Virus record (IMG/VR): IMGVR_UViG_3300035185_000031
Origin: an uncultured virus (IMG/VR IMGVR_UViG_3300035185_000031)
Taxonomy: Duplodnaviria > Heunggongvirae > Uroviricota > Caudoviricetes
DNA length: 62,987 bases
Direction: 5' to 3' (one strand)
The notes under the pieces: generated by a model
Databases searched by the model: none
Seen by the model: the letters and a program-made list of their open reading frames with translations, nothing else
What the model was told of the DNA's origin: nothing
In this document: positions 1 to 62,987 of the stretch, piece by piece
How positions within the stretch are numbered: the first letter of the stretch is position 1
How the letters are laid out: every line of letters starts with the position of its first letter
Translations under genes and position numbers: made by a program

Positions 1-440
1 CGTTGAGGCACCGCCTCCACGAGAGCCTGTAGCTGCCTCCTGGTGAGCTTTTTGACCGAGCCCTTGTCGTCTCCCTTGTACAGGCTGTCCAAGCCCACAG
101 AGACCGAGTGTGCTTCAGGCAACCCCCAACCGTACTTGCGGTTGAGCCCGAGCACCGTGGCAATAGTCCTCACCTCATGCATGTTTGCTGTACGTACCGT
201 GAGGTTCCATAAGGCCTGTTCGATCTCCGTACCGAACATCTCGAAGTCCTGGAAGCGGTTCTCTTGCTTCCGAGGAATGCGCTTCCAACCGAGGACGGCC
301 CCGTGACCGATCTCGTGCATGTACGCTTCGAGACGCAACTTCCAGTGCCGCGGCGGCAACCCCGCCCCAGAAGGAATCGAGACAGAACCCTTGAAGGCTC
401 GGTCTAGAATCTCGACCAGTTCGCGACCGTCCGTAACCAT
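1..440 (-). CDS. Partial hypothetical protein with HExxH zinc-metalloprotease motif (runs off window)
   Basis: Manual translation MVTDGRELVEILDRAF...EAYMHEIGHGAVLG...MHEVRTIA; ATG overlaps the upstream TGA (TGATG); frame open to the window edge. Confidence 0.6.
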   Translation of the reverse strand, partial: MVTDGRELVEILDRAFKGSVSIPSGAGLPPRHWKLRLEAYMHEIGHGAVLGWKRIPRKQENRFQDFEMFGTEIEQALWNLTVRTANMHEVRTIATVLGLNRKYGWGLPEAHSVSVGLDSLYKGDDKGSVKKLTRRQLQALVEAVPQ

Positions 441-916
441 CACCCTTGTCCTTTAATGATCTTCTGCACGATCTGACGAAGACTGCGGCGCTGCTTCCAC
501 GTGAAGCCCTTGTACTTCTCGAAGACGATCGGAGCTTCGCATGCGAGCTTGAACTCCCAATCCGTGAGATGCGCCTTGACGGACATAGGCTCCGCAACGA
601 AGCGAGCGAACGCTTCGGCGATGCTCTTGTCCGTTTCGATGATCCGGAGCACAGCAGCATCTTCGCTTTCGTCCTCCTCAGAACCCGTGCGCGCGACAAA
701 CATCTTGCACTGCTCGTTGCCCACACCGTTCTTCGCACGAGGGATCAGTATGTTGAGGATGCGCTCCGCGTTCGAACCCTTGCCGCACTCCTTGTAGGCG
801 TACATCGCGTGAACGAAGATCACAGGACACTCCAAGTCCTCCCCGCCGTGGATGCACCGAGAGCAGTAGCGTTCCTCGTATGCCGAACCTTCATCGTTGT
901 TACTGAAGTAGCCCAT
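440..916 (-). CDS. Hypothetical protein with Cys cluster (YCSRC..C..H..C)
   Basis: Start refined to MGYFSNN (ATG 916), directly after the macrodomain stop. Confidence 0.7.
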   Translation of the reverse strand: MGYFSNNDEGSAYEERYCSRCIHGGEDLECPVIFVHAMYAYKECGKGSNAERILNILIPRAKNGVGNEQCKMFVARTGSEEDESEDAAVLRIIETDKSIAEAFARFVAEPMSVKAHLTDWEFKLACEAPIVFEKYKGFTWKQRRSLRQIVQKIIKGQG

Positions 917-917
917 G

Positions 918-1433
918 TCAGAAGCTCGCCTCCTTCGTAGGCAAGTCGTAAACGAAGACGTCCAAGCCCCCGCTAAGTAGCTCCGCGTTGATGAGCTTCT
1001 CGATCTCTTCCCACTGCCCTCCCGCGAGTCCCGCACCCATCCGAGGCATGTGGACGCTCGCACTCCGCAGCGTTGCGAAACCCCGTAGCTTGGCGAACCC
1101 CTGCCGAATCGCTTCGTATCGAATGGGAGGCCCCTCTCCCGCAGGGGTGCGATCGATCACTCCATGCTGCCCGATGATGTTGACCACCCACAGGTGCGGT
1201 TCGACCTGAACGAACTGGATCTCTCCCAAACCCATGAGACCCGTCGCGGAGTAGGAAGGATCGTCCAACCCCTCACACCAGCGGTGGTAGGCGAACTTCG
1301 CACTCGGGTAGAGCCGACCGAGAGGCACGACGAAGCCCGATCCCCAACGCCCGAGGTCGTTGCAACAATGGGTGATGATCTTCTCACCACCACCCACGGG
1401 CCGCGTCGCGTCGCCTACCAAGTACTTGAGCAC
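918..1433 (-). CDS. Macrodomain ADP-ribose hydrolase (TARG1/DarG/ALC1-like class)
   Basis: YLVGDAT, HCCNDLGRWGSGF, N-x-x-GQ, IRYEAI, HMPRMGAGLAGGQW motifs. Confidence 0.9.
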   Translation of the reverse strand: MLKYLVGDATRPVGGGEKIITHCCNDLGRWGSGFVVPLGRLYPSAKFAYHRWCEGLDDPSYSATGLMGLGEIQFVQVEPHLWVVNIIGQHGVIDRTPAGEGPPIRYEAIRQGFAKLRGFATLRSASVHMPRMGAGLAGGQWEEIEKLINAELLSGGLDVFVYDLPTKEASF

Positions 1434-1436
1434 GTC

Positions 1437-2069
1437 TCAGTCCCAGTACTTCGAGTGGTCCTTCCACTCGGGATAGCCCTGATCCACGAGCCACTTCTCA
1501 CAGACAGCCGCCGCTTCCTTCTCGATCGCGTCGCACTCCGACCACTGCTCGCGAGTGCGCTCCTTCTGCTTGCCTGGAAGCTCGCGGGTGACGGAGAAGA
1601 TCGGCTCCTCGCAGTCACGTACCTCCAACACGTAGGTGTTGTCGTTGCCCTCGATGTACTTCCGCTGAATGTTGAAGCGGCCCACCGTACCCATGAACGC
1701 GCTCTGATCGTAGAACGCCGCCTTGTAGAACATTGTGGCGCGAGTACGCCCCTTCTCGTCTACGAGCTTGGACCACATGTCGTGATCCGTACCGACCTTC
1801 TTCCAACCCGCGGGAAGCGTTGCGTCGATGAAGAGCGGCTTCCCCGCATTCCGCATGTCATTCCCGTTCGTCTCTCCCCCGACCACCACACCAGCAGCCG
1901 CCAAAGCCGGGTCATCGCTGCCTTGAAAAGGCAATTGGGTGCTGTTCACCAACTCGACCTGACCTCGCGCCTCTGATGCCTCGATGCCTCGGCCTCCGGG
2001 AATAGCCGCCTGGAAGAGGTTTGCCTTGGGATCGGTGCCAAAGTCACGTACTCGTCGATGCTGCGACAT
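1437..2069 (-). CDS. Phage hypothetical protein
   Basis: 210-aa ORF with AAAGGA RBS and an upstream promoter; LPAGWKK..TDH.MWS.LVDEKGR.RA..FYKAAFYD. Confidence 0.75.
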   Translation of the reverse strand: MSQHRRVRDFGTDPKANLFQAAIPGGRGIEASEARGQVELVNSTQLPFQGSDDPALAAAGVVVGGETNGNDMRNAGKPLFIDATLPAGWKKVGTDHDMWSKLVDEKGRTRATMFYKAAFYDQSAFMGTVGRFNIQRKYIEGNDNTYVLEVRDCEEPIFSVTRELPGKQKERTREQWSECDAIEKEAAAVCEKWLVDQGYPEWKDHSKYWD

Positions 2070-2100
2070 TCGAAATCCTTTTCTCGTTCATAAAGTCGTT

Positions 2101-2129
2101 GCTATACCTCTAAGAGAACGGATAGTCAA
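2101..2129 (-). promoter_or_regulatory. sigma70-like promoter
   Basis: TTGACT-17bp-TATAGC; the spacer starts with AT, as in the other copies. Confidence 0.65.
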
Positions 2130-2305
2130 GCGTCCTTCAGCACCGCTTCGAGCCGATGCTGCCTGACCAAGTTGTCGTGCAACTTCTTCTGGAGCGCTTC
2201 CTCTTCGCGTTTCAATGCAGCAAGGTTGCGCTCCATGCGTTCCCTCTCTGAGGACTTGCTCTTGGATGATGCCTGGGGATTCAAACAGACGGGGCAGCGG
2301 GACAT
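2126..2305 (-). CDS. Small CxxC + coiled-coil protein
   Basis: MSRCPVCL...coiled coil; start refined. Confidence 0.5.
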   Translation of the reverse strand: MSRCPVCLNPQASSKSKSSERERMERNLAALKREEEALQKKLHDNLVRQHRLEAVLKDA

Positions 2306-2309
2306 GACA

Positions 2310-3533
2310 TCACCTCGTACCGCACGAGCCTCCGATGCAAAAGTACCCACTAGTACAGACCGCGCCCGGACAACAGGGACCATTGGGATTGCCGCAAGAG
2401 ATACACACGCCGTTGACACAGGCGCTCAGCGAACTCTTGCACTGGGATCCCGTAGCGCAGCATGCTTCGTTGAGTCCCCCGCACGACGGCGGGGCCTCGC
2501 ACGTCCCGCTCTGACAGAACAGTCCCGTGTTGCAGTAGCTGCCAGAGCAGCACACCTCACCACTGTTGCCACAAGGCGCCTTGCATCGATCGTTGACACA
2601 ACTCAGGCCGCTGTCACACGTGTCTCCGACGCAGCACAGCTCGGCGATGCCTCCGCATGGGATGCATCCGTAACTTCCTCCTATCTGCGCTTTGCACACG
2701 CCTTTGCCCGTGGAACTGATGCTCGTGCAAGCCACATCGATCTTGCCCTGGTTCGAGCAGAGGGTTCCTCCAACGCATGCATCGTCGGTGCACTCGTTGA
2801 AGTCCTCGCAGTCCTCGCACGCAAGCCCCCCATACCCGCACGCTCGCAACGAGGTTCCTGGCTCGCACGATGTGCCGTTCACGACCCCGCCCTCCGTACA
2901 GCCGCTACAGCATCGATCTTGGAAGCACTTGCCCAGCTTGTCGGTCTGGAGCCAACCGTCGTTCTCCGCAGAATCCCGGCACTGGTTGTTGAACTGGTCC
3001 TGGACGCAGTTCGGTGCCTGACCTCCGGAGCCCCCAAGACCTCCGGACCCGCCGCCTCCGGTTCCGGCTACACCCCCGGTACCCCCAGAAGCCCCAGAAG
3101 CCCCAAGCCCTCCAGAACCAGCAGACCCTCCCAGACCCCCAGCACCCGCGCCAGAGTCCCCTCCAGAGCCCCCAGAACCGCCCGAGAGCGCTCCTGCGGA
3201 ACCAGACGACCCTCCGCCTCCGAAGCTTCCAAAGCCGCCTAGGGAGCCGTCTACAGCCCCATCCGAAGAGGAACCATCCACAACCGTAGCATCCCAAAAG
3301 ACCGGGGCATCAGCGCCTGCATCGAGGGGCTCCGCGAGGGCTCCGGCCGAACCCCCTGTTCCGGCCCCTGAGATGCCTCCAGAGCCACTTTCTCCTTGAG
3401 CCCCACCGCTGACTCCCGGGGAGCCCCCAAAGGAACTGTCGGGAGCTGAGAGGTCAGAAAATGGGCTCGGTTGGTCGGCGCTTCCGCAAGCCCCGAGGAA
3501 CAGCAGCCCCAACAAAAGGATCAGCGTCTGCAT
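2310..3533 (-). CDS. Myxobacterial-style lipoprotein: Gly/Ser linker plus Cys-rich repeats
   Basis: Lipobox LFLGA-C; DAGADA/DGAVDG and long GGSGG tract; CEDFNECTDDAC and repeated CGG..E.CC....C..GL.C..G.C units. Confidence 0.85.
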   Translation of the reverse strand: MQTLILLLGLLFLGACGSADQPSPFSDLSAPDSSFGGSPGVSGGAQGESGSGGISGAGTGGSAGALAEPLDAGADAPVFWDATVVDGSSSDGAVDGSLGGFGSFGGGGSSGSAGALSGGSGGSGGDSGAGAGGLGGSAGSGGLGASGASGGTGGVAGTGGGGSGGLGGSGGQAPNCVQDQFNNQCRDSAENDGWLQTDKLGKCFQDRCCSGCTEGGVVNGTSCEPGTSLRACGYGGLACEDCEDFNECTDDACVGGTLCSNQGKIDVACTSISSTGKGVCKAQIGGSYGCIPCGGIAELCCVGDTCDSGLSCVNDRCKAPCGNSGEVCCSGSYCNTGLFCQSGTCEAPPSCGGLNEACCATGSQCKSSLSACVNGVCISCGNPNGPCCPGAVCTSGYFCIGGSCGTR

Positions 3534-3706
3534 TTGCCCATCTCCGTGTTCAGCTTCTTGAGCTGTGTGGCGATCTCTTCCAACGCCCTCGTCTGCCGCG
3601 AAGCGAAACTCGACGGAGGCGGGTTGGGGGCCGCCTGTACTTCCGCGGTCTGGTGAAAAGCCCAAACCGCAAGGACCCCCAGAACCAACAAGGTTCGATC
3701 TTTCAT
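3521..3706 (-). CDS. Small secreted/membrane protein
   Basis: Signal-peptide-like N terminus, coiled C terminus, coupled to its neighbours. Confidence 0.6.
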   Translation of the reverse strand: MKDRTLLVLGVLAVWAFHQTAEVQAAPNPPPSSFASRQTRALEEIATQLKKLNTEMGKCRR

Positions 3707-4359
3707 GATGCCTTCCTTCCTGAGCGAGTGAGGACCTCCACGACATGTGCTGCTTCATCCTCGGTCATGTCGACCAGCTCACAACCCCCTTCTCGGGCAA
3801 CGATGATCGTACCTCGAAGGGGATAAGGAGCCACGGAGGACAGCACTATGTTCTCGGAGTAGTTCGCAGGGAGCGCGTTCCCCATTTCAGACACCACGAC
3901 TCGGTACTGATCGCCAAAGCGATACATCTCGATGGGACCGTCAACCAGGGCTTGGAGGTTCGCAAGCGTTCGAAACGTATGGATGACCTCCGGATCCTTT
4001 CCCGGGGCCTTACGCACCACCCGAATGCACTTCTTCTTGATCAGATGGAGCAGGGTGTCTCCGTTGGGAACTGGGAACCAGAGTAGGTCCTCGTCACAAG
4101 CTAGTAGATGAGCCCCCACACCCACACAGTCTCCGGGGCCGAGCTTCCGAAGCCCCAAGCGCTCGTGCATACCACCGTGCACATTGAAGGCGGCCAACAC
4201 CTGAGCGCCGTAGAAGGGTGGGGTGAGCCCTCCCGAGTCCTCCTCGGAGAAGACGACGTCGTATAGATCTGGGTCGACGAACGTTCTCCCCGAGGAAGCA
4301 AGAGCGCGCTGCTCTTCGGTCATAGCATCGTGGTTTGCATAAATCACGTAGGTCTGCAT
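3703..4359 (-). CDS. YodL-like N-domain fused to DUF3846-like C-domain
   Basis: FN...R.L..GD.V in the N half; PGK.PEV....TL.NLQALVDG.IE...GTII in the C half. Confidence 0.6.
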   Translation of the reverse strand: MQTYVIYANHDAMTEEQRALASSGRTFVDPDLYDVVFSEEDSGGLTPPFYGAQVLAAFNVHGGMHERLGLRKLGPGDCVGVGAHLLACDEDLLWFPVPNGDTLLHLIKKKCIRVVRKAPGKDPEVIHTFRTLANLQALVDGPIEMYRFGDQYRVVVSEMGNALPANYSENIVLSSVAPYPLRGTIIVAREGGCELVDMTEDEAAHVVEVLTRSGRKAS

Positions 4360-4404
4360 GTTTCAACCTTACCAGTCAGAAAGAGGATGGCCAAAAAACC
4401 GGCG

Positions 4405-5370
4405 CTACTTCTTCTTCCCCTTGCCCTTGTTCTTCGCCTTCCTACCCGTCTTCTTGCTCTTGGGGTTCGGCTTCTTGGGGCTCGGGGGAGGCTCCGATGT
4501 TTCAGGCTCCTTGGGTTCGGATAGGTCCACCAGGGGCACCAAACCTCCGGTGGTATCGATCCAGGACGAACGTCCGTCCGTGGGAAGCTCGGCCGCCTTG
4601 GAGGGCAAGAGGGACTCTCCATCGTCCAGACCTTCGGTGCGGAAGTGAGCAAGCACGTCTTCGATCGAATCGAACTCCATGGGAGCGTCAGATGCCGCTT
4701 CCTCCTCGATGGCCCTTCGTTCCTCGTCTTCGTCGTCGGGATCGGCGTCGTCGCTTGTGTGCCCCTCGCCGTCCCTCCAGAAGAAAGGGTCAGCCATCTC
4801 CGGGTGCTCGGCAAGGAACGCTTCTTCCTCCTCGGGATCTAGCTCCGGCTCGTTGCCCCCGCCCATGAAGTGATCCATGAGAGACGGAGGAAGGTCGTAG
4901 CGCGTGTCGCCGAAGGAGAGCTGGCTGCTGCTCCTACCGCCGCTGTAACTCTTGAAGGGACGGGGCTTGTAGGTGCCGTTGAGCTTCCCCTTGTCCTCCG
5001 CCGCACGCATCGTGCTCCACACGTCCATGTAGACGCCCTCACGAACGGAGCCGTCGATCTTCATCACCTCGCTCTTGAAGTTCGTGTACACCAGGTCCAT
5101 GACCATGCGGCGCATCGCATTGGCCAACGCACGCCGAGTGACAAACGCCCGGTAGGGATAGTCCGAGCTTCGGTAGTAGTGACCTCCCTTGCCGTCCTTG
5201 ACTTGGAACTGCTCTCTCGTACTGTCCACGATGGTGAGATCGTGTAGGTACTGCTTCTGGAGTCGCTCCAAATCCTTCTTGGCGCGCGCTCGGACCATGA
5301 GACGACGCCCTTCCTTGTCGTAGCGGTCCGCGACAATGCTAAAGAACCCGATCGTAGTGAATACCCACAT
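4405..5370 (-). CDS. Hypothetical protein with acidic and basic tails
   Basis: MWVFTTIGFFSIV...VRAR...DYPYRA...YTNFK globular domain. Confidence 0.8.
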   Translation of the reverse strand: MWVFTTIGFFSIVADRYDKEGRRLMVRARAKKDLERLQKQYLHDLTIVDSTREQFQVKDGKGGHYYRSSDYPYRAFVTRRALANAMRRMVMDLVYTNFKSEVMKIDGSVREGVYMDVWSTMRAAEDKGKLNGTYKPRPFKSYSGGRSSSQLSFGDTRYDLPPSLMDHFMGGGNEPELDPEEEEAFLAEHPEMADPFFWRDGEGHTSDDADPDDEDEERRAIEEEAASDAPMEFDSIEDVLAHFRTEGLDDGESLLPSKAAELPTDGRSSWIDTTGGLVPLVDLSEPKEPETSEPPPSPKKPNPKSKKTGRKAKNKGKGKKK

Positions 5371-5425
5371 TTCCTTTTCAACCTTTCCGACGTCAGCGGC
5401 TCTGCCGCACGTATGGGAATTGTTT

Positions 5426-5713
5426 TCAGTATACGTTTCTGTTCAAGTCGATGAAGGACACGCAGCGCTCGATGGCGATCACGTCTCCTGAAGTGTAGAG
5501 GGGACCAACGTCTTCGCGATCCGTGATCATGTCGAGCAATCGACTGTTCACCGTCCGCCCCTCGTAGGCACCATCCTTGCGCTGGACTGCCGAAACAATC
5601 AGCTTGGACCACTCGTCCTCGGTCACCTCGTAGGCACCGCCAAGGAAGTACTCTTCCTCGAAGATGATGCGCACGAGAACGACGTTCGGAGGGAGGTCAG
5701 AATCGAAGCTCAC
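5426..5713 (-). CDS. Hypothetical protein
   Basis: GTG start overlapping the upstream stop. Confidence 0.6.
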   Translation of the reverse strand: MSFDSDLPPNVVLVRIIFEEEYFLGGAYEVTEDEWSKLIVSAVQRKDGAYEGRTVNSRLLDMITDREDVGPLYTSGDVIAIERCVSFIDLNRNVY

Positions 5714-6078
5714 GCAGCCACCTTCTGAGCGACCTTGGCCGCTTCCTTGGCGTTGGCGATGGCCGCGAGCTGCCCCGCGTATTTGAGCACCCGAGCACGG
5801 CCCTGCTGAAGGTGCTTGCCTGAGAGGGACTTGCCCTTGAGGCACCACTTCGCGAGATAGGTGCAGTAGTTCGAGTCCGGCTTGTTGAAGCCGACGTTGT
5901 TCGTGTGCTTGGTCACGTGCGATTGCTTCTCGTCCGCAGTCTGGCGAGCGTAGATCGCCACCAGCGCCCGCTCCACGGCCTTGTCGCTCTTCAGAAGAAG
6001 ATCGCGAATGCTCGCAGCGGAGTGCTTGGAGGATTGTCCCTGTTTCTTCGTGGCCTTGGGGCCTTGCTCTTCCTTCAT
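5710..6078 (-). CDS. Phage hypothetical protein
   Basis: AVERALVAIYARQTADE...NNVGFNKPD...KYAGQL; promoter directly upstream. Confidence 0.8.
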   Translation of the reverse strand: MKEEQGPKATKKQGQSSKHSAASIRDLLLKSDKAVERALVAIYARQTADEKQSHVTKHTNNVGFNKPDSNYCTYLAKWCLKGKSLSGKHLQQGRARVLKYAGQLAAIANAKEAAKVAQKVAA

Positions 6079-6084
6079 GCTCTA

Positions 6085-6113
6085 ACCCTATCGCATAGAT
6101 TAGGGATAGTCAA
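6085..6113 (-). promoter_or_regulatory. sigma70-like promoter, probably leaderless transcript
   Basis: TTGACT-17bp-TAGGGT-6bp-ATG. Confidence 0.75.
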
Positions 6114-6136
6114 GAAGAGGAGAGAAAAAAGATCCG

Positions 6137-6205
6137 TTCCCTACCTTCACCTACATTGCACAGAAGGGGTTGTCGCCTGCGGCGGACGGCTAGACCATAG
6201 GGGAA
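6137..6205 (+). promoter_or_regulatory. Predicted three-way-junction 5' leader sequestering the spermidine synthase RBS
   Basis: UUCCCUA pairs with UAGGGGAA (RBS, next to AUG); internal stems CCUUC/GAAGG and GUUGUCGCC/GGCGGACGGC. Confidence 0.4.
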
Positions 6206-7167
6206 TGGCAAGGCATGTGACGGACCCGACGGGGGCCCTTACGGGAGTGGAGACCATCATCGAAATAGGGGACGTCGTTCGCCACGTAGAGCAGACGCCC
6301 TACCAGCATGTGCTCATCGTTGAGACGAAAGCGTTCGGCAAGGCACTCTTCCTGGACCAGGTGTTGAACAGCGCAGCTGTGGACGAGGGCTTGTATCATT
6401 CGGCCTTGGTGCATCCTGGCATGTTTCTACACATGCGTCCCGAGCGAGTGCTCATCGGCGGAGGCGCTGAAGGAGCTACGCTGCGCGAGGTCTTGAAGCA
6501 TTCGGACATCAGACACGTAGCAATGATCGACATAGACGCGCGCGTAGTCGCTGCGTGCAAGGAGCATCTTCCGGAGTGGCATCAGGGCGCCTTCGAGGAT
6601 CCACGGGTGACGGTACTGCACCACGACATTCGAACGGCCTTGGACTACGAGGGCGAGTATCAGTTCGACGTGATCATCCTAGACCTGGGAGACCCTGCTT
6701 CATGCGCCGAGTCGCAACGAGGGTACACGCAGGAGTTCTTCTGGCTCGTCCGAAGGCGCCTAGCAGACGGGGGAGTTTTCGCCATGCAGGCTGGCGAGTT
6801 CATGGGCAAGGAAGGGGACAATTTCCACACGCTCTACGAAACCGTGCGCAGCGTGTTCCCTCACACGATGCCGTATCGAGTCGGCATCAGCAGCTTCATG
6901 AGTACATGGGGCTTCATCGTCGCGAGCGGACAGCCGCTCAACATGCGGGATAACGGAAAACTCCCGGTAGGAATCGAGCATCGCCTCCGTGAATCGAAGA
7001 AGCCCTTCCCCTGGTTCGACGCCCAAGGATTCACGGCAATGACGTGGCTACCCCCGCAACTCCGAGCGATGTACGAGAAGAAGCGTCCGGACCTGATCAA
7101 CAAGGACGACGCTAGGACTTTGCAACACGTCGAAGCTCCGGAGAGCTTGCTAGAGAGCCGCGCATAG
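6205..7167 (+). CDS. speE: Spermidine synthase / polyamine aminopropyltransferase
   Basis: TPYQ, FGKALFLD, DE..YH.ALVHP, VLIGGGAEGATLREVLKH, IDID, FDVIILDLGDP; start refined to ATG 6205. Confidence 0.93.
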   Translation: MARHVTDPTGALTGVETIIEIGDVVRHVEQTPYQHVLIVETKAFGKALFLDQVLNSAAVDEGLYHSALVHPGMFLHMRPERVLIGGGAEGATLREVLKHSDIRHVAMIDIDARVVAACKEHLPEWHQGAFEDPRVTVLHHDIRTALDYEGEYQFDVIILDLGDPASCAESQRGYTQEFFWLVRRRLADGGVFAMQAGEFMGKEGDNFHTLYETVRSVFPHTMPYRVGISSFMSTWGFIVASGQPLNMRDNGKLPVGIEHRLRESKKPFPWFDAQGFTAMTWLPPQLRAMYEKKRPDLINKDDARTLQHVEAPESLLESRA

Positions 7168-7329
7168 GGCGAAAAACGCGATACCGAGGACGATGTAGAA
7201 AAGGAACACAGGGAGCGTGTCGAGGGCTCTCGAACAAGCAGGGCAAGTGTGTTCCACAGGTTCCGCGCCGAAGCGGCTCGTGTCCACATCCCAACGGACC
7301 CCACAACGTTCACAAGTAACCCGAACCAT
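7150..7329 (-). CDS. Zn-ribbon + C-terminal TM peptide (59 aa, not in ORF track)
   Basis: Manual translation MVRVTCERCG...HTCPACS...VFLFYIVLGIAFFALCAAL. Confidence 0.6.
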   Translation of the reverse strand: MVRVTCERCGVRWDVDTSRFGAEPVEHTCPACSRALDTLPVFLFYIVLGIAFFALCAAL

Positions 7330-7608
7330 TCAGCCAACCTTTCGCGGTGTTCGAAGCTCGATGAGAACAGCATCTCGCCGCTCGTTGAAAAACGAGGAGC
7401 AACAACCCGCACCAAAGGCAGGCATGAGGTCAGCCCCGGGGAGATCTTGGATCTCCTCGTACTTCCCACAGCGATAGCGCTCTGTCTTCGTCTCGTTTTG
7501 ATCCCACACCACGAGGAACCGGCAGCCTCCCGTCTCGTCTGGCTCCCCGTATCCGCAGGGCGCCTTCTTGCAGCAGTATCCAGAGCCTACGCAGGGACCT
7601 ATCACCAC
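7330..7608 (-). CDS. Cys-cluster protein (YkgJ-like metal/Fe-S cluster)
   Basis: CxxxGxCCxxxxC...CxFL...CxxY...GCC pattern. Confidence 0.6.
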   Translation of the reverse strand: MVIGPCVGSGYCCKKAPCGYGEPDETGGCRFLVVWDQNETKTERYRCGKYEEIQDLPGADLMPAFGAGCCSSFFNERRDAVLIELRTPRKVG

Positions 7609-8090
7609 AACCTCAGCAGCTTCCTAGCAGCCTTGCGGCAGTCGATGTGAAGCCCGTGGCCCGCGGTCACTCCTCCAGCCCGAGTAACGAAAGAAGCGTC
7701 GCAACCCTCCTTGCCGCAGAACACGCAAGTGATGTTCGGGTCGTCGTCGAGATCGAAAGACTGATGAGCGAAAAACCCGAACATCCGTTCGTAGCGCTCG
7801 CAGACCTCGTGTACCATGTCCCAGAGCGTATTGGCTTGCTCCTCGGGAGGACCGTCTAGAGCTTTCTTCAAACGCTCGATGCACTCCGCCGCTACGTCCT
7901 GCGGAACATAGGTCTCCTTCAAGCGCTCGACCTCTTCGGCCAAGCGGTTGCGGTTGTCCAAGAGAACAGGGAAGGCAGTACGCACGATCCTTCGAACCAC
8001 CTCCGGACCCGGATCGCTGTAGGAACGCAGCGTCTCCCACTCCCGCAGCTCCCGTTCGGAAGGAGGGTCGTGCCGACCGTCCTCCATCAC
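7602..8090 (-). CDS. Hypothetical protein with C-terminal Zn finger
   Basis: CVFC...HIDC. Confidence 0.65.
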   Translation of the reverse strand: MMEDGRHDPPSERELREWETLRSYSDPGPEVVRRIVRTAFPVLLDNRNRLAEEVERLKETYVPQDVAAECIERLKKALDGPPEEQANTLWDMVHEVCERYERMFGFFAHQSFDLDDDPNITCVFCGKEGCDASFVTRAGGVTAGHGLHIDCRKAARKLLRLW

Positions 8091-8272
8091 AAGCCCTCGG
8101 AGATCTCCACGCTGTTCGCCACCATGAAGAGCTGAGCGATCTTACCGCCCGCCGCTTCTGCTGTTCGACGCTCGTGATCCGACAGAGGCGGAGCCCCCGG
8201 GGTGTCGAGCCCCACTTGGAGAACGCGCATGAGGGCCAGGGTTTCGGTTCTATTCAGTATCTGCTTTTCCAC
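8087..8272 (-). CDS. Hypothetical protein
   Basis: Coupled small ORF. Confidence 0.55.
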   Translation of the reverse strand: MEKQILNRTETLALMRVLQVGLDTPGAPPLSDHERRTAEAAGGKIAQLFMVANSVEISEGL

Positions 8273-8528
8273 GGGAGTCCTTTTCGTACTTGTAGTCCAG
8301 GTAGAAGAGGCCGCCGGTCGGCACCTTCATGGGCTCACGTTTGATCTCTCCCATAGGGAGGGGGCTCCAGTCTTGCTCCCAACCCACGGGACCGTCGTCG
8401 TTCGGATCCCACGCGGTCGGGTACCGCATGATCTTGAGCACCTTGCCGTCCCGCCCCTTGTAGGAACCGACGTGGCGCAGGCTTCCAGGAGGAAGCCGGA
8501 CCGGATTGAATTCGAACGGGTTACGCAT
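8250..8528 (-). CDS. Small protein ending in a gp23-like capsid motif
   Basis: IKREPMKVPTGGLFYLDYKY resembles gp23 VQPMxxPTGLIFYLDxxY. Confidence 0.6.
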   Translation of the reverse strand: MRNPFEFNPVRLPPGSLRHVGSYKGRDGKVLKIMRYPTAWDPNDDGPVGWEQDWSPLPMGEIKREPMKVPTGGLFYLDYKYEKDSRGKADTE

Positions 8529-8959
8529 CAGTCCTCTTCCGACCGCTCGTTCGCGTGCTGCTCCGCCTTCGCCCAAATGCGCTCCTCACTCGGGAGAGCG
8601 TCTACCAGCTCACCGAGATTGCAGTGCTCTTCGTGCGTATCGCCCTCAGGTTCACAGAACACACAGATCCCGGTGTCTACGTAGTACCGAATCGCACGCA
8701 GACCGAGTCCGTAAATCGCTCGACGCTTGGTGTCCTCGTCCATCATCAAAGAGTCTTTTTGGATGGGAGCCCATACGAAGTTCCACTCGTGCTCGCAGTG
8801 CATGCACAGCGTGGGTAGCTCGTACAAGTTGTCCCCTACCTGTCGCGCGACCTCCACATCGTACTCCTCGAACGGGGTGTACGTCAGCGCATGGCAGGAA
8901 GGGCATTCCACCTCCACAGGCGCGCCCCATTCTTTGCACAGGTTCAGGTTCGTTCCCAC
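8528..8959 (-). CDS. Zn-binding hypothetical protein
   Basis: CPSC, CMHC, CVFC...H..HC; GTG start after GGAGGAG. Confidence 0.65.
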   Translation of the reverse strand: MGTNLNLCKEWGAPVEVECPSCHALTYTPFEEYDVEVARQVGDNLYELPTLCMHCEHEWNFVWAPIQKDSLMMDEDTKRRAIYGLGLRAIRYYVDTGICVFCEPEGDTHEEHCNLGELVDALPSEERIWAKAEQHANERSEED

Positions 8960-9081
8960 CGACTCCTCCACCACGTACGAACCCGAGCCACGATCACACC
9001 CGCAAAAGGAAGAGCGGCCATCATCGCTGCTAGCTCTTGCTGACAGAAGTGCACCGGCACACCGAAGATCACGAAGTTCAC
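8944..9081 (-). CDS. 45-aa membrane peptide (not in ORF track)
   Basis: MNFVIFGVPVHFCQQELAAMMAALPFAGVIVARVRTWWRSRWERT fills the gap exactly. Confidence 0.45.
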   Translation of the reverse strand: MNFVIFGVPVHFCQQELAAMMAALPFAGVIVARVRTWWRSRWERT

Positions 9082-9296
9082 TACCCTTTCCTCCAATCCA
9101 GCTCGGGGACGAAACGGAAGGACGTTTCCTTCTCGGTTCCGTCCTCCGACACCTGACGTAGCTTGACGCGCAGGGCACCGGTCTCAGGCTCAAAGCCCAT
9201 GCCAAGCACCTCGCGCTGAACGTACTTCGGCAGCCTCGCTTCGGTTGCTACCTTGTCGGCGAACCAACGTGCCAGGCCCAACTCAGCGTTCGTCAC
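9081..9296 (-). CDS. Hypothetical protein
   Basis: Coupled small ORF. Confidence 0.6.
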   Translation of the reverse strand: MTNAELGLARWFADKVATEARLPKYVQREVLGMGFEPETGALRVKLRQVSEDGTEKETSFRFVPELDWRKG

Positions 9297-9823
9297 TCCT
9301 CCGTCTCCAGAAGGCGATTCAAGCGACTGAACAGCGCCTGCTCTCCAATCGAATTGGCTGAGTCCAACAGCCGAAACTGGAACTCCGGCTGCTCTTTGCG
9401 GTACATGGCCACGAGGTCTTCACGACCCTCGGCCTTCGCGGCCTCCACATTCGCTACGCGGTCCGCCAGCTTGAGGAAGAGGGACCAACGGACCATTGGG
9501 ATCAACTTGTAGGGACGCTGCTTGCGCTCCTTTCGATTCTTCCCCTTACCATCAGTCACAGCGTCCACGAGCATGGCGACGGCGTCGCCGAACTCACGCA
9601 CGAGGTCTTCCCTCGTGGTGTCCGTGTCCTCCAGGGTGTCGTGCAGATAAGCAGCCGCGATCAGTTCCTGGATCTCCTCCTTATCCGCCTCCGGTCCCTG
9701 AAAACGCTGAAGCAGAACACCTGCCACCGCGTCTACGTGAACCATGTACGGCTGCTTACCGTACTTCTGGTCACCATGCGCCTTCTCCGCGAAGGCTCTT
9801 GCTTTCTCTAGTAGTTCATTCAT
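9293..9823 (-). CDS. HD-domain small alarmone hydrolase (RelA/SpoT/Mesh1-like)
   Basis: A..AH.DQ.YG..PY..H...VA; AAYLHDTLEDT; FG..VA.LV..VT; KLADR..N. Confidence 0.88.
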   Translation of the reverse strand: MNELLEKARAFAEKAHGDQKYGKQPYMVHVDAVAGVLLQRFQGPEADKEEIQELIAAAYLHDTLEDTDTTREDLVREFGDAVAMLVDAVTDGKGKNRKERKQRPYKLIPMVRWSLFLKLADRVANVEAAKAEGREDLVAMYRKEQPEFQFRLLDSANSIGEQALFSRLNRLLETEE

Positions 9824-9831
9824 GCCTGAGC

Positions 9832-9860
9832 TACCTATCAGTAAGCCGGGCGATAGTCAA
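9832..9860 (-). promoter_or_regulatory. sigma70-like promoter
   Basis: TTGACT-17bp-TAGGTA-8bp-ATG. Confidence 0.55.
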
Positions 9861-10777
9861 GCTACAGGAGCGGGTGAGGGCTTCGCCTTCTTGGCCGCCT
9901 TCTCCTTCTGTTTGGCGAAGGTCTCCAACAGGACGAGCACCGCATCGGCCTCCTTGCGGTCGAGCACGAAGTGCGCACGGATCCCCTTGGAGCATCCCTC
10001 GAAGGTCGTAGCGCGCTTCGCTGCCTCAGGGTGCTTCTCCCGAAGCGTCTTGGCAACCACGCCCCACTTGGCCCGGCGCTGACGCCTGACCATCTCCGGA
10101 CCGTACAACCTGATCCATTCCTTCGAACGAGCGTCCACGTACTCAGCGATCTTCTCGATGTCGAAACCGTCGGTCTCCTTGCGAGACGCCGCCTCGAAGA
10201 AGTTACGAGCCTTCACACCTGACGCGGCCTTGAAGTGTAGGTTACGCTTACCCCTACGAGCCGGGGACCAGATCCCTAGAACGTAGCGATCGTTGAGGAC
10301 TACGTCGATGTAGACCCCACGAACAATGAGCCGCGAATCCTTCACCTGCGCCTTGATCCCTTTGGCTGCCAAAGCCTCCACAAGACGCTTGAGCGTCCGC
10401 TCGAAGATGAGTTCCGTCTCCGCCTCCACAACGGCGCGCTCTTCCCTCGTGTAGTCTTTGTGTTTGCCACCCGCTCTCAGGGTCTCGTACTCCAAGCGCA
10501 TCGAGGCCCACAGCTCCACGTGATCGGCAGCCTTCGCAATGTCAGCATCCGACGCGAAGGAGATGAACCGCTTTTCCAAGCGGACGACATTGAAGGCTAC
10601 GAACTCGTTGATGTTCACCCCAAGGCGACTAGTGACAGCCTGCACGGGGACCTTCATGCCGTTGAAGAGGAGGGCATCGAAGCTGTAGACGTCCGCCTCG
10701 TGGCCACGATCCTTCAACACCTCGATCAGCATCTCACGAGCGTGCCAGGGCTTCGCCATCTTCTGCGGAGCGTTCAC
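9857..10777 (-). CDS. Hypothetical protein with two copies of a domain shared with 10774-11331
   Basis: KAR.F...T.GFDI.KI.E......EW.RL...W..V.K.LR...PEA..R....KGI shared with the upstream gene. Confidence 0.8.
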   Translation of the reverse strand: MNAPQKMAKPWHAREMLIEVLKDRGHEADVYSFDALLFNGMKVPVQAVTSRLGVNINEFVAFNVVRLEKRFISFASDADIAKAADHVELWASMRLEYETLRAGGKHKDYTREERAVVEAETELIFERTLKRLVEALAAKGIKAQVKDSRLIVRGVYIDVVLNDRYVLGIWSPARRGKRNLHFKAASGVKARNFFEAASRKETDGFDIEKIAEYVDARSKEWIRLYGPEMVRRQRRAKWGVVAKTLREKHPEAAKRATTFEGCSKGIRAHFVLDRKEADAVLVLLETFAKQKEKAAKKAKPSPAPVA

Positions 10778-11331
10778 GGCGCACCTTTCCCGAGCACCTT
10801 GAGCATGGCCTCGACGTCCTTGTGTCCGAAGAGCCCTCGTACCTCGATGCCCTTGGTGGTCGCCTTCAACTTGAGCCGATCGCTCGCCTCAGGAAAGGAC
10901 TGCCGCAACAGCTTGACGACGCGGGTCCACTGTTCTTGGTGGTCTTCCTTTTGATCGCAGATCTCCTTCAGGCGCGTCCACTCAGACGCCCACTTCTCGA
11001 TGTGTTCGACGATCTTTGGGATGTCGAAGCCCTCAGTGTCCGGGCGGTTCTTGGACTGCTGAAAGGACCGCGCCTTCATCTGCACCGCCCCGTTCAGGTG
11101 GTCGTTGCTCATCCAGAGCCAATCGATGCGCACAGTCTTCTTTCCAGTGAAACGCCCCCAAGAACCAGCCTGACGCTGTACGTCGAATGGTACACGAACG
11201 CCGTCCACGACAATCCTAGAAGTCCTATGTTGCTTCGCTGGTTCCAAAAAGGAGACCTTGTGCCCCTTCTCCTTCAACCCAGCCAGCACCATGGGTGCAA
11301 CCTTTGCCAACAGTTCCTCGTCCGTGAACAT
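10774..11331 (-). CDS. Hypothetical protein, paralog of 9857-10777
   Basis: Shared domain as above; AAGGTAAGG RBS. Confidence 0.8.
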   Translation of the reverse strand: MFTDEELLAKVAPMVLAGLKEKGHKVSFLEPAKQHRTSRIVVDGVRVPFDVQRQAGSWGRFTGKKTVRIDWLWMSNDHLNGAVQMKARSFQQSKNRPDTEGFDIPKIVEHIEKWASEWTRLKEICDQKEDHQEQWTRVVKLLRQSFPEASDRLKLKATTKGIEVRGLFGHKDVEAMLKVLGKGAP

Positions 11332-11363
11332 CCTTACCTTCGTCCGTTGTATCGGCTGAAGTG

Positions 11364-11546
11364 CCGAGAGAGTGAGTGGACGGCGCCTAACGGAATCCGC
11401 GAGTGATCAGCTCACGACGGTTGCACTACCCGACTCCCGCCCGACCCAATCCCCGGAGGCGTACCTCCGAAGCGTCGACAGCCTAACCTCCGAGCGTACT
11501 CGGCTCTCGGGCAGACCTGGCGAATGCACTCCGCCCACTCTCTCGA
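11364..11546 (-). ncRNA. Candidate multibranch structured RNA (~180 nt), family not recognised
   Basis: Perfect 10-bp closing stem CGAGAGAGUG/CACUCUCUCG; CUGCCCGA/UCGGGUAG; two G(UACG)C hairpins; CGUGAG/CUCGCG; G-U wobbles work only on the minus strand. Confidence 0.6.
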
Positions 11547-11550
11547 TACT

Positions 11551-11988
11551 CTAGCCTGTTGCTTCCTCTTGCTTCGCACAGTCCCACGGTAGGTCCGTGA
11601 TGTATGCGTGTGTCCAGTATCCTCCGGCGCCCGCCCACACAACCTGCGCAGGCTTCGGCCGCTCGAATCCGTTGTAGCCTCGGTACGCCGGGGTCACGTG
11701 GTACACGTCGTGGATCTTCACCCTGTACGTGCGCCCCGCCTTGAACACCCCGCTCCTCTGAGGGTGGGTCGACGTCAGAGGCGTGCCCTTGGGCACCGTG
11801 ATCTCTACACCCCTCTTCAACCACTCCGGTACCTCCTCGAAGTCCTCGGGCTTGCAGGCTCCAGACTCTCGATCCTCGCAGCCCTTGAGCCACGCAGTGT
11901 CGTAGTCGGGGAAGCCCTCCAGGCGGGGATCCGGGTCCTCCCCGCGAAGCCCTGCCATGTAGCCGCCGTGAACGAAGCTCAGGCTCAT
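11551..11988 (-). CDS. Hypothetical protein
   Basis: Start refined to MSLSFVHGGY. Confidence 0.7.
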   Translation of the reverse strand: MSLSFVHGGYMAGLRGEDPDPRLEGFPDYDTAWLKGCEDRESGACKPEDFEEVPEWLKRGVEITVPKGTPLTSTHPQRSGVFKAGRTYRVKIHDVYHVTPAYRGYNGFERPKPAQVVWAGAGGYWTHAYITDLPWDCAKQEEATG

Positions 11989-11989
11989 C

Positions 11990-12202
11990 TCAACCCCACA
12001 GCTTGGCTGGCGACTTGCGAGACTCGAAGACACGTACACGCGCTCCGAAGTCACACTTGTGCGCGTGTCGTCGACCAGCCTCCCGAGCACCCTCCTCGGA
12101 GGAGAATCCTTTCCGACTATGCGCTCCACACCGACCTTCGTAGTCCGGGTGAAACGAGCCTCGCCGAGAGTCCTCTCCGTTGCAGTACCAGTGCCAGGCC
12201 AT
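11990..12202 (-). CDS. Small Cys/His Zn-binding protein
   Basis: WYC...C.......F.S...A..A...H..C. Confidence 0.6.
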   Translation of the reverse strand: MAWHWYCNGEDSRRGSFHPDYEGRCGAHSRKGFSSEEGAREAGRRHAHKCDFGARVRVFESRKSPAKLWG

Positions 12203-12204
12203 GA

Positions 12205-12369
12205 TCAACCCCGACGCGCGAGCGTTCGGAAGTGCTCCAGATCTGAGGTGTCGTCGACTTCCTCGGGAGCGCCGAAGAACAGGATGTCCTCATCGAAACC
12301 GAAAAAGTTGTCCTCGTCACCTGCGTCCTGGCGGGCGTCTTCCTCTGGGTCGTATGCGAATGCGTTCAT
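12205..12369 (-). CDS. Small, highly acidic protein
   Basis: MNAFAYDPEEDARQDAGDEDNFFGFDED...; GGAGGA RBS. Confidence 0.55.
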   Translation of the reverse strand: MNAFAYDPEEDARQDAGDEDNFFGFDEDILFFGAPEEVDDTSDLEHFRTLARRG

Positions 12370-12536
12370 GATTCCTCCTTGCAACACACGGGGCACCCAT
12401 CGGCGAGGTGATCCTTGGCCCAGGCTTCGAAGGCCGCCTCGGCCTCCTCCTGAGTCATGGTCTCCTCCTCGACGTTCTCTTCGAGAGCGGCAATCGCGCC
12501 GTTCACTTCGGGGCATTCCGTGCTGACGTTTTCCAT
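12366..12536 (-). CDS. 56-aa acidic protein with C...H...CxxC (not in ORF track)
   Basis: MENVSTECPEV...DHLADGCPVCCKEES; first gene after a leaderless promoter. Confidence 0.65.
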   Translation of the reverse strand: MENVSTECPEVNGAIAALEENVEEETMTQEEAEAAFEAWAKDHLADGCPVCCKEES

Positions 12537-12542
12537 GCTTAG

Positions 12543-12571
12543 AAGCTATCGCATAGAAACGGCATGGTCAA
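12543..12571 (-). promoter_or_regulatory. sigma70-like promoter, probably leaderless
   Basis: TTGACC-17bp-TAGCTT-6bp-ATG; A-tracts upstream. Confidence 0.75.
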
Positions 12572-12668
12572 GAGGAGATCGGATCTTTTTCATCTTTTCT
12601 CCAGGCCCCGGAGATCACACGACTTTCAACCGAACGCCTACACCGTACTACAAGGTAGGAAGGGGACG

Positions 12669-12688
12669 ATGCGTCCATATGGACGCAT
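12669..12688. repeat. Perfect palindrome, copy 1 (core TGCGTCCATATGGACGCA)
   Basis: ATGCGTCCATATGGACGCAT; identical 18-bp core at 23294 and 57793. Confidence 0.95.
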
Positions 12689-12689
12689 G

Positions 12690-13499
12690 TCACAGCACGT
12701 CGATTTTGGTGATCCGAACCTTCTTGGGATCGAACACGGCTACCTCAGGAACGTCCTGCACCAAGAAAGGACCGTAGTAGATAACGCTATCGTAGCCTGA
12801 AGCCCGCGCCCCTCGTGCCTTGGCCTGGCTTTGCGTGACCAGCGGATTACGCACCGTGGCCATCACTGTGTAGACCTTGGGACGATATGGCTTCGAGTCG
12901 ATGCCCAACTCTTCCAGGTTGTCGTAAACGTAATCCGGCAGTCCTATAGCTGTGTAATTGAACAGGCTGAAGTCACCGCCGCCGCTAGATAGGGGTTTCA
13001 CCTTGCTTCCTAGAATGTACCCCGCGACGTCTCCGATAGTGTTCGCATCCAACCCCCCAAGATGCTGATCCCATTCAACAGCGGTCACGATCCCGTGCTT
13101 CTCCCCATAGGTGTCCCAAGCTCTATCCCCCTCGTCGTACAGCGCTTGCAGGAACGCCCCCGCGTTCTTGTTCTTGCGCTTTAGCTTGTCGATGACGTCC
13201 TTCGGGAACCCCTTGTTCCGATTCGCGTAGGCGTAGTCGGCAGCCACACGACGTGAAGGAGTCAGGAAGATCCCGCTACCGTAGTAGTCCTTGACCAGCT
13301 CGTCTCGGCTCTGCTTCAGATCGAACTTCCGGAACAGGCGCGTGGTGCCGTGATAGAGCTTCGTCGGCTTCCCCATCATGAGCCCTTCCAACCCCCACTG
13401 GGCAAGGTTCAGCTCACGGTCCTCTGGAAGATACCGAAGCGACCGCACCTGGCGTCGGAACGCCTCAGGGCGTAGCTCCAAACCTTCGACGATGAGCAT
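12690..13499 (-). CDS. ADP-ribosyltransferase-fold protein (ART-PolyVal-like) with shared N-terminal tag
   Basis: LYHGT..F..FD, YGSGIFLTPS..VA..YA, VY.V....NPL, GYDSVIY, EVAVFDP. Confidence 0.78.
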   Translation of the reverse strand: MLIVEGLELRPEAFRRQVRSLRYLPEDRELNLAQWGLEGLMMGKPTKLYHGTTRLFRKFDLKQSRDELVKDYYGSGIFLTPSRRVAADYAYANRNKGFPKDVIDKLKRKNKNAGAFLQALYDEGDRAWDTYGEKHGIVTAVEWDQHLGGLDANTIGDVAGYILGSKVKPLSSGGGDFSLFNYTAIGLPDYVYDNLEELGIDSKPYRPKVYTVMATVRNPLVTQSQAKARGARASGYDSVIYYGPFLVQDVPEVAVFDPKKVRITKIDVL

Positions 13500-13503
13500 G
13501 GGC

Positions 13504-14316
13504 TCAGACGGTCTTCTTCTTGAGATCCTTGCTCGTACGAGCGATGCTGTCCATCGCGGAGCCGAATGAACGATCCAAGTCGTACAACTCGTCGCGCGTG
13601 TGCTTGACGTCTGAGTCCTGATAGTTATCTGTCCACGACGTTCCCGAGGCATCGTTGTAGACGTCGGTCAACATCTCGTGAACCTTGCGCACCTTGACGC
13701 GGGCATCGACCAGGGCTTTGTCGGCGTCCTGCATGGCTTTGAACAGCTTCGAGGGTTGGACGATGGCTTCCCCCAGGCTCTCGCCCAAACGGGCTCTCAC
13801 GTCCTTGGGGACGTTGGAAGCGGGCACCTCCGTCCAGAGACGGAACTCGTTCGAGCGAACGGATGTCTGCTTGGCCTTCTTGGGATGTCCGCTGTCTGCG
13901 TACTGAACGATCATTCCCTTCCAGCCACCGTTCTTCTGCTGCTCTTTCGCCTTGAAGTAGATCTCCTCACCCCCGCGGAACACCTGCTTGTACCAGGTCC
14001 CCACGGACATCGAGCTGACCCCCTCAGAGACTGGGGACGCCTCCCCCATCATTCGCATGACCATGCGGCCTACGCCCATGATGGTGTTCACCGAAGATTT
14101 GAAGTTCTTGAGCTGGGGCGCGTACTTCTGCGGGTTCTTCTTGTAGAGATCGAGCGAGTGCTTCAACTGCCGAAGCTCCCTCTCTGTCGCATCGACAAAC
14201 CGCTCCAAACGGTTGACTTTGATCTCATCGGCCTCACGAAGCCTACGCGCCTCCTGAAGACTCGGAAGACGGGACTTGAGGCCAGCAAGCTCGCGGAACT
14301 CTTCGGTCAGGTTCAT
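13504..14316 (-). CDS. Putative head-packaged, protease-processed multidomain protein
   Basis: MNLTEEFRELAGL N terminus; [L/M/V]xE motifs clustered at domain junctions. Confidence 0.6.
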   Translation of the reverse strand: MNLTEEFRELAGLKSRLPSLQEARRLREADEIKVNRLERFVDATERELRQLKHSLDLYKKNPQKYAPQLKNFKSSVNTIMGVGRMVMRMMGEASPVSEGVSSMSVGTWYKQVFRGGEEIYFKAKEQQKNGGWKGMIVQYADSGHPKKAKQTSVRSNEFRLWTEVPASNVPKDVRARLGESLGEAIVQPSKLFKAMQDADKALVDARVKVRKVHEMLTDVYNDASGTSWTDNYQDSDVKHTRDELYDLDRSFGSAMDSIARTSKDLKKKTV

Positions 14317-14330
14317 GTCCTGAGGCTACC

Positions 14331-14864
14331 CTACCTCGCTCGATCAGCAAAGGCCGGGAGATGGGTTCCTACCAGGACAGCATCAGCCCCGGGATCGATA
14401 CCCCGAGGATCCTCGATGTTCGAGGCTTGGCACAGCCAGCCGCTCCAGCGACGCGCGTCCGCGAACAGCTCGGATTTCCTGCCCCCTGTCCGAAGATCCC
14501 GAGAATTCCACACCGCTCGAAACCCCACGGGAATCCGATGCAGGTCGCGTATCGAGATCGGCTCGATGAGGCAGTCTGTGGGCCTCACAGAGGGGATTCT
14601 ACCAACGACGAGCACATGGTCCGCCCCCGCCTCGAAAGCCTCTCTTACCTCAATGTCGCTGGAATGGAGGCCCTTCGCGAGGAGGGGCTTGTCCGTCAAT
14701 CGGCGGGCTGTACGGAGCAGGTCCAGACTGCCGCCCCACGGGGCTTCGGTGTGGACCGCCACCCAGTCCCCAACCTCGTTTGCGATCTCGAACAGAGTCG
14801 CCCACGAATAGGGCGAGCACCACCCAAAGGGACTCCGGGTCTTCACCTCAGCAATGAAGATCAT
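14331..14864 (-). CDS. Minimal indole-3-glycerol-phosphate synthase (TrpC)-like TIM barrel
   Basis: IAEVKTRSP, VHTE..WGGS...L...R....KP.L.K, GAD.VL, NSRDL.T, ASNI, ADAVLVG. Confidence 0.75.
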   Translation of the reverse strand: MIFIAEVKTRSPFGWCSPYSWATLFEIANEVGDWVAVHTEAPWGGSLDLLRTARRLTDKPLLAKGLHSSDIEVREAFEAGADHVLVVGRIPSVRPTDCLIEPISIRDLHRIPVGFRAVWNSRDLRTGGRKSELFADARRWSGWLCQASNIEDPRGIDPGADAVLVGTHLPAFADRAR

Positions 14865-15355
14865 CAGATCCGAATCAGGTAGGCTACGACCTCACCGCCC
14901 TCGCCCACCATCTTCCACGCGCGGGTGATTGCGCTCTTGGAGACCTCGGGAGTTTTCCAGTAGCCGTCTGGCCATCGCTTGAAGCTCTCGTCCTTCTTCA
15001 CCTCGATGACGTACGTCGGCTTCCCGGTCTTGCGAGGATCGGTGCGTCCGTAGTTCACGTAGCTCTCGGCCTCATCTGCGTCCTCAGCGAAGTTCGTACC
15101 TTCGCCACGGATCGACCACTTCTCGTTGCTGCGGACCACACCATGCGATTTGATGAAGCGGAACTCGTCGTCCGTGATCCCTCGATAGAGATGCCCTGGA
15201 CGAGTCCATGAACGAGGTACGTCGTTGGCAGCGTTCCACCCCTCCGGGCGAACTACCACTCCTTTGGCTTCGCTCAGCGGCACGTAACGCAAAGCCCGCA
15301 CGTCCGCAGAAAACTCCTGAGGCTTCAGCTCCAACCCCTCGACGATCTTCATCAT
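14864..15355 (-). CDS. ART-fold protein (R-type strand 1) with shared N-terminal tag
   Basis: LYRGIT..E......G...S, TNFAED...A.SY, YVIEV; N terminus matches 12690-13499. Confidence 0.62.
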   Translation of the reverse strand: MMKIVEGLELKPQEFSADVRALRYVPLSEAKGVVVRPEGWNAANDVPRSWTRPGHLYRGITDDEFRFIKSHGVVRSNEKWSIRGEGTNFAEDADEAESYVNYGRTDPRKTGKPTYVIEVKKDESFKRWPDGYWKTPEVSKSAITRAWKMVGEGGEVVAYLIRI

Positions 15356-15360
15356 GCCCC

Positions 15361-15555
15361 TCAGTCCTCCCAACCGTTCTTGCACTTGGTTCGTTCCAGA
15401 ACCACCAGGATGTCAGGCCGCGGAAACGACATGTCCATGAGACAGAGCATCGTTCGCTGCTTCAGATCTTCGTGCGACTGAGAGGAACCAAGGAAGTGGT
15501 TGAGGTGTTCCCACTTGTTCGGGTTCTCCGGCTTGTACTCGGGCGCGTAGATCAC
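15361..15555 (-). CDS. Hypothetical protein
   Basis: GTG start overlapping the upstream stop. Confidence 0.5.
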   Translation of the reverse strand: MIYAPEYKPENPNKWEHLNHFLGSSQSHEDLKQRTMLCLMDMSFPRPDILVVLERTKCKNGWED

Positions 15556-15722
15556 TGAAGCCTCGTACGAGGATCTACAGGGTCGTCCACTACACTGATC
15601 ATGATGAACTGGTAGTCCTCCTCCAAAGGCACGGCTGCGGGTGCAGGAGAAGCCTTCTCGGGAGCGAGCCATCCCAACAAGGGCAACGAGGACAGGAACT
15701 GTAGAACTGCTCGACGCTTCAT
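15552..15722 (-). CDS. 56-aa peptide with Tat-like signal (not in ORF track)
   Basis: MKRRAVLQFLSSLPLLGWLAPEKASPAPAA...; coupled to genes on both sides. Confidence 0.6.
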   Translation of the reverse strand: MKRRAVLQFLSSLPLLGWLAPEKASPAPAAVPLEEDYQFIMISVVDDPVDPRTRLQ

Positions 15723-15946
15723 GATCGGCCTCCAGGTAATACCACGAGACGCCTACGCACACGAGCCCGCTCTATGAGCGGATTCGCGTAGTCCGAGCGC
15801 ATGGCCAGGAACCCCTTCTCTGGAAGTTCGGGACAAGCGGTACCAGCTAGCTTGTGCAAACGCTGGATATCCTCCACAGCGAAGAGAGCACGAGGGGTGC
15901 GGGCATGAAGCCAGGCATACCCAAGGAAGTCGTCATCGTTCATCAA
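15719..15946 (-). CDS. Phage hypothetical protein
   Basis: FLGY..LH.RTPRALF......RL..LAG. Confidence 0.7.
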   Translation of the reverse strand: MMNDDDFLGYAWLHARTPRALFAVEDIQRLHKLAGTACPELPEKGFLAMRSDYANPLIERARVRRRLVVLPGGRS

Positions 15947-17384
15947 CCGCGCCGTCCACGAAGATCAGCTCTTCTCGCGCACGAGTGATGGCCACGTAGC
16001 GGAGGTTCTGCTCCACCACCTCGTCTTCAGCAGTGAGGGTTCGATAGCTCGGACGCTTGAACGAGTCCTCCAGCATGAAGACACGATCCCGCTCCATCCC
16101 CTTGGCCTTGTGCACAGTCGACAAGAGCACGCAGTTGTAACGCTCGTCGTCGACAAAGAACTTCTCGATGCGAGCATGCACTTCACCTACGGACTGCGCG
16201 CCTGCCATGATCTCCCGGAGGCACTCGGCCTTGTCGCGAGCTAGTGTCGTGCTCCGCTTCTTGGCACGAAGCCGTTCGATCTCCGACTGCTCCCAATCTT
16301 CGACCCACTTGAGCAAGAGAGGAACCGTCTCCGCCTTGGACTGCTTGACGAGCTTCGTGAGCCCCTTCCCGAGCGCCTTGCCTAACACAGCAGCCGGCTT
16401 TCTAGCGAGCAGCATCTTCAAACAGAGACCCACAAGAGGAGCGTTCGTCCGGGATAGAACGAAGTCACCAGGCTGCGCTTCGTTCAACAGAGACGCTCTA
16501 GACGTGCGTCGAACGTGCCCGTCAGGACACGACTCGTCCGCTACGAAGTCCGGCACGAAAGCACGAGCAGCCTCAACGATAGCCTTCCCACAGCGGTAGG
16601 TCCGCGACATGAGAAAGACCTCGGCATCCAAGCCCTGGATCAAACCCTCCAACCCCGTCAACGAAGCCCCGCTGAAACGGTAGATGCACTGACGGTCGTC
16701 ACCGAAAGCCGTGATGCGTCCCTTGGGAGAGCACGCCCGCTTTGCTAGCTCGATCTGACCCGTGGAGAGATCCTGCGTCTCGTCGATGAGCACCCGCTTG
16801 AAGGCTTCGCACGGAAGCTCCAGAACGAGGGGCAGCCACACCATGTCGTCGAAGTTGACCTCGGTCAGATCGTCCTTCGAGAGCGTGAGCAGATCGATCA
16901 CGTACTTGACGAACGCCTCACGCTCCATGGGAGTCGTGCCGAAGTCCAAGTCGTGGGAATCGATCAAGGCGTCGATGTCATGAGGTTTGAAGAGCAAGCT
17001 ACTCTTCGCCAAGGATACCGCCTTCGCCAAGTCCAGACGCACGTCGTACGAAAGGTTCTGAGTCGACGGAAGGTTGTCGCTCATCAGGCGATAGATCTTC
17101 GGCTTGCCCTTCCGATCCAACTCGATGTTACCCAGAGCCCTGCGCACCTGGCGGTAGCCGTAGGAGTGCAGAGTCGACACCCGAGCATTCCGCGGAGCCT
17201 TGTCTTTCAACTCGTCCGCGATCTTCTTGTTGAAGGCCACCATCAGGGGACGCGCTTTCTCGATTCGAGAAGCTACCTCCACAAGCGTTTTCGTCTTGCC
17301 GGACCCGGCACGGGCAAGAGCCACAGAGTGCCCCTTGCCGCTAACGCTGTTGTCGATGACGGCTTCCTGTTCGGCGCTCCACAT
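15933..17384 (-). CDS. UvrD/Rep-family SF1 helicase
   Basis: ARAGSGKT, AFNK, TLHS, IDETQD, GDDRQ.IY.FSGA, TYRC, STVHKAKGME, YVAITRA. Confidence 0.95.
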   Translation of the reverse strand: MWSAEQEAVIDNSVSGKGHSVALARAGSGKTKTLVEVASRIEKARPLMVAFNKKIADELKDKAPRNARVSTLHSYGYRQVRRALGNIELDRKGKPKIYRLMSDNLPSTQNLSYDVRLDLAKAVSLAKSSLLFKPHDIDALIDSHDLDFGTTPMEREAFVKYVIDLLTLSKDDLTEVNFDDMVWLPLVLELPCEAFKRVLIDETQDLSTGQIELAKRACSPKGRITAFGDDRQCIYRFSGASLTGLEGLIQGLDAEVFLMSRTYRCGKAIVEAARAFVPDFVADESCPDGHVRRTSRASLLNEAQPGDFVLSRTNAPLVGLCLKMLLARKPAAVLGKALGKGLTKLVKQSKAETVPLLLKWVEDWEQSEIERLRAKKRSTTLARDKAECLREIMAGAQSVGEVHARIEKFFVDDERYNCVLLSTVHKAKGMERDRVFMLEDSFKRPSYRTLTAEDEVVEQNLRYVAITRAREELIFVDGAVDER

Positions 17385-17390
17385 GGCCGG

Positions 17391-17419
17391 AACGTACCAG
17401 GTGGTCTACCGATAGTCAA
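17391..17419 (-). promoter_or_regulatory. sigma70-like promoter, probably leaderless
   Basis: TTGACT-17bp-TACGTT-6bp-ATG. Confidence 0.75.
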
Positions 17420-17612
17420 CGAGAGGCGAATCGGTAGGGAGCGCCAGACGCAATCCGAGTGTGTACCCCTCGATGCGTGTGTCCTGATTCTTCTTGGTAT
17501 ACCGGGTCATCCTTGGCATGACCTGCGTCACTACGTAGAAGCGCCCGTCTCGAAGGAGCTGCGAACCGACTTCAGGTCGCAGTACTGGCTGGGGGTCGGA
17601 AGAACTTGCCAC
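17406..17612 (-). CDS. Hypothetical protein
   Basis: Small ORF in operon. Confidence 0.45.
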   Translation of the reverse strand: MASSSDPQPVLRPEVGSQLLRDGRFYVVTQVMPRMTRYTKKNQDTRIEGYTLGLRLALPTDSPLVDYR

Positions 17613-17808
17613 TGTAGATCCCTTGGGTTGCTGCTGCTACCTGGCACACGATGAGAGGCCCACCGTCCTCGCCTTGATAGATGTCGTCTTCTCGAAAAAC
17701 GGCTTCTCGAAACTCGGACCCGCCGTGAAGATACCAGCGGTAGAGGTTACCGCGTCGCACGCGCTTGACGAAGTGGCACCTATCCGTCACCTCCAGCCAG
17801 GTCTTCAC
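17572..17808 (-). CDS. Hypothetical protein
   Basis: GTG start coupled to the upstream stop. Confidence 0.5.
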   Translation of the reverse strand: MKTWLEVTDRCHFVKRVRRGNLYRWYLHGGSEFREAVFREDDIYQGEDGGPLIVCQVAAATQGIYSGKFFRPPASTAT

Positions 17809-18146
17809 CGCTTCTTCAGATCGTACTTCGAGAGCACGCACGTCTTGCAGATGTGCCTCTTCGCAGAGTCCCCCAATGCGTTCGGAGGTCCGAAGAGGAG
17901 AGCCCCAGGTTCCTCTAACAACTCACCGCAGGAGTCGCACAGGATCTGCAAGCCCCCGCGGGGAAGTAGGTTCCAAGCATCGATAGCCGCCGCCATCTCG
18001 GCTTCGTCGCTATCGAATCCCTGCTTCCCGAAACACGGTCCCGACAGGAGACAATCGTGACAGGACACTCCCACGATGTCAGGATCGAACTCGACGTTGA
18101 TCGACCTACACTTGGGATAGGGACACGGGAGCGCCTCGGGGATCAC
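17805..18146 (-). CDS. Lar-like (restriction alleviation) Zn-ribbon plus a second Zn finger
   Basis: LPCPYPKC...V.C.DC...GP...AIDAWN; CDSC...HICKTC. Confidence 0.7.
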   Translation of the reverse strand: MIPEALPCPYPKCRSINVEFDPDIVGVSCHDCLLSGPCFGKQGFDSDEAEMAAAIDAWNLLPRGGLQILCDSCGELLEEPGALLFGPPNALGDSAKRHICKTCVLSKYDLKKR

Positions 18147-18655
18147 GCGAAACGCCTCGGGCGGTACTCTGGGCGCTTCATGGTCTTCAGACTTTTCAAA
18201 AGCTCCTCGGTCACCTCGACGAGATCTGGCGGACCTGCACCGTACTCCATCAGCTCCTCGGCCGTCGCGTTCACCTGGAACTGCTTCATCTCCTCGTGAG
18301 CCAGGTGTCGTGCAGCACCCTCCTTGCCCATGGGCCCCAACTCAGGGTCGTCCTTCATGGGCATCTCCTCTTCGTCCCACCAGCGCTCGACGTTCTGACG
18401 CTGCGTCTCGATGGCCCGCTCGAAGGTGAGATCCACGAAGATGCGATCCCCTACACGCGGAAGGTGCTGCGGAACGTAGCGATCCTGCTTCCAGTTGACG
18501 TGCTGCATCTCCACACTGCTGCGAGAGAGGATGCAGAAGGGAGTCACACCGTCGCGAGAGTTCCAGATCAACTCACGTTCAGACCCGTCCTTGCTTGCGT
18601 ACTGCATCAAGCAGAACGCCTCAGGGTGATAGTTCCCCCTCGCGTCACGTTTCAT
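18143..18655 (-). CDS. Phage hypothetical protein
   Basis: H.EAFCLM.Y.....E.IWNSRDGVTPF...M.HV.W..D. Confidence 0.8.
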   Translation of the reverse strand: MKRDARGNYHPEAFCLMQYASKDGSERELIWNSRDGVTPFCILSRSSVEMQHVNWKQDRYVPQHLPRVGDRIFVDLTFERAIETQRQNVERWWDEEEMPMKDDPELGPMGKEGAARHLAHEEMKQFQVNATAEELMEYGAGPPDLVEVTEELLKSLKTMKRPEYRPRRFA

Positions 18656-18914
18656 TGATACCCGACTCCCTCGCAAGGCAGGACAACACAGCCCGCTGCA
18701 CCTGCTCGATCCATTCCGGAGGGAAGTGCTCCTGCACCATGACCTCTCCGACGATACGGCCCGTTGCGTGCGCCCACAAAGCGGACAGCTCTGCGTTCTC
18801 TTTGATGACCTTCGCAACAACCTTCTCGATCTGCTTCTGTATCTCCGCAAAGCGCGCTTCGCGCTCCTCAGGAGTCTCGTCAGGTTCGTGGAACGACGCT
18901 CCCCAGATCGGCAT
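18645..18914 (-). CDS. Hypothetical protein
   Basis: Start refined to MPIWG. Confidence 0.6.
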   Translation of the reverse strand: MPIWGASFHEPDETPEEREARFAEIQKQIEKVVAKVIKENAELSALWAHATGRIVGEVMVQEHFPPEWIEQVQRAVLSCLARESGINET

Positions 18915-19489
18915 CACGCACGCACCTTCGTGTAGTTGAGCAAGAACCGCCGATGGACAGAGAAGTCCCTGGGATCCAAGTAGGACGGAGGCAAGAACGG
19001 AGGGAGATAAATCAGGTACCCCTGAAGACGACCAACCTCCTCGGCCTCCTTCCTGATCTCGTGCTGAACATCGAGGGCTGCTTCTTTCGCCCACACCTCC
19101 TCAGGATCCGCCTCCTCGTCTCCAATCCAAGGGACGCGCAGCTTGCGGGAGACTCCGGGAACAGTCGTGACCCATAGCACCGAGGGAACGAACAGGGAAC
19201 GGTCGTGCTCCTCGAATAGAGGGTCGCTAAGCGTCCAATCAGCGAGGTACTGGCAGAAGAGCCTCGCGTTTTGCTCTATGAACAAGTGCTCGGCTACAGG
19301 GAGATCCCAACCCTTTTGCTTCACGTAGTCGCGAAAGTTCTGAACGAGCAACTGGCTCATGGAGACGATCTTGGCCTCGTCGTCCGTCAGCGCGTGATTG
19401 AAAGGAACTTCCGCCGCCCGGGGAGCTTCTGCAACACTCCCCACAGCAGGAAGAACACTCAAGCCTTGGAGGAACGTACGGCGTTTCAT
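18914..19489 (-). CDS. Tat-signal protein with a miniature gp23-like capsid P-domain
   Basis: MKRRTFLQGL; TTVPGVSRKLRVPW, D.E......A.DVQHEI, GYLIYLP...LDPRDF...R.....Y.K. Confidence 0.6.
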   Translation of the reverse strand: MKRRTFLQGLSVLPAVGSVAEAPRAAEVPFNHALTDDEAKIVSMSQLLVQNFRDYVKQKGWDLPVAEHLFIEQNARLFCQYLADWTLSDPLFEEHDRSLFVPSVLWVTTVPGVSRKLRVPWIGDEEADPEEVWAKEAALDVQHEIRKEAEEVGRLQGYLIYLPPFLPPSYLDPRDFSVHRRFLLNYTKVRA

Positions 19490-19800
19490 GCGGACTCCAA
19501 TCGATCTCGGGTTTCATAGATGGCGTTCCGTGCTCGAATGACGGCTCGCTGGTCGCCGTTCATGCTCACCACACTAACGGAATCCGCAGCTAACTCTAAT
19601 CCGTCGGCACGCCCTCGAACCAAGACACCGTTCCAACGAGCCGCCGCCTCCTCGATTGTGGGAGTTTTCGGACCAGTCGCTTCGCAGTCCTTGCAGTGGA
19701 CCCAGTAGGAAGACGGCAGACCGAATGACCCCTTCATCACGACACGGGAGGAACCGCATTGGGGAAAGGGGCACGGAGCCAACGAGGTCAGATCACTCAT
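19486..19800 (-). CDS. Lar-like Zn-ribbon protein
   Basis: LAPCPFPQCGS...YWVHCKDCEATGP...EEAAARWN. Confidence 0.8.
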   Translation of the reverse strand: MSDLTSLAPCPFPQCGSSRVVMKGSFGLPSSYWVHCKDCEATGPKTPTIEEAAARWNGVLVRGRADGLELAADSVSVVSMNGDQRAVIRARNAIYETRDRLESA

Positions 19801-19972
19801 CGTTTGACACCTTCACGAGGGCAGTACACGTAGGTGCCAAAGGCTTCAAGGGAACGAAGGCATCTCCGTACTTCTCGTAGTCCTGCTGCGTCTCGTAGCC
19901 GTCCAAAAGAACCTCTTTCAACAGGGTCTCGGTGTCGAGCGAAGCGAACAGCGCTTCCAGCTCAGTCTTCAT
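19793..19972 (-). CDS. 59-aa hypothetical protein (not in ORF track)
   Basis: MKTELEALF...DYEKYGDAFVPL...; fills the gap with overlaps on both sides. Confidence 0.5.
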   Translation of the reverse strand: MKTELEALFASLDTETLLKEVLLDGYETQQDYEKYGDAFVPLKPLAPTCTALVKVSNDE

Positions 19973-20231
19973 CGAAGAATACCCCCTCCTCGGACTCGTC
20001 GTCCTCGTCGCTAGCCAACTCGTCTTCCACCTCTATGAGGTGCGCCCCCTCGGGCAACCTCATGGTGAACTCCCACCCATTGTCCCCGTAGTTCACGTTC
20101 AGAGGAAGCCTCGTACCGTCCGGCAAAGCCACCAGAAAAGAGGCTTCGGCGGTACCTAGCTCGCCATCTTCGTCTTCGCTTTGGTACCAAATGTTGTCGT
20201 CCGAGTAGACGCCGATCTTCAACTCGCTCAT
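19962..20231 (-). CDS. Acidic hypothetical protein
   Basis: ATGA coupling. Confidence 0.65.
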   Translation of the reverse strand: MSELKIGVYSDDNIWYQSEDEDGELGTAEASFLVALPDGTRLPLNVNYGDNGWEFTMRLPEGAHLIEVEDELASDEDDESEEGVFFDED

Positions 20232-20743
20232 GTAGGCCACTCCGTTTCGTCAGAGTAAGTGTGAACCTCATGCTCGTCCCCAGAAAGACGAGAGAAAAGA
20301 ACGGCATCGAAAGACGAGGGATCGAAACAGATCACGTGCTCTCCCGTATTCAGTCGGTACGGTAGGCCCTGAGGCACACGACGAGTCCACTCATATTGAC
20401 CCAGTCGCTTGCGTAGCAGCAAACGCTTGGCGTCTGGATTCAACTCGTCCTTCCCTGGACGCTCGCCAGTCGCCTCCCAGGTTTCGCGAACGAGAAGGTA
20501 GGTGTTCCCTACAACACGCCGAAGAATGTTCACCCGACGTACTTTGCCCTCAACCTTTTGATCAGACACCAGGACCTGGAGAAGCTTCTCTGGATTCCCG
20601 TGTACGTACTGATACTTGTACAACCGCCCGTCGAGCAGAGCGGTTCCCGAGAACTCAGGCGCCTCCGAGGACTCTTCACACTCCACGAAGTCCTTGGAGG
20701 CTCGCAGCTGCTCCAACGTAAGGTCTACCGGAGTCCAACTCAT
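20228..20743 (-). CDS. Hypothetical protein
   Basis: Start refined to MSWTPV. Confidence 0.65.
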   Translation of the reverse strand: MSWTPVDLTLEQLRASKDFVECEESSEAPEFSGTALLDGRLYKYQYVHGNPEKLLQVLVSDQKVEGKVRRVNILRRVVGNTYLLVRETWEATGERPGKDELNPDAKRLLLRKRLGQYEWTRRVPQGLPYRLNTGEHVICFDPSSFDAVLFSRLSGDEHEVHTYSDETEWPT

Positions 20744-20747
20744 GGTT

Positions 20748-21008
20748 CTACCCACGGACCACGTAGCTCCCCAGTAGGAACGTGTTCCTGCATCTCGATC
20801 TCGATCTCCGCTTCGCTTTCGCGCCCAGGCCAGAAGCGGTCCGCCCAGGGCTTTGATAGACGACGGGGACCTCAGCCAGCGCCTTGCACACCACCTTGCG
20901 ACATGCCGGGCAGTGGTCCGGATGATTGTACCGACCGGCACCACCCCCGCTAGCTTGGTAGCGGTAGGGCGTCCCGCAGTACACACAACGCTTGCGGATC
21001 AGTTTCAT
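20748..21008 (-). CDS. Zn-ribbon protein
   Basis: CVYCG...HCPAC. Confidence 0.6.
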   Translation of the reverse strand: MKLIRKRCVYCGTPYRYQASGGGAGRYNHPDHCPACRKVVCKALAEVPVVYQSPGRTASGLGAKAKRRSRSRCRNTFLLGSYVVRG

Positions 21009-21226
21009 TCCGTGTCGATCTCCTCTGCCTTGAGATACGTCACGTCCAGGTTCGACGCTGCCTCCAAAACCATCTGGATGGTCTTCTGCGTGGGCTTCGT
21101 CTTCCCAGGGATGGCCTGCTGAATCAAGAGCGTGATCGCGCGATCGTTGAGCTTGGAATCCAGCAGCTTCTTGGCTGCTGCCGATACCTCCTGAATCGCT
21201 TCGATGATCTCGCTCGGTTCAGCCAC
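21005..21226 (-). CDS. Phage hypothetical protein
   Basis: IIEAI..VS.A.KKL..S.L..RAI.LLI. Confidence 0.7.
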   Translation of the reverse strand: MAEPSEIIEAIQEVSAAAKKLLDSKLNDRAITLLIQQAIPGKTKPTQKTIQMVLEAASNLDVTYLKAEEIDTE

Positions 21227-21263
21227 GTAGAGAACCGGATGGTAATAGGCAGGGGAACGATTG

Positions 21264-21509
21264 TCAAAGGGAAGGTTTCTTCAAGCGAGCCCGCAAGCGG
21301 TCTAGCAGGGCGTCCCGGTCCTCTGGGTACAGCACCATCACGAGACCTTCGGACGGTACTTCGGGATCGTCTTCGGCCACCAGCGGGAACGAGGCATCCC
21401 CGCAACGAACACAGCGTCCCCACTTGCCATCCCCGTAGGGAACGATCTTCGAGTGGGGACAGCGTTCTTCTTCCAGGTCGCTGAGGTCTTCGAGAACGAG
21501 CTTCTCCAT
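21264..21509 (-). CDS. Zn-binding hypothetical protein
   Basis: CPH...CVRCG; first gene of the leftward block. Confidence 0.6.
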   Translation of the reverse strand: MEKLVLEDLSDLEEERCPHSKIVPYGDGKWGRCVRCGDASFPLVAEDDPEVPSEGLVMVLYPEDRDALLDRLRARLKKPSL

Positions 21510-21521
21510 GAGGCCGGGTCA

Positions 21522-21550
21522 AGTATAGAGCAAGGACGTTTCCTGTCCTA
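21522..21550 (-). promoter_or_regulatory. Leftward promoter at the strand switch
   Basis: TAGGAC-17bp-TATACT. Confidence 0.45.
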
Positions 21551-21557
21551 GCTGTGC

Positions 21558-21586
21558 TTGACAATCCACACGCTGACTTGTATCTT
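21558..21586 (+). promoter_or_regulatory. Rightward sigma70-like promoter at the strand switch
   Basis: TTGACA-17bp-TATCTT. Confidence 0.75.
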
Positions 21587-21652
21587 CCCGAGCAACTCGA
21601 ACGTGAGGCAGACGCCGCCGCAAGGCCGCTGATGCTTCAAGGAGACAAGAGA

Positions 21653-22192
21653 ATGCCCAAGAAATCCAAGACCCCCGTTCCGTCCACCAAGCACCAGGCT
21701 CTTCAAACCGAGGTGGCCCCCTTCACCCGGGGCAGCATGATGAGCACGCCTCTCGACGAAATGTCGATTGCCGATCAAGTCCGAGCCTACAAGGCTGTGG
21801 ACTTCGTCGAGAAGCAGGCCAAGGAACGAAAGAGCCCGCTTCGCGCTTCCCTCCTCGCTCACGTCGAAGCTCACGGTGCCAAGGCGGAGAAGTCCCTCAA
21901 CGAGTACGTGGTCATCGACGGCTTCCGTGTGACCCGAGAGCACCGCCGGGAGTCGGCTCCCAACGCCGAAACGCTGAAGACGCTCCTCGAAGAGCACGGT
22001 ATCCCGTTGGAGGAGGCGTTCGACACGGTGAAGGTCCTCCAGGCGTCCCCGTCGAAGATCAAGTACCTGGTGGACTCCGGGAAGATCACGGCGAAGGAAG
22101 CGGAGAGCCTGCACGGCGTCACCCACGCCCTCAAGGTAACCGAGCCCAAGGAGATGAAGCCTCTCCTTGCCGAGTGCAAACCCACCAAGTAG
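21653..22192 (+). CDS. Hypothetical protein (coiled coil + beta; possibly Gam-like DNA-end binder)
   Basis: AGGAGA RBS; coiled coil followed by V.R......E.L..LL...G...K.V. Confidence 0.65.
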   Translation: MPKKSKTPVPSTKHQALQTEVAPFTRGSMMSTPLDEMSIADQVRAYKAVDFVEKQAKERKSPLRASLLAHVEAHGAKAEKSLNEYVVIDGFRVTREHRRESAPNAETLKTLLEEHGIPLEEAFDTVKVLQASPSKIKYLVDSGKITAKEAESLHGVTHALKVTEPKEMKPLLAECKPTK

Positions 22193-22204
22193 GAACCTCC
22201 TCCC

Positions 22205-22696
22205 ATGTCCGACGAGCCTGATTGGAAAATCGAATTCGGTGCCGAAGCGTCTCGTCGGATAAGGGAGCGGATAAAGGAGGGGGGACAACCACTGGACGCC
22301 TTGGATGAGGTGCTCGACGCCACTATCCGAAAGCACCCAGAAGCGTTTCTCGTCGCCATTCGACGAGCCCTGCTGAGCAAGGAAGTGCAAGGTGCCAAGC
22401 CAAACCTCGGACGAGCAGGCGCTCTCGCTGATACTCAGCGGGCCCTCGATGCGGTTCGGAACCCTCCTCAAGAAATGGTGCGTGTCCGTATCGCGGTAGC
22501 CGTCAACGAACATGCGCAGTGGGCGTGTAATGGATCCTCAGGAGGAGACGACACGAGCAAGGCTGAGTTCGCACGAGAGTGGCTGGACATGGACGCGCCG
22601 GAGAACAAGCCCAGCCTTCTGGCATCCGTACACTTCATCGAAGCCGACGTCCCTGTACCAGCTGTGCATCTGGTCGACGGCAAAGTAGCCGACTAG
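22205..22696 (+). CDS. Hypothetical protein
   Basis: ORF in operon. Confidence 0.7.
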   Translation: MSDEPDWKIEFGAEASRRIRERIKEGGQPLDALDEVLDATIRKHPEAFLVAIRRALLSKEVQGAKPNLGRAGALADTQRALDAVRNPPQEMVRVRIAVAVNEHAQWACNGSSGGDDTSKAEFAREWLDMDAPENKPSLLASVHFIEADVPVPAVHLVDGKVAD

Positions 22697-22725
22697 GAAA
22701 GCAGCATCTGGTAGGCTACCGAACC

Positions 22726-23283
22726 TTGGAGAAGGATCAAGAAAAGCGGGACCCCCGAGAGCTGCTCACGCGCGAGGGGGCTTTGATATTCGCTGAGCAG
22801 GTCAAGGGGAAGGTGCGCGAGATGTTCGACGCCGTGGGATTCATATCACCTGCGGCGTTCGTGCTCATGACAGTCGACCCTCAGACCCACGAGATGCTCA
22901 AGAAACCCATCATCGGAAGGATCGATGGAGACACCTCCACACCGGAACTCTCTGCGCACTTCGAAAAAGCTGTGAGGCACTCCGCGAAGATTCACAAGGC
23001 TGTAGGAGTGCTGATGGTGTTTCAAGCAGAAGAAGTGGAGCCTGCCCAAGGAACCACAGGCAACGAGAGTATCGACCAACTATTCGATCTCGAAAAGGAC
23101 GAGCACCAGCGCATCAAGGACGTCGTGCTCCTCGCCTTCGAACACCTGCGCTTCGGACGCCCCTTGGCTTGGGCAGCAGACGTCTTGCATGAGAACAGCA
23201 AGACCTACTTAGGGGACTTTCACGAGGTAGAAGACGTGAACGAGCACAGCCCCTTTGCCGGACTCCTCACCCACTTCAACTAA
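22726..23283 (+). CDS. Hypothetical protein
   Basis: Start uncertain (TTG 22726). Confidence 0.65.
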   Translation: MEKDQEKRDPRELLTREGALIFAEQVKGKVREMFDAVGFISPAAFVLMTVDPQTHEMLKKPIIGRIDGDTSTPELSAHFEKAVRHSAKIHKAVGVLMVFQAEEVEPAQGTTGNESIDQLFDLEKDEHQRIKDVVLLAFEHLRFGRPLAWAADVLHENSKTYLGDFHEVEDVNEHSPFAGLLTHFN

Positions 23284-23292
23284 ACCGAAGCC

Positions 23293-23312
23293 GTGCGTCC
23301 ATATGGACGCAC
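23293..23312. repeat. Perfect palindrome, copy 2
   Basis: GTGCGTCCATATGGACGCAC, 10 bp upstream of a -35 box. Confidence 0.95.
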
Positions 23313-23322
23313 TGGGGCGTTC

Positions 23323-23351
23323 TTGACTATCCAAAACCAACCTAGTACCTT
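23323..23351 (+). promoter_or_regulatory. sigma70-like promoter
   Basis: TTGACT-17bp-TACCTT. Confidence 0.7.
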
Positions 23352-23372
23352 CCCGTCAAGGAGACCGCTCGC

Positions 23373-24227
23373 ATGAAGCAAACAACGGAACGCATGCCCT
23401 CATCGCTCTTCGCTCCGAAGGATGTCCAGTACGTGGACGTTTTCGAGCTGATGCCGCTGTACGAGGGCTTGTCCTTTCGAGCGCCCACTGTCGCCGTGGG
23501 TCCCAAAGGTATCGGGAAGACCTTGAGCTTCCAATCGTTCGCCTATGCCAACAACTGCCCGATCATCACCTACGACTGCTCTGAGGACGTGAGACGCTCC
23601 CATCTCATCGGCATGCAGGTACTCCGTGGAGATCAAACCCCCTTCATTCTCGGTCCGCTCACCACGGTTTTCGAGGTTGCCAACGAGGTAGGAAAGTGCA
23701 TCCTCTGCATGGAAGAGATCAATGCGCTCACGCCTCAAATGCAGAAGGTGCTGAACGCCGCAACAGACTGGAGAGCACGCATCGAGGTTCCCGAACTACA
23801 GAAGGTCTTCACCTTGGAGAAGGGTGCCAAGGTGTGGATCGTTGGTACGATGAACTCTGCGGTCTACGGAGGAGTCCACCAGCTCAACGAAGACCTCAAG
23901 TCCCGTCTTCGTCTGATTGCTCTCAACTACCCCAAGACGAAGGACGAGGAAGCGATCATCGAAGCGACTCTAAAGGGGATCAGCAAGAAGCTACCGCCGA
24001 AGACGGTCGAGCGCGTACTTCTTCTAGCGCATGAGACCAGACAGAAGGCACTGGAGTACGCGCTATCGACCAGAGACGTGGTACAGATCCTCGACGACAT
24101 GGCAATCTTGGGCATCCCCAACGCTTGTCGGATCGTTCTCGGCAAGTTCGAGGGCGCAGACCGAGATACCGTAGAGGAACGTCTGGGATCTCTCTTCGGC
24201 ACCGCAGCCAAGAAGAAGAGTGCATGA
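23373..24227 (+). CDS. MoxR/CbbQ/NirQ-type AAA+ ATPase
   Basis: GPKGIGKT, GPL, EEINAL, GTMN..YGG...LNEDLKSR, L.YP, STR. Confidence 0.9.
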   Translation: MKQTTERMPSSLFAPKDVQYVDVFELMPLYEGLSFRAPTVAVGPKGIGKTLSFQSFAYANNCPIITYDCSEDVRRSHLIGMQVLRGDQTPFILGPLTTVFEVANEVGKCILCMEEINALTPQMQKVLNAATDWRARIEVPELQKVFTLEKGAKVWIVGTMNSAVYGGVHQLNEDLKSRLRLIALNYPKTKDEEAIIEATLKGISKKLPPKTVERVLLLAHETRQKALEYALSTRDVVQILDDMAILGIPNACRIVLGKFEGADRDTVEERLGSLFGTAAKKKSA

Positions 24228-26197
24228 GCCAACAGCAACCAGGACAGGACCCCCTGGAGCTTCTAGAGGAGCACGAAGGACCGAAGGACGAGAAGATCGA
24301 TCTGGAGTCCCTCGACCGCCTCATACGCTTCCAACAAAAGAAGACCGTTGCCTACAAGACGGTCGACACCTTCGCGGGCATCACACGCAAGCGCTTGTGG
24401 TTGAAGAACGGCCCGGAGCCCGCAACGAACGGACACGAGATCCGTGTACCTTTCTCTGACCCCAACTTCTATCGGTTGGTCGAAGAACAGCTCGCGCACA
24501 TTCTCTTCCGCACCGATCCCAAAGCGAAGAAGCTCTTCGTCTCGGAGTATGTAGGGCGCATCGAGCAAATCTCCAAGAAGATGGGGCAAGAGATCTCACC
24601 CCATTACCTCCACACAGCCCTCACGCACATCATCACGCTCCTCGAACGGCGCCGCATCGGATCCCTGTGGGGTCGACTCTATCAGGGCAGCTATGAGGAC
24701 ATGAGGGAGATCGCCAAAACCAAGGTGCAGGAACTCCTTCCCGACGCACACAAGACCCTCCTCGGATTCATCACGTGTCTGGAAGTCGATCCGGAGAACA
24801 TTCCTCCGGGAGACATGGACAAGTTCCGACCGTTCGTCGAGGAAGCGTTCCGCAAAGTGAACCAACGAGGCTTCGCTTCTACCCTCGTCGTATCGAAGTG
24901 GCTCGTCATGCAGATGGTGAACCAGATCCTACGGGATCAGGAGAAGCTGCCGCCGCTCCTACCACCGCAACCGAACGCAGCGGCTCCTCCGCAAGAGAAG
25001 AAACAGCCGCAGCAAGGCAAGAACAAGGACAACAAGCCGAAGCCGGAAGGAAAGCAAGAGCCGTCAGGACAGGATCGAACAAAGGCACTGCAAGACCTGC
25101 TGAAGAAGTTCGGCAACGCTCCCGATCAAGTGAAGGACTCGGTCGAAGATTCCAAGTTCCAAAAGGGTCGACCCTCTCCCAAGGCGCAAGCGCAAGCGAA
25201 CCAAGCCATCAAGGCCAACGTCAACGACGAGCAGAGCATGGAAGAACTGCTCGAATCGACCGAAGACGAGATGGACGAGATCGTCCAGAAGGCGCGGAAG
25301 AACATGCGCCAAGAACTCCAGGAAGACGACTGGCTCCAAAAGGACGCCATGGCAAAAATTCGTTTCCTGGACGAGGACACCTCGGGACAGTACAAGCCCT
25401 TCCCCGCGGAGGACGAACGCACGGTCATGCGGCTCCGTTCCATTTTTCACCGGGTAGAAGGACGTCGCAAAGCGACGCTCGAAGACGCGGGCGTAGAAGT
25501 GGACGTAGGGGCTCTCATCGAGAGACGGCTCACCGGAATACCGGTACCAGTCTTCAAAGCGGAAGGGTCTGGCAAAGGCTTTAGAGCAATCTTGCTCATC
25601 GACAGGTCAGGCTCGATGGAAGGACAGAAGACTGTGCAATGTGAGAGAGCAGCACGCATCATCCAGCGTGCGCTGCGCTTCCCCTACGTATCGGTAGAGG
25701 TCTGGGGTTTCACGTCGCAGGAAGCAGGAGAAGTAGTCCTGACACGCTTCGATCCTCATCAGGATATCATCATGCGCACAAAGGGTCTCGGTGTCGGAGG
25801 TCTCACGCCAATCCACATCGCTCTACGTGTCGCCGGACGGCGGCTTTCGGAAGGCACCGAAAGCACGCAATGCTTCCTGCTCACGGACGGTTTTCCTTCT
25901 CACCGCCGCCGCGACGGCAAGTGGTTCAACTCGAACCAGCTCATGGGATTCGTTCGGGACGAATCACGATCCATGCGAAAGAACGGAACCAACGTTACCT
26001 GCGTGATGCTGGGTGAGCGCTTCAGAGATCCTCGCAGGGCAGGAAAGGCGCAGCTCAGATTCGACGTCACTCCCAAACAGATGCAGTTCATGTTTGGATC
26101 CTCAAAGAACTGGAGGTTCGTCGACCCTGAGCACTTCGACCGAGATCTGGTGCACCTGGTGGCTTCAAGCTTCGTCAACTTCCTACGACACCGATGA
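24224..26197 (+). CDS. vWA (MIDAS) domain protein, CobT/NorD-like MoxR partner
   Basis: LLIDRSGSM, GLTP, LLTDG.P; degenerate peptidase-like N-domain. Confidence 0.85.
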   Translation: MSQQQPGQDPLELLEEHEGPKDEKIDLESLDRLIRFQQKKTVAYKTVDTFAGITRKRLWLKNGPEPATNGHEIRVPFSDPNFYRLVEEQLAHILFRTDPKAKKLFVSEYVGRIEQISKKMGQEISPHYLHTALTHIITLLERRRIGSLWGRLYQGSYEDMREIAKTKVQELLPDAHKTLLGFITCLEVDPENIPPGDMDKFRPFVEEAFRKVNQRGFASTLVVSKWLVMQMVNQILRDQEKLPPLLPPQPNAAAPPQEKKQPQQGKNKDNKPKPEGKQEPSGQDRTKALQDLLKKFGNAPDQVKDSVEDSKFQKGRPSPKAQAQANQAIKANVNDEQSMEELLESTEDEMDEIVQKARKNMRQELQEDDWLQKDAMAKIRFLDEDTSGQYKPFPAEDERTVMRLRSIFHRVEGRRKATLEDAGVEVDVGALIERRLTGIPVPVFKAEGSGKGFRAILLIDRSGSMEGQKTVQCERAARIIQRALRFPYVSVEVWGFTSQEAGEVVLTRFDPHQDIIMRTKGLGVGGLTPIHIALRVAGRRLSEGTESTQCFLLTDGFPSHRRRDGKWFNSNQLMGFVRDESRSMRKNGTNVTCVMLGERFRDPRRAGKAQLRFDVTPKQMQFMFGSSKNWRFVDPEHFDRDLVHLVASSFVNFLRHR

Positions 26198-26200
26198 ACG

Positions 26201-26758
26201 ATGGCCGGATCGAATCTGTATCCCGGACCTCTTGGATTCTGCGCGCACTGCGACAAGAAAACCCTCATCCGTTTGGGCTCCCTCGTAGACAAGCCTTCCT
26301 TGAAGAAGTGGGTTGCCTCCGAAGAGTTGATCTTCGCCATCTATGAGCACATTCGCAAGATCGCGAAGGACGGAGGAGGCTACGTCAAGACGGCCGAGGG
26401 GAAGAAGTACAAGTCCGGCAAAGTGGTCGTGTGCCAACGCACGAAGAAGTGTCGAAAGCACGCACACGAGGGTCTGATCACCAAGAAGCTCGTCTGGGTC
26501 GCCGTCCAGGGGAAAGTCGGGGAGATGGACGAGTCGCTCTCCGGCCCCTTCTGCGGTATTTGCTGGCCTATCTACAAGACCGAGTTCGAGCACGAGGATG
26601 GGGCAGGTTTCAATTTCCCCCTCTACTACGTGATCACGAGCTTCGAGAACATCCAGCTCATCTTCACGAATCAACCCACACCGGAGACCCTACCTTCCTA
26701 CGAGGATCCCGAAACCCACGGCGGTTCTGGGACAGATGAGGTAGAAGGTCTCTTCTAA
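26201..26758 (+). CDS. Cys-rich hypothetical protein
   Basis: CAHC, C....C..H, CGIC. Confidence 0.7.
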   Translation: MAGSNLYPGPLGFCAHCDKKTLIRLGSLVDKPSLKKWVASEELIFAIYEHIRKIAKDGGGYVKTAEGKKYKSGKVVVCQRTKKCRKHAHEGLITKKLVWVAVQGKVGEMDESLSGPFCGICWPIYKTEFEHEDGAGFNFPLYYVITSFENIQLIFTNQPTPETLPSYEDPETHGGSGTDEVEGLF

Positions 26759-26796
26759 AGGACGCATCCGGGTACCGCCGGATAAGGAGAAGGACG

Positions 26797-27114
26797 ATGG
26801 CAGCCAAGAAGACGAAGTCGCGAACGAAGAAGAAGATCGTAAAGAAGGTAGGAGTCGCCAAGAAGGCAAGCAGGCAACGGAGTGTCTCGGAGGAAGATCT
26901 CAAGGTCGAGAAGGAAGCGCTCTCTGCCTTGAAGAACGGACCGAAGACGAACCGTGAGCTGAAGGACCAACTCCTCTCCAACGATTCCGTACTCGGACGC
27001 ACTCTTCAGCGTTTGCGGCGGCAGGGCAAGATCAAGGTGGTCAACGGTCGGTGGACCACCGCCCAGGCAAAGATCTGCCCGAAGTGCCAGGGTCGTGGCT
27101 TCGTCGAGAAGTGA
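26797..27114 (+). CDS. Lys-rich winged-HTH protein with C-terminal CxxC
   Basis: L..L..GP.T..EL......L...L..L...G.I......W; CPKCQG.G. Confidence 0.7.
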   Translation: MAAKKTKSRTKKKIVKKVGVAKKASRQRSVSEEDLKVEKEALSALKNGPKTNRELKDQLLSNDSVLGRTLQRLRRQGKIKVVNGRWTTAQAKICPKCQGRGFVEK

Positions 27115-27301
27115 GCCCGAGCTTACCCGCGAGCAATCGAGCAGAATCAACGAGGAACTGAGCATCGCACGAGATGCTCTTTACCGGGCGGCCGAAGTGT
27201 TGCAGCCTGGGGATTCCGCTCGCGCCCTGCTTTGGGAGTTTGCGGGAAAGATCGAAGACCAAAAAGTCGCGCTCATGCAACGATGCGACGAGTGCCCATA
27301 G
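27095..27301 (+). CDS. Hypothetical protein
   Basis: Small ORF filling the gap. Confidence 0.5.
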   Translation: MASSRSEPELTREQSSRINEELSIARDALYRAAEVLQPGDSARALLWEFAGKIEDQKVALMQRCDECP

Positions 27302-27319
27302 AGCTGTGAAGGAGAGGAC

Positions 27320-27664
27320 ATGGAGAACAGGATCAACCCCTGGTTGTGGCAGGGAGGAATTTGCATTCCCCCGTGGCTGCTTCGTCGTGAGGAAGTAAGC
27401 CCAGGAGCTAAGCTCTGCTACTCGTTGCTCTCTGCCATCTTCGGTGAGGAGGAAAACGACGAGCCCTCCGTCGCTGAGATGGCCACGGACCTCGGAGTGA
27501 GTGAGCGTCAGGTACAGCGCTACCTTGCGGAGCTATCCAACTTCAACCTGATCGCCATCATCCCACAGACCGGCAACAAGCCGAACAAGGTCGAGTTCTA
27601 CGACCACGGCTGGATGTACGAGGGCTTCTACCTGGAAGAGCAGCGCGAGGAGGTTGCGTCGTGA
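27320..27664 (+). CDS. Stand-alone HTH_36-like domain, paralog of the initiator N terminus
   Basis: RINPW...P.WL..R.E.SPGAK.CY..L...LGVS.RQV..YL..L. Confidence 0.8.
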   Translation: MENRINPWLWQGGICIPPWLLRREEVSPGAKLCYSLLSAIFGEEENDEPSVAEMATDLGVSERQVQRYLAELSNFNLIAIIPQTGNKPNKVEFYDHGWMYEGFYLEEQREEVAS

Positions 27665-28848
27665 GCGAGCGAATCAACCCCTGGAAGAAGTTCCACGGAT
27701 CCATGCTGCCTGAGTGGCTCGAACCCCGACCCGAGCTGAGCCCCGGAGCCAAGATGTGCTACGCGCGCCTCACCCGCTACGCCGGAAACAACGGCAAGTG
27801 CTACCCGCGGCAGAAGACGATAGCGAGCGCCCTAGGAGTCTCAGACCGACAGGTACGGAACTACCTCACAGACCTCGCGAAGTGGGGTCTCATCGAGCAG
27901 GTCAAGCAGACCAACAAGAGCCTTCCAGACCTCGTCTACTTCCTAGACCACCCCTGGATGCACGGAGGGGAGACCGAGGCACAGGCGCCGACGGAGACTG
28001 ACCAGGAGGCCGTTCAGGAGCCCCCGCCGCCCCAGGAGAAGTCCTCACAGGGTGGTGACGGATCTGTCACCCCCGGAAGTATCGTTCCGCACCCCCCGGA
28101 ACTATCCTTCCACACCCCCTGGAAGGATATTTCCGGACAAAAAGAGAGTCATGGAAAAGAGTCATTGAAAGGAGAATCACTTGGCGAGCCTTCGCTCGCC
28201 GAGAGTCTTCCCCTCCAAAACACTTCACCCTCGGCCGGCGAGAAATCGAAGAAAGAAATTCCGCCGGATGTGGGGAAAACTCCCACATTGTCCCCCTCGT
28301 CCTTGGACCAGTCTCGCCTCGACGCAATCACGGCGGCGAGCAAGCAGCGTCTCCTGAAGCATCGAAGCGAGCAGGTAGCGAAGAAGGAGAAGAAGGCGCG
28401 TCTCAAGGAGAATCTCCAAGGACAGACGGAGACCATCAGCACCAAGAAGTTCCTGGATCACCTTCAAGTCCAGTGGCGCGAAGATCTGAAGGCGCGGTGG
28501 CCGGAGTTCGACTTCGCCCGCTGGGAGCCGAAGGAGCGGAAGCAGCTCAAAGAGATGATCCAGCTCTATTCTGGCCCCGTCGTTGAATATGCCCTACACT
28601 ATATGGTAAGACAATGGGACCAAATCAACGACCGGTTCTTTCGAGGCAAGGGCTCCTTTCCTCGAATCGGGACGCTGCGAAAGTTTCACGACGCGCTCAT
28701 CCCAGAAGCGCAGCAGTGGGAGAAGGTCAGAACCGTTCGAGACGAGTACGACGCCTGGTGCAAAGAGCACCCACACGATCTACCTCCCCCCGAGTTGAAG
28801 GCTCGCTACAGCCAGGCGGAGAAAGCCATGGAGGCGCTCGGACTCTAG
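27661..28848 (+). CDS. Replication initiator (lambda O-like position, HTH_36 N-domain)
   Basis: N-terminal wHTH (CYP.QKTIA..LGVS.RQV), internal iterons, followed by DnaC and DnaB. Confidence 0.8.
   Translation: MSERINPWKKFHGSMLPEWLEPRPELSPGAKMCYARLTRYAGNNGKCYPRQKTIASALGVSDRQVRNYLTDLAKWGLIEQVKQTNKSLPDLVYFLDHPWMHGGETEAQAPTETDQEAVQEPPPPQEKSSQGGDGSVTPGSIVPHPPELSFHTPWKDISGQKESHGKESLKGESLGEPSLAESLPLQNTSPSAGEKSKKEIPPDVGKTPTLSPSSLDQSRLDAITAASKQRLLKHRSEQVAKKEKKARLKENLQGQTETISTKKFLDHLQVQWREDLKARWPEFDFARWEPKERKQLKEMIQLYSGPVVEYALHYMVRQWDQINDRFFRGKGSFPRIGTLRKFHDALIPEAQQWEKVRTVRDEYDAWCKEHPHDLPPPELKARYSQAEKAMEALGL
28054..28180. repeat. Candidate replication origin: iterons plus A-rich repeats
   Basis: Three GGAA-N6-TTCC units at 28074, 28097 and 28120 (23-bp period, each preceded by CACCCC); variant GTGAC-N6-GTCAC at 28055; then three AAA(A)GAG..TCA units. 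Confidence 0.75.
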
Positions 28849-28860
28849 CGACCAGAAGCA

Positions 28861-29481
28861 ATGAATAACGTGCAGCGGCTACGCCGACCGAACACACGCT
28901 CGGATTTCGAGCGCATGAACCTGCCGCGGGAGTACTGGACCGCGAAAGTGCAAGGCGTGCCGGAGTCCATGCGGACTACGATCCATCGGTACCTCGTGAA
29001 CACGGACATCATGCTCGATCGAGGCGCCGGTATGTTCCTCACAGGTCCTGCCGGAGTAGGTAAGACTGGAATCGCCTCCCTCGTGTGCAAGGAAGCGCGA
29101 TCTAGGGGCTACACCGTCTACTTCACATCGGTATGGGAGCTGAGGGAATGCGTGAAGTCCAAGGTGATGTTCGAGGAAACCACGAGCGTTCTCGACAGAT
29201 GCCGCGAAGTCGATGTTCTCGTTCTGGACGGTCTCCGAGAAGAAGATCAGAAGGACTACACCTTCGGAAGCCGAGCCATCGAAGAGTTGCTGGTCGGCCG
29301 GGGAACACGTAAGCGCGTTTCCATAGTGACCTCGCGGTTGGATATGCGAGGAATCGATAAGTTCTTTCCGGGCTTGCTAGAAGCCGTGCAAGGGTGCATG
29401 GTGGTCCTTCCCGTTACGGGCGAGGACTTGCGACGGGCACAGAGCGAAGAGTTGAAGAGAGCTGTCCTCGGCATAGAGTGA
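28861..29481 (+). CDS. DnaC/IstB-like helicase loader
   Basis: GPAGVGKT, DVLVLDGL, IVTS. Confidence 0.85.
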   Translation: MNNVQRLRRPNTRSDFERMNLPREYWTAKVQGVPESMRTTIHRYLVNTDIMLDRGAGMFLTGPAGVGKTGIASLVCKEARSRGYTVYFTSVWELRECVKSKVMFEETTSVLDRCREVDVLVLDGLREEDQKDYTFGSRAIEELLVGRGTRKRVSIVTSRLDMRGIDKFFPGLLEAVQGCMVVLPVTGEDLRRAQSEELKRAVLGIE

Positions 29482-29524
29482 CTGATTAGCAGTCAACGTA
29501 ACCGAGGGTTCTGGGAGCGGGCGA

Positions 29525-30841
29525 GTGGATCTCGACAAGGCACTGGTATCGGCAATCATCAGCGAAGGTAAGCAGGCGCTGAACCAAGTTCGAGACCTGG
29601 GAGTAAGTGCCAACCACCTCGACGGGCAAGGAAAGACGCTCTTCGAGCTGATCGTCGATCACAGCGCAACGTACGGCGATCTTCCCTCCGTACCAACCAT
29701 CCAGGCCAAGACCGGCATAGCGCTGGACATTGTCCAGGAGCCTGCGGCCTTCTTCGCGCAAGAGGTACTGAACCGCGCGCTATTTCTCGATCTGAAGAAA
29801 GGGGCCGACGACTTCTCGGGGCTCATGGAGCAGGCGAAACCGCAGGAGGCCCTTGACTCCTTGGAGACTCTGTTGCGGGCCATGCGCAAGACGCATCGTC
29901 AAGGAGGATCCGGAAAGGTCGAAGAACTTCCCAAGCTCTTCAAGGATGTCGAGGCGTACTACGAGCGCATCAAGTCTGGAGAGCGCGGCATCGAGACTCC
30001 GTGGCCTACGGTGAACGCAGAGACCCTCGGTCTCTGGCCGGAGGACTTGGCTCTTATCGTAGCCCGTGTTGGTATCGGAAAGACATGGTCGGCTGCAAAG
30101 GTAGGGCACCATGCCTGGACCGGCGGCTGTCATGTACTGTTTGGTACGACAGAGATCAGCAAGCTGCGCATTGCCATGCGCTTCGCTGCGTTGCACTTCA
30201 ACATCTCCTATCGAGATCTCCGCATGGGAACTCTCGACGCCTTCAACGAGAAGAAGTTCAAGGACGGCGTCGCGGAGGTCATGGACTCCGAGGGTCTGAA
30301 GGTCATCGGTGGTGACTTCGACTTCAAGGTGGAGAGCTACGAAGCAGCAGTCGAAGCAACCGCGGAGGACGCAGGAGAAGAGGACAAGGTTCTGGCCATC
30401 CTAGATGGTGCCTACCTCCTCAAGGTTGACGGCCACAATCGAATCGAGCGCGCAGCCAATGCCTTTGACGAGCTGAAGCGCGTTTGCAAGCGGACTTCTG
30501 TCCCCAACCTAGTGACGATGCAGTTCAACAGGGAGGTGAAGGCCAACGTTTCTTCCAGCGTATCGGCAGAACGCATCGCTCTGACCGACGTCGCTGCCTG
30601 GAACGCGGACCTAATTTACGGCCTCATTCAAACAGAAGACATGAAGGCGGATAAGAGGATGATCTTCAAGCCCCTCAAGGTTCGAGAGGGTGTGGGGGAG
30701 GAGTTCGAGGTCAACTGGGATCTCGATGTCATGAACTTCACCGAACTTCCTAAGGTAGGCGGCAACGAGAACAACGACGACGACCCGTTCGGAACCGGAA
30801 TCGGAGACGAAGGGGGTAGCAACACGGAGTTGCCTTTCTGA
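29525..30841 (+). CDS. dnaB: Replicative DnaB-like SF4 helicase
   Basis: GIETPW, ARVGIGKT, E.S, LDGAYL, QFNR, AD, KVREG. Confidence 0.9.
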   Translation: MDLDKALVSAIISEGKQALNQVRDLGVSANHLDGQGKTLFELIVDHSATYGDLPSVPTIQAKTGIALDIVQEPAAFFAQEVLNRALFLDLKKGADDFSGLMEQAKPQEALDSLETLLRAMRKTHRQGGSGKVEELPKLFKDVEAYYERIKSGERGIETPWPTVNAETLGLWPEDLALIVARVGIGKTWSAAKVGHHAWTGGCHVLFGTTEISKLRIAMRFAALHFNISYRDLRMGTLDAFNEKKFKDGVAEVMDSEGLKVIGGDFDFKVESYEAAVEATAEDAGEEDKVLAILDGAYLLKVDGHNRIERAANAFDELKRVCKRTSVPNLVTMQFNREVKANVSSSVSAERIALTDVAAWNADLIYGLIQTEDMKADKRMIFKPLKVREGVGEEFEVNWDLDVMNFTELPKVGGNENNDDDPFGTGIGDEGGSNTELPF

Positions 30842-31146
30842 TGACTGCTCCTGGGGACATACCCGTGATGCTGAAGCATGTGACAATGGCCATCATGAAG
30901 AAGGGCCACCAGTTCCCCATCGCGTTCGAGATCGCCAGGGGTTCCCTGACAAACCAAGGGTACCTGGAGAGAGGATCTGAGAAAGGACCGACGATACGTC
31001 TCACACTCAAGGGGCGGAAGCGCAATCAGGAGCACATGCGCAAACCCGCCAGAGCCGTGTTGGCGTTCGATCGACTTCTAAGAAAGGAGGGAGATAAGCT
31101 CGGACTAAGCCTGGCTCCCGAAGTAGACCGCGAAGACACTCTGTGA
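30841..31146 (+). CDS. Hypothetical protein
   Basis: TGATG coupling. Confidence 0.65.
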   Translation: MTAPGDIPVMLKHVTMAIMKKGHQFPIAFEIARGSLTNQGYLERGSEKGPTIRLTLKGRKRNQEHMRKPARAVLAFDRLLRKEGDKLGLSLAPEVDREDTL

Positions 31147-31155
31147 GACTAACCT

Positions 31156-32277
31156 ATGGACGCTGGAAAGATCGAGAGGCTGTTCTCAGTTCTCGGCAGT
31201 GAACGGACGAAACACACAGCTGCTTGGGTGAACGGGACGTGCCCGTTTGCGCAATGGCGCCACAGTAAGGGACGTGATCGTCGACCTTCTTTCGGCATCG
31301 CCATCAACGCAGGAGGGGAGAGCCATGTGTTCTGTCACTCCTGCGGCGTCACAGGCAGCGCGAGGGACATGATCTGGCTTCTTGCTCGCTTTCGCTCCTC
31401 TGGGGTTTGGAAGGAAGGAGACGATGGCAAGCGATACTGGAAACCACTTCCTTGGTACGCCCGTGCCTGTCGTCTTGTGTCCGGAGACTGTCCCAGTACC
31501 GCAGAGTTCGAGTACAAGAGCAAGTTCGCCGAAGACCCAAGCCCCGTCAAGATCTCCCGTACGGCTTACTGGTTGGGATCTCCCTCTTCGCTGGAGATGC
31601 CAAAACCACCCCCCATCGACTCGCTGGAGTACGGTCTCCTCCCCGAGAAGGATCTAAAGCCCTTCGCTGAAATACCTCCCGCGGTACGAGACTACCTGAT
31701 GGGTCCCCGCCGGAGGCTAACGACCACCACCATCGAGGTTTTCGAACTGGGCTGGCAACCGCATAGACGCCGCGTAGTGATTCCTGTCCGAGACCACGAG
31801 GGAGGTCTGGTAGCAATCACGGGGCGCGCTCTCGACAAGAAGGTAAAAGATCCAGAAACCGGGGAGATAAAGTGGATCCCTGAACAGGAACCGAAGTTCC
31901 TCCACTCGAAAGGGTTCAAGAGGGACTACTTCCTCTTTGGAGAGCACCTAGCGGACAAGACGGATGAGGGCATCCTCGTGGAAGGCCACTTCGATGTTCT
32001 GTACTTGCACCAGATGGGCTACCCGAGCACGTGTGGAATCATGGGGAGTCACATGAGCGCTGTTCAAGCCTCAAAGATCGTGCAGTTCTTCAAGCGTGTA
32101 ATCATTCTACCGGACGGAGACGAGGCTGGAGCCAAAGCAGCCGAAGCCTGGTCCCATACGTTGAAAGGTCGCATTCCCGTAGCAGTTGCGGATGTGACCC
32201 CAGGTAAGGATCCAGACAACTACGAACAGGACGAGTTGGACGAGATGCTTGCCTTTGACAATCTGAACTTCTCTTGA
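31156..32277 (+). CDS. DNA primase (Zn-binding + TOPRIM)
   Basis: CPF...H...D..PSF...CHSCG; R..IP; GR; LVEG.FD; DGDEAG; KDP. Confidence 0.92.
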   Translation: MDAGKIERLFSVLGSERTKHTAAWVNGTCPFAQWRHSKGRDRRPSFGIAINAGGESHVFCHSCGVTGSARDMIWLLARFRSSGVWKEGDDGKRYWKPLPWYARACRLVSGDCPSTAEFEYKSKFAEDPSPVKISRTAYWLGSPSSLEMPKPPPIDSLEYGLLPEKDLKPFAEIPPAVRDYLMGPRRRLTTTTIEVFELGWQPHRRRVVIPVRDHEGGLVAITGRALDKKVKDPETGEIKWIPEQEPKFLHSKGFKRDYFLFGEHLADKTDEGILVEGHFDVLYLHQMGYPSTCGIMGSHMSAVQASKIVQFFKRVIILPDGDEAGAKAAEAWSHTLKGRIPVAVADVTPGKDPDNYEQDELDEMLAFDNLNFS

Positions 32278-32283
32278 TAGCTT
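32255..32283 (+). promoter_or_regulatory. sigma70-like promoter
   Basis: TTGACA-17bp-TAGCTT. Confidence 0.7.
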
Positions 32284-32341
32284 TCGCGTCCTGCCCGGAG
32301 ATAGGGCAATCAAGTGCCGTAAAGGCGAAGAAGGAGACAAC

Positions 32342-33154
32342 ATGTCTGAAACACCCAGTTGGTACAACCAGGGATACGATGGGATCAACAAGGAGGAGCA
32401 GCGGCTTCAATCGCTGTCGGGACCGCAGCGACTGTGGCTTCCTCCGGGGACTGGACGAGATCTGGTCCTAGTCGACGACGAGGCGTTCTGCATCTACGAG
32501 CACAACGCCAAGATCAACGGCAACTGGCAGAACGAGCACACCTGCATGAAGGGTGTGGAAGATCCCTGCGAGTCGTGCGTCCGTCTCGGGGAACGAAGCC
32601 GGTACTACATCGGCTACCTCACCGTGGTCGACTGCACTCTGTACGTCAGCAAGAAGGGCAACAAGTACCAGTACGAGCTGAAGCTCTGCGGTGCGAAGCT
32701 CGGCATGCTGAAGAAGTGGCGCCGTAAGAAGGATGAACGCGGCTCCTTGGTCATGATGAAGACCAAGGTCCATCGCGAGGACGACAACAAGCCCTCAACG
32801 GGAGACGAGTGGGAGTACGTCAAGCCGGTCGAAGACCACGACGCGCTCTTCTCCGTCGCCAACTACAAGGGCAAGAAGCTTTCCGAGCTTTGGGACAAGG
32901 CCGAGGAGAACGAGCAGTCGATGGACTTGCTCAAACAGATTTTCCAGTTGGACTTCGACGACGAGGGGCGGCTCCTCCGCCGTGTCGTTCCATTCAACTA
33001 CATGGAGATCCTGAAGCCCCGAGGGAACGACTTCATCCGGCAGCTTCTCGGAGGAGTCACTCGCGAGGAAGCCACAGGGCAGAGCGAAGACGGAGACAAC
33101 GGGAAGAAGGACGTGTCGGCCGGAAGCGGTGGCGAGGACGACGTTCCTTTCTGA
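32342..33154 (+). CDS. Phage ssDNA-binding protein (gp32-like, Zn site, acidic DDVPF tail)
   Basis: H...C......CxxC; C-terminal GEDDVPF; strong RBS; downstream hairpin. Confidence 0.72.
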   Translation: MSETPSWYNQGYDGINKEEQRLQSLSGPQRLWLPPGTGRDLVLVDDEAFCIYEHNAKINGNWQNEHTCMKGVEDPCESCVRLGERSRYYIGYLTVVDCTLYVSKKGNKYQYELKLCGAKLGMLKKWRRKKDERGSLVMMKTKVHREDDNKPSTGDEWEYVKPVEDHDALFSVANYKGKKLSELWDKAEENEQSMDLLKQIFQLDFDDEGRLLRRVVPFNYMEILKPRGNDFIRQLLGGVTREEATGQSEDGDNGKKDVSAGSGGEDDVPF

Positions 33155-33165
33155 TCGGAGTTTTC

Positions 33166-33195
33166 GGGCCCGGAGGGTTTCGGCTCTCCGGGCTT
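33166..33195 (+). terminator. Strong hairpin after the SSB gene (terminator or stabiliser)
   Basis: GGGCCCGGAGGGU-UUCG-GCUCUCCGGGCUU; weak U-tract. Confidence 0.55.
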
Positions 33196-33218
33196 AGATC
33201 TACTTGAGGACACGTGCG

Positions 33219-33461
33219 ATGAAACTGATCTGGTCCGTTCTCTACCTGGGTAAGTCTGGCATCGAGGTTTGCGCTTCGGACAAGACGGGGGAACGGCGCA
33301 AGGTCAACATCACCTGGCACGCGAAAGACAAGGGGGACGAACCGCCGTCTAACTGGGCCACGATGGTCGAACGAGAGATGGCCTTCCAAGACAGTGAGAA
33401 GCTGACTCCCGATGTGCAAAGCATGAGCCGGGCAGCTTTGAGGAAGAACAAGCAACCTTGA
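33219..33461 (+). CDS. Hypothetical protein
   Basis: GAGGA RBS. Confidence 0.6.
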   Translation: MKLIWSVLYLGKSGIEVCASDKTGERRKVNITWHAKDKGDEPPSNWATMVEREMAFQDSEKLTPDVQSMSRAALRKNKQP

Positions 33462-34804
33462 AGGTCACCGTAGACAGGTACGCTTGGCTCCCGAAGGAGG
33501 AGCTGACGGTGGTACAGCTACGTGCCATCAAAGAGCAGTGCTTGGTGATTCCTCGTAAGATCGGAGATCACCCAGGAGACCCTCCTGCCCCTATCGAGCT
33601 GTGGCGAGAAACTGAGACGCACATCGGCGTTCCCAGAGGCTACTTCCTGCCGAGACGGAAGCCGTACCACGAGATCGAGTTGAGCTACTCGAAAGGATCC
33701 CCTTGGCCAGGAGACATCGAGTTCAAAGGCATCCTTCGTTCGGAGCAACAAAAGGGACTTGATCAGGTAACGACGATGCTGTCCGACCCATACAACACGG
33801 GAGGTATCGTTCGAGCCAAGCCCGGATGGGGCAAAACGGTCTTCAGTTGTGCCACGATCTCTCAGTTGAAGGTTCCTACCCTTGTACTCGTTCACAAGGA
33901 GTTTTTGATGAACCAGTGGCGAGAGCGCATAGAGCAATTCCTTCCGGATGCTAAGGTCGGCCTGGTTCAGAAAGATACGTGCGACTTCGAGGGTAAGCAC
34001 ATCGTCATGGCGATGGTGCACTCTCTGGCGCAGAAGACGTACCCGGACGCGCTATATCACTACTTCGGTCTACTCCTCACGGACGAGTGCCATCGAATAG
34101 GAGCTGAAACCTGGTCTGCGGTCCCTCCTCAATTCTGGGCGAGGTGGCGTTTGGGTGTCAGCGCTACTCCAAGGAGGAAAGACGGGGCGGACAACGTTTT
34201 CCTGCAACACATCGGGCCCGTCATCTTCACGAGCGAAGAGCAACGACTCAAGGTGAAGGTCAAGCGGGTGTGGTCGACCTTCCGTCTGGTGAAGACCCCG
34301 AGATTCAATCCCAAGCTGGCTCCTCGCTCCCTCATCCTCAAGTTCCTCGTAGCTTCTCAGCAACGGAACAGCGTGATCGCAAACCAGATAGTTCGTGCTG
34401 TGGCTGCGGGGCGTAAAGTTCTGGTCCTGAGCGAGCGCCTACAGCACCTGGACGAGATCGACAAACACTATAGAGCCCTGTGGCTCCAAGAGTACCCGGA
34501 CACCCCCACGCCGTCCTCAGGCTACTATGTGGGAGGGCGATCCAAGGAGGAGTTGGCAGAAGACGCCAAAGCCACCGTGATTTTCGCCACCAGCCAGTAC
34601 GCAGCCGAGGGACTCGACATACCGGCTTTGGACACCCTCGTTTTGGCTACCCCCATGAGCGACGTGGAACAGGCTGTAGGTCGCATCCAGAGGCCCTATG
34701 AGGGCAAAAAGGACCCCATCATCGTCGATATACGAGATGACAACGTCAGGCCCTTCCAAGCGGCGGCCCGGTCCCGGGACCGGCTCTACGCTAAGGTAAC
34801 TTGA
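33458..34804 (+). CDS. SF2 DExH helicase (UvsW/XPB/A18-like)
   Basis: PGWGKT, DECH, SATPRRKDG, EGLDIP.LD, QAVGRI.R. Confidence 0.92.
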   Translation: MKVTVDRYAWLPKEELTVVQLRAIKEQCLVIPRKIGDHPGDPPAPIELWRETETHIGVPRGYFLPRRKPYHEIELSYSKGSPWPGDIEFKGILRSEQQKGLDQVTTMLSDPYNTGGIVRAKPGWGKTVFSCATISQLKVPTLVLVHKEFLMNQWRERIEQFLPDAKVGLVQKDTCDFEGKHIVMAMVHSLAQKTYPDALYHYFGLLLTDECHRIGAETWSAVPPQFWARWRLGVSATPRRKDGADNVFLQHIGPVIFTSEEQRLKVKVKRVWSTFRLVKTPRFNPKLAPRSLILKFLVASQQRNSVIANQIVRAVAAGRKVLVLSERLQHLDEIDKHYRALWLQEYPDTPTPSSGYYVGGRSKEELAEDAKATVIFATSQYAAEGLDIPALDTLVLATPMSDVEQAVGRIQRPYEGKKDPIIVDIRDDNVRPFQAAARSRDRLYAKVT

Positions 34805-34829
34805 CAATTCTATAACCTATTTGTATTGC
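34801..34829 (+). promoter_or_regulatory. sigma70-like promoter, probably leaderless
   Basis: TTGACA-17bp-TATTGC-6bp-ATG. Confidence 0.6.
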
Positions 34830-34835
34830 TCAAGT

Positions 34836-35663
34836 ATGGCTACTCCCAGCTCCCGCTCCTCCCAAGACAGTCAGGAGGGATTTGACTTCAAGGAGTGGTA
34901 CGAAGAAAACGGTGAGGCTCTGAACAAGAGCCGGCGTAACCGCTACCAGACCGATCCCGAGTACCGACAGAGGGTCCTCGACGCCAACCGAGAGAGTCGC
35001 GAGAAGCGTCGTAAGAAGGAACGCGAGGAGAAGTTCAAGGAGCGGCAGGCGCAGAAGCTGCGGGATACAGACAAGCAATCCTACAAGGTGGTCACAGCCG
35101 GAGTGGGCGAGGCCACGTCACGCCTGTTCTCCATCGGTGCGGTAGCCAAGACCCTCGGATGTTCCGTACAGGCTGTCCGAATCTGGGAGAAGCGGGGCCT
35201 ACTGCCGGAAACCCCGCTCAAGAACACAAAGGGCGATCGTCTATACACCGAGGAGCAGGTCACGTTCATCCACGATCTCTTCGTGGCTAAGGGAAAAGTA
35301 GATCCCAATAGAACCCTGGAAACCCCAGAGATTCGATCTTTCCCTCGCAGCGTGCTGTTCAAAGGAAAGAAGAACCCCCAGACTGTTGACCTCTTTCGTG
35401 TAGGAGAGCTAGCCCGCGCCATCAGCCGCACCGTTGTTACGGTCGACCAGATGGAAGAGCTGGGCCGGTTGCCGAAAACTCCCTTTCGCGCATCGAAGAC
35501 CAAGTACCGCCTCTACACAGTAGAGATGATCAACGTCGTGAAAGCTGCCATGGACAAGCGCCTCGGGCACATTCGGGGGAAGGCTGCGTGGAAGTCCTTC
35601 CACGACGAAGTACTGGACGGTTGGAAGAAGCTCGGCGTGATGGGCGCGAAGCTCGTCCGCTGA
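34836..35663 (+). CDS. Tandem MerR-like HTH DNA-binding protein
   Basis: FSIGAVAK.LG.S...VR.WE..GLLP....R.Y and F.VGELA..I.R...TV..ME..G.LP.....RLY. Confidence 0.82.
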   Translation: MATPSSRSSQDSQEGFDFKEWYEENGEALNKSRRNRYQTDPEYRQRVLDANRESREKRRKKEREEKFKERQAQKLRDTDKQSYKVVTAGVGEATSRLFSIGAVAKTLGCSVQAVRIWEKRGLLPETPLKNTKGDRLYTEEQVTFIHDLFVAKGKVDPNRTLETPEIRSFPRSVLFKGKKNPQTVDLFRVGELARAISRTVVTVDQMEELGRLPKTPFRASKTKYRLYTVEMINVVKAAMDKRLGHIRGKAAWKSFHDEVLDGWKKLGVMGAKLVR

Positions 35664-35681
35664 ACACGGACGGAGAAAGAC

Positions 35682-36068
35682 ATGGGCGACGAAGAGAATG
35701 GCTCCCTCGACGAGGGATCCACGGTAGTGGAATCGTTGGTTCTCGTTCACCGTCAATTCGTAGACAAGGACGGTGAGGGGGACATCGAGGAGGAAGAAAA
35801 ACCTCTAGCGGTCCACAAGTTCGTGACCGAACCGGCGCTGGTGCGCTTCGAGGTAGGAGTCACGAAGAACATGGGCAACTACGAGTCTGCTCGTGTGACG
35901 GTAGGAGTCACGGTTCCGTGCTACCGAGAAGAGATCAGCGAGGCGTACGCTTACGCGCGCTCGTGGGCCGGCAAGATCATATCGAAAGAACAAGAAGCTC
36001 TTGAAACAAAGGGCGGGGCGCCTTCGAAGAAGGAAAGCATCTTCGGAAGCGACGATGATCCGTTCTGA
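35682..36068 (+). CDS. Phage recombination-module hypothetical protein
   Basis: V....G.T.NMGNYESARV.VG...PC; acidic DDDPF tail. Confidence 0.75.
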   Translation: MGDEENGSLDEGSTVVESLVLVHRQFVDKDGEGDIEEEEKPLAVHKFVTEPALVRFEVGVTKNMGNYESARVTVGVTVPCYREEISEAYAYARSWAGKIISKEQEALETKGGAPSKKESIFGSDDDPF

Positions 36069-36130
36069 GAGCTAGTGCGGGAATGATCGACTCATCGAGT
36101 CTAACGGAAACTCCAAGAAGGAAGGGCCCT

Positions 36131-37213
36131 ATGGCTGACGACCTCGACAAGCTGCTGGCATCCAAAGCTGTTGCCAAGATGAAGAAGAACTGGGGTGATG
36201 CGATCTTCACTCGTGCCTCAGACTTCGGTGCGGTGCAGGTCCCGAGGATCCCCACCGGTATCATGATGCTGGACTACGCGCTCGGTGGGGGGTTTCCCGC
36301 TGGCCGCATGAACGTTCTCTGGGGAAACAAGTCCGCCGGAAAGACCACCACCTTCCTCAAGGCCATCGGACAAGCACAACGACGCTGTGCTAGCTGTTGG
36401 AGTCTCCTGGAGGAGTGCACCTGTGGGTCCAAACGAGAGCCTGTCGTGGCTTTCCTGGACGTAGAGGGCACGCTCGACTTGCCCTGGGCAGCCAAGATGG
36501 GCGTGAACCTCGATCGGTTGCTCTTGTCCATTCCCGAATACGCAGAGCAAACTCTCGACATTGCCGAAGCGGTCGTTCGAGATAGTTGCGACGTGTTGTG
36601 TATCGACTCGCTCGCATTCATGACGCCTGCCAAGGAGATCGAGGAGAGCGTTTCCAAGGAGACGGTTGGTCTGCAAGCACGCATCTTGGGCAAGGGTATT
36701 CGAAAGTTCGTATCGGCAGTCAATGCACGACGGAACGAAACGGGTAGGGGCCCCACCCTGTTCTTCACGAACCAGATCCGCATGAAGGTCGGTGTCATGT
36801 TCGGCTCTCCCGAGACTCAACCAGGAGGAATGGCTCCGGGATTCGCTGCCACGACAGAGACCAAGCTCGGTTCGGGCAAGTACGAGATGGACGACCTGAC
36901 AGGGATGCCTCTCACTGCGGAATTCAAGTACCGTGTCGAGAAGAACAAGAGCGCCCCCGCCAAGATGGAGGGCGAGTACAAGATGTGCCTCATGGATACG
37001 GAGAACCGTAAGGTGGGAGACATCTTCAACGAGGGCCCTCTCGTCAAGCTCGCAGAGAAGGTCGGCCTGGTTTCCGGAGGCGGCTCGAAGTGGACGGCTC
37101 TGGACGAAACGTTCAAGGCAAAGTCACTCGTGGAGATGCGCCTGATCGAAGACAAAGCGTTCTACACGAAGATGCACAAGGCTGTCATGGCAACGCTCTC
37201 CTCTCAGGGTTGA
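36131..37213 (+). CDS. recA: RecA-like recombinase with Cys4 insertion
   Basis: IPTG...LD.ALGGG.P.GR, G..SAGKTT, D.E, IDSLA, NQIRMKVGVMFGSPETQPGG, VEKNK. Confidence 0.93.
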   Translation: MADDLDKLLASKAVAKMKKNWGDAIFTRASDFGAVQVPRIPTGIMMLDYALGGGFPAGRMNVLWGNKSAGKTTTFLKAIGQAQRRCASCWSLLEECTCGSKREPVVAFLDVEGTLDLPWAAKMGVNLDRLLLSIPEYAEQTLDIAEAVVRDSCDVLCIDSLAFMTPAKEIEESVSKETVGLQARILGKGIRKFVSAVNARRNETGRGPTLFFTNQIRMKVGVMFGSPETQPGGMAPGFAATTETKLGSGKYEMDDLTGMPLTAEFKYRVEKNKSAPAKMEGEYKMCLMDTENRKVGDIFNEGPLVKLAEKVGLVSGGGSKWTALDETFKAKSLVEMRLIEDKAFYTKMHKAVMATLSSQG

Positions 37214-37216
37214 ACA

Positions 37217-37639
37217 GTGTCGGACTCGAAGCCTCCGCGTAAACCGTCTCCTCGTTGGTTCGAGGATGATGGGGAGGCTCGCGACAAGGTGCGCCGCTCA
37301 AGAAAGAACGAGAAACGAGTCGCTACGGCTATGCACGGACGCACCTACTCGGGTTCGGGGAACCGGAGGCACTCGGCATACGACAAGAACACAAAGAGAG
37401 GCGACATCGGCTCCATGGACTTCCATGTCGAGCACAAGGGGACCACGAACAAGAAGTCGATCTCTATCAAGAAGGAGTGGTTACGTAAGGTAGAGGACGG
37501 TGCCAAGGTTCAGGTGAAGGATCCAGCGTTGGCATTCACCTTCGAATCTGAGGACGGTAGAGAACACAACGACTACATGATCCTCCCCCTGGAGGTTTTT
37601 CAGCGGCTATGCCGTAGCGCAGGAGTCGATGGCGGATGA
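37217..37639 (+). CDS. PD-(D/E)xK Holliday-junction resolvase-like nuclease
   Basis: EKRVA...G....GSG...GDI....VEHK.T..KSISIK. Confidence 0.7.
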   Translation: MSDSKPPRKPSPRWFEDDGEARDKVRRSRKNEKRVATAMHGRTYSGSGNRRHSAYDKNTKRGDIGSMDFHVEHKGTTNKKSISIKKEWLRKVEDGAKVQVKDPALAFTFESEDGREHNDYMILPLEVFQRLCRSAGVDGG

Positions 37640-37926
37640 TCGACAAGAAGGAGTTGAGCAGCGAGGTGCTGAGCACCCTGGTGCAAGCCACGAAGAAGAT
37701 CGTGGCGAAGATGGACGAGCGCCCGGAGGACTCCGAGGAGATCCTCCTCGTCCTGATGGAGTGCCTAAGCACCCAACTCGGCTACGTCGAAAGCGTAGCG
37801 ATCATCCTAGGAATGAGTCACGAAGACGTAGCGGAGCTAAGGGAACGCTGTCTGCGCATAGGGATGAAGGAAGCGGATCGGGAGCACTCCGCGCAGCTCG
37901 CCTCCGAACAGGAGGAAATCTCGTGA
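37636..37926 (+). CDS. Hypothetical protein
   Basis: ATGA coupling. Confidence 0.6.
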   Translation: MIDKKELSSEVLSTLVQATKKIVAKMDERPEDSEEILLVLMECLSTQLGYVESVAIILGMSHEDVAELRERCLRIGMKEADREHSAQLASEQEEIS

Positions 37927-38327
37927 AAGATCCAGAGGATCTCAGGGTACCTGCAATCCAGGACCCGAAGGTACGTGCATCTATCGTAATACATCCAGAT
38001 GCTCAAGTACGCATCGTCTTCGAGGGACAGGACCGCATCCCTGTCTTCGAATGCGAGCCCTGCGAAGAGTTGCTCCTGTGGGCACCAGAGAAATCGTGGT
38101 GGGAGTGTCCCAGTTGCGGTTACGAGATGACTCCGCTAGAGGCAGAGGAGCTGTTAGAGTTGGCAAGACGGCGTCTTGACGTCGTTCTCACGGACGTAAG
38201 AAGAAAGCAGGGAATCGGACGATGGCGAAGAGTATTGCGCGTGCTGGTCCATCGCTTCTTCGGGTGGTCAAGGACGAGTTCAAGGAAGAGCGACGGGTCA
38301 AACCGCTTACTTCCCAAGGGTGGCTGA
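37923..38327 (+). CDS. Zn-ribbon hypothetical protein
   Basis: CEPC...WECPSCG. Confidence 0.6.
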   Translation: MKDPEDLRVPAIQDPKVRASIVIHPDAQVRIVFEGQDRIPVFECEPCEELLLWAPEKSWWECPSCGYEMTPLEAEELLELARRRLDVVLTDVRRKQGIGRWRRVLRVLVHRFFGWSRTSSRKSDGSNRLLPKGG

Positions 38328-39073
38328 GGGTCTCTGCACTATCGTCGCTCTGCGCTCGCGAAGAAGTCCTTGCGGCGATCTTGGATATCGAGCGGCATGA
38401 CTTCATCGACACCGATCTGCTGCTCACGTTCAACCACGGACACGGGTTGCACTGGGCGCTACAGAACCGAGTGCTTTCCCGCATCGAAGTCTTGTTCGGC
38501 AGGTGGCGATGTAAGATCTGCGGAGCCTGTTACGGCGGGGTAGACACTGACGTAGGGAACATCGCTCGACCGAAGACGTGCACCAGCAACATCTGCAAGG
38601 ATCGAAAAGAGCCTCGGGACGGGGACGACAACGACTTCGAGTACCAGGAGCAGTTCTTCAAGAGCAACGAGTACCGCATCGGAGGGCACCCTGATGGCTT
38701 CCTTCGTCTACCCGATGCTGACGAAGAAGGAGTCCTCGAAGGAAAGAGCGTTAGCGAGAGACGATCCAAGGAGATACGGGACGTCCCCGACTTCGGACAC
38801 GTGGTTCAGCTTCAAACGTACATGTGGCTTACCGGACGCAAGTGGGGTGTGATCCTGTACTGGGTGAAGGGACTCTACAGGTCGCCGTTCATCGAGCACT
38901 ACGTCGAACGAGACGACGAGACCATCGAGAAGATCAAGGAGATGATCTCTGGGATCTGGTACGGCATCAAAAAGGGAGTACTACCCGATCGTATATGCTC
39001 GTCTCCAGACTGCAATCGGGCGGAGGAGTGCTCGCTGGCAGAACCGTGCTTCAAAACGACGGAGGAACTCTAG
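38222..39073 (+). CDS. Cas4-like/RecB-family exonuclease with Zn-finger insertion
   Basis: S.L..LC.RE, G..LH, GHPDG, LEGKS, H..QLQ.YM, C-terminal C....C.....C.....C. Confidence 0.82.
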   Translation: MAKSIARAGPSLLRVVKDEFKEERRVKPLTSQGWLRVSALSSLCAREEVLAAILDIERHDFIDTDLLLTFNHGHGLHWALQNRVLSRIEVLFGRWRCKICGACYGGVDTDVGNIARPKTCTSNICKDRKEPRDGDDNDFEYQEQFFKSNEYRIGGHPDGFLRLPDADEEGVLEGKSVSERRSKEIRDVPDFGHVVQLQTYMWLTGRKWGVILYWVKGLYRSPFIEHYVERDDETIEKIKEMISGIWYGIKKGVLPDRICSSPDCNRAEECSLAEPCFKTTEEL

Positions 39074-39477
39074 TGACCCTGAAACCCGTGATCATCGACA
39101 CGCGCTACCTACGCCCTCTTCCTAAGGCGTTGTTCAAGTCCGCGTGCTCTAGATGCGACAAGAGGCAAGCCATGTGGGAGATGGGACCGCCCAGCGGAGA
39201 CGAGCAACACGTCGTATGCTCTCTTTGCTTCCTCTACGAATCCAATTGGGGGAAGAAGCGTTTGGACGACATCCACGAGTTGGTTCGAGCCGTCGAAACA
39301 GAGACCGGCGAGTCCTTCTTGCGTACTGCGGATGGACAGACGTTGGCTTCGTGTAGCGACGCCGACCGTATCTTGGGTTCCATTGCCCTCACGTCACGCG
39401 CCTTTCAGATGCACGATGAAGCAACGCGAGCAGCAGAAGCAGGACAACCGACACAGGAATCTCCGGAGAAGAACTAG
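39073..39477 (+). CDS. Zn-binding hypothetical protein
   Basis: CSRC...CSLC. Confidence 0.65.
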   Translation: MTLKPVIIDTRYLRPLPKALFKSACSRCDKRQAMWEMGPPSGDEQHVVCSLCFLYESNWGKKRLDDIHELVRAVETETGESFLRTADGQTLASCSDADRILGSIALTSRAFQMHDEATRAAEAGQPTQESPEKN

Positions 39478-40023
39478 GTGCGTGTCCTAGGTACAGATCC
39501 TGGGTTCTCCTCTTTGGGCTACGCGCTGGCGGAAATCCGCGCGGACACCATAGAGGTACTAACCTTGGGATGTATCCGTACCGCAGCCAGTAGCAAGAAA
39601 AGGAAAGTACGCGCCTCGGACGACAACGTGAGAAGAGGGCGCGAGCTTTTTCGATCCCTATACCCCCTTACGGAAGGAGTCGTAGCGATCTGTAGCGAAT
39701 CCCAGTCCTGGCCCAGGAACGCAGGGAGCAGCGCCAAAGTCGGTATGGGCTGGGGAGTGATCTGCTCTATATCAGAACTGACAGATGTGCCGATCCTTCA
39801 GGTCTCCCCCATGGCCCTCAAAAGGGAGATCTGCGGAAAGAAGACCGCAACCAAGGAAGAAGTGGCTGAAGCGCTCAACGAGAGGTTCGGACGAGACTTT
39901 GGGGCCGAGCTGTTAGACAATGGGTTCCCCGCGTCCGTTCACGAGCACCCGTATGATGCCCTAGGGGCTATAGTCGCGTGCCTGGACGACGAGGTTCTCA
40001 GAATCGCTCGGAGGCTCCAGTGA
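39478..40023 (+). CDS. ruvC: RuvC Holliday-junction resolvase
   Basis: VLGTDPG...LGYA, E, P..LK..I.G...ATKEEV, H..DAL. Confidence 0.88.
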   Translation: MRVLGTDPGFSSLGYALAEIRADTIEVLTLGCIRTAASSKKRKVRASDDNVRRGRELFRSLYPLTEGVVAICSESQSWPRNAGSSAKVGMGWGVICSISELTDVPILQVSPMALKREICGKKTATKEEVAEALNERFGRDFGAELLDNGFPASVHEHPYDALGAIVACLDDEVLRIARRLQ

Positions 40024-40337
40024 CCGACCACATCAACCACGTTTCGATTTCCGGCAACGTCGGTCGGGTTACGTTCTCGACAACAGGCTCCGGAGATCCT
40101 GTGTGTACGTTTATGCTGGCGTCCGATAGGCGTGCCCGAGACAAGACCATCACGGCATGGGTAAAGGTCAACGTCTACAACAAGGCACTCGTAGCCATCT
40201 GCGAGGAGCGTGTGAAGAAGGGCATAGAGATCGTCGTATCGGGGGAACTGATGAACCGAAGCGGACAGATGGGCGAGTTAACCGAAGTGCGTGCCAAGCA
40301 CGTGATCTTTGGAGCAGGAGAAGAACATGGGAGCTAG
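40020..40337 (+). CDS. ssb: Bacterial-type SSB (OB fold, no acidic tail)
   Basis: INHV.I.GNVG, F.LA, T.W..V, KG....V.G.L. Confidence 0.8.
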   Translation: MTDHINHVSISGNVGRVTFSTTGSGDPVCTFMLASDRRARDKTITAWVKVNVYNKALVAICEERVKKGIEIVVSGELMNRSGQMGELTEVRAKHVIFGAGEEHGS

Positions 40338-41241
40338 CGCGAAGGTAACGAAGATCGGTCCAGGTTCAAAGTCGTGGAGAGACAGCATCCGGAAGAAAGC
40401 TAAGGATCTGGCAAACGGTGTGGACAACGGGTATCTACAACTCAGCAAGCTGCTCTGGGAAATCCACAAGATCCCCATCGACAACGATCCCGACAAGCCT
40501 TCGACCTACACCGCGTGGGGGTTCAAAACTTTCGGAGAGTACGTAGAGGTCGAGCTGGGCATTCAACGGCGGAAGGCTGAACGACTTCGAAACATCGGTG
40601 AGATGTTCGACGTTCTGCTCGTCGACACCGACCCGAGTCTGCGGAAGCGCTTGAAGAAGGTCGGTTGGTCGAAGCTGAGAGAGCTACGTCGAGTCTTCGC
40701 GGTCAAGAGTGATCCGAAGTTCGTGCTCAAGTGGACAGAGCGTGCCGAACAGCTCAACTACCCGCAGTTCCTTCACGCTGTGGGGAAGTACCTCGACTCT
40801 GTCGACAATCTATCCGATGGTTCCCACAAGGAAGCGAAGACGAAGACAGAGAAGGCTTCGTACGGTGGAAAGAAGGCGAACGTGCCCGACGACGAGGACC
40901 TTCCGGATTTGGAACGCACGCACACGTTTCACTTCTTGTGCTTCAACGAGCAGATCGACAACGTGCGAGAAGCTATGGAACGCGCCGCAGAGCTGATCAC
41001 AGCCAAGGGGGGCGAGGGAGAGGCAGCCAAGAAGAGTCAGCTCCTCTCGCTCATCTGCATGGACTTCTTGGCAACGAACGACTTCGGCAAGCCCATGGAC
41101 CCGAAGACGCGCGTGAAGTTCCTCTCCAAGCTCGAATCGCACCTAGGTGTGAAGCTCGTCGCGATCGATACCAAGAGCAAGGACATCGTGCACGGCAAGA
41201 GCGCGTTCGCGAAGGCCGTGAAGGCGATGGCAGACTCATGA
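40327..41241 (+). CDS. Putative DNA-binding protein (HTH-like)
   Basis: Y..WGF.TF.EYV..ELG..RRKA..L..I; VGWSKL.EL. Confidence 0.65.
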   Translation: MGASAKVTKIGPGSKSWRDSIRKKAKDLANGVDNGYLQLSKLLWEIHKIPIDNDPDKPSTYTAWGFKTFGEYVEVELGIQRRKAERLRNIGEMFDVLLVDTDPSLRKRLKKVGWSKLRELRRVFAVKSDPKFVLKWTERAEQLNYPQFLHAVGKYLDSVDNLSDGSHKEAKTKTEKASYGGKKANVPDDEDLPDLERTHTFHFLCFNEQIDNVREAMERAAELITAKGGEGEAAKKSQLLSLICMDFLATNDFGKPMDPKTRVKFLSKLESHLGVKLVAIDTKSKDIVHGKSAFAKAVKAMADS

Positions 41242-41480
41242 ACCAGGCAGGTCTCCCCGTAAGCCCGAACGTTCTCTACAACGAACTGGAGACCGCTCGG
41301 AGCATCTTGGAGAAGTGGACCAAGGCCGTTGGGGAGGGAATCCCCATGGTCGACCAACCAGGCTCTCCGGATGCTTTGGAGAGCTTCCTCCGTACGCTAG
41401 TCGGAGAGCTACAAGTCGTCTCTGGAAAGTGCGACACGTTGGCAGAGATCCTTGGTGCTGCTATCGTCAACGATCTATGA
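41238..41480 (+). CDS. Hypothetical protein
   Basis: ATGA coupling on both sides. Confidence 0.6.
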   Translation: MNQAGLPVSPNVLYNELETARSILEKWTKAVGEGIPMVDQPGSPDALESFLRTLVGELQVVSGKCDTLAEILGAAIVNDL

Positions 41481-42271
41481 ACGAGATCGACATACCAGAG
41501 ACTCGCCTCCTTCCTGTTGAGGAGATCGAGCCGAACGCCTGGAACCCGAACGAGATGAACGCCGAGGAGTTCGACCTTCTCGTGCAAGAGATCCGTGAGG
41601 TAGGATTCATTGATCCAGTGCAAGTAGTTCCGATGATGGATGGGGGCTTCAGGTTACTCGGTGGAGAGCACCGATGGCGTGCAGCCCGGGTTCTGGAGAT
41701 GGAGGAGATCCCGGCCACCCTGCTGTCGGACGAGAAGTGGCAGGAGGAGGATCTTCAGAAGTTCGTCACGGTCCGTCTGAACCAACTCCACGGCAAAGCG
41801 AACACGCAGAAGATGATCTCCCTCTACAAGGAGATGGAGGAGAAGTACGGCGAGAAGTCCTTGCAGCGCATGTTCGCGTACACCGACTCGGATGCCTGGA
41901 AGAAGCTCGTCAAGACGATGAAGAAAGCGGTCCAGTCCTCCGGACTACCGAAGACGGCTCAGGATCAGTTCAACAGTGCTGCGGATAACGCAAACAGCGT
42001 ATCCGATCTATCCTCGATTCTGAACACGATCTTCAACCAGCACGGGGATACGCTGGAGTACAGCTTCATGGTGTTTTCCTTCGGGGGGAAGGAACATCTC
42101 TACATCGCCATGAGCAAGAAAACGAAGACCCAGATGGACAAGTTGATCCAGCACTGCAAGGAGTGGGGCCGGGATATCAACGAGATCATTCCGGAAGTGA
42201 CGAAGAAATGGCTCAAAGCGGCAGAAGAGAAGGAAGAAGAGGAGCTGTCAGCTTCGACGCAGGCTAGCTGA
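41477..42271 (+). CDS. ParB/Srx N-terminal domain protein
   Basis: PN.WNPN.M, L...I...GF..P..V, GGEHRWRAA. Confidence 0.85.
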   Translation: MNEIDIPETRLLPVEEIEPNAWNPNEMNAEEFDLLVQEIREVGFIDPVQVVPMMDGGFRLLGGEHRWRAARVLEMEEIPATLLSDEKWQEEDLQKFVTVRLNQLHGKANTQKMISLYKEMEEKYGEKSLQRMFAYTDSDAWKKLVKTMKKAVQSSGLPKTAQDQFNSAADNANSVSDLSSILNTIFNQHGDTLEYSFMVFSFGGKEHLYIAMSKKTKTQMDKLIQHCKEWGRDINEIIPEVTKKWLKAAEEKEEEELSASTQAS

Positions 42272-42329
42272 GCCCAGAATCCGTGTGGTAGAACAGGGGG
42301 TATCCACCGGAGATCCTGGGAGAAAGTCA

Positions 42330-43040
42330 ATGCTGCGTACCCAAATCGAGGAAGCCCGTCACCTCCTGGAAGCCAACAACGCTCGGAAGCCTCTCTTGGA
42401 TGCTGCCAACGAGTGGAGAGCCTTCATCCGCCTGGGGGATCTCTACCTGGAGAGCATCCACAAAGTGGTCGACGCGGCGAACCGTGCTTCTGAGGCCGAA
42501 GACGAGCTGACCGCCCGTAGGGCTGTCTCTGATGTCAGCTCCTCGCTGAGAAGCGTTGTAGGCGTCACGGGCAAAGCATACGGACACTTCAAGACGGGAC
42601 GCGAGGCCCTCTACGAGCTGGCCAAGCTCTACGAGATCTCCACGAAGACGGGAGGTACGAGCTACGGGAAGAAGCCGACTCCCCTCGAAATGCTCGACGA
42701 CAAGAAACTTCGAGATGATCTCAAGAAGAGCGCCACCGGAATGGACAAGGGCATCCAGTACATGCTCAACAAGGGCGCGGGCTTGTCCCGATCTCTTCGT
42801 ATGGCCGCAAAGCAAAACGAAGACGTACCCGCGGAGTTTGCGGAGGCCCTCGTGAAGGACGGACTCGACTTCAGAGACGAGGTAAGCATCAACGTCTTCG
42901 CTAGAACCAACGGGATCATGCGACGTGCCGCAGAGCTGTCCAAGCGCTCGTGGGAACTGATGATGATGGAGGACAGCAAGCTGGGATGGAAGCCGCCGTG
43001 GGTCTCCGATCCCGAGCTAGGCAACGTCGAGATCGTTTGA
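42330..43040 (+). CDS. Helical hypothetical protein, possibly virion-internal
   Basis: N terminus IEEA..LLEA; directly precedes the 1326-aa effector. Confidence 0.7.
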   Translation: MLRTQIEEARHLLEANNARKPLLDAANEWRAFIRLGDLYLESIHKVVDAANRASEAEDELTARRAVSDVSSSLRSVVGVTGKAYGHFKTGREALYELAKLYEISTKTGGTSYGKKPTPLEMLDDKKLRDDLKKSATGMDKGIQYMLNKGAGLSRSLRMAAKQNEDVPAEFAEALVKDGLDFRDEVSINVFARTNGIMRRAAELSKRSWELMMMEDSKLGWKPPWVSDPELGNVEIV

Positions 43041-43053
43041 GGAGAGAAATCTG

Positions 43054-46000
43054 ATGGGAGCCGTACTCAAGGAACGTCCCGCAGGCTTCCGTATCTGGCA
43101 ATCCCAGGGACGCTTGCTCGATTCGCGAACCTTCGTCGGGGAAACTCTAGACGAGGTCAAGATCATCGGCAAGAAAGGCGAAAAGATCCTCGTCTGGAAG
43201 AACTACGCTTCCGGAGCCAAGCCTGTGTGGATCCAGCAGAAGAATCTGGAGAAGCACCTTCCGGACCTCATCGATCCCCCAGAAGGTACGACGGATGAGT
43301 ATCCACCAGTAGGAGACATCGGTAGCGGCGGGGAGCTGGAGCCTCTCCCTGGGCAGAACCAGGTGCCCGAGCTGTCCGGATGGATTCCCAGTGTCAAGCT
43401 CAAGAACCTCGCGAAGAAGCTGAAGGCGCAAGGCGTGAAGCCGCAGAACACTTTCTCGAAAGCGTTGGCTGCTGGCGAACCTTTGCCCAAGGAAGTACCG
43501 CCGTCCGCAGGAGGCGTAGACGGCCTTCTCGATCTCCTCGGGATGCCCAAGCCCAAGGAACCGGAAAAGCCAGAACCTGCGGCAGAGCCAGAACCGAACG
43601 TGACGAAAACTCCGGAACCGGAACCTTCGCCAAAGGCAGGGGACCAACCTGCTCTGCCTGCTGTCGAATTCTCAAACGCAGTCCTCAAGAAGGACGTCGA
43701 CTACTTCAAGAAGAACGCGAACAAGCTTACGTCGATGCAGGTGGATTCTCTTGGCTACTACGCGGAGACTGCGGGAGACGAGGGCGACTTCAAGACAGCA
43801 GCAGGGCTCGCGAGTGTTGCAGTCGATCACTACAAGAAGAAGGCAGAAGGGGCCACGCTGCCCGCGGGGAAGTCGGCGTACGCCGCACACATTCAGAAGT
43901 GGCAGAAGGCTCTGGAGGGCTACACGCTTGCCATGATCGGCGAAGCCCCCAAGGAACCTGACGTTCCGGTACCACCGCCGCCCGAGGTCAACGAACCCGA
44001 TCCCGATTTCGTTTTCGATTGGAAGGGCAAAGCTCCGGCTGGATACGAACCGCCATCGCCGGACGAGGCTTTCGAGTTCCAGAAATCTTTGGGGCTAGCC
44101 AAAGACGAGTTCGTGCTTCCCAACGATGAAGTCTACAAGGTTCTCGACCTCAAGCCCACCGAGTACGTGGATCCAAAGGGCGGATTCGTCATCGTAGCGA
44201 GTACAGGGAAGCAGGCAAAGAACAAGCAGGTCACTCCTACCGGGAACACGGTCGAAAAAACGATGTTCGGTAAGGTGAAGACGACTCCTGCGGCAAAGAA
44301 AGCGCCCCCCGAAGATCAAGTCCAACATCCCGAGCCTGAGATCTTCGTCACCCCAAGCAAGGTGACGAAGAAGGATCTTCCTCCTCCGGTCGCTCCTGCG
44401 ATACCGGAACCTGTAAAGCTCTCCGATCAGAAGAAGGCCGCTCTGGAAATGAAGACCCCCGAGGGTCTTCCAGAAATCGACTCCTTGAAGATGGTTGGAT
44501 CTGGCAACTTCCTGGGAGGCGCAGGGGACAAGGTCATCTACGAAGACGACAAGGGTCAGAAGTGGATGCACAAGGCGGCCTACGAAAAAGGAGGCGGAAA
44601 AGCCAAGCCCTACTCGGCTGCCGCGCAGCAGTTGTGGTCTGAAGTCGCTCGTACCGTGGACGACCAGCACCTGGTGGTAGGCGTAACCGAGGTCAACAAG
44701 AAGTTCGGAACGCTTCAGCCCCTTATCGATCTAGATCCAGATCAACCCAACCTAGCGAACGTCAACCCCAAGACGCTTTCTAACGAGGACCGCGCATCCA
44801 TCACACAGGAGCACGTGCTCGACTGGCTCATGAGCCAGCACGACAGCCACGGAGCCAACTTCGTTCGTCGCAAGGACGGTAAGATCCTTAGCGTCGATAA
44901 GGAACAGGGCTTCCGTTTCTTTGGCGAAGACGAGTTGAGTACGGAGTACGCGCCCAACTCAAAGCTCTACGGAGAGAAGCCCCCGTACTACAACGCCTTG
45001 TGGAAGGGAGCGGCGAAGGGGGACTACCCCATCGAGCCCTTGGTGGAGGGCACCAAGAAGACTATCGAAAAGCTGGAGAAGATGAGCACGGCCGCGTACA
45101 TGAAGGCCACTCGTCCCTACGCAGAGACGATCTTCCCAAAAAAGATCCAAGCGCAGAACGATCTCCTGAAGAAGATGCGTAAGCGTAAGCTCGATCTTCG
45201 CAAAGACTTCGAGAAGCTCATTACGACCGTCTACCAGTCGAAGGAGAATACAGATAAGGGCGTCTTCACTTTCGACAAGGGATGGGTCCCCGAAGGATCC
45301 GGACCCAAGAAGGTCAAGAAGAAGATCTCGTTCAAGCTATCCGAAGCTGATTCTCCTAACTCCGCTCTGAAAAAGGAGCCGTCGGGTTGGTACATTTCGG
45401 CTACAGGCTTCGAAGGGTTGAAGATCCGCCCTTACCACAACCCAAAAACTCCGACCGAGAAGGACGACTCGAAGCTGACCATCAAGATCCCGAATGACGA
45501 TCTCAACGGTCTAGACAAGCTGAAGAAGCTATTCGACGAACTCAACCTGAAGCCCTTGGTGAATCCACTCACAGGTAAAGCGGATCACATAGAGGGTAGT
45601 CAGTACATGATGATGTTCGTAGACAAGAAGGCTTTGGAAAGCGCCTCTACGGAGATCGAAGAAATCGTAGAGCCCAAAGGTATAGCTGACGCCCCCTCTA
45701 CTCCTCGGTACTTCACGGACGATCACGAAAACCCCAAGGCAACGGACAACGCGAAGGAGTTCAAGCAAGTCGCTAGTACGACCTTGGGCAAGTGGGGCAA
45801 AGGATTCAGCTCCGACGGTCCCTCGGTGGAAGGTTCTGTCATGCGCGCTAAGCGATACCGCACCGCCAGCGGTCAGGACTACCACTACGTTCACTTCAAG
45901 CTCAGAAAGCCCCAATGGGAGAGTCTCAAAGACTCTGGCAACGAGGGTCAGTGGAAATTCCCGCACGCTTCCTACGATTCGGAGAACGATGTGTTCGTTG

Positions 46001-47034
46001 AGGTGGGCGGTTACTCCGACAGCGTCTCGACTAGAACGTGGAAGATTGGCGACTCCGAGGTGCACTTGGCTACGGGCGCCCACAAGTACGCCTATATGGG
46101 TAGCGTCTACGTGAAGGCGCGTCCCAAGAAAGGAGAAACTGTCGAGGACGTCGTGAAGCAGAGTCTAGACACCATGAAGCCTGGGCTAGCCAAGGACGTG
46201 CTCAGGGATCCCACTCCGGAAGAGAAGGAGACGCATCGACTCAGCCGCATCTTGTGGGCACTGAGCCCTCAAAAAGCCGATGCTCTCAAGGAAGAAGATC
46301 GAACCGTGGAGAACCTCACCAGTATGATCAAGAAGATCAAGGGTGGGAAGGATGCTATGAAAGCCACGGTTCACGAAGAGGTCTATCCTGGATACTCGGC
46401 TCACGTTCAGAAGGGACGTCACAAGAAGCTCGCGGGAGGAAACTTCCGGTTCGCCTTCCACGGTGCTGACGAAGGCGCCATTCTATCGATCCTGAGGACA
46501 GGCCCGATGGGAATCCACGAGCGCAACCAGCATGGCATCGCCAAGACGGGAGTGAGCTACGAGCAGGACGTGAACAGCGGCTCCGGAGACGGTGTTTTAT
46601 GCCACACGGTGTGTGCTAGCGGCGACAACACCTCGATCAACGGTTACTCCTTCGCCAAGTCGTGGCAGGTGGTGATCCACCCGGAGGAGCTGGACCGGAT
46701 GGATACGTACATGTTCATGAAGGACACGTACGGTAGGTGCCGCGAGGACTCTCCTGATTGGACTGGACGCAAGAGCCTCGAAGCTCGCTTGGACGCTCAA
46801 CAGAAGAACGCGGCCACAACGACTGAGCTGTCTTTCCGCAAGGGGGTTCGCCCAGAGCGAATGATGCGCATCGTTGCCCCCTCAGAGTCTGCGCGAAAGG
46901 CCATGATCAAGAATGCAAGAGCTTCGGGTATTCAAGAAGTCAACGGGGTCCCCGTCGAGGACTTCTTCATCATCGAGAAGAACGCCGGAAAGATCTACGA
47001 GAAGTACATCAAGCCCGTAGTGGAGACTGACTGA
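43054..47034 (+). CDS. 1326-aa polyvalent protein: Pro-rich N region, HipA/PI3K-like kinase, C-terminal ART-like domain
   Basis: Kinase ~44460-45220: LGG...K.......KW..K, DWL...HDSHGANF, VDKEQGF. C-terminal ~46440-47020: FHG...IL..G....ER...GI...G.S...D..SG, ELSFR.G, G....NG.PVEDF. Confidence 0.75.
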   Translation: MGAVLKERPAGFRIWQSQGRLLDSRTFVGETLDEVKIIGKKGEKILVWKNYASGAKPVWIQQKNLEKHLPDLIDPPEGTTDEYPPVGDIGSGGELEPLPGQNQVPELSGWIPSVKLKNLAKKLKAQGVKPQNTFSKALAAGEPLPKEVPPSAGGVDGLLDLLGMPKPKEPEKPEPAAEPEPNVTKTPEPEPSPKAGDQPALPAVEFSNAVLKKDVDYFKKNANKLTSMQVDSLGYYAETAGDEGDFKTAAGLASVAVDHYKKKAEGATLPAGKSAYAAHIQKWQKALEGYTLAMIGEAPKEPDVPVPPPPEVNEPDPDFVFDWKGKAPAGYEPPSPDEAFEFQKSLGLAKDEFVLPNDEVYKVLDLKPTEYVDPKGGFVIVASTGKQAKNKQVTPTGNTVEKTMFGKVKTTPAAKKAPPEDQVQHPEPEIFVTPSKVTKKDLPPPVAPAIPEPVKLSDQKKAALEMKTPEGLPEIDSLKMVGSGNFLGGAGDKVIYEDDKGQKWMHKAAYEKGGGKAKPYSAAAQQLWSEVARTVDDQHLVVGVTEVNKKFGTLQPLIDLDPDQPNLANVNPKTLSNEDRASITQEHVLDWLMSQHDSHGANFVRRKDGKILSVDKEQGFRFFGEDELSTEYAPNSKLYGEKPPYYNALWKGAAKGDYPIEPLVEGTKKTIEKLEKMSTAAYMKATRPYAETIFPKKIQAQNDLLKKMRKRKLDLRKDFEKLITTVYQSKENTDKGVFTFDKGWVPEGSGPKKVKKKISFKLSEADSPNSALKKEPSGWYISATGFEGLKIRPYHNPKTPTEKDDSKLTIKIPNDDLNGLDKLKKLFDELNLKPLVNPLTGKADHIEGSQYMMMFVDKKALESASTEIEEIVEPKGIADAPSTPRYFTDDHENPKATDNAKEFKQVASTTLGKWGKGFSSDGPSVEGSVMRAKRYRTASGQDYHYVHFKLRKPQWESLKDSGNEGQWKFPHASYDSENDVFVEVGGYSDSVSTRTWKIGDSEVHLATGAHKYAYMGSVYVKARPKKGETVEDVVKQSLDTMKPGLAKDVLRDPTPEEKETHRLSRILWALSPQKADALKEEDRTVENLTSMIKKIKGGKDAMKATVHEEVYPGYSAHVQKGRHKKLAGGNFRFAFHGADEGAILSILRTGPMGIHERNQHGIAKTGVSYEQDVNSGSGDGVLCHTVCASGDNTSINGYSFAKSWQVVIHPEELDRMDTYMFMKDTYGRCREDSPDWTGRKSLEARLDAQQKNAATTTELSFRKGVRPERMMRIVAPSESARKAMIKNARASGIQEVNGVPVEDFFIIEKNAGKIYEKYIKPVVETD

Positions 47035-47462
47035 TGCCTTTGGATCCGTACGCCGTCTACCGATACCGGGACAAGTCCCACAACTTCGTCTATGGGAGCG
47101 CAGTAGCGATGGGGGTGAAACCCGTCGAGTACCCTCTCGAAGAGACGGGTGAGATGACGAAGGGTGTCCAGTTCGTCACGAATACCGAACGTCCTCACTA
47201 CATCCTCGGAGATCCCAAAGACACAGAGGATGGCGTTCAAATCGTCGACAAGAACAACATCGGAGACGACGGGCAGCCTGTGGTCTGGGAGTTCACTCCC
47301 TTGACTATGGCGGCCTTTGATGATATGGGTCCGGGGATAAGTGGCTACAAGGAGCTACGACAAAAGATCTCCGATGAGCAGACCCTCCACACCTTCTTCA
47401 TCGAGAACTTCCTTCCGGACGACTGGCTCGACGACGTCAAAGAAAAGTCCGCAACGCCCTAG
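47034..47462 (+). CDS. Acidic hypothetical protein coupled to the polyvalent effector
   Basis: TGATG overlap. Confidence 0.7.
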   Translation: MPLDPYAVYRYRDKSHNFVYGSAVAMGVKPVEYPLEETGEMTKGVQFVTNTERPHYILGDPKDTEDGVQIVDKNNIGDDGQPVVWEFTPLTMAAFDDMGPGISGYKELRQKISDEQTLHTFFIENFLPDDWLDDVKEKSATP

Positions 47463-47487
47463 TTGGGCCGCACCTCCCGTCGAAGAG

Positions 47488-47895
47488 ATGCCAGATGAGG
47501 CGGAACCGCCTCCCGCCCGAGAGTACGAGATCTTCTGCGGAGAGTGCAGAGCGCCTATGCGCCTACGTCGCTCTCACCGCTTCGCAGGGCATGGCTTCTT
47601 CTACGGGTGCTCTCGGTTCCCTGCATGTCGAGGGACGCACGGGGCTCACGCAGATGGCAAGCCTTTGGGAATCCCAGCGAACCGGGAGACCAAGGCAGCT
47701 CGTATCTTAGCGCACGCTGCTTTTGATCAGCTGTGGAAGGGCAAGGAAGCTTCCATGAAGCGAGGTCAGGCGTATGCGTGGATGAGGAAGGCGCTAGGAT
47801 TCGAACACATCGGAGAGTTAACGAAAGACGAGTGTGCGGCCCTGCGTGCGTGTCTCTTCAAGGAGTTCGGCATCGAAGCGAAGGACGGAGCATGA
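47488..47895 (+). CDS. Topoisomerase-type C4 Zn finger + DUF3268-like domain
   Basis: CGEC..PM.LR...FYGCSRFP.C.GTHGAH..G.PLG.PA...AR..AH..FD.LW..R..AY.W. Confidence 0.8.
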   Translation: MPDEAEPPPAREYEIFCGECRAPMRLRRSHRFAGHGFFYGCSRFPACRGTHGAHADGKPLGIPANRETKAARILAHAAFDQLWKGKEASMKRGQAYAWMRKALGFEHIGELTKDECAALRACLFKEFGIEAKDGA

Positions 47896-48077
47896 AGGAC
47901 GCCGAACGACGGGAGCGTCGGAAGCTACTCACGTGGCTCGATAGCTCGCTGCTGCGTATGGACACCTACGAGATCAGGTTCCTCGCGTGCATTGCGGGAA
48001 CCATGGTGCTCACGGAGCCCGAGCTAGAAGAGCTGCTCAAGTTCTTCGAAGAGAAGAAGGTCAAGCTCTCCTCTTGA
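47892..48077 (+). CDS. Hypothetical protein
   Basis: ATGA coupling. Confidence 0.55.
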   Translation: MKDAERRERRKLLTWLDSSLLRMDTYEIRFLACIAGTMVLTEPELEELLKFFEEKKVKLSS

Positions 48078-48102
48078 CAATCCCAATCCTTTGGGGTAGG
48101 GT
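48074..48102 (+). promoter_or_regulatory. sigma70-like promoter, probably leaderless
   Basis: TTGACA-17bp-TAGGGT-6bp-ATG (48109). Confidence 0.78.
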
Positions 48103-48108
48103 TTGAGC

Positions 48109-48558
48109 ATGCGTGACCTCGTTGCCTACATGCTGGCTCAGACCTTCGAGGAGAAGGTGGGGAAGTTCCAGAAGGACGGCCATTCTCTTCTGGTCACTTT
48201 CCGGACCCGCATCGACTTCGATAAGGAGGAAGGGTACCGCTATCTAGACCTACTCCTGTACGGTCCGCTCAACTACGTCGGCGTCTACGCTCGCGAGCGG
48301 TGGAACGTGATCTCTCCGGACGATCTGGCATACGGAGACGATGGAGAGTGCATCGGCATCAAGCCCGGGAAGGACTACGACGAGGGGGCTGAGGAGTGGC
48401 GCCGCTACTGGTACCACGACTCCACGTGGCGAGACGGTATTCGGGACGTCTTGCAGAAGTACCGGGATCGCATCACCAGCTTCTCCGGAGGTACCTTCTA
48501 CAAGGTCGTCGAGGCTCCTGCCGAGTTGGAGCACGCCAAGGGTAGGAGCGATCCGTGA
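48109..48558 (+). CDS. Hypothetical protein
   Basis: Start set by promoter geometry. Confidence 0.7.
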   Translation: MRDLVAYMLAQTFEEKVGKFQKDGHSLLVTFRTRIDFDKEEGYRYLDLLLYGPLNYVGVYARERWNVISPDDLAYGDDGECIGIKPGKDYDEGAEEWRRYWYHDSTWRDGIRDVLQKYRDRITSFSGGTFYKVVEAPAELEHAKGRSDP

Positions 48559-48860
48559 AGACGGGAGCGTTGTGCCTACTGCGTGGTGGCGACATCATGC
48601 GTTTCGTAGGACTCCAAGGAGAAATGATCATCGTGGAGAGCATCCGTGGAGGCGGACGCACCTGGCTCTTCGCAGAGGATGTGCTCCACGAGATCACGAC
48701 GGCAGACAACCGGATGCTGTTCAACCGTCTGGCGGACTCTCGCTATCGGCATGAGAGCGAGTACTCGATGATCCAGAAGGTCATCCGAGAACTGCTCGAC
48801 GTTGACATGGAGTACGAAGCCCGACGAGGGTGGATCGTTCACTCCAAGCGGCCGACTTGA
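48555..48860 (+). CDS. Hypothetical protein
   Basis: GTGA coupling. Confidence 0.6.
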   Translation: MKTGALCLLRGGDIMRFVGLQGEMIIVESIRGGGRTWLFAEDVLHEITTADNRMLFNRLADSRYRHESEYSMIQKVIRELLDVDMEYEARRGWIVHSKRPT

Positions 48861-48891
48861 CGCCGCAAGGCGAAAACCTACGAGGGGCACA

Positions 48892-49137
48892 ATGAAGAGC
48901 GCTGAGGAAGTACACGGACTGGCCAAGAGACTCGTCGAGGAATGGGAATCCCTAGATCAGCGCGCGGACGCTATGATCGCCAAGGGGGGCCTCTCCCCCG
49001 CACTCAAGCCCTTCGCGGTGCGGCACATGCAACAGCGCCTAGGGGGTCAGTTGACGTACGAAGCGGCCAGAGACCTGGTGGAACGGGCGTCCGGTTGGAC
49101 CTGGAACGAGGCAGAGAAGGATCCGATCTCTGCTTGA
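48892..49137 (+). CDS. Small helical protein (weak GatB/YqeY C-terminal resemblance)
   Basis: F.V..M.....G......A..LV. Confidence 0.55.
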   Translation: MKSAEEVHGLAKRLVEEWESLDQRADAMIAKGGLSPALKPFAVRHMQQRLGGQLTYEAARDLVERASGWTWNEAEKDPISA

Positions 49138-49208
49138 CAATCCCTATTTGGAGCGTCTGGACGCCCAGATGGCGGGTTTGGCTGCTGAGTGATGTAGGCT
49201 AGGGGATC

Positions 49209-49421
49209 GTGAAAGAGCTACAGGTCAAGCACTGCACCGAATGCCCGTTCCGTCAGAACGAGAGTGAAGCGATGAGAGCCCACTGCGCGGCGGCCGAGTA
49301 CCGAGCCCTGTCAGTGGACACCCGCACGGTTCCCAAGCCCCTGTCGCCTCCGAAATGGTGTCCCCTGCGCTCGGGTGGTGTCATCGTGTGCTTGGGATCG
49401 CAACGCTTCCCCACAGCATGA
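49209..49421 (+). CDS. Small Cys-cluster protein
   Basis: C.ECPF...C...P.WCPL. Confidence 0.65.
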   Translation: MKELQVKHCTECPFRQNESEAMRAHCAAAEYRALSVDTRTVPKPLSPPKWCPLRSGGVIVCLGSQRFPTA

Positions 49422-49975
49422 TCGACTGCCGCATCATTCCCCACTGCGCCTGGGTTCGCTTCGAAGACCTCCGGGATAGGATCCCGTTTGCGCAGTACAA
49501 CGTCAGGGTATTCGGTCGCGAAGTACTCCAGCCTCGTCTCGTGCACTGGTACGGGCCTGTAGCGTACACGTACAGCGGTCTCACGCTCCCTTCAGACCCG
49601 ATGCCTCCATGGCTCGAAGAACTGCGAGAGCGCGTCTCAGAGGCCGCAGGAGCGCCCTTCGATTCCGTACTGTGCAACCTCTACCGGAACGGGAAGGACG
49701 CCGTAGGATGGCACTCTGACGACGAGGAACTGTTCGGGCCGGACCCGGTTGTGGCGTCTCTGAGCTACGGAGCCTCGCGTCGGTTCGTCCTCAGACGAAA
49801 AGCGGACCGTCACTCGAAGACGGACTACTACCTGAACGACGGAACGCTCCTCGTGATGGGCAAGGGCGTGCAGCGCGAGTACCAGCACACGTTACCGAAG
49901 ACGTCACGTCCTGTGGGGGAACGAATCAACCTGACGTTTCGTCAGACAGTGCCAAGTACCTTCGAGATGCTGTAG
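49418..49975 (+). CDS. AlkB-family 2OG-Fe(II) dioxygenase (ALKBH2/3-like)
   Basis: QPRL..WYG, YTYSG, NLYR.G.D.VGWHSDDE, SLS.GA.R.F, H..PK, RINLTFR. Confidence 0.93.
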   Translation: MIDCRIIPHCAWVRFEDLRDRIPFAQYNVRVFGREVLQPRLVHWYGPVAYTYSGLTLPSDPMPPWLEELRERVSEAAGAPFDSVLCNLYRNGKDAVGWHSDDEELFGPDPVVASLSYGASRRFVLRRKADRHSKTDYYLNDGTLLVMGKGVQREYQHTLPKTSRPVGERINLTFRQTVPSTFEML

Positions 49976-49985
49976 AGCTTGGAGC

Positions 49986-50708
49986 GTGATCTCTATCGAG
50001 ATACCTGGGGTAGGCTCGGTACCGATTCCTCCACTCGGCGCACGGACCAACAGGGACACCGGAGAATTCTCTGTCCTCGGCATCCTCGCCTACCTCGAAG
50101 GGGAAGTTTTCGGAAACCCTCCGTCAGTCTGTCCGGTCATCGCCGAAGGCGTAGCGAACGCTGGACGGATCATCCCAGACCGCATCCGACACGAGATCTT
50201 CCTACCCAGGCTCGGTTCCTTCTTGGGCACGAGATCCACAAAACATAACGAGCAGCTCAGGAGTTTTCTGGCTGTGGACTGGGCATGCCGTGTCGGGGCT
50301 CCCCGAGCACTACGCTCTGCGGGGTTGTACGACGAGGTACCGAAGCTAGAAGAATTGCCGATCACGGAGGACCGCGAGAGCGCTTCCCAGACTTCGAAGA
50401 CGGCACGTGCGCTGGCCCAACGGTTACGCTCAGGATTCACAGACGACGATCGACGAGTGATCGCTAACGCCGTACGAGCATGTGATGCTGCCTACAGGAG
50501 CGCCGCTGCTGCCGCCCGAGGAAAAACCAAGCCCGCTGCTTTCTATGCAGCAGACGTGGCACTTTACGCAGGTGCGTCAGATCCGAGCATCTGGGGATCG
50601 TGGGGAGAAATGATCGATCGGCAGGTAGCTCTCACGCCTCACCCCGAGAGGCAGATAGATGCGGAGCACCTACGAATACTTCGTCAGGTCTATTCGGAGG
50701 AACCGTGA
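49986..50708 (+). CDS. Phage hypothetical protein
   Basis: GE....P.VCPVI...D..R....P......GT...E..R....DW..R...P..L..AG. Confidence 0.75.
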   Translation: MISIEIPGVGSVPIPPLGARTNRDTGEFSVLGILAYLEGEVFGNPPSVCPVIAEGVANAGRIIPDRIRHEIFLPRLGSFLGTRSTKHNEQLRSFLAVDWACRVGAPRALRSAGLYDEVPKLEELPITEDRESASQTSKTARALAQRLRSGFTDDDRRVIANAVRACDAAYRSAAAAARGKTKPAAFYAADVALYAGASDPSIWGSWGEMIDRQVALTPHPERQIDAEHLRILRQVYSEEP

Positions 50709-50998
50709 TAGTATCCAGGATCATGGATAGAGCCGCTGTACGCGAGGGCATGCAAATGGTCGAGTCTGCGAAAACTCTCTTGGAGAAACGGAAGCCTCGG
50801 ATCAGCGTAGATGCCGAAGTCAGCTTCACGCACGGCGGGCGTAAGTTCAGGGGGAAGCTCAAGAAGACCGAGTGGAACGGCCCCGGGGAACCGATGACGT
50901 ACATCTGGCAGGGGCCTCAAGGGGGCGAAGTCCGAACCAAGGGCGTGCCAGAGGACCTCGACGTGATTGCAGACGTGCCCAGAAGAAATCGCACGTAG
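50705..50998 (+). CDS. Small SH3-like protein, possibly virion-internal
   Basis: N terminus VRE..MVES..LLE; beta-rich body. Confidence 0.55.
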   Translation: MIVSRIMDRAAVREGMQMVESAKTLLEKRKPRISVDAEVSFTHGGRKFRGKLKKTEWNGPGEPMTYIWQGPQGGEVRTKGVPEDLDVIADVPRRNRT

Positions 50999-50999
50999 A

Positions 51000-51254
51000 T
51001 CAAGACACTACCTTGCGGGATTCCACAACAGGACCGCAACACTCCCGAACAATCTTGATCCTCTTTCCTACGGGTTTCTTAACGAGCTTCAGGTGCACCC
51101 CACGCTTAGCGTTGGTGTCCAGCAGAGAAGAGAGCAGCCTGAGAGCAGTAGGTCGGTACTGCGCGTTGAGCGCTTGAAGTTCCCAAACGTCTGCGGGAAG
51201 CACGTCTTCGCCGCAGCCCCGGCAGGTGAAAACGAACGCGGTTCTAGGAAGCAT
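51000..51254 (-). CDS. Zn-ribbon hypothetical protein
   Basis: FTCRGCG...CCGP. Confidence 0.5.
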   Translation of the reverse strand: MLPRTAFVFTCRGCGEDVLPADVWELQALNAQYRPTALRLLSSLLDTNAKRGVHLKLVKKPVGKRIKIVRECCGPVVESRKVVS

Positions 51255-51291
51255 CCCTAGTCCTTTGCCCTGCTGTAGTGAGTACGGTACC

Positions 51292-51621
51292 ATGCACCGC
51301 ATGAAGCTCCGAGCCCTCGCCGTACTGTTCTTGGTTGGGATTCTGTTCTCTTCCTGCAAGGAGGCCGAGAAGCCAGAGCTTCTTTGCAAGAGCATCACCG
51401 AGGATCATGCTGCGGAGGATCACTGTTCCGTCGACAAGGCGGATTGCGAGAAGACGCTCTCGAAACTCCTCAGCGAGTCCCACGGGAATCGGTGCCCTCA
51501 ACCGCCGTGTAGCTCGTTCTCTGCTTGGGTCGAGTGCGAGCCCCTCAACCAGGACTGCGAGTTGGGAAGCGGCGAGTTCGGCATGCTGTTCTCGACAACC
51601 GAGCACGTACGCTGCCGCTAG
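51292..51621 (+). CDS. Small Cys-rich lipoprotein
   Basis: Lipobox ILFSS-C; multiple Cys. Confidence 0.7.
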   Translation: MHRMKLRALAVLFLVGILFSSCKEAEKPELLCKSITEDHAAEDHCSVDKADCEKTLSKLLSESHGNRCPQPPCSSFSAWVECEPLNQDCELGSGEFGMLFSTTEHVRCR

Positions 51622-51854
51622 CGTTTGGGGATCATGAAGGCGCGACGTAGAGCTATCTCCGCGCCTTTCTTTGCTCCTCCAAGGTCCACAGGAATCTCTG
51701 GAGCCCACGTAGCGCAGGGCTCCTCGGAATCGTCGTCCCTCCAGACCTCCCACGTGTAGCGAGTACCCATCCGGTAGATCACGGCGTGCACGTGTCCGAG
51801 ACGCGCCCGCCATCTCTGATCGTCGGGCAGCCATTCGACGGGCGGAGGGCTCAA
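51618..51854 (-). CDS. Hypothetical protein
   Basis: Start uncertain (TTG). Confidence 0.45.
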   Translation of the reverse strand: MSPPPVEWLPDDQRWRARLGHVHAVIYRMGTRYTWEVWRDDDSEEPCATWAPEIPVDLGGAKKGAEIALRRAFMIPKR

Positions 51855-51934
51855 GGCAACCTGTAGATGGCAAGAGCGAGCAGCATCGACTAGATCTCGG
51901 TGAGCATGGACAAGGAGAACGTAGCACTTCCGTA

Positions 51935-52711
51935 CTAGGACTTGCGCTTCCTCTTGGCGCTGCGCTTCTTGGCTATGGAGCGACCGACGCCTAGAACCGC
52001 AGGCTCGTTTTTCTTTTGGAAGTCCTTGTCTAGCTGAGGCGCTTGCTTCACGTCGGCATCTACGGCTTTCGTCAACAGCTTCCCTGGCTTGTTTATCCGA
52101 CGATAGGTTCTCGACCCGTTGAGCACGAAGCGACCGACTTCCAGCTCCAAGCACTTGTCGCATCTACCGCACGCCTTTCCGTTCTCGGGCTTCTCGCATG
52201 ACCACCAACACTTGTTCGGGACACCGAACTTCTTCAACCCCTCCAGAACTTCGTGTTTCTGCATCCACTCGATGGGGTACTTGACTGTGATCTTTTCGTC
52301 ATTGGGGTAGTAGTGGATAGAGTGGATCGCTTCGATCATGGCTACGGCGTGCCTACGTTCGTGCCAGAAGGTGTCTCCCCGAATGTAGCCGAAGTTCAGC
52401 TCCTGTCCCTTGCCTACGTACGGAACCAGCGAGGAGATCCAGAGAGCTACTTGACTGCCTATGTCGAGAGCCGCGTCTGTCTCAACTCGCACGACGCGGT
52501 GTTTCAAGAATCCGACGTGCTTCTTCTTGACGAAAGCCTTGTAGTTCTCGCGAGCTTCGCGCTGCTTTTCAAGAAGTCCCTGATGCAGCTGGGTGTGCTT
52601 GTCGATGCTCAAGGCGATCACAGGCCAGTGCTGCGTCGAATTCGTCAGCAGCTTGTGGAGGAGATACGTAGAGTCCGCACCTCCCGACCAGATCACGACT
52701 TCCTGGCTCAT
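51935..52711 (-). CDS. Divergent QueC-like PP-loop ATPase
   Basis: VIWSGGADST; P...M.K.EV; WSC.......CGRCDKC; lacks the canonical YGQ, PxRN and YPDC motifs. Confidence 0.78.
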   Translation of the reverse strand: MSQEVVIWSGGADSTYLLHKLLTNSTQHWPVIALSIDKHTQLHQGLLEKQREARENYKAFVKKKHVGFLKHRVVRVETDAALDIGSQVALWISSLVPYVGKGQELNFGYIRGDTFWHERRHAVAMIEAIHSIHYYPNDEKITVKYPIEWMQKHEVLEGLKKFGVPNKCWWSCEKPENGKACGRCDKCLELEVGRFVLNGSRTYRRINKPGKLLTKAVDADVKQAPQLDKDFQKKNEPAVLGVGRSIAKKRSAKRKRKS

Positions 52712-53499
52712 CAGTTGAGCTGCTCTTTCTTGGCGGCTTCGATCTTGGCCTCTTCGCACCTGTGGCAGGTCTTGCACTGGAGACACGTGGGAGCCCCGCA
52801 CTTCGCGCACGGATCTCCTCGTAGAAGCACCTCCTCAACCTGTCCCTTGATACGTTCGTGCAGCATCTCCTGAGCTTGGTGGTAATGCTGTTCCCTGCTG
52901 CGAGCAATCTGCTCTATGTCCTCGTCCTCGTGCGCGTCCAAGTAGGCGCTCACCTCCTTAGGAGAACCGAGTCGCTCTGCGATACGCATACCCAGCACGA
53001 GCAAATCTCCGATCGCTGCCAGAACCGTCCCTTCGTTCACGATGGTAGCTAGCTCTGTAGATCCTTCCAAGCGAGTGAAGGCTTTCAACGAGCGCCCGTA
53101 CTCCATGACGAAGCGCAGGATGAGTCGGTGGCTCAACTTGAGGCCCTTCTCGTCCGCTTTCGACGCTGTTGACTGAGAAGCGCTGGCAGGGCTCGATGCT
53201 TCTTCAGAGGCAAAGCCACCTGTGCCGTCGGGAGCCGTCGTACCATCTACAGGTACTAGGCACGATGTCGCGGTTCGGTCCTTGTGCTGCTCACACACGT
53301 ACAAGGAGACTGAAGGGATCAAAGCCACGTAGTTGGCCGGCTTGTCGCAGTAGGCGCAGACCAGATCTTCTTCATCAGCGAAGAAGACCTGGTAGGCGTG
53401 TTCCCGAGAGCACTTTTTGCAGACGACCTCCCCGGGCCCGGGTATCTCGAATTCCGTGCTCCCGCACCAGCAGCGGTGCTTCATGATCAGCTTTGACAT
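52711..53499 (-). CDS. Multi-Zn-finger hypothetical protein
   Basis: CWCG..CKKC, CAYC..CEQH, CAKC...CLQC..CHRC. Confidence 0.7.
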   Translation of the reverse strand: MSKLIMKHRCWCGSTEFEIPGPGEVVCKKCSREHAYQVFFADEEDLVCAYCDKPANYVALIPSVSLYVCEQHKDRTATSCLVPVDGTTAPDGTGGFASEEASSPASASQSTASKADEKGLKLSHRLILRFVMEYGRSLKAFTRLEGSTELATIVNEGTVLAAIGDLLVLGMRIAERLGSPKEVSAYLDAHEDEDIEQIARSREQHYHQAQEMLHERIKGQVEEVLLRGDPCAKCGAPTCLQCKTCHRCEEAKIEAAKKEQLN

Positions 53500-53502
53500 G
53501 TT

Positions 53503-53736
53503 CTACTCTGCGTCCTCTCTTCTTTCGTCCTCATCGTCTTCCTCATCCGCACCAGTCGACAAGTAGAACACGTGTCCCTTGTCCATCGTGCACTCCCAGC
53601 GCTCGACATCTCCATCGTACACCTCGGCGGAACTGTCGCGATCTGCCGCGAGATAGTAGAAGACCTCCTCGTCGTCCTCGAACTTGTCCTGGAACGGAGT
53701 CCGTATCGCAGGAGCAGAGCAGCAGGGACAGATCAC
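53503..53736 (-). CDS. Small acidic Zn-ribbon protein
   Basis: CPCC...WEC...H. Confidence 0.6.
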   Translation of the reverse strand: MICPCCSAPAIRTPFQDKFEDDEEVFYYLAADRDSSAEVYDGDVERWECTMDKGHVFYLSTGADEEDDEDERREDAE

Positions 53737-53957
53737 TTGAGCATCCCCATACGGGTCATGAGAGACTCGAAAGCGGAGGTCACTAGATCGGAACCTTTCT
53801 CGCCCGCGCTACTCAGAATGTAGAACAAGTCGAGTGGCCTGAGCTTCTTGTTCAGCACCCTCTTGTCCAGCGTGATGACGCTATCGCTGATCTCCTCGCC
53901 GTCCATCGCGTAGCATACGACGCGGATCTGCGGGAGCTTAGGTAGTCGCTTGGCCAC
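53733..53957 (-). CDS. Hypothetical protein
   Basis: Coupled ORF with RBS. Confidence 0.6.
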   Translation of the reverse strand: MAKRLPKLPQIRVVCYAMDGEEISDSVITLDKRVLNKKLRPLDLFYILSSAGEKGSDLVTSAFESLMTRMGMLK

Positions 53958-53980
53958 GGGCTTCCTTTCTGCGCTCTAGC

Positions 53981-54295
53981 TCAGTTGGGCTTTTCGTCAC
54001 GGGGACGTACCTCAATGGTTACGGAACTAGGATCTAGTAGCGCATGTAGTATCGCTGCGCGTTGTCGAGAGTACTCTCTCATGACCTCGGCATGCTTCAC
54101 GCGCTCTTCGGCTCTCTCAGCCTTCCCTTCGGCGTAGTCTCGATCGATCTCGGCTAGATCTGCTCGAAGTCGAGCAGCACTCAGTTCCCGTAGTGCACGA
54201 CTCCAAAAGATGCAGGTAACGACGGCGAGACCGGATAGTACTACGACCAGCACCACGAGTATTGCGATCGTGCGCTCTGCTACGTCAGGAGTCAC
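53981..54295 (-). CDS. N-terminal TM + coiled-coil protein
   Basis: TIAILVVLVVVLSGLAVVTCIFW. Confidence 0.6.
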   Translation of the reverse strand: MTPDVAERTIAILVVLVVVLSGLAVVTCIFWSRALRELSAARLRADLAEIDRDYAEGKAERAEERVKHAEVMREYSRQRAAILHALLDPSSVTIEVRPRDEKPN

Positions 54296-54894
54296 CGAGA
54301 CCTCTTGTGCTTCATGCGAGGGATAGAATCGAGCTTCGGTACGAGCGCGTGTAGTGCTCCCCGCTGAGAAGCTGAAAGCCCTTCACTGATCCGAAGGAAG
54401 TAGGGATCTGTCAACCACTCCGCGAGCTGCTTGTTGCCTCGCTTGCGATTGCACTTCTTGCACGCAGCGATCATGTTCTCTTCGGTGCTCGGTCCGCCCT
54501 CTTCCCAAAGCACGAGGTGGTCCACAGTCAGAGGCGCGTCATCCTTGCCGCAGTAGCGACAGGTGTAGTCGTCTCTACGAAACACACGCCATGACACGAC
54601 CTGATCGATCTGCCTAGCGCTCTTTCGAAGGATAGCCTTCGTCGTGGTGCCGTCCTTTGCTTGGACCAGCACCTCGGTCTCCATGAGGTCGGTCTGACGA
54701 AGGAAGCGCTGCCAGTCGTCCGCATCCATTTCCAAGAGGCTTGTGTCGAGGAACTCGACTCCTCGAACTTCGCCCCGAGGCACCTCTTCGCCGGGGAACA
54801 TGCAGAGGTACGTCTTGCCCTCGCCCTGCCAGATCGCCCCCACGAGTTGCACCGTGTTTCCGAACTGGAGAAGGTTCACGTCGTCGAGCTTCAT
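54292..54894 (-). CDS. HNH endonuclease domain protein
   Basis: VF.RD...C.YCG...LTVDH......GG.....N...AC..CN..RG. Confidence 0.88.
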   Translation of the reverse strand: MKLDDVNLLQFGNTVQLVGAIWQGEGKTYLCMFPGEEVPRGEVRGVEFLDTSLLEMDADDWQRFLRQTDLMETEVLVQAKDGTTTKAILRKSARQIDQVVSWRVFRRDDYTCRYCGKDDAPLTVDHLVLWEEGGPSTEENMIAACKKCNRKRGNKQLAEWLTDPYFLRISEGLSASQRGALHALVPKLDSIPRMKHKRSR

Positions 54895-55130
54895 CGGGGG
54901 TATCCATCGAAGGAAGTGCAAGTCTCGTATAGGTATCGTACGAGCTTGTGTTCTGGATGATCTCGAATGAACCCGTCCGCCTGTCGCCGATCCAGAAAGT
55001 GCCAAGCGAGACTCGCGTGCCAGGTAAAGTCGAGCTTCTCTCGCTTCCCAGAAAGCGACGGGGCGTTCACGACGAATTGCTCGTCGAGTGTTCCTACGAG
55101 GAAGTAGTCAGCGACTTTCGGAACGGTCAT
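54891..55130 (-). CDS. Hypothetical protein
   Basis: Start refined to MTVPK. Confidence 0.55.
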   Translation of the reverse strand: MTVPKVADYFLVGTLDEQFVVNAPSLSGKREKLDFTWHASLAWHFLDRRQADGFIRDHPEHKLVRYLYETCTSFDGYPR

Positions 55131-55411
55131 CAACCGACCTCCGGAGTGAGGAGATCTCTCTCCTCTACTTCCATGACCACGAGGCTGATCGACTCTTCTG
55201 CGATGTACTTCTTTGTGATCAGATTCTTCGGTTGCAGCGCGAGGAAGTCCGACTCTATGACGGGCAGGGGTCCTATCTGCAAGCGGTCGCCCTCCAGCCA
55301 TGAGTAGTCGATGCCTTCGTGAAGCAGCATCCCGTTCAGGTAGACCTCGGGATCTGCGTCGAAGGCGCGCACACGCTTGAAGCGTTCGTCTTTCAAGACC
55401 ACAGCGCTCAC
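55130..55411 (-). CDS. Small protein with tail/baseplate-type VYLNG..L..G.DY motif
   Basis: EVYLNGMLLHEGIDYS. Confidence 0.6.
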   Translation of the reverse strand: MSAVVLKDERFKRVRAFDADPEVYLNGMLLHEGIDYSWLEGDRLQIGPLPVIESDFLALQPKNLITKKYIAEESISLVVMEVEERDLLTPEVG

Positions 55412-55421
55412 GGGAGAGGTC

Positions 55422-56363
55422 TCAGTCGAGAATGCTCAGGAAGACCTCCGAGCGCTCGACGTCTCGGACCAAGTCCTCGGGAAGGGACTTGAGCCCCGTA
55501 CGCGAGGCCACGATGGCCCCAGCAAGCGTTCCCAGGGAGTCGGAGTCCCCCTTGCTGGTCACGCCGCGGAGCATGGCTCCCTTGGGATCCTCGGGGAAGC
55601 AGGCGAACAGGTAGACCGTCGCAGCGATGGCATCATGGGCTGCCCAGCCCTCGTACCGAGAGAGCACCACGTCCGCGTGAGTCCCGGCCTTGGCCTGCTC
55701 CCAAGCATCCGTCATCATCTCAGCCGTCTGCTCGCTATAACGCGCCGCAGCAGCGATCATCTCCTGGATGACCTCGTCCACGGGGACGTCCCTCAGGTTG
55801 AGGGCCACCCCCCTCGCCATGGCGGCACAGGCAGCCAGCGCGATGGGGTCCCGATGGGTCATGGCCGAGTGCGCCACGGCCAGCCTCTCCGCCTCGTCCG
55901 GCTCGAAGAAGAGCCCAAAGGGGTAGCAGCGCATGACCGACCCACAGCCGCCCGCAGAGGGGCCTCCAGCCTCTCTCCAGGGCACTCCGCTGCCCAGGGC
56001 CCGGCAACCGCTCATACAGGCTCCTCCGGGCGCTCTGTGGCCTCCCTGGGGGTTTCTGGCCCACTCCACGAAGCCCTCAGCCATCTTCTCGAACATGTGC
56101 TCCTCGTCCAAGTCGGCCAACTGGGCACTCAGGATGGTTCGGAGGACCACCTCCGCCATCTGGGTGTCGTCGGTGTAGGGGGAGTACTCCTTGCCCGTCT
56201 CGGGGTCCTTCCGCCAGAGAGAGAAGCCCTGAACGCCATCCACCCCGTACTTCTCGTAGATCGAGGACAGGGACATGAACTCGGTCGGGTGTCCGAGGGC
56301 ATCGCCGATAGCTCCGGCGAGAATGGTCCCAAGTCGACGGTCGCGGAGGGTCTCTTCATTCAT
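55422..56363 (-). CDS. ADP-ribosylglycohydrolase (ARH/DraG family)
   Basis: GAIGDALG.P.EF, YTDDTQM, G.GSVMR..P, S..TH, GDSDS....AGA. Confidence 0.93.
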   Translation of the reverse strand: MNEETLRDRRLGTILAGAIGDALGHPTEFMSLSSIYEKYGVDGVQGFSLWRKDPETGKEYSPYTDDTQMAEVVLRTILSAQLADLDEEHMFEKMAEGFVEWARNPQGGHRAPGGACMSGCRALGSGVPWREAGGPSAGGCGSVMRCYPFGLFFEPDEAERLAVAHSAMTHRDPIALAACAAMARGVALNLRDVPVDEVIQEMIAAAARYSEQTAEMMTDAWEQAKAGTHADVVLSRYEGWAAHDAIAATVYLFACFPEDPKGAMLRGVTSKGDSDSLGTLAGAIVASRTGLKSLPEDLVRDVERSEVFLSILD

Positions 56364-56372
56364 AGTGATCTG

Positions 56373-56401
56373 ACCCTACCGTATATCTTTGGAATTGTCA
56401 A
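56373..56401 (-). promoter_or_regulatory. sigma70-like promoter
   Basis: TTGACA-17bp-TAGGGT-9bp-ATG. Confidence 0.75.
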
Positions 56402-56697
56402 GGAAGAGAACTGTTCGGATCTTTTGGTACCCGTTTCCAGCCCTTTGGAGGAGATTCGCCATCGGCTAGGGAGACTGAGAGTACCTGCCCGGGTCCGTAC
56501 GGATGCCGGCGTGCTGCTACGTGATAGGGACAACACGCAGGACAGTCACACTCTTCGAGGTGGAGGGTGACGGTGGTTTTGATCATGACCTTGGAGACCT
56601 GGAGAGGGACGTACGGCGTGTAGATCACACCCGACTTGGCGCACTCCTGCGCCTGTTCCTCAGTCATCAACATGTCGATGTAGTCGAATAGGCCCAT
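56398..56697 (-). CDS. Small protein with gp23-like C-terminal capsid motif plus Cys cluster
   Basis: SGVIYTPYVPLQV resembles gp23 (D/E)AGxxYxPYVPLQ; CDCPAC. Confidence 0.62.
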   Translation of the reverse strand: MGLFDYIDMLMTEEQAQECAKSGVIYTPYVPLQVSKVMIKTTVTLHLEECDCPACCPYHVAARRHPYGPGQVLSVSLADGESPPKGWKRVPKDPNSSLP

Positions 56698-57101
56698 CAG
56701 AATAGATCCGGCAGTGCACAGCAGCAGGGTTTGGTGTTGCAGTCAGGACATCCTGACCATTGATAGTCTTCTTCGTATGGCGTCGTCATACGATGCATCC
56801 TTTCTTGATCGGCTTCGGCCTGCGCCTCGGTAGGCGAGGGAGTATCGACAGCGAGCATCTCCGGATTCGCCATCGTAGCGTTCGACGGAGCGAGTGTCTC
56901 GGGACGAGGCGCCTCGCGTCTCTGGGTATGCTTGTTCAAGGGCTCCAAGATGAAGGGACCGTGGTGTTTCAGGTCTTCGTAGCCCTCCGAACCCTCTGCC
57001 ACCAGCTCTATCTCTATCGTGACCGGGCCCGGACCCATGTAGCTACTGTAAGCAGACATCGCTGACTGCTCCATTCGAAATTGCCGAATGTAGACGATCA
57101 C
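56697..57101 (-). CDS. Hypothetical protein with C-terminal CxxC...CCC
   Basis: Coupled ORF. Confidence 0.6.
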   Translation of the reverse strand: MIVYIRQFRMEQSAMSAYSSYMGPGPVTIEIELVAEGSEGYEDLKHHGPFILEPLNKHTQRREAPRPETLAPSNATMANPEMLAVDTPSPTEAQAEADQERMHRMTTPYEEDYQWSGCPDCNTKPCCCALPDLF

Positions 57102-57772
57102 GCTTCCTGCATTCTCACCCAGTCGAGCATCTTCTGGGCATCACGCTTCAAGCAATCGAGGTAGGCGTCCCGGACCCAGTGCGCATCCTGCAAGGCGTGG
57201 TGCTTCGGAATGGGTTGCTCGATCAGGCGCTCGTTTCCGGACATGACTGCGAATTGCTTCAGGTCCATGAAGTGGTGCGGCCAACCGCTAGGGAGATCGA
57301 TCATGCGTCCGAAGAGCTGACAGACGACAACCCAGTCGTAGGCGCCGTGGTACATCCAGAACTCGGGACGGTTCCCCTTCGGGGTGTGTTCCTGGATGAA
57401 GGCGCACAAGTGCGATCTCAAGTCGAGCTTCGTCGCCCAGGGCAGCAGAGGCTTTGGAACTATCTCCGCTTCTCCGTAGGCAGGCCGAACTAGGTGAGCC
57501 CGACTACACTGGCGTGATGACAGGTAGTAGCAATGCCCAGCGTCCTTGTGACGACGCATCATCGAAAACCACGGATCTTTCCGTAGCTCCCACTTCTTCT
57601 CCGGCAGGTGAGGCAACACATGAGCGCGTACCCAATCACCGGAACGCGAGAGATCGCAATCGCTGTTGCAGAGATACAGCTCATGGCCATCGTCCGAAAC
57701 GACTCCGATGGAGATCAACTCGATGGTTTGTCCGTCTTCGATGAATTCAGTGTCGAGAAAGAACCGGCTCAC
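57098..57772 (-). CDS. DEDDh 3'-5' exoribonuclease (Rv2179c/RNase AS-like)
   Basis: FLDTEF, LISIG.V, WV..HVLP.L, AYDWV...QLFG.M..LP, H.AL.DA. Confidence 0.88.
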   Translation of the reverse strand: MSRFFLDTEFIEDGQTIELISIGVVSDDGHELYLCNSDCDLSRSGDWVRAHVLPHLPEKKWELRKDPWFSMMRRHKDAGHCYYLSSRQCSRAHLVRPAYGEAEIVPKPLLPWATKLDLRSHLCAFIQEHTPKGNRPEFWMYHGAYDWVVVCQLFGRMIDLPSGWPHHFMDLKQFAVMSGNERLIEQPIPKHHALQDAHWVRDAYLDCLKRDAQKMLDWVRMQEA

Positions 57773-57790
57773 CTATTCCTCCGTCCGTGG

Positions 57791-57812
57791 GATGCGTCCA
57801 TATGGACGCATC
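57791..57812. repeat. Perfect palindrome, copy 3
   Basis: GATGCGTCCATATGGACGCATC, between dcd and the exonuclease gene. Confidence 0.95.
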
Positions 57813-57816
57813 GGGT

Positions 57817-58371
57817 TCAGGGCCGGTACCGCGAGGGGACTGCGCCCACCGCAGCCTCTCCGATGTACTTGCTGCCTCGTTCTTTTCCGTAGGGGCGCTT
57901 GGCCGGGCTCGTCATCTGCTCCAGCGAGAGCTGACAGACTCGCATACCGACGTGAAGTCGAAGAGGCGAAGGATTGAAGTTCGTCATCTCCAATGTGATC
58001 TGTCCCTCGAATCCCGGGTCCACGAAACCTGCGGTGACGTGGATGATGAGACCCAAGCGACCTAAGCTACTGCGTCCCTCGACACGCCCCACAAGATCGT
58101 TGGGCATGCGAATCGTTTCCGCAGTAGAAGCGAGCACGAACTCCCACGGCTCGATTACGAAGGAGTCTTCAGTGGTGACGCGGTCCAGCTCCTGAACGGG
58201 ATCGGCCAAGTCAATCACCCCAACGTGCGACTTGCGCACCCGTATGAAGTTCTTGTCGAGTCGAAGGTCCACACTCGCTGGTTGGACCTGTAACTTGGAA
58301 TTGATCAAGGGGTGTATGACGAGGTCTCCGCTCTCCAAGCGAGTCTCGATGTCACCGTCTGATAGAATCAT
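57817..58371 (-). CDS. dcd: dCTP deaminase
   Basis: MILSD, QPASVDLRL, EGRSSLGRLGL..H.TAG.VDPGF.G.ITLE, CQL, Y. Confidence 0.95.
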   Translation of the reverse strand: MILSDGDIETRLESGDLVIHPLINSKLQVQPASVDLRLDKNFIRVRKSHVGVIDLADPVQELDRVTTEDSFVIEPWEFVLASTAETIRMPNDLVGRVEGRSSLGRLGLIIHVTAGFVDPGFEGQITLEMTNFNPSPLRLHVGMRVCQLSLEQMTSPAKRPYGKERGSKYIGEAAVGAVPSRYRP

Positions 58372-58865
58372 CCCTGAGGCCCTTGCTGTTGTTCTGCCAC
58401 TCTGTCGTACTCTTTCTCCACCAACCCCATGAGGCGTCCGATCTCTTCCGGACCTCCGTGGTCGATGCTGCCGTCATCCGCCATGCGCGTTCGAGCGATG
58501 TGCAACAGGACCTCTACCTTGTGTAGGATCTTCGTGTAGCGATCCAAACGCTGTTTCAACCCGCTCAGCTCTTGGCTCTTCTCCCGAAGTTCCTTGGATC
58601 GACGCCCGATAATATCTTCCTGGTCGCGCAGCTTCTTCTCCAAGCGCTCGTTCTCAAGCTGAACCTTCTGCAAGATCGATAGCTGACCGTCCGCATCTCT
58701 ATGAAGAAACATGCGTAGCTCCCTGTTCTCCTGAACGAGAGCAAGGGAGATCTTCGCGAGAGCGTCGTCGGGATCGTCTTCCAGGGCGGCTTGCGCCCAC
58801 ATCTCGACCTCATCGATCGCCTCGGGAGTCAAAACCGGAGCGCTTGTGAAACCAGCTTGCGGCAT
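58368..58865 (-). CDS. Coiled-coil hypothetical protein
   Basis: ORF with its own promoter. Confidence 0.7.
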   Translation of the reverse strand: MPQAGFTSAPVLTPEAIDEVEMWAQAALEDDPDDALAKISLALVQENRELRMFLHRDADGQLSILQKVQLENERLEKKLRDQEDIIGRRSKELREKSQELSGLKQRLDRYTKILHKVEVLLHIARTRMADDGSIDHGGPEEIGRLMGLVEKEYDRVAEQQQGPQG

Positions 58866-58875
58866 GTGTTGCCGG

Positions 58876-58904
58876 AAGCTATCACATACTTATCGGATAG
58901 CCAA
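58876..58904 (-). promoter_or_regulatory. sigma70-like promoter
   Basis: TTGGCT-17bp-TAGCTT. Confidence 0.55.
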
Positions 58905-58909
58905 TGGGG

Positions 58910-59863
58910 CTACTTCTTCGGCGTTTTTTCCGCCATCGGCGGCTGAACGACAGACTCGGGCGCGTCTACCACACGCGCTCCCGGAGGCAGCTTCAGCGGA
59001 ATCTCGATAGCCTTCGGTGACGGAGCTTCCACCACCTTATGAGCAGGCTTCGGGGCAGGAGGTGCTGAGAAGGAGGAGGACGACTTGCGCTTCTTGGACG
59101 CTTTGGACTTCTTCGCCTCGGTTACCTTCGCCTTGTACGTCTTCGGAAGAATCACAACCTTCGCAGCGCCCGTCTCATCGACCTCGATGTCGATGTTTGC
59201 TTTTTGATCTGCGGCTTCCTTGACCTCGGCCACACTCTCTTTGGTTTCTTTCGCGTCGGTCTTCACCGTCACCAACTCGTCTTTGAGCTTCTGAAGCTCA
59301 ACGAGAAGCTCTTTGTTCTTCTTTCGATCTATCTTCTGGTCAGCGAGTGCACCTTCGAAGCGGTAGAGGAGAACAGACTGACCAGCCACTACTAGGAACA
59401 GCAGTCCAACCCCGAGGTTGATCCTTGCGGTAGCCTTGTCGAAAACTCCGATGATGTAAAAGAGTGCGTCAGTGATCGTGTCCGCGTAGTGCGTGAACGT
59501 GTTCATCCCCTGCGTCGCATCTTCTTCTCCGGACTCGACGAGAGAGACTCGATCCTCCTTGGGAGCTTTCTCGTCCGGCGGAGGAGGGCTCGCGGGAACT
59601 GCAACCGGAGCCCCTCTGATAGGCTTTGGCATAGGCATGACGGTCTTGGCCTTCTCTTCTGCGCGCTCCGTCATAGTCTTCTTGCCGGAGGCGATGCTCT
59701 CCGCAGCGACACTCGTGCTCAACGTCTTGCTCAGATCGAAACGATGTGATCCGGATACGGAAGAGGCTTTCTGGGACGGTACCGATTCGATCTTCGAGGC
59801 GGATTCATCCTGCGGAGGACTTGAACTCGGGTCGGTGGGGGATTTTGATCTTTTGTCCGTCAT
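58910..59863 (-). CDS. Membrane-anchored coiled-coil protein
   Basis: Central TM INLGVGLLFLVVAG, coiled coil, Pro/Lys-rich tails. Confidence 0.65.
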   Translation of the reverse strand: MTDKRSKSPTDPSSSPPQDESASKIESVPSQKASSVSGSHRFDLSKTLSTSVAAESIASGKKTMTERAEEKAKTVMPMPKPIRGAPVAVPASPPPPDEKAPKEDRVSLVESGEEDATQGMNTFTHYADTITDALFYIIGVFDKATARINLGVGLLFLVVAGQSVLLYRFEGALADQKIDRKKNKELLVELQKLKDELVTVKTDAKETKESVAEVKEAADQKANIDIEVDETGAAKVVILPKTYKAKVTEAKKSKASKKRKSSSSFSAPPAPKPAHKVVEAPSPKAIEIPLKLPPGARVVDAPESVVQPPMAEKTPKK

Positions 59864-60047
59864 CAGCTTCCTCCGGATGGAATGTAGCACGCATTTTCGT
59901 CCGGCGGTCCGCTTGATCGCCTGCGGCGCGTTCCATATCCATCCTCACTGCCGCAGCGCGCCGCCGCTGCTCTTCCAACTCTCGGATCACATCGTTGGAG
60001 CGTGAACCCAGGGTAAGCCAATCCTTGAACCAGGAAGCGAAACTCAT
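59805..60047 (-). CDS. Hypothetical protein
   Basis: MSFASWFKDWL amphipathic start, then coiled coil. Confidence 0.5.
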   Translation of the reverse strand: MSFASWFKDWLTLGSRSNDVIRELEEQRRRAAAVRMDMERAAGDQADRRTKMRATFHPEEADDGQKIKIPHRPEFKSSAG

Positions 60048-60052
60048 GGCGA

Positions 60053-60424
60053 TCACCCGTTGAGTCCTTTTGCGGCTGCAATGAACTCCGCCTGTCTTTC
60101 GCGAAGCTTCCCCAGTTCTTCTTTGGTCCCTGTCACATCGGCCTTCAACTCCACGCACGTGGTGCGTAGCGCGTCTGACGATCTGTTCGTTTCGACGACG
60201 AGATTTGTAGCCGCGTCGTTGATAGCCTTGAGATCTGCACCGTAGCCCTTGGCGTCTGCAAGACGATCTTCCATCGAAGTCTTCCAGTTCTTCGTGACCC
60301 AAATGAGCGCGAGGATGAGAAGACTGGCTACGAGCCCTAGGACCCCTTGCTTGGCTAGCTCCGAGATCCCATCGACAGCTCCCCCTCCGGAGTCGGCAGC
60401 TGATGCAAGGGCGTGCATGGGCAT
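60053..60424 (-). CDS. Single-TM coiled-coil protein (holin-like)
   Basis: LAKQGVLGLVASLLILALIWV followed by coiled coil; near the PG-binding gene. Confidence 0.55.
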   Translation of the reverse strand: MPMHALASAADSGGGAVDGISELAKQGVLGLVASLLILALIWVTKNWKTSMEDRLADAKGYGADLKAINDAATNLVVETNRSSDALRTTCVELKADVTGTKEELGKLRERQAEFIAAAKGLNG

Positions 60425-60429
60425 ACAGG

Positions 60430-60633
60430 TTACCCGAAGTCGTAGTCGGTTTCAGCCTCCTCCTTTGAGACCAACCGTGTTCGTTCGTAAGCGACCTTCG
60501 CCTGACGTTCCAACGCCTTGACCGTCTTGCGGTGCTCCTTCCGATCCAAGGCAGCTTGCGCACGGCGTTGATAGCGATTCGGCTCGACTTTTGGTCCTTC
60601 GTCGGATTTCGTGTGTATGGGGAAGCCCTTCAT
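60430..60633 (-). CDS. Small basic protein
   Basis: PNRYQRR motif. Confidence 0.5.
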   Translation of the reverse strand: MKGFPIHTKSDEGPKVEPNRYQRRAQAALDRKEHRKTVKALERQAKVAYERTRLVSKEEAETDYDFG

Positions 60634-60646
60634 CTTCTGCTGCCTC

Positions 60647-61843
60647 CTACTGTTTCCAGATGCGCCCCTGACGGGCAGCCACCAGTTGAATTCGCTTCAC
60701 GGACGTCTTGAACGACTCCGGATCCTTCTCAATACCACAGAACCGGAAGCCTGCCTCGACGGCGGCGTGAAGCGTCGACCCAGATCCGCAGTAAGGGTCT
60801 AGGACCAACCCAGCGGGAGGGGTAACAAGAGTAACCAACCGCTTCATCACGGCCACGGGCTTCTTGGTCAAGTGATCGTTCTTCAGCTCCCCATCTAGGG
60901 TCGCTTCCTTCCGGCTCACTTTGCCCTCGTACTGGAAGGGAGGTAGCCGTGGAAAGAACCTGCGTGTGCCCTCGTCGAGGTCCTCTACGGGACACCCCGG
61001 AGCGCATTTCCATTTCTCCGAAGCCGCATCGATCTCTTTGCATTCGGGAGCGTGAACGAAGATTACGTTTGGAGGCCACCTGCCGAGCGGATGTAGGTTG
61101 ATGCCCTGTCCCGGAGGAGCTGCGATCTTCTTCGCATCCGGCTTCTTAGTGTGCCCGCTACGCTTCCAACTGTCAGAGCGGTCGGGCTCATTCCAATCAG
61201 TGAAGACCCGCGTACCGTCGATGTTGAGTGCTCCGGTACCCCACTTCCGTAGGTTGTCGAGTATCGAACCTTCGAGAGGTTTGCGATACATCAAGATCGG
61301 TTCCCAAGCAGGCTTCAGCCCAACGTCGAGCCCCTTCCACGCCTCTTGTTCTTCCTTGGTGGCTTTCTTTGCGAGCGTGTTCGCCAAGCTCATCTTGGCT
61401 CGTCCCTGGGCGTAGAGCCACAGGAAGCCAGGAAGGTCGGGGAAGATGTTCGGGATCGAGTCTCGATACTCGAAACTCGCTGCTCGCGCACCCAAGCTGA
61501 TCAAGTCCCACGTTCGAGTCCCTCCGAACGTCAGCACGTACCCTCCGGGTTTGAGAACTCGGTACAGCTCTCGCCATACGAGTACGGACGGGATCTCCCA
61601 ATCCGTGCTCATGAAATCCCCGCCTGTATCGAGGTCCGCTCCCTGTAGGTACGCGAGGATCTCGTCTAGCGTCGGCTCCTTCGTACCCAAGCCGTACGGA
61701 GGATCCATGACAACGGCATCTATGCTGTTGTCAGGGAAGAGACGCAGGTGGTTCAGACAAGGACCCGAAAAGATCCTGTTACTCGGGTCGAGCGGGGGTG
61801 CTTTCTTTTTTTCGCGGGGCGGGCGGGCGTGTGCTTTCGCCAT
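60647..61843 (-). CDS. N4-C/N6-A DNA methyltransferase (beta class)
   Basis: DPPY near the N terminus, RVLKPGG, H.T.KP, VLDPYCGSGST, GIE. Confidence 0.93.
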   Translation of the reverse strand: MAKAHARPPREKKKAPPLDPSNRIFSGPCLNHLRLFPDNSIDAVVMDPPYGLGTKEPTLDEILAYLQGADLDTGGDFMSTDWEIPSVLVWRELYRVLKPGGYVLTFGGTRTWDLISLGARAASFEYRDSIPNIFPDLPGFLWLYAQGRAKMSLANTLAKKATKEEQEAWKGLDVGLKPAWEPILMYRKPLEGSILDNLRKWGTGALNIDGTRVFTDWNEPDRSDSWKRSGHTKKPDAKKIAAPPGQGINLHPLGRWPPNVIFVHAPECKEIDAASEKWKCAPGCPVEDLDEGTRRFFPRLPPFQYEGKVSRKEATLDGELKNDHLTKKPVAVMKRLVTLVTPPAGLVLDPYCGSGSTLHAAVEAGFRFCGIEKDPESFKTSVKRIQLVAARQGRIWKQ

Positions 61844-61920
61844 CGACACTCTCCGGAACGTCGCAGACCTGATTCAAGCGCTCTACTGCTCTTGGGTCGG
61901 ACTTCAGGTACTCCTCGAAG

Positions 61921-62247
61921 TTACTCGTTGAGTTGTTGCCCATTCCGAATCTCCTGAGAAAGGCGAACCGCTTTCTCGCTCAGATCGTTAATCGCCACGG
62001 CCGCCGCCGTTGCGGCCTCTAGAGCCTGCAACCCCAACTTCAACACGTTGTAGTCAGGACCGCTGGTCTTGACGCTCTGAGGAGTAGCTCCTTCGAGAGT
62101 CGCCTTTGCGAACTGGGCAGCGAAGTACGCCGCGCTATTCACCTCGCCAATCATCCCGTACAGGTTTTGGAGAAGCTGTACGCGATCGTTTTCGTTCCTC
62201 AGATCCTTGGCGTCCGTGCTCATGTCCATCGTCCTTTCGCTACTCAC
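61921..62247 (-). CDS. Hypothetical protein
   Basis: Helical ORF. Confidence 0.6.
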   Translation of the reverse strand: MSSERTMDMSTDAKDLRNENDRVQLLQNLYGMIGEVNSAAYFAAQFAKATLEGATPQSVKTSGPDYNVLKLGLQALEAATAAAVAINDLSEKAVRLSQEIRNGQQLNE

Positions 62248-62987
62248 TGAAGAGCTTCCATAGCGCTCCGAGCAAGCCCACCACGAATACCACGATGCCT
62301 GTGGTCTTGGCAGCCCCCGACGACTTCTTTGGTACAGGTTCGCTTGTTGGAGGGGGAGGGGTACTATGTCCGTCTCCCGGGGGTCTTGGGTCCGGAATGG
62401 ACATCACGTCGGGAACGTCTGGATCCGGAGCGTCGAAGGGGTCCTCCTCCGGAACTTCTTCTTCCACGTCGGTGCTGGCGTTGGCAGCAAGACCGTTTTC
62501 ACGTGCTTCGTTGACCGCGTCGCGAAGGGCTTCGGCGAACTTGCGGTCAGGTTTGCCATCCACAGGTAGATTGTGATCCTCCTCGAACTGAGCGATGGCT
62601 GCCTTGGTGAGCTTCCCCATCTTGTTGTCTGCCCCGCTAGGGCCTAGATCGTAGATGCCCAACTCCAGCAGAGCTGTCTGAAAGTGAGCTACCGTTGGAT
62701 ACAGCTCGGCCCAAGGATTTTGGTACTCGAACTGCTCCAGCTCCTTGGCGAAATCGGGGAGATCGATGCCGAACTGCTTCTCCAAGACAGGGCGGATGGC
62801 ATTGTAGCGATGAGGGTAGATCGAGATACCAGGGCCGAAGGTCATCTCGCGAAGAGCTTCAATCGTCAGGTCTTCGATGGAGGCGTCTCCCGCCTTCTCG
62901 TAAGCAATACGAAAGTGTTCATCCGCCACGGCGGGAAGGTTGGCAGCGAAGGATGTGAACGCGGCCCGAAGAGCGCCGTCCCAACCC
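62240..62987 (-). CDS. Partial protein with peptidoglycan-binding domain and C-terminal TM (lysin-like; 5' end outside window)
   Basis: Q.AL..LG.Y.LG..G.D..MG..T..AI..F.....L.VDG; frame open to the window edge (GWDGALRAAFTSFAANLPAVADEH). Confidence 0.75.
   Translation of the reverse strand, partial: GWDGALRAAFTSFAANLPAVADEHFRIAYEKAGDASIEDLTIEALREMTFGPGISIYPHRYNAIRPVLEKQFGIDLPDFAKELEQFEYQNPWAELYPTVAHFQTALLELGIYDLGPSGADNKMGKLTKAAIAQFEEDHNLPVDGKPDRKFAEALRDAVNEARENGLAANASTDVEEEVPEEDPFDAPDPDVPDVMSIPDPRPPGDGHSTPPPPTSEPVPKKSSGAAKTTGIVVFVVGLLGALWKLFSE

Follow-up and report, generated by a model that had tools for sequence, protein, structure and literature searches.

A miniature gp23-type capsid protein with a probable export signal in an uncultured T4-like phage

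The gene P0001 of an uncultured T4-like phage encodes a small protein that appears to have been cut out of a gp23-type capsid protein. What remains is the return strand and, from the P domain, the spine helix and the C-terminal hairpin. The A domain is missing, as the original prediction had proposed; beyond that prediction, the insertion domain is lost as well, the N-terminal half forms a helical hairpin specific for the family, and the phage has three genes of this kind. The capsid derivation of the family to which P0001 belongs, termed mini-gp23 here, is strongly supported by profile comparisons. In addition, the protein begins with a signal that is Tat-like by motif, and it is probably exported. 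We hold it reasonably likely that both parts of this reading, the mini-gp23 identity and the probable export, apply together.

The window, that is, the whole stretch of 62,987 nucleotides analysed here, is part of a 167,992-bp record of a T4-like virus from a wetland metagenome. The ORF list and the translation contain P0001 exactly as it had been claimed, and the gene is flanked closely on both sides:

18914..19489, minus strand: mini-gp23 gene P0001, ATG start, 191 aa, TGA stop
19486..19800, minus strand: upstream neighbour, Lar-like zinc-ribbon protein of 104 aa (Pfam Lar_restr_allev, E 6.6e-6; TIGR03655, E 2.8e-8; both below the cut-off)
18645..18914, minus strand: downstream neighbour, ORF of 89 aa with its ATG at 18914 (no family model above the cut-off)

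P0001 is thus a genuine accessory gene of the phage and is translationally coupled to its neighbours. It lies in a tightly packed minus-strand operon with overlaps at both ends, where the stop of the upstream Lar-like gene overlaps the P0001 ATG (ATGA) and the P0001 stop overlaps the ATG of the downstream 89-aa ORF (TGATG). A GGAG, read from the sequence, is placed 5 nt 5′ of the start codon. The surroundings consist of small non-structural genes, including Lar-like proteins and an ART domain, which are likely anti-defence genes. The same stretch is present in nearly identical form on DNA contigs from two other wetland runs. Across the wetland runs the ORF contains two variants, at positions 19159 (Pro111Ser) and 19184 (synonymous), which are too few to gauge selection. 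The T4 late-promoter word TATAAATA does not occur in any of the 167,992 bases, and sigma-70-like and terminator-like sites show no excess over shuffles. Likewise, Rfam returned no match, meaningful repeats were not found, and the window contains no tRNA.

A search of 1.84 billion protein representatives yielded 17 relatives of P0001 with a length of 86-279 aa (E 4e-19 to 7e-4), the closest being P0122 (E 4e-19). These proteins, at 27-45% identity, have the junction at the A-domain site, an added N-terminal hairpin and the signal in common. P0001 is a divergent member of this small, unnamed and apparently novel gp23-derived family. When applied to the phage's own genome, the family profile recovered P0001 itself (E 1e-56) and two further paralogs outside the window. 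Thus, three diverged and intact mini-gp23 paralogs are present in one genome, with 27% identity between P0001 and paralog 2. The profile also detected a short ORF within the window:

15552..15722, minus strand: ORF of 56 aa, MKRRAVLQFLSSLPLLGWLAPEKA..., matched by positions 1-33 of the family profile (E 5e-5 in the search of the phage genome)

This ORF carries the same type of signal and no capsid-like part, and is possibly the remnant of a further mini-gp23 copy. Moreover, a 99-aa ORF of the phage carries a short PYVPLQV stretch. The distribution of mini-gp23 is rare and patchy, and the gene is rare among more than 1400 relatives of the phage's capsid protein. In a further homologue search P0001 retrieved only itself and the family alignment six of the 18 known members. 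No related loci were obtained from viral contigs with alignment A3, P0134, paralog 2 or P0001 as the query, or from genome contigs with alignment A3, and neither P0125 nor P0001 was matched in GenBank phages by tblastn. Members P0134, P0137, P0129 and P0128 are carried by long contigs of 101, 49, 51 and 39 kb, respectively. In another phage, the mini-gp23 gene adjoins gp32-like, UvsX-like, dUTPase and RNase-H-like genes, and at locus L013 it comes after the UvsX-like gene. The mature parts of the proteins are acidic, with a pI of 5-6.8 in 17 of the 18 members. Most relatives have a helix with a CxxxC motif. As a separate observation, the C-terminal CxxC...HxxxC tail of P0122 resembles the Lar-like neighbour upstream of P0001, with E 0.01 when the two sequences were compared without correcting for composition. 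This resemblance offers a weak lead to a putative link between mini-gp23 and Lar-like zinc ribbons.

The gp23-type capsid protein of the phage itself is P0002 (502 aa; Pfam Gp23, E 7e-73). BLASTP aligned residues 161-188 of P0001 with residues 459-486 of P0002 (11 of 28 identities; E 1e-4 in a single comparison), and an HMM of the capsid clade matched the C-terminal hairpin of P0001 with E 1.9e-4, again in a single comparison. With P0001 as the only query, Pfam Gp23 gave no match at E≤10, no PDB sequence was matched, and no PHROGs family was found at E≤10. The alignment with the phage's true major capsid protein is therefore weak for P0001 alone (BLASTP E 1e-4) and becomes strong with the family profile: hhalign of the family against 22 capsid proteins from the clade of the phage itself resulted in a probability of 98.8 and an E-value of 6.8e-17. 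The extended alignment comprises 120 columns between capsid residues 241 and 490, with a gap in place of the A domain, and the C-terminal half alone reached E 5.5e-18. In line with the original prediction, the gp23-like segments thus follow each other in the claimed order, separated by the A-domain gap.

Individual members gave the same picture. Pfam Gp23 (PF07068) matches seven of the 18 (best 1.5e-12) and PHROG 138, annotated as 'major head protein', matches six, this being the sole PHROG found across all 18. The family profile, searched against PDB sequences up to E=10, returned four matches, and all four are T4-type gp23 (E 5.2e-7 to 1e-6). The capsid-clade HMM recognized 11/18 members at E<1e-6 in two collinear pieces each, and in all members with two matched pieces these map to capsid residues ~255-325 and 451-495. 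Using member P0127, tblastn matched 1957 GenBank phage records, none of which covers 80% of the query; among the 25 matches listed, those with an annotation are mostly gp23 or major head genes.

The strings on which the claim had been built were all found in the translation, namely MKRRTFLQGL at residues 1-10, TTVPGVSRKLRVPW at 108-120, DPEEVWAKEAALDVQHEI at 128-145 and GYLIYLPPFLPPSYLDPRDFSVHRRFLLNYTKV at 157-189. The capsid-derived core of P0001 is composed of the following elements:

19130..19180, minus strand: counterpart of the E-loop-equivalent return strand before the spine helix, residues 104-120, LWVTTVPGVSRKLRVPW (hhalign; strand 113-116 in the model)
19037..19105, minus strand: counterpart of the P-domain spine helix, residues 129-151 (helix 129-151 in the model; alignments)
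19022..19036, minus strand: junction VGRLQ, residues 152-156, replacing capsid residues ~321-446 (hhalign gap)
18923..19021, minus strand: C-terminal P-domain beta-hairpin and P loop, residues 157-189, counterpart of capsid residues 455-487

According to hhalign, residues 104-120 correspond to capsid residues ~263-278, which in T4 terms represent the 'I-domain linker 2'; this and the other domain names of T4 gp23 follow PMC9546572 (excerpt). In the spine helix, E144 is invariant and R146 near-invariant in the family alignment. The short acidic helix ahead of the spine, comprising the HG.D segment, is present in the family and in gp23 and is deleted in P0001, leaving a gap of ~12 columns. Approximately 125 capsid residues of the A domain have no counterpart in P0001 and are bridged by five residues, the linker at this site ranging from 4 to 10 residues across the family. 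The hairpin strands of P0001 extend over residues 157-165 and 183-189 in the model, and P163, P173 and R180 are invariant in the family alignment. Nothing in P0001 aligns to capsid residues ~110-250, the insertion domain, and of the E-loop-equivalent linkers that hold this domain just the second strand is kept. P0001 hence comprises the P domain with its spine helix, beta-sheet and P loop and does not have the complete HK97 fold with an A domain. Without the A domain, the capsomer core, it would be unable to make capsomers or shells.

The structure of P0001 was modelled by AlphaFold with the family alignment, which was free of capsid proteins, and reached a pLDDT of 80.3 and a pTM of 0.74, as compared with a pLDDT of 38.0 for the single sequence. 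That a confident fold is obtained with the family alignment and not with the single sequence argues that the gene is real. When this model was used for a fold search, T4 gp24 ranked first of 48,161 chains, and 26-28 of the best 50 entries are capsid or encapsulin proteins by title. Foldseek searches with the model gave no match, the best E-values being 1.6 for the PDB and 0.28 for BFVD, and in the ESM Atlas the feature scores were all below 0.9 (best 0.88) and the structure TM scores all below 0.4. With gp24 in first place, the fold search, by which the original prediction could have failed, speaks in its favour. Ahead of the core, the model contains an element specific for the family:

19244..19381, minus strand: family-specific two-helix hairpin, residues 37-82 (AlphaFold model, conserved columns)

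Its helices, residues 37-59 and 65-82, have a pLDDT of 92-94 in the model built with the family alignment, and the consensus of the hairpin across the family reads C..FC..L.DWSLS. The hairpin is followed by one long helix and a small sheet. Profile comparison of the hairpin with the N-terminal part of the capsid protein and its helices revealed no significant match (E 0.38-0.63), and the structural alignment of the model with gp24 begins at model residue 53. A derivation of the hairpin from the 1452-aa DUF285-repeat protein P0139 (E 9e-4) was considered and not upheld, as the family profile matches the repeats with E 0.52; P0139 was excluded from the family alignment.

The N-terminus of P0001 precedes this hairpin and has the organization of an export signal:

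19424..19489, minus strand: Tat-type signal by motif, residues 1-22, MKRRTFLQGLSVLPAVGSVAEA (sequence, motif and hydrophobicity table, family conservation)

The Tat consensus is S/T-R-R-x-F-L-K. The n-region of P0001 contains KRRTFLQ at residues 2-8, and thus the motif Z-R-R-x-hydrophobic-hydrophobic. It is followed by the h-region FLQGLSVLPAVGSVA, 15 mildly hydrophobic residues with a mean Kyte-Doolittle value of 1.53, and by a c-region in which AEA precedes Pro23, an AxA-type end as judged by eye. The corresponding ends in relatives are KEAKA, KEAEA, KPANA and SAKA, and most family members combine an AxA-like end with a basic c-region. The pattern RRx(F/L/V)(L/I)(K/Q), with RR at residues 3-4, is present in 11/18 members and in paralog 2; seven members are without it, five of them N-terminal fragments. 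Pfam TAT_signal (PF10518) scored P0001 with E 0.09 and 13.2 bits, under the cut-off of 22.7, and matched just two of the 18 members at E≤1, while the NCBIfam Tat models, including TIGR01409, matched none of the 18. In the ESM Atlas, the only suggestive entries were two clusters of Tat substrates at 0.83, below the threshold of the tool. The proposed twin-arginine signal is therefore partly borne out: the motif, the hydrophobic stretch and the AxA-like end are kept in 11/18 members and one paralog, whereas the HMM scores stayed under their cut-offs. Judged from these sequence features, it is quite likely that the N-terminus acts as a Tat signal that is cleaved after AEA, and that a folded, acidic domain of ~165 aa is exported to the periplasm. 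The signal is absent from at least two proteins, P0123 and paralog 3, and perhaps also from P0129. The signal-less P0123 and paralog 3 suggest that the capsid-like core can also work in the cytoplasm.

Homology of the family with T4 gp23 and gp24 (PF07068, HK97 fold) covers the return strand, the short acidic helix and the spine helix, and also the P-domain hairpin at the C-terminus with its P loop. Like gp24, its best structural match, mini-gp23 is an additional gene of a T4-like genome that derives from a capsid protein. In contrast to these proteins of ~500 residues, mini-gp23 has 191 aa and lacks the A domain, the insertion domain and the N-terminal prodomain. It carries instead an RR signal and a new helical hairpin, is located among non-structural genes, and is multicopy and rare in relatives. 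The SaPIbov5 protein Ccm (7rwz) is likewise a relative of capsid proteins that does not build the main shell of its element. Ccm, a size-redirecting protein that interferes with assembly, is complete in its HK97 fold and becomes part of capsids by co-assembly, whereas mini-gp23 is devoid of the A domain and bears an export-type signal. T4 Imm and Sp are small T-even accessory proteins acting at the envelope against incoming relatives; we know of no sequence or fold relation between them and mini-gp23. Both are described as superinfection-exclusion proteins (PMC13128918, excerpt), and placing mini-gp23 in the same functional class would be a guess by analogy. Family 4 encapsulins (PF08967/DUF1884) consist of the HK97 A domain alone, ~100 aa, and thus also represent an HK97 fold cut down to one sub-domain and kept as a stand-alone protein (PMC8346489, excerpt). 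P0001 does not fall into this group, since the A domain is precisely its missing part: mini-gp23 keeps all but the A and insertion domains. Moreover, Family 4 encapsulins are cellular (archaea and few Bacteroidota), cytoplasmic and paired with enzymes (PMC8346489, excerpt), whereas mini-gp23 is phage-borne and has a signal peptide. A relation between the two in sequence would not be expected.

Mini-gp23 thus arose from a gp23-type capsid protein, retaining the return strand and, of the P domain, the spine helix and the C-terminal hairpin; the A domain has been swapped for a linker of 4-10 residues, the surface insertion domain is missing, and the two-helix hairpin and the conserved RR signal precede this core. 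We propose that the Tat signal would be cleaved after AEA and the folded domain would pass to the periplasm, where the P-domain scaffold may serve at the envelope as a binding module in phage-phage or phage-host conflict. The three diverged paralogs, the patchy distribution and the small-gene setting near Lar-like proteins give the family the flavour of conflict genes. As the most likely job we tentatively suggest that it excludes superinfecting relatives, or else has some other early function at the envelope during infection, although the odds for it lie below even. Many members have kept the T4 intercapsomer contact motifs well, so that a capsid-related partner fits better than an envelope target. 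In a more specific form, for which we see a rather low chance, Tat would carry the shell-incompetent P domain to the periplasm, where it would sense parts of incoming relatives and either block entry or signal superinfection. The targets would be parts that normally touch the P domain or the capsid interior, such as ejected head proteins or peptides and tail-tip parts, with several paralogs per genome diverging fast to keep up with different rivals. In a bolder variant, the signal would dock the domain at the Tat receptor, so that prohead initiation would be membrane-tethered. The idea of a DNA trap in the periplasm, as in the case of the HXS effector (PMC13128918, excerpt), was abandoned in view of the acidic mature parts, which make charge-based trapping of incoming DNA unlikely.

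If, on the other hand, export were incomplete, the RR N-terminus would dock the protein to the inner membrane, with the Tat receptor as a possible site, and the P domain on the cytoplasmic face could act as a head-assembly helper whose partner is the portal or the earliest capsid subunits, similar to T4 gp40 and the membrane-bound portal initiator. The gene order at locus L013, after the UvsX-like gene, would agree with this, as gene 40 lies at that place in T4, and so would the existence of members without a signal and the conservation of the motifs DL.A.HG.D.E.E and RKLRA.W in many family members. In T4, proheads are initiated at a portal bound to the membrane and depend on gp40, a small viral chaperone linked both to the inner membrane and to the assembly of heads (PMC9958956, excerpt), and in the T4 P domain His282 and Met284 contact the portal whiskers, while the acidic helix and basic strands make intercapsomer contacts (PMC9546572, excerpt). 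Nevertheless, an RR signal at the cytoplasmic end puts the C-terminal domain outside the cytoplasm, in contrast to what a gp40-like function demands. Most members have retained AxA-like cleavage sites, P0001 has lost the HG.D/acidic-helix segment, and rarity among more than 1400 capsid-protein relatives ill suits an essential assembly factor; we thus consider such a helper unlikely. A mimic that remains in the cytoplasm, competitively blocking a capsid-sensing host defence or capping the growing shells of related competitors as a poison subunit, which the original prediction termed a decoy or assembly inhibitor, is in our view quite unlikely. The signal in 11/18 members would take the protein away from capsids and from known capsid sensors, a copy of the sensed part is expected to trigger a defence and not to silence it, and a poison subunit would harm the phage's own heads. 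These objections weigh against the facts that elements of the capsid periphery are kept while the capsomer-closing part is absent, that paralog 3 and P0123 are signal-less, that the gene sits among likely anti-defence genes (Lar-like proteins, ART domain), and that a precedent is known in the SaPIbov5 procapsid with the size-redirecting Ccm, which appeared at rank 5 in the fold search.

The low and patchy direct similarity between P0001 and the capsid protein, together with the debris-like appearance of the signal-only 56-aa ORF and the 99-aa PYVPLQV ORF, might suggest a decaying, functionless fragment of a duplicated capsid gene. This reading is very improbable and close to refuted by the 17 relatives, which at 27-45% identity share the junction, the hairpin and the signal, by the intact frame with coupled starts and stops, by the confident fold derived from co-variation within the family, and by the maintenance of three intact paralogs in one genome. 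The least probable explanation, to which we assign hardly any weight, is an unrelated small secreted protein whose C-terminus resembles gp23 by accident. The lack of a Pfam Gp23 match to P0001 and the Foldseek search without a capsid match would be in line with it, but not the profile-profile E-values of 6.8e-17 and 5.5e-18 over two collinear segments, the PDB sequence matches exclusively to gp23 and the first rank of gp24 among 48,161 chains. At the family level, a chance resemblance is refuted by the PDB profile matches, hhalign and the capsid-clade HMM.

A limited keyword search of the literature found no paper describing a signal-tagged mini capsid protein. To our knowledge, HK97-fold capsid proteins are regarded as dedicated shell builders, and the known departures are full-length paralogs such as gp24, satellite-encoded size redirectors, encapsulins and archaeal proteins consisting of the A domain only. 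The mini-gp23 family represents the truncation complementary to the latter, is phage-borne, bears an export-type signal and occurs in up to three copies per genome. It may serve as a natural minimal P-domain construct for structural studies of capsomer-capsomer contacts, and would provide a handle on the partners of a free P domain, including the portal, neighbouring capsomers, decoration proteins and head contents, as well as on how T4-like phages of uncultured hosts handle superinfection. Should mini-gp23 indeed be exported, this would exemplify a virus that puts part of its own capsid protein to a second use beyond the cytoplasm.

The gene encoding P0001, the mini-gp23 under study, is an intact ORF of 191 codons with an ATG start (window 18914..19489, minus strand), which lies within a series of small minus-strand genes and is preceded by a GGAG five bases 5′ of the ATG. 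Every peptide string that the original prediction gave for this protein is present in the translation. Plus-strand ORFs overlapping the gene are short and unsupported, and neither strand of the locus shows an RNA family, a repeat, or a promoter-like or terminator-like signal beyond chance. When P0001 was taken alone, searches of PHROGs, NCBIfam and PDB sequences yielded no match, and in a word-seeded search of 5.8 billion proteins it matched itself alone. BLASTP aligned residues 161-188 with residues 459-486 of the phage's own capsid protein (11/28 identities, E 1e-4) and, as a second collinear piece, residues 118-152 with 254-299 (E 0.16), a sequence similarity that is suggestive of capsid kinship, short of proof.

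An exhaustive HMMER search with P0001 against 1.84 billion representatives returned 19 proteins at E<=0.001. Besides the query itself, 17 of them are 86-279 aa long; the remaining one, a 1452-aa protein with DUF285 repeats, was left out of the family. The family is thus rare (17 among 1.84 billion representatives) and metagenomic without exception; members were found neither by pattern scans of IMG/VR nor among one genome per species for 185,579 species. The best relative, P0122, matches across residues 1-188 (E 4.4e-19), and most others match over the C-terminal 60-80 residues, located at their own C-termini. The alignment of all 18 proteins (A1) shows, in this order, the consensus M.RR..L...A.LP, NL..Y, C..FC..L.DWSLS, V.F.VM..P, RKLR..W, D....G.D.E.E, QAALEVQ.EIR and G..V..YALYLPP.L.P..LDPKDFSV.RG...RYAK. 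In many members the capsid likeness is much stronger than in P0001.

Searched against PDB sequences up to E=10, the A1 profile gave four matches, all of them T4-type gp23 (8t9r, 6uzc, 5vf3 and 8gmo; E 5.2e-7 to 1e-6), with profile positions 128-178 aligned to gp23 residues 256-306. Seven of the 18 members singly match Pfam Gp23 (best E 1.5e-12) and six match PHROG 138, 'major head protein'. Comparison by hhalign with A2, an alignment of 22 capsid proteins from the clade to which this phage's own belongs, gave a probability of 98.8 and E 6.8e-17; at a greedier setting, 120 columns were aligned to capsid residues 241-490 with one long gap at ~321-446. The C-terminal half of A1 alone matches the clade over 96 columns with E 5.5e-18, and on the phage's own genome the A1 profile recovered the true capsid gene as two pieces (E 2.2e-14 and 3.8e-7). 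These results demonstrate that the mini-gp23 family descends from a capsid protein, and they bear out the predicted gp23-type derivation without an A-domain. Using tblastn with the family member P0127, 1957 of 50,697 GenBank phage records were matched at a query coverage of <=31%; the annotated rows among the 25 matches listed are gp23, major capsid or major head genes, bar one 'hypothetical protein'. As none of the 1957 records reaches 80% of P0127, no cultured phage in this set shows the full mini form. In P0127, an additional RKLRAKW return-strand motif directly follows the signal peptide (residues 26-49; capsid-clade HMM positions 259-282, E 4.7e-5).

In T4 gp23, residues 268-287 lie around a short acidic helix through which capsomers contact one another by charge, residues 457-461 are located at the P loops on the quasi-threefold axes, and two linkers in place of the HK97 E loop carry the insertion domain (PMC9546572). 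Mapped on T4 gp23, the second linker strand, acidic helix, spine helix and P-domain hairpin, P loop included, are preserved in the family, whose members have neither an insertion domain nor an A domain. P0001 further lacks ~12 A1 columns bearing the acidic helix. An AlphaFold2 model of P0001, built from the 18-row family alignment containing zero capsid proteins, reached a mean pLDDT of 80.3 and a pTM of 0.74, with helices at 37-59 and 65-82, a strand at 113-116, a long helix at 129-151 and strands at 157-165 and 183-189. Foldseek with this model found no match in PDB and BFVD. A separate fold search returned T4 gp24 followed by encapsulins, the Pyrococcus virus-like particle, the SaPIbov5 procapsid, lambda, HK97, phiKZ and others; judged by titles, 26-28 of the best 50 matches listed are capsid or encapsulin entries. 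Profile and structural matches to gp23-family proteins, on which the original prediction hinged, are therefore present.

P0001 residues 1-22 read MKRRTFLQGLSVLPAVGSVAEA. The motif RRx(F/L/V/I)(L/I)(K/Q) occurs at residues 3-4 in 11 of the 18 members, ahead of a mildly hydrophobic stretch of 15 residues (mean Kyte-Doolittle 1.5-2.3); most members then show a Lys-containing c-region that closes in an AxA-like end. Five of the seven motif-less members are fragments beginning downstream (86-88 aa, or contigs of 0.9-2.8 kb); P0123 has an N-terminus of another type without the RR motif, and P0129, even if translated from the first possible start in its metagenome locus L013, retains just a hydrophobic remnant. 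By its motif, we take the N-terminus of P0001 to be a Tat signal. The predicted twin-arginine signal accordingly holds as to motif, hydrophobic stretch and AxA-like end, and lacks support from curated Tat models, which did not confirm a signal on family members: Pfam gave TAT_signal as the sole match to P0001 (E 0.09), at 13.2 bits vs a cut-off of 22.7. The signal is followed by a confidently modelled two-helix hairpin (P0001 residues 37-82), whose conserved CxxxC face (P0001 has a single Cys) and DWSLS motif are family-specific. A hairpin profile found no significant match to the N-terminal helices of the capsid protein (E 0.38-0.63), and the structural alignment to gp24 starts inside the hairpin.

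The window corresponds to bases 51166-114152, reverse strand, of the 167,992-bp virus record, the completeness of which is rated at 80%. This record holds a single full gp23-type capsid gene, encoding the 502-aa P0002 (Pfam Gp23 E 7.2e-73), and a PF05065-type capsid gene is absent from it. P0002 has >1400 relatives at E<=1e-10, with identities of 73-94% among the 120 matches listed. The plus-strand half of the window is a replication/recombination module (DnaB-like helicase, primase, UvsX-like recombinase, exonuclease, RuvC-like resolvase, ParB-like nuclease). The minus-strand half contains small genes mostly without known family, together with a UvrD-like helicase and the minus-strand domain genes among the following features:

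19486-19800, minus: upstream 104-aa gene, TGA overlapping the P0001 ATG (ATGA); Lar-like zinc ribbon, under family cut-off
directly downstream of P0001, minus: 89-aa ORF, ATG overlapping the P0001 TGA (TGATG)
17805-18146, minus: second Lar-like zinc ribbon, under family cut-off, on the other side of the mini-gp23 operon segment
12690-13652, minus: ART-PolyVal ADP-ribosyltransferase domain gene, accessory
9293-9823, minus: HD_4 domain gene, accessory
3703-4359, minus: DUF3846 gene, accessory
5905-7167, plus: 420-aa spermidine-synthase domain protein, accessory

This gene content places P0001 in an accessory region of a T4-like phage, distant from the head genes. P0122 carries a C-terminal CxxC...HxxxC tail with weak likeness to the Lar-like protein at 19486-19800 (E 0.01), which may reflect a conserved link between mini-gp23 and Lar-like sequences. 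A 1326-aa ORF (43054-47034, plus), bordered by the ParB-like nuclease gene and by small genes without known function, matches no PHROG at E<=0.001. Neither the T4 late-promoter word TATAAATA nor ATAAATA occurs on either strand of all 167,992 bases; thus, late transcription signals must differ from those of T4. In two metagenome loci with P0129-type genes, gene names being read from translations and not from family scans, the order is gp32-like gene, UvsX-like gene, P0129-type gene and dUTPase (L013), or P0129-type gene, then dUTPase and a 5′-3′ exonuclease-like gene (L014). Hence, the mini-gp23 gene travels in DNA-metabolism/accessory regions, and the T4-like phages that carry it differ considerably in base composition. 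The UvsX-like frame of L013 (7165-9195, plus) is split into ORFs of 288, 126 and 148 aa, as if the insertion of an element had disrupted the gene.

The same phage harbors further copies and RR-signal genes (G000:C1 denotes the whole record; L011 and L012 are stretches of it):

G000:C1 143142-143852 (L011:5142-5849), outside the window, plus: paralog 2, 236 aa, A1 profile E 1.2e-28
G000:C1 119450-120028 (L012:4450-5025), outside the window, plus: paralog 3, 192 aa, A1 profile E 2.8e-6
G000:C1 141090-141806 (L011:3090-3803), outside the window, plus: 238-aa protein without known family, RR-signal start MDRRSFLLGAVSIPVAGSAGAKA (MDRRSFLL...)
window 15552..15722, minus: 56-aa ORF MKRRAVLQFLSSLPLLGWLAPEKASPAP..., mini-gp23-type RR signal, A1 profile positions 1-33, E 5e-5, no capsid-like part
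window 56398-56697, minus: 99-aa ORF bearing GVIYTPYVPLQVS, near GFVWAPYIPLQVT of the capsid protein, Pfam Gp23 positions 313-335, E 0.019

Paralog 2 has an RR signal (MDRRSVLKF...), 27% identity to P0001 and a capsid-clade HMM match of E 9e-11; paralog 3, without a signal, is immediately 3′ of the ThyX gene. The 238-aa protein is encoded 1.3 kb upstream of paralog 2 and adjoins an RNB and dsRBD ribonuclease (600 aa) and a HAD_SAK_2 'RNA repair' domain protein. The 56-aa ORF could be left over from a fourth copy or encode a small peptide for export, and the 99-aa ORF may be a further scrap of capsid sequence or a product of chance.

Taken together, the family has lost the A and insertion domains, conserves an RR signal, occurs in several diverged copies and resides in a non-structural neighbourhood. 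We infer that mini-gp23 forms no capsomers. Judged from sequence, its export is probable, and we consider it likely that it would proceed by the Tat route with signal cleavage. T-even phages exclude relatives at the DNA-entry step, and a host periplasmic effector exported by Tat/Sec blocks entry, as described in PMC13128918. We tentatively propose, at rather less than an even chance, that mini-gp23 would serve as an envelope binding module in phage-phage or phage-host conflict, e.g., superinfection exclusion. The acidity of the mature parts makes it unlikely that mini-gp23 traps DNA by charge.

Two observations count against the envelope reading: the T4 capsomer-capsomer and portal contact motifs are well preserved in many members, and members without a signal exist. 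Both fit a cytoplasmic capsid-related partner. A mimic in the cytoplasm that acts on defence or on the assembly of rivals is improbable, and a membrane-tethered head-assembly helper, comparable to gp40 (PMC9958956), is unlikely as well, if marginally less so. That P0001, with its intact frame, is a dead fragment is very improbable, and chance resemblance, for which the searches with P0001 alone might speak and the profile comparisons do not, is negligible. The remaining probability, about a third, falls to roles other than those named.

The mini-gp23 proteins are kin by descent to gp23/gp24. However, an A domain and an insertion domain are defining features of capsid proteins, and mini-gp23, missing both, should therefore not be annotated as one. 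The A-domain-only Family 4 encapsulins (PMC8346489) are its mirror image. In literature keyword searches, which covered most papers at listing level, no P-domain-only or signal-bearing capsid derivative was described, and we found no described protein that works like mini-gp23. Mini-gp23 is a new, rare family among HK97-fold derivatives.
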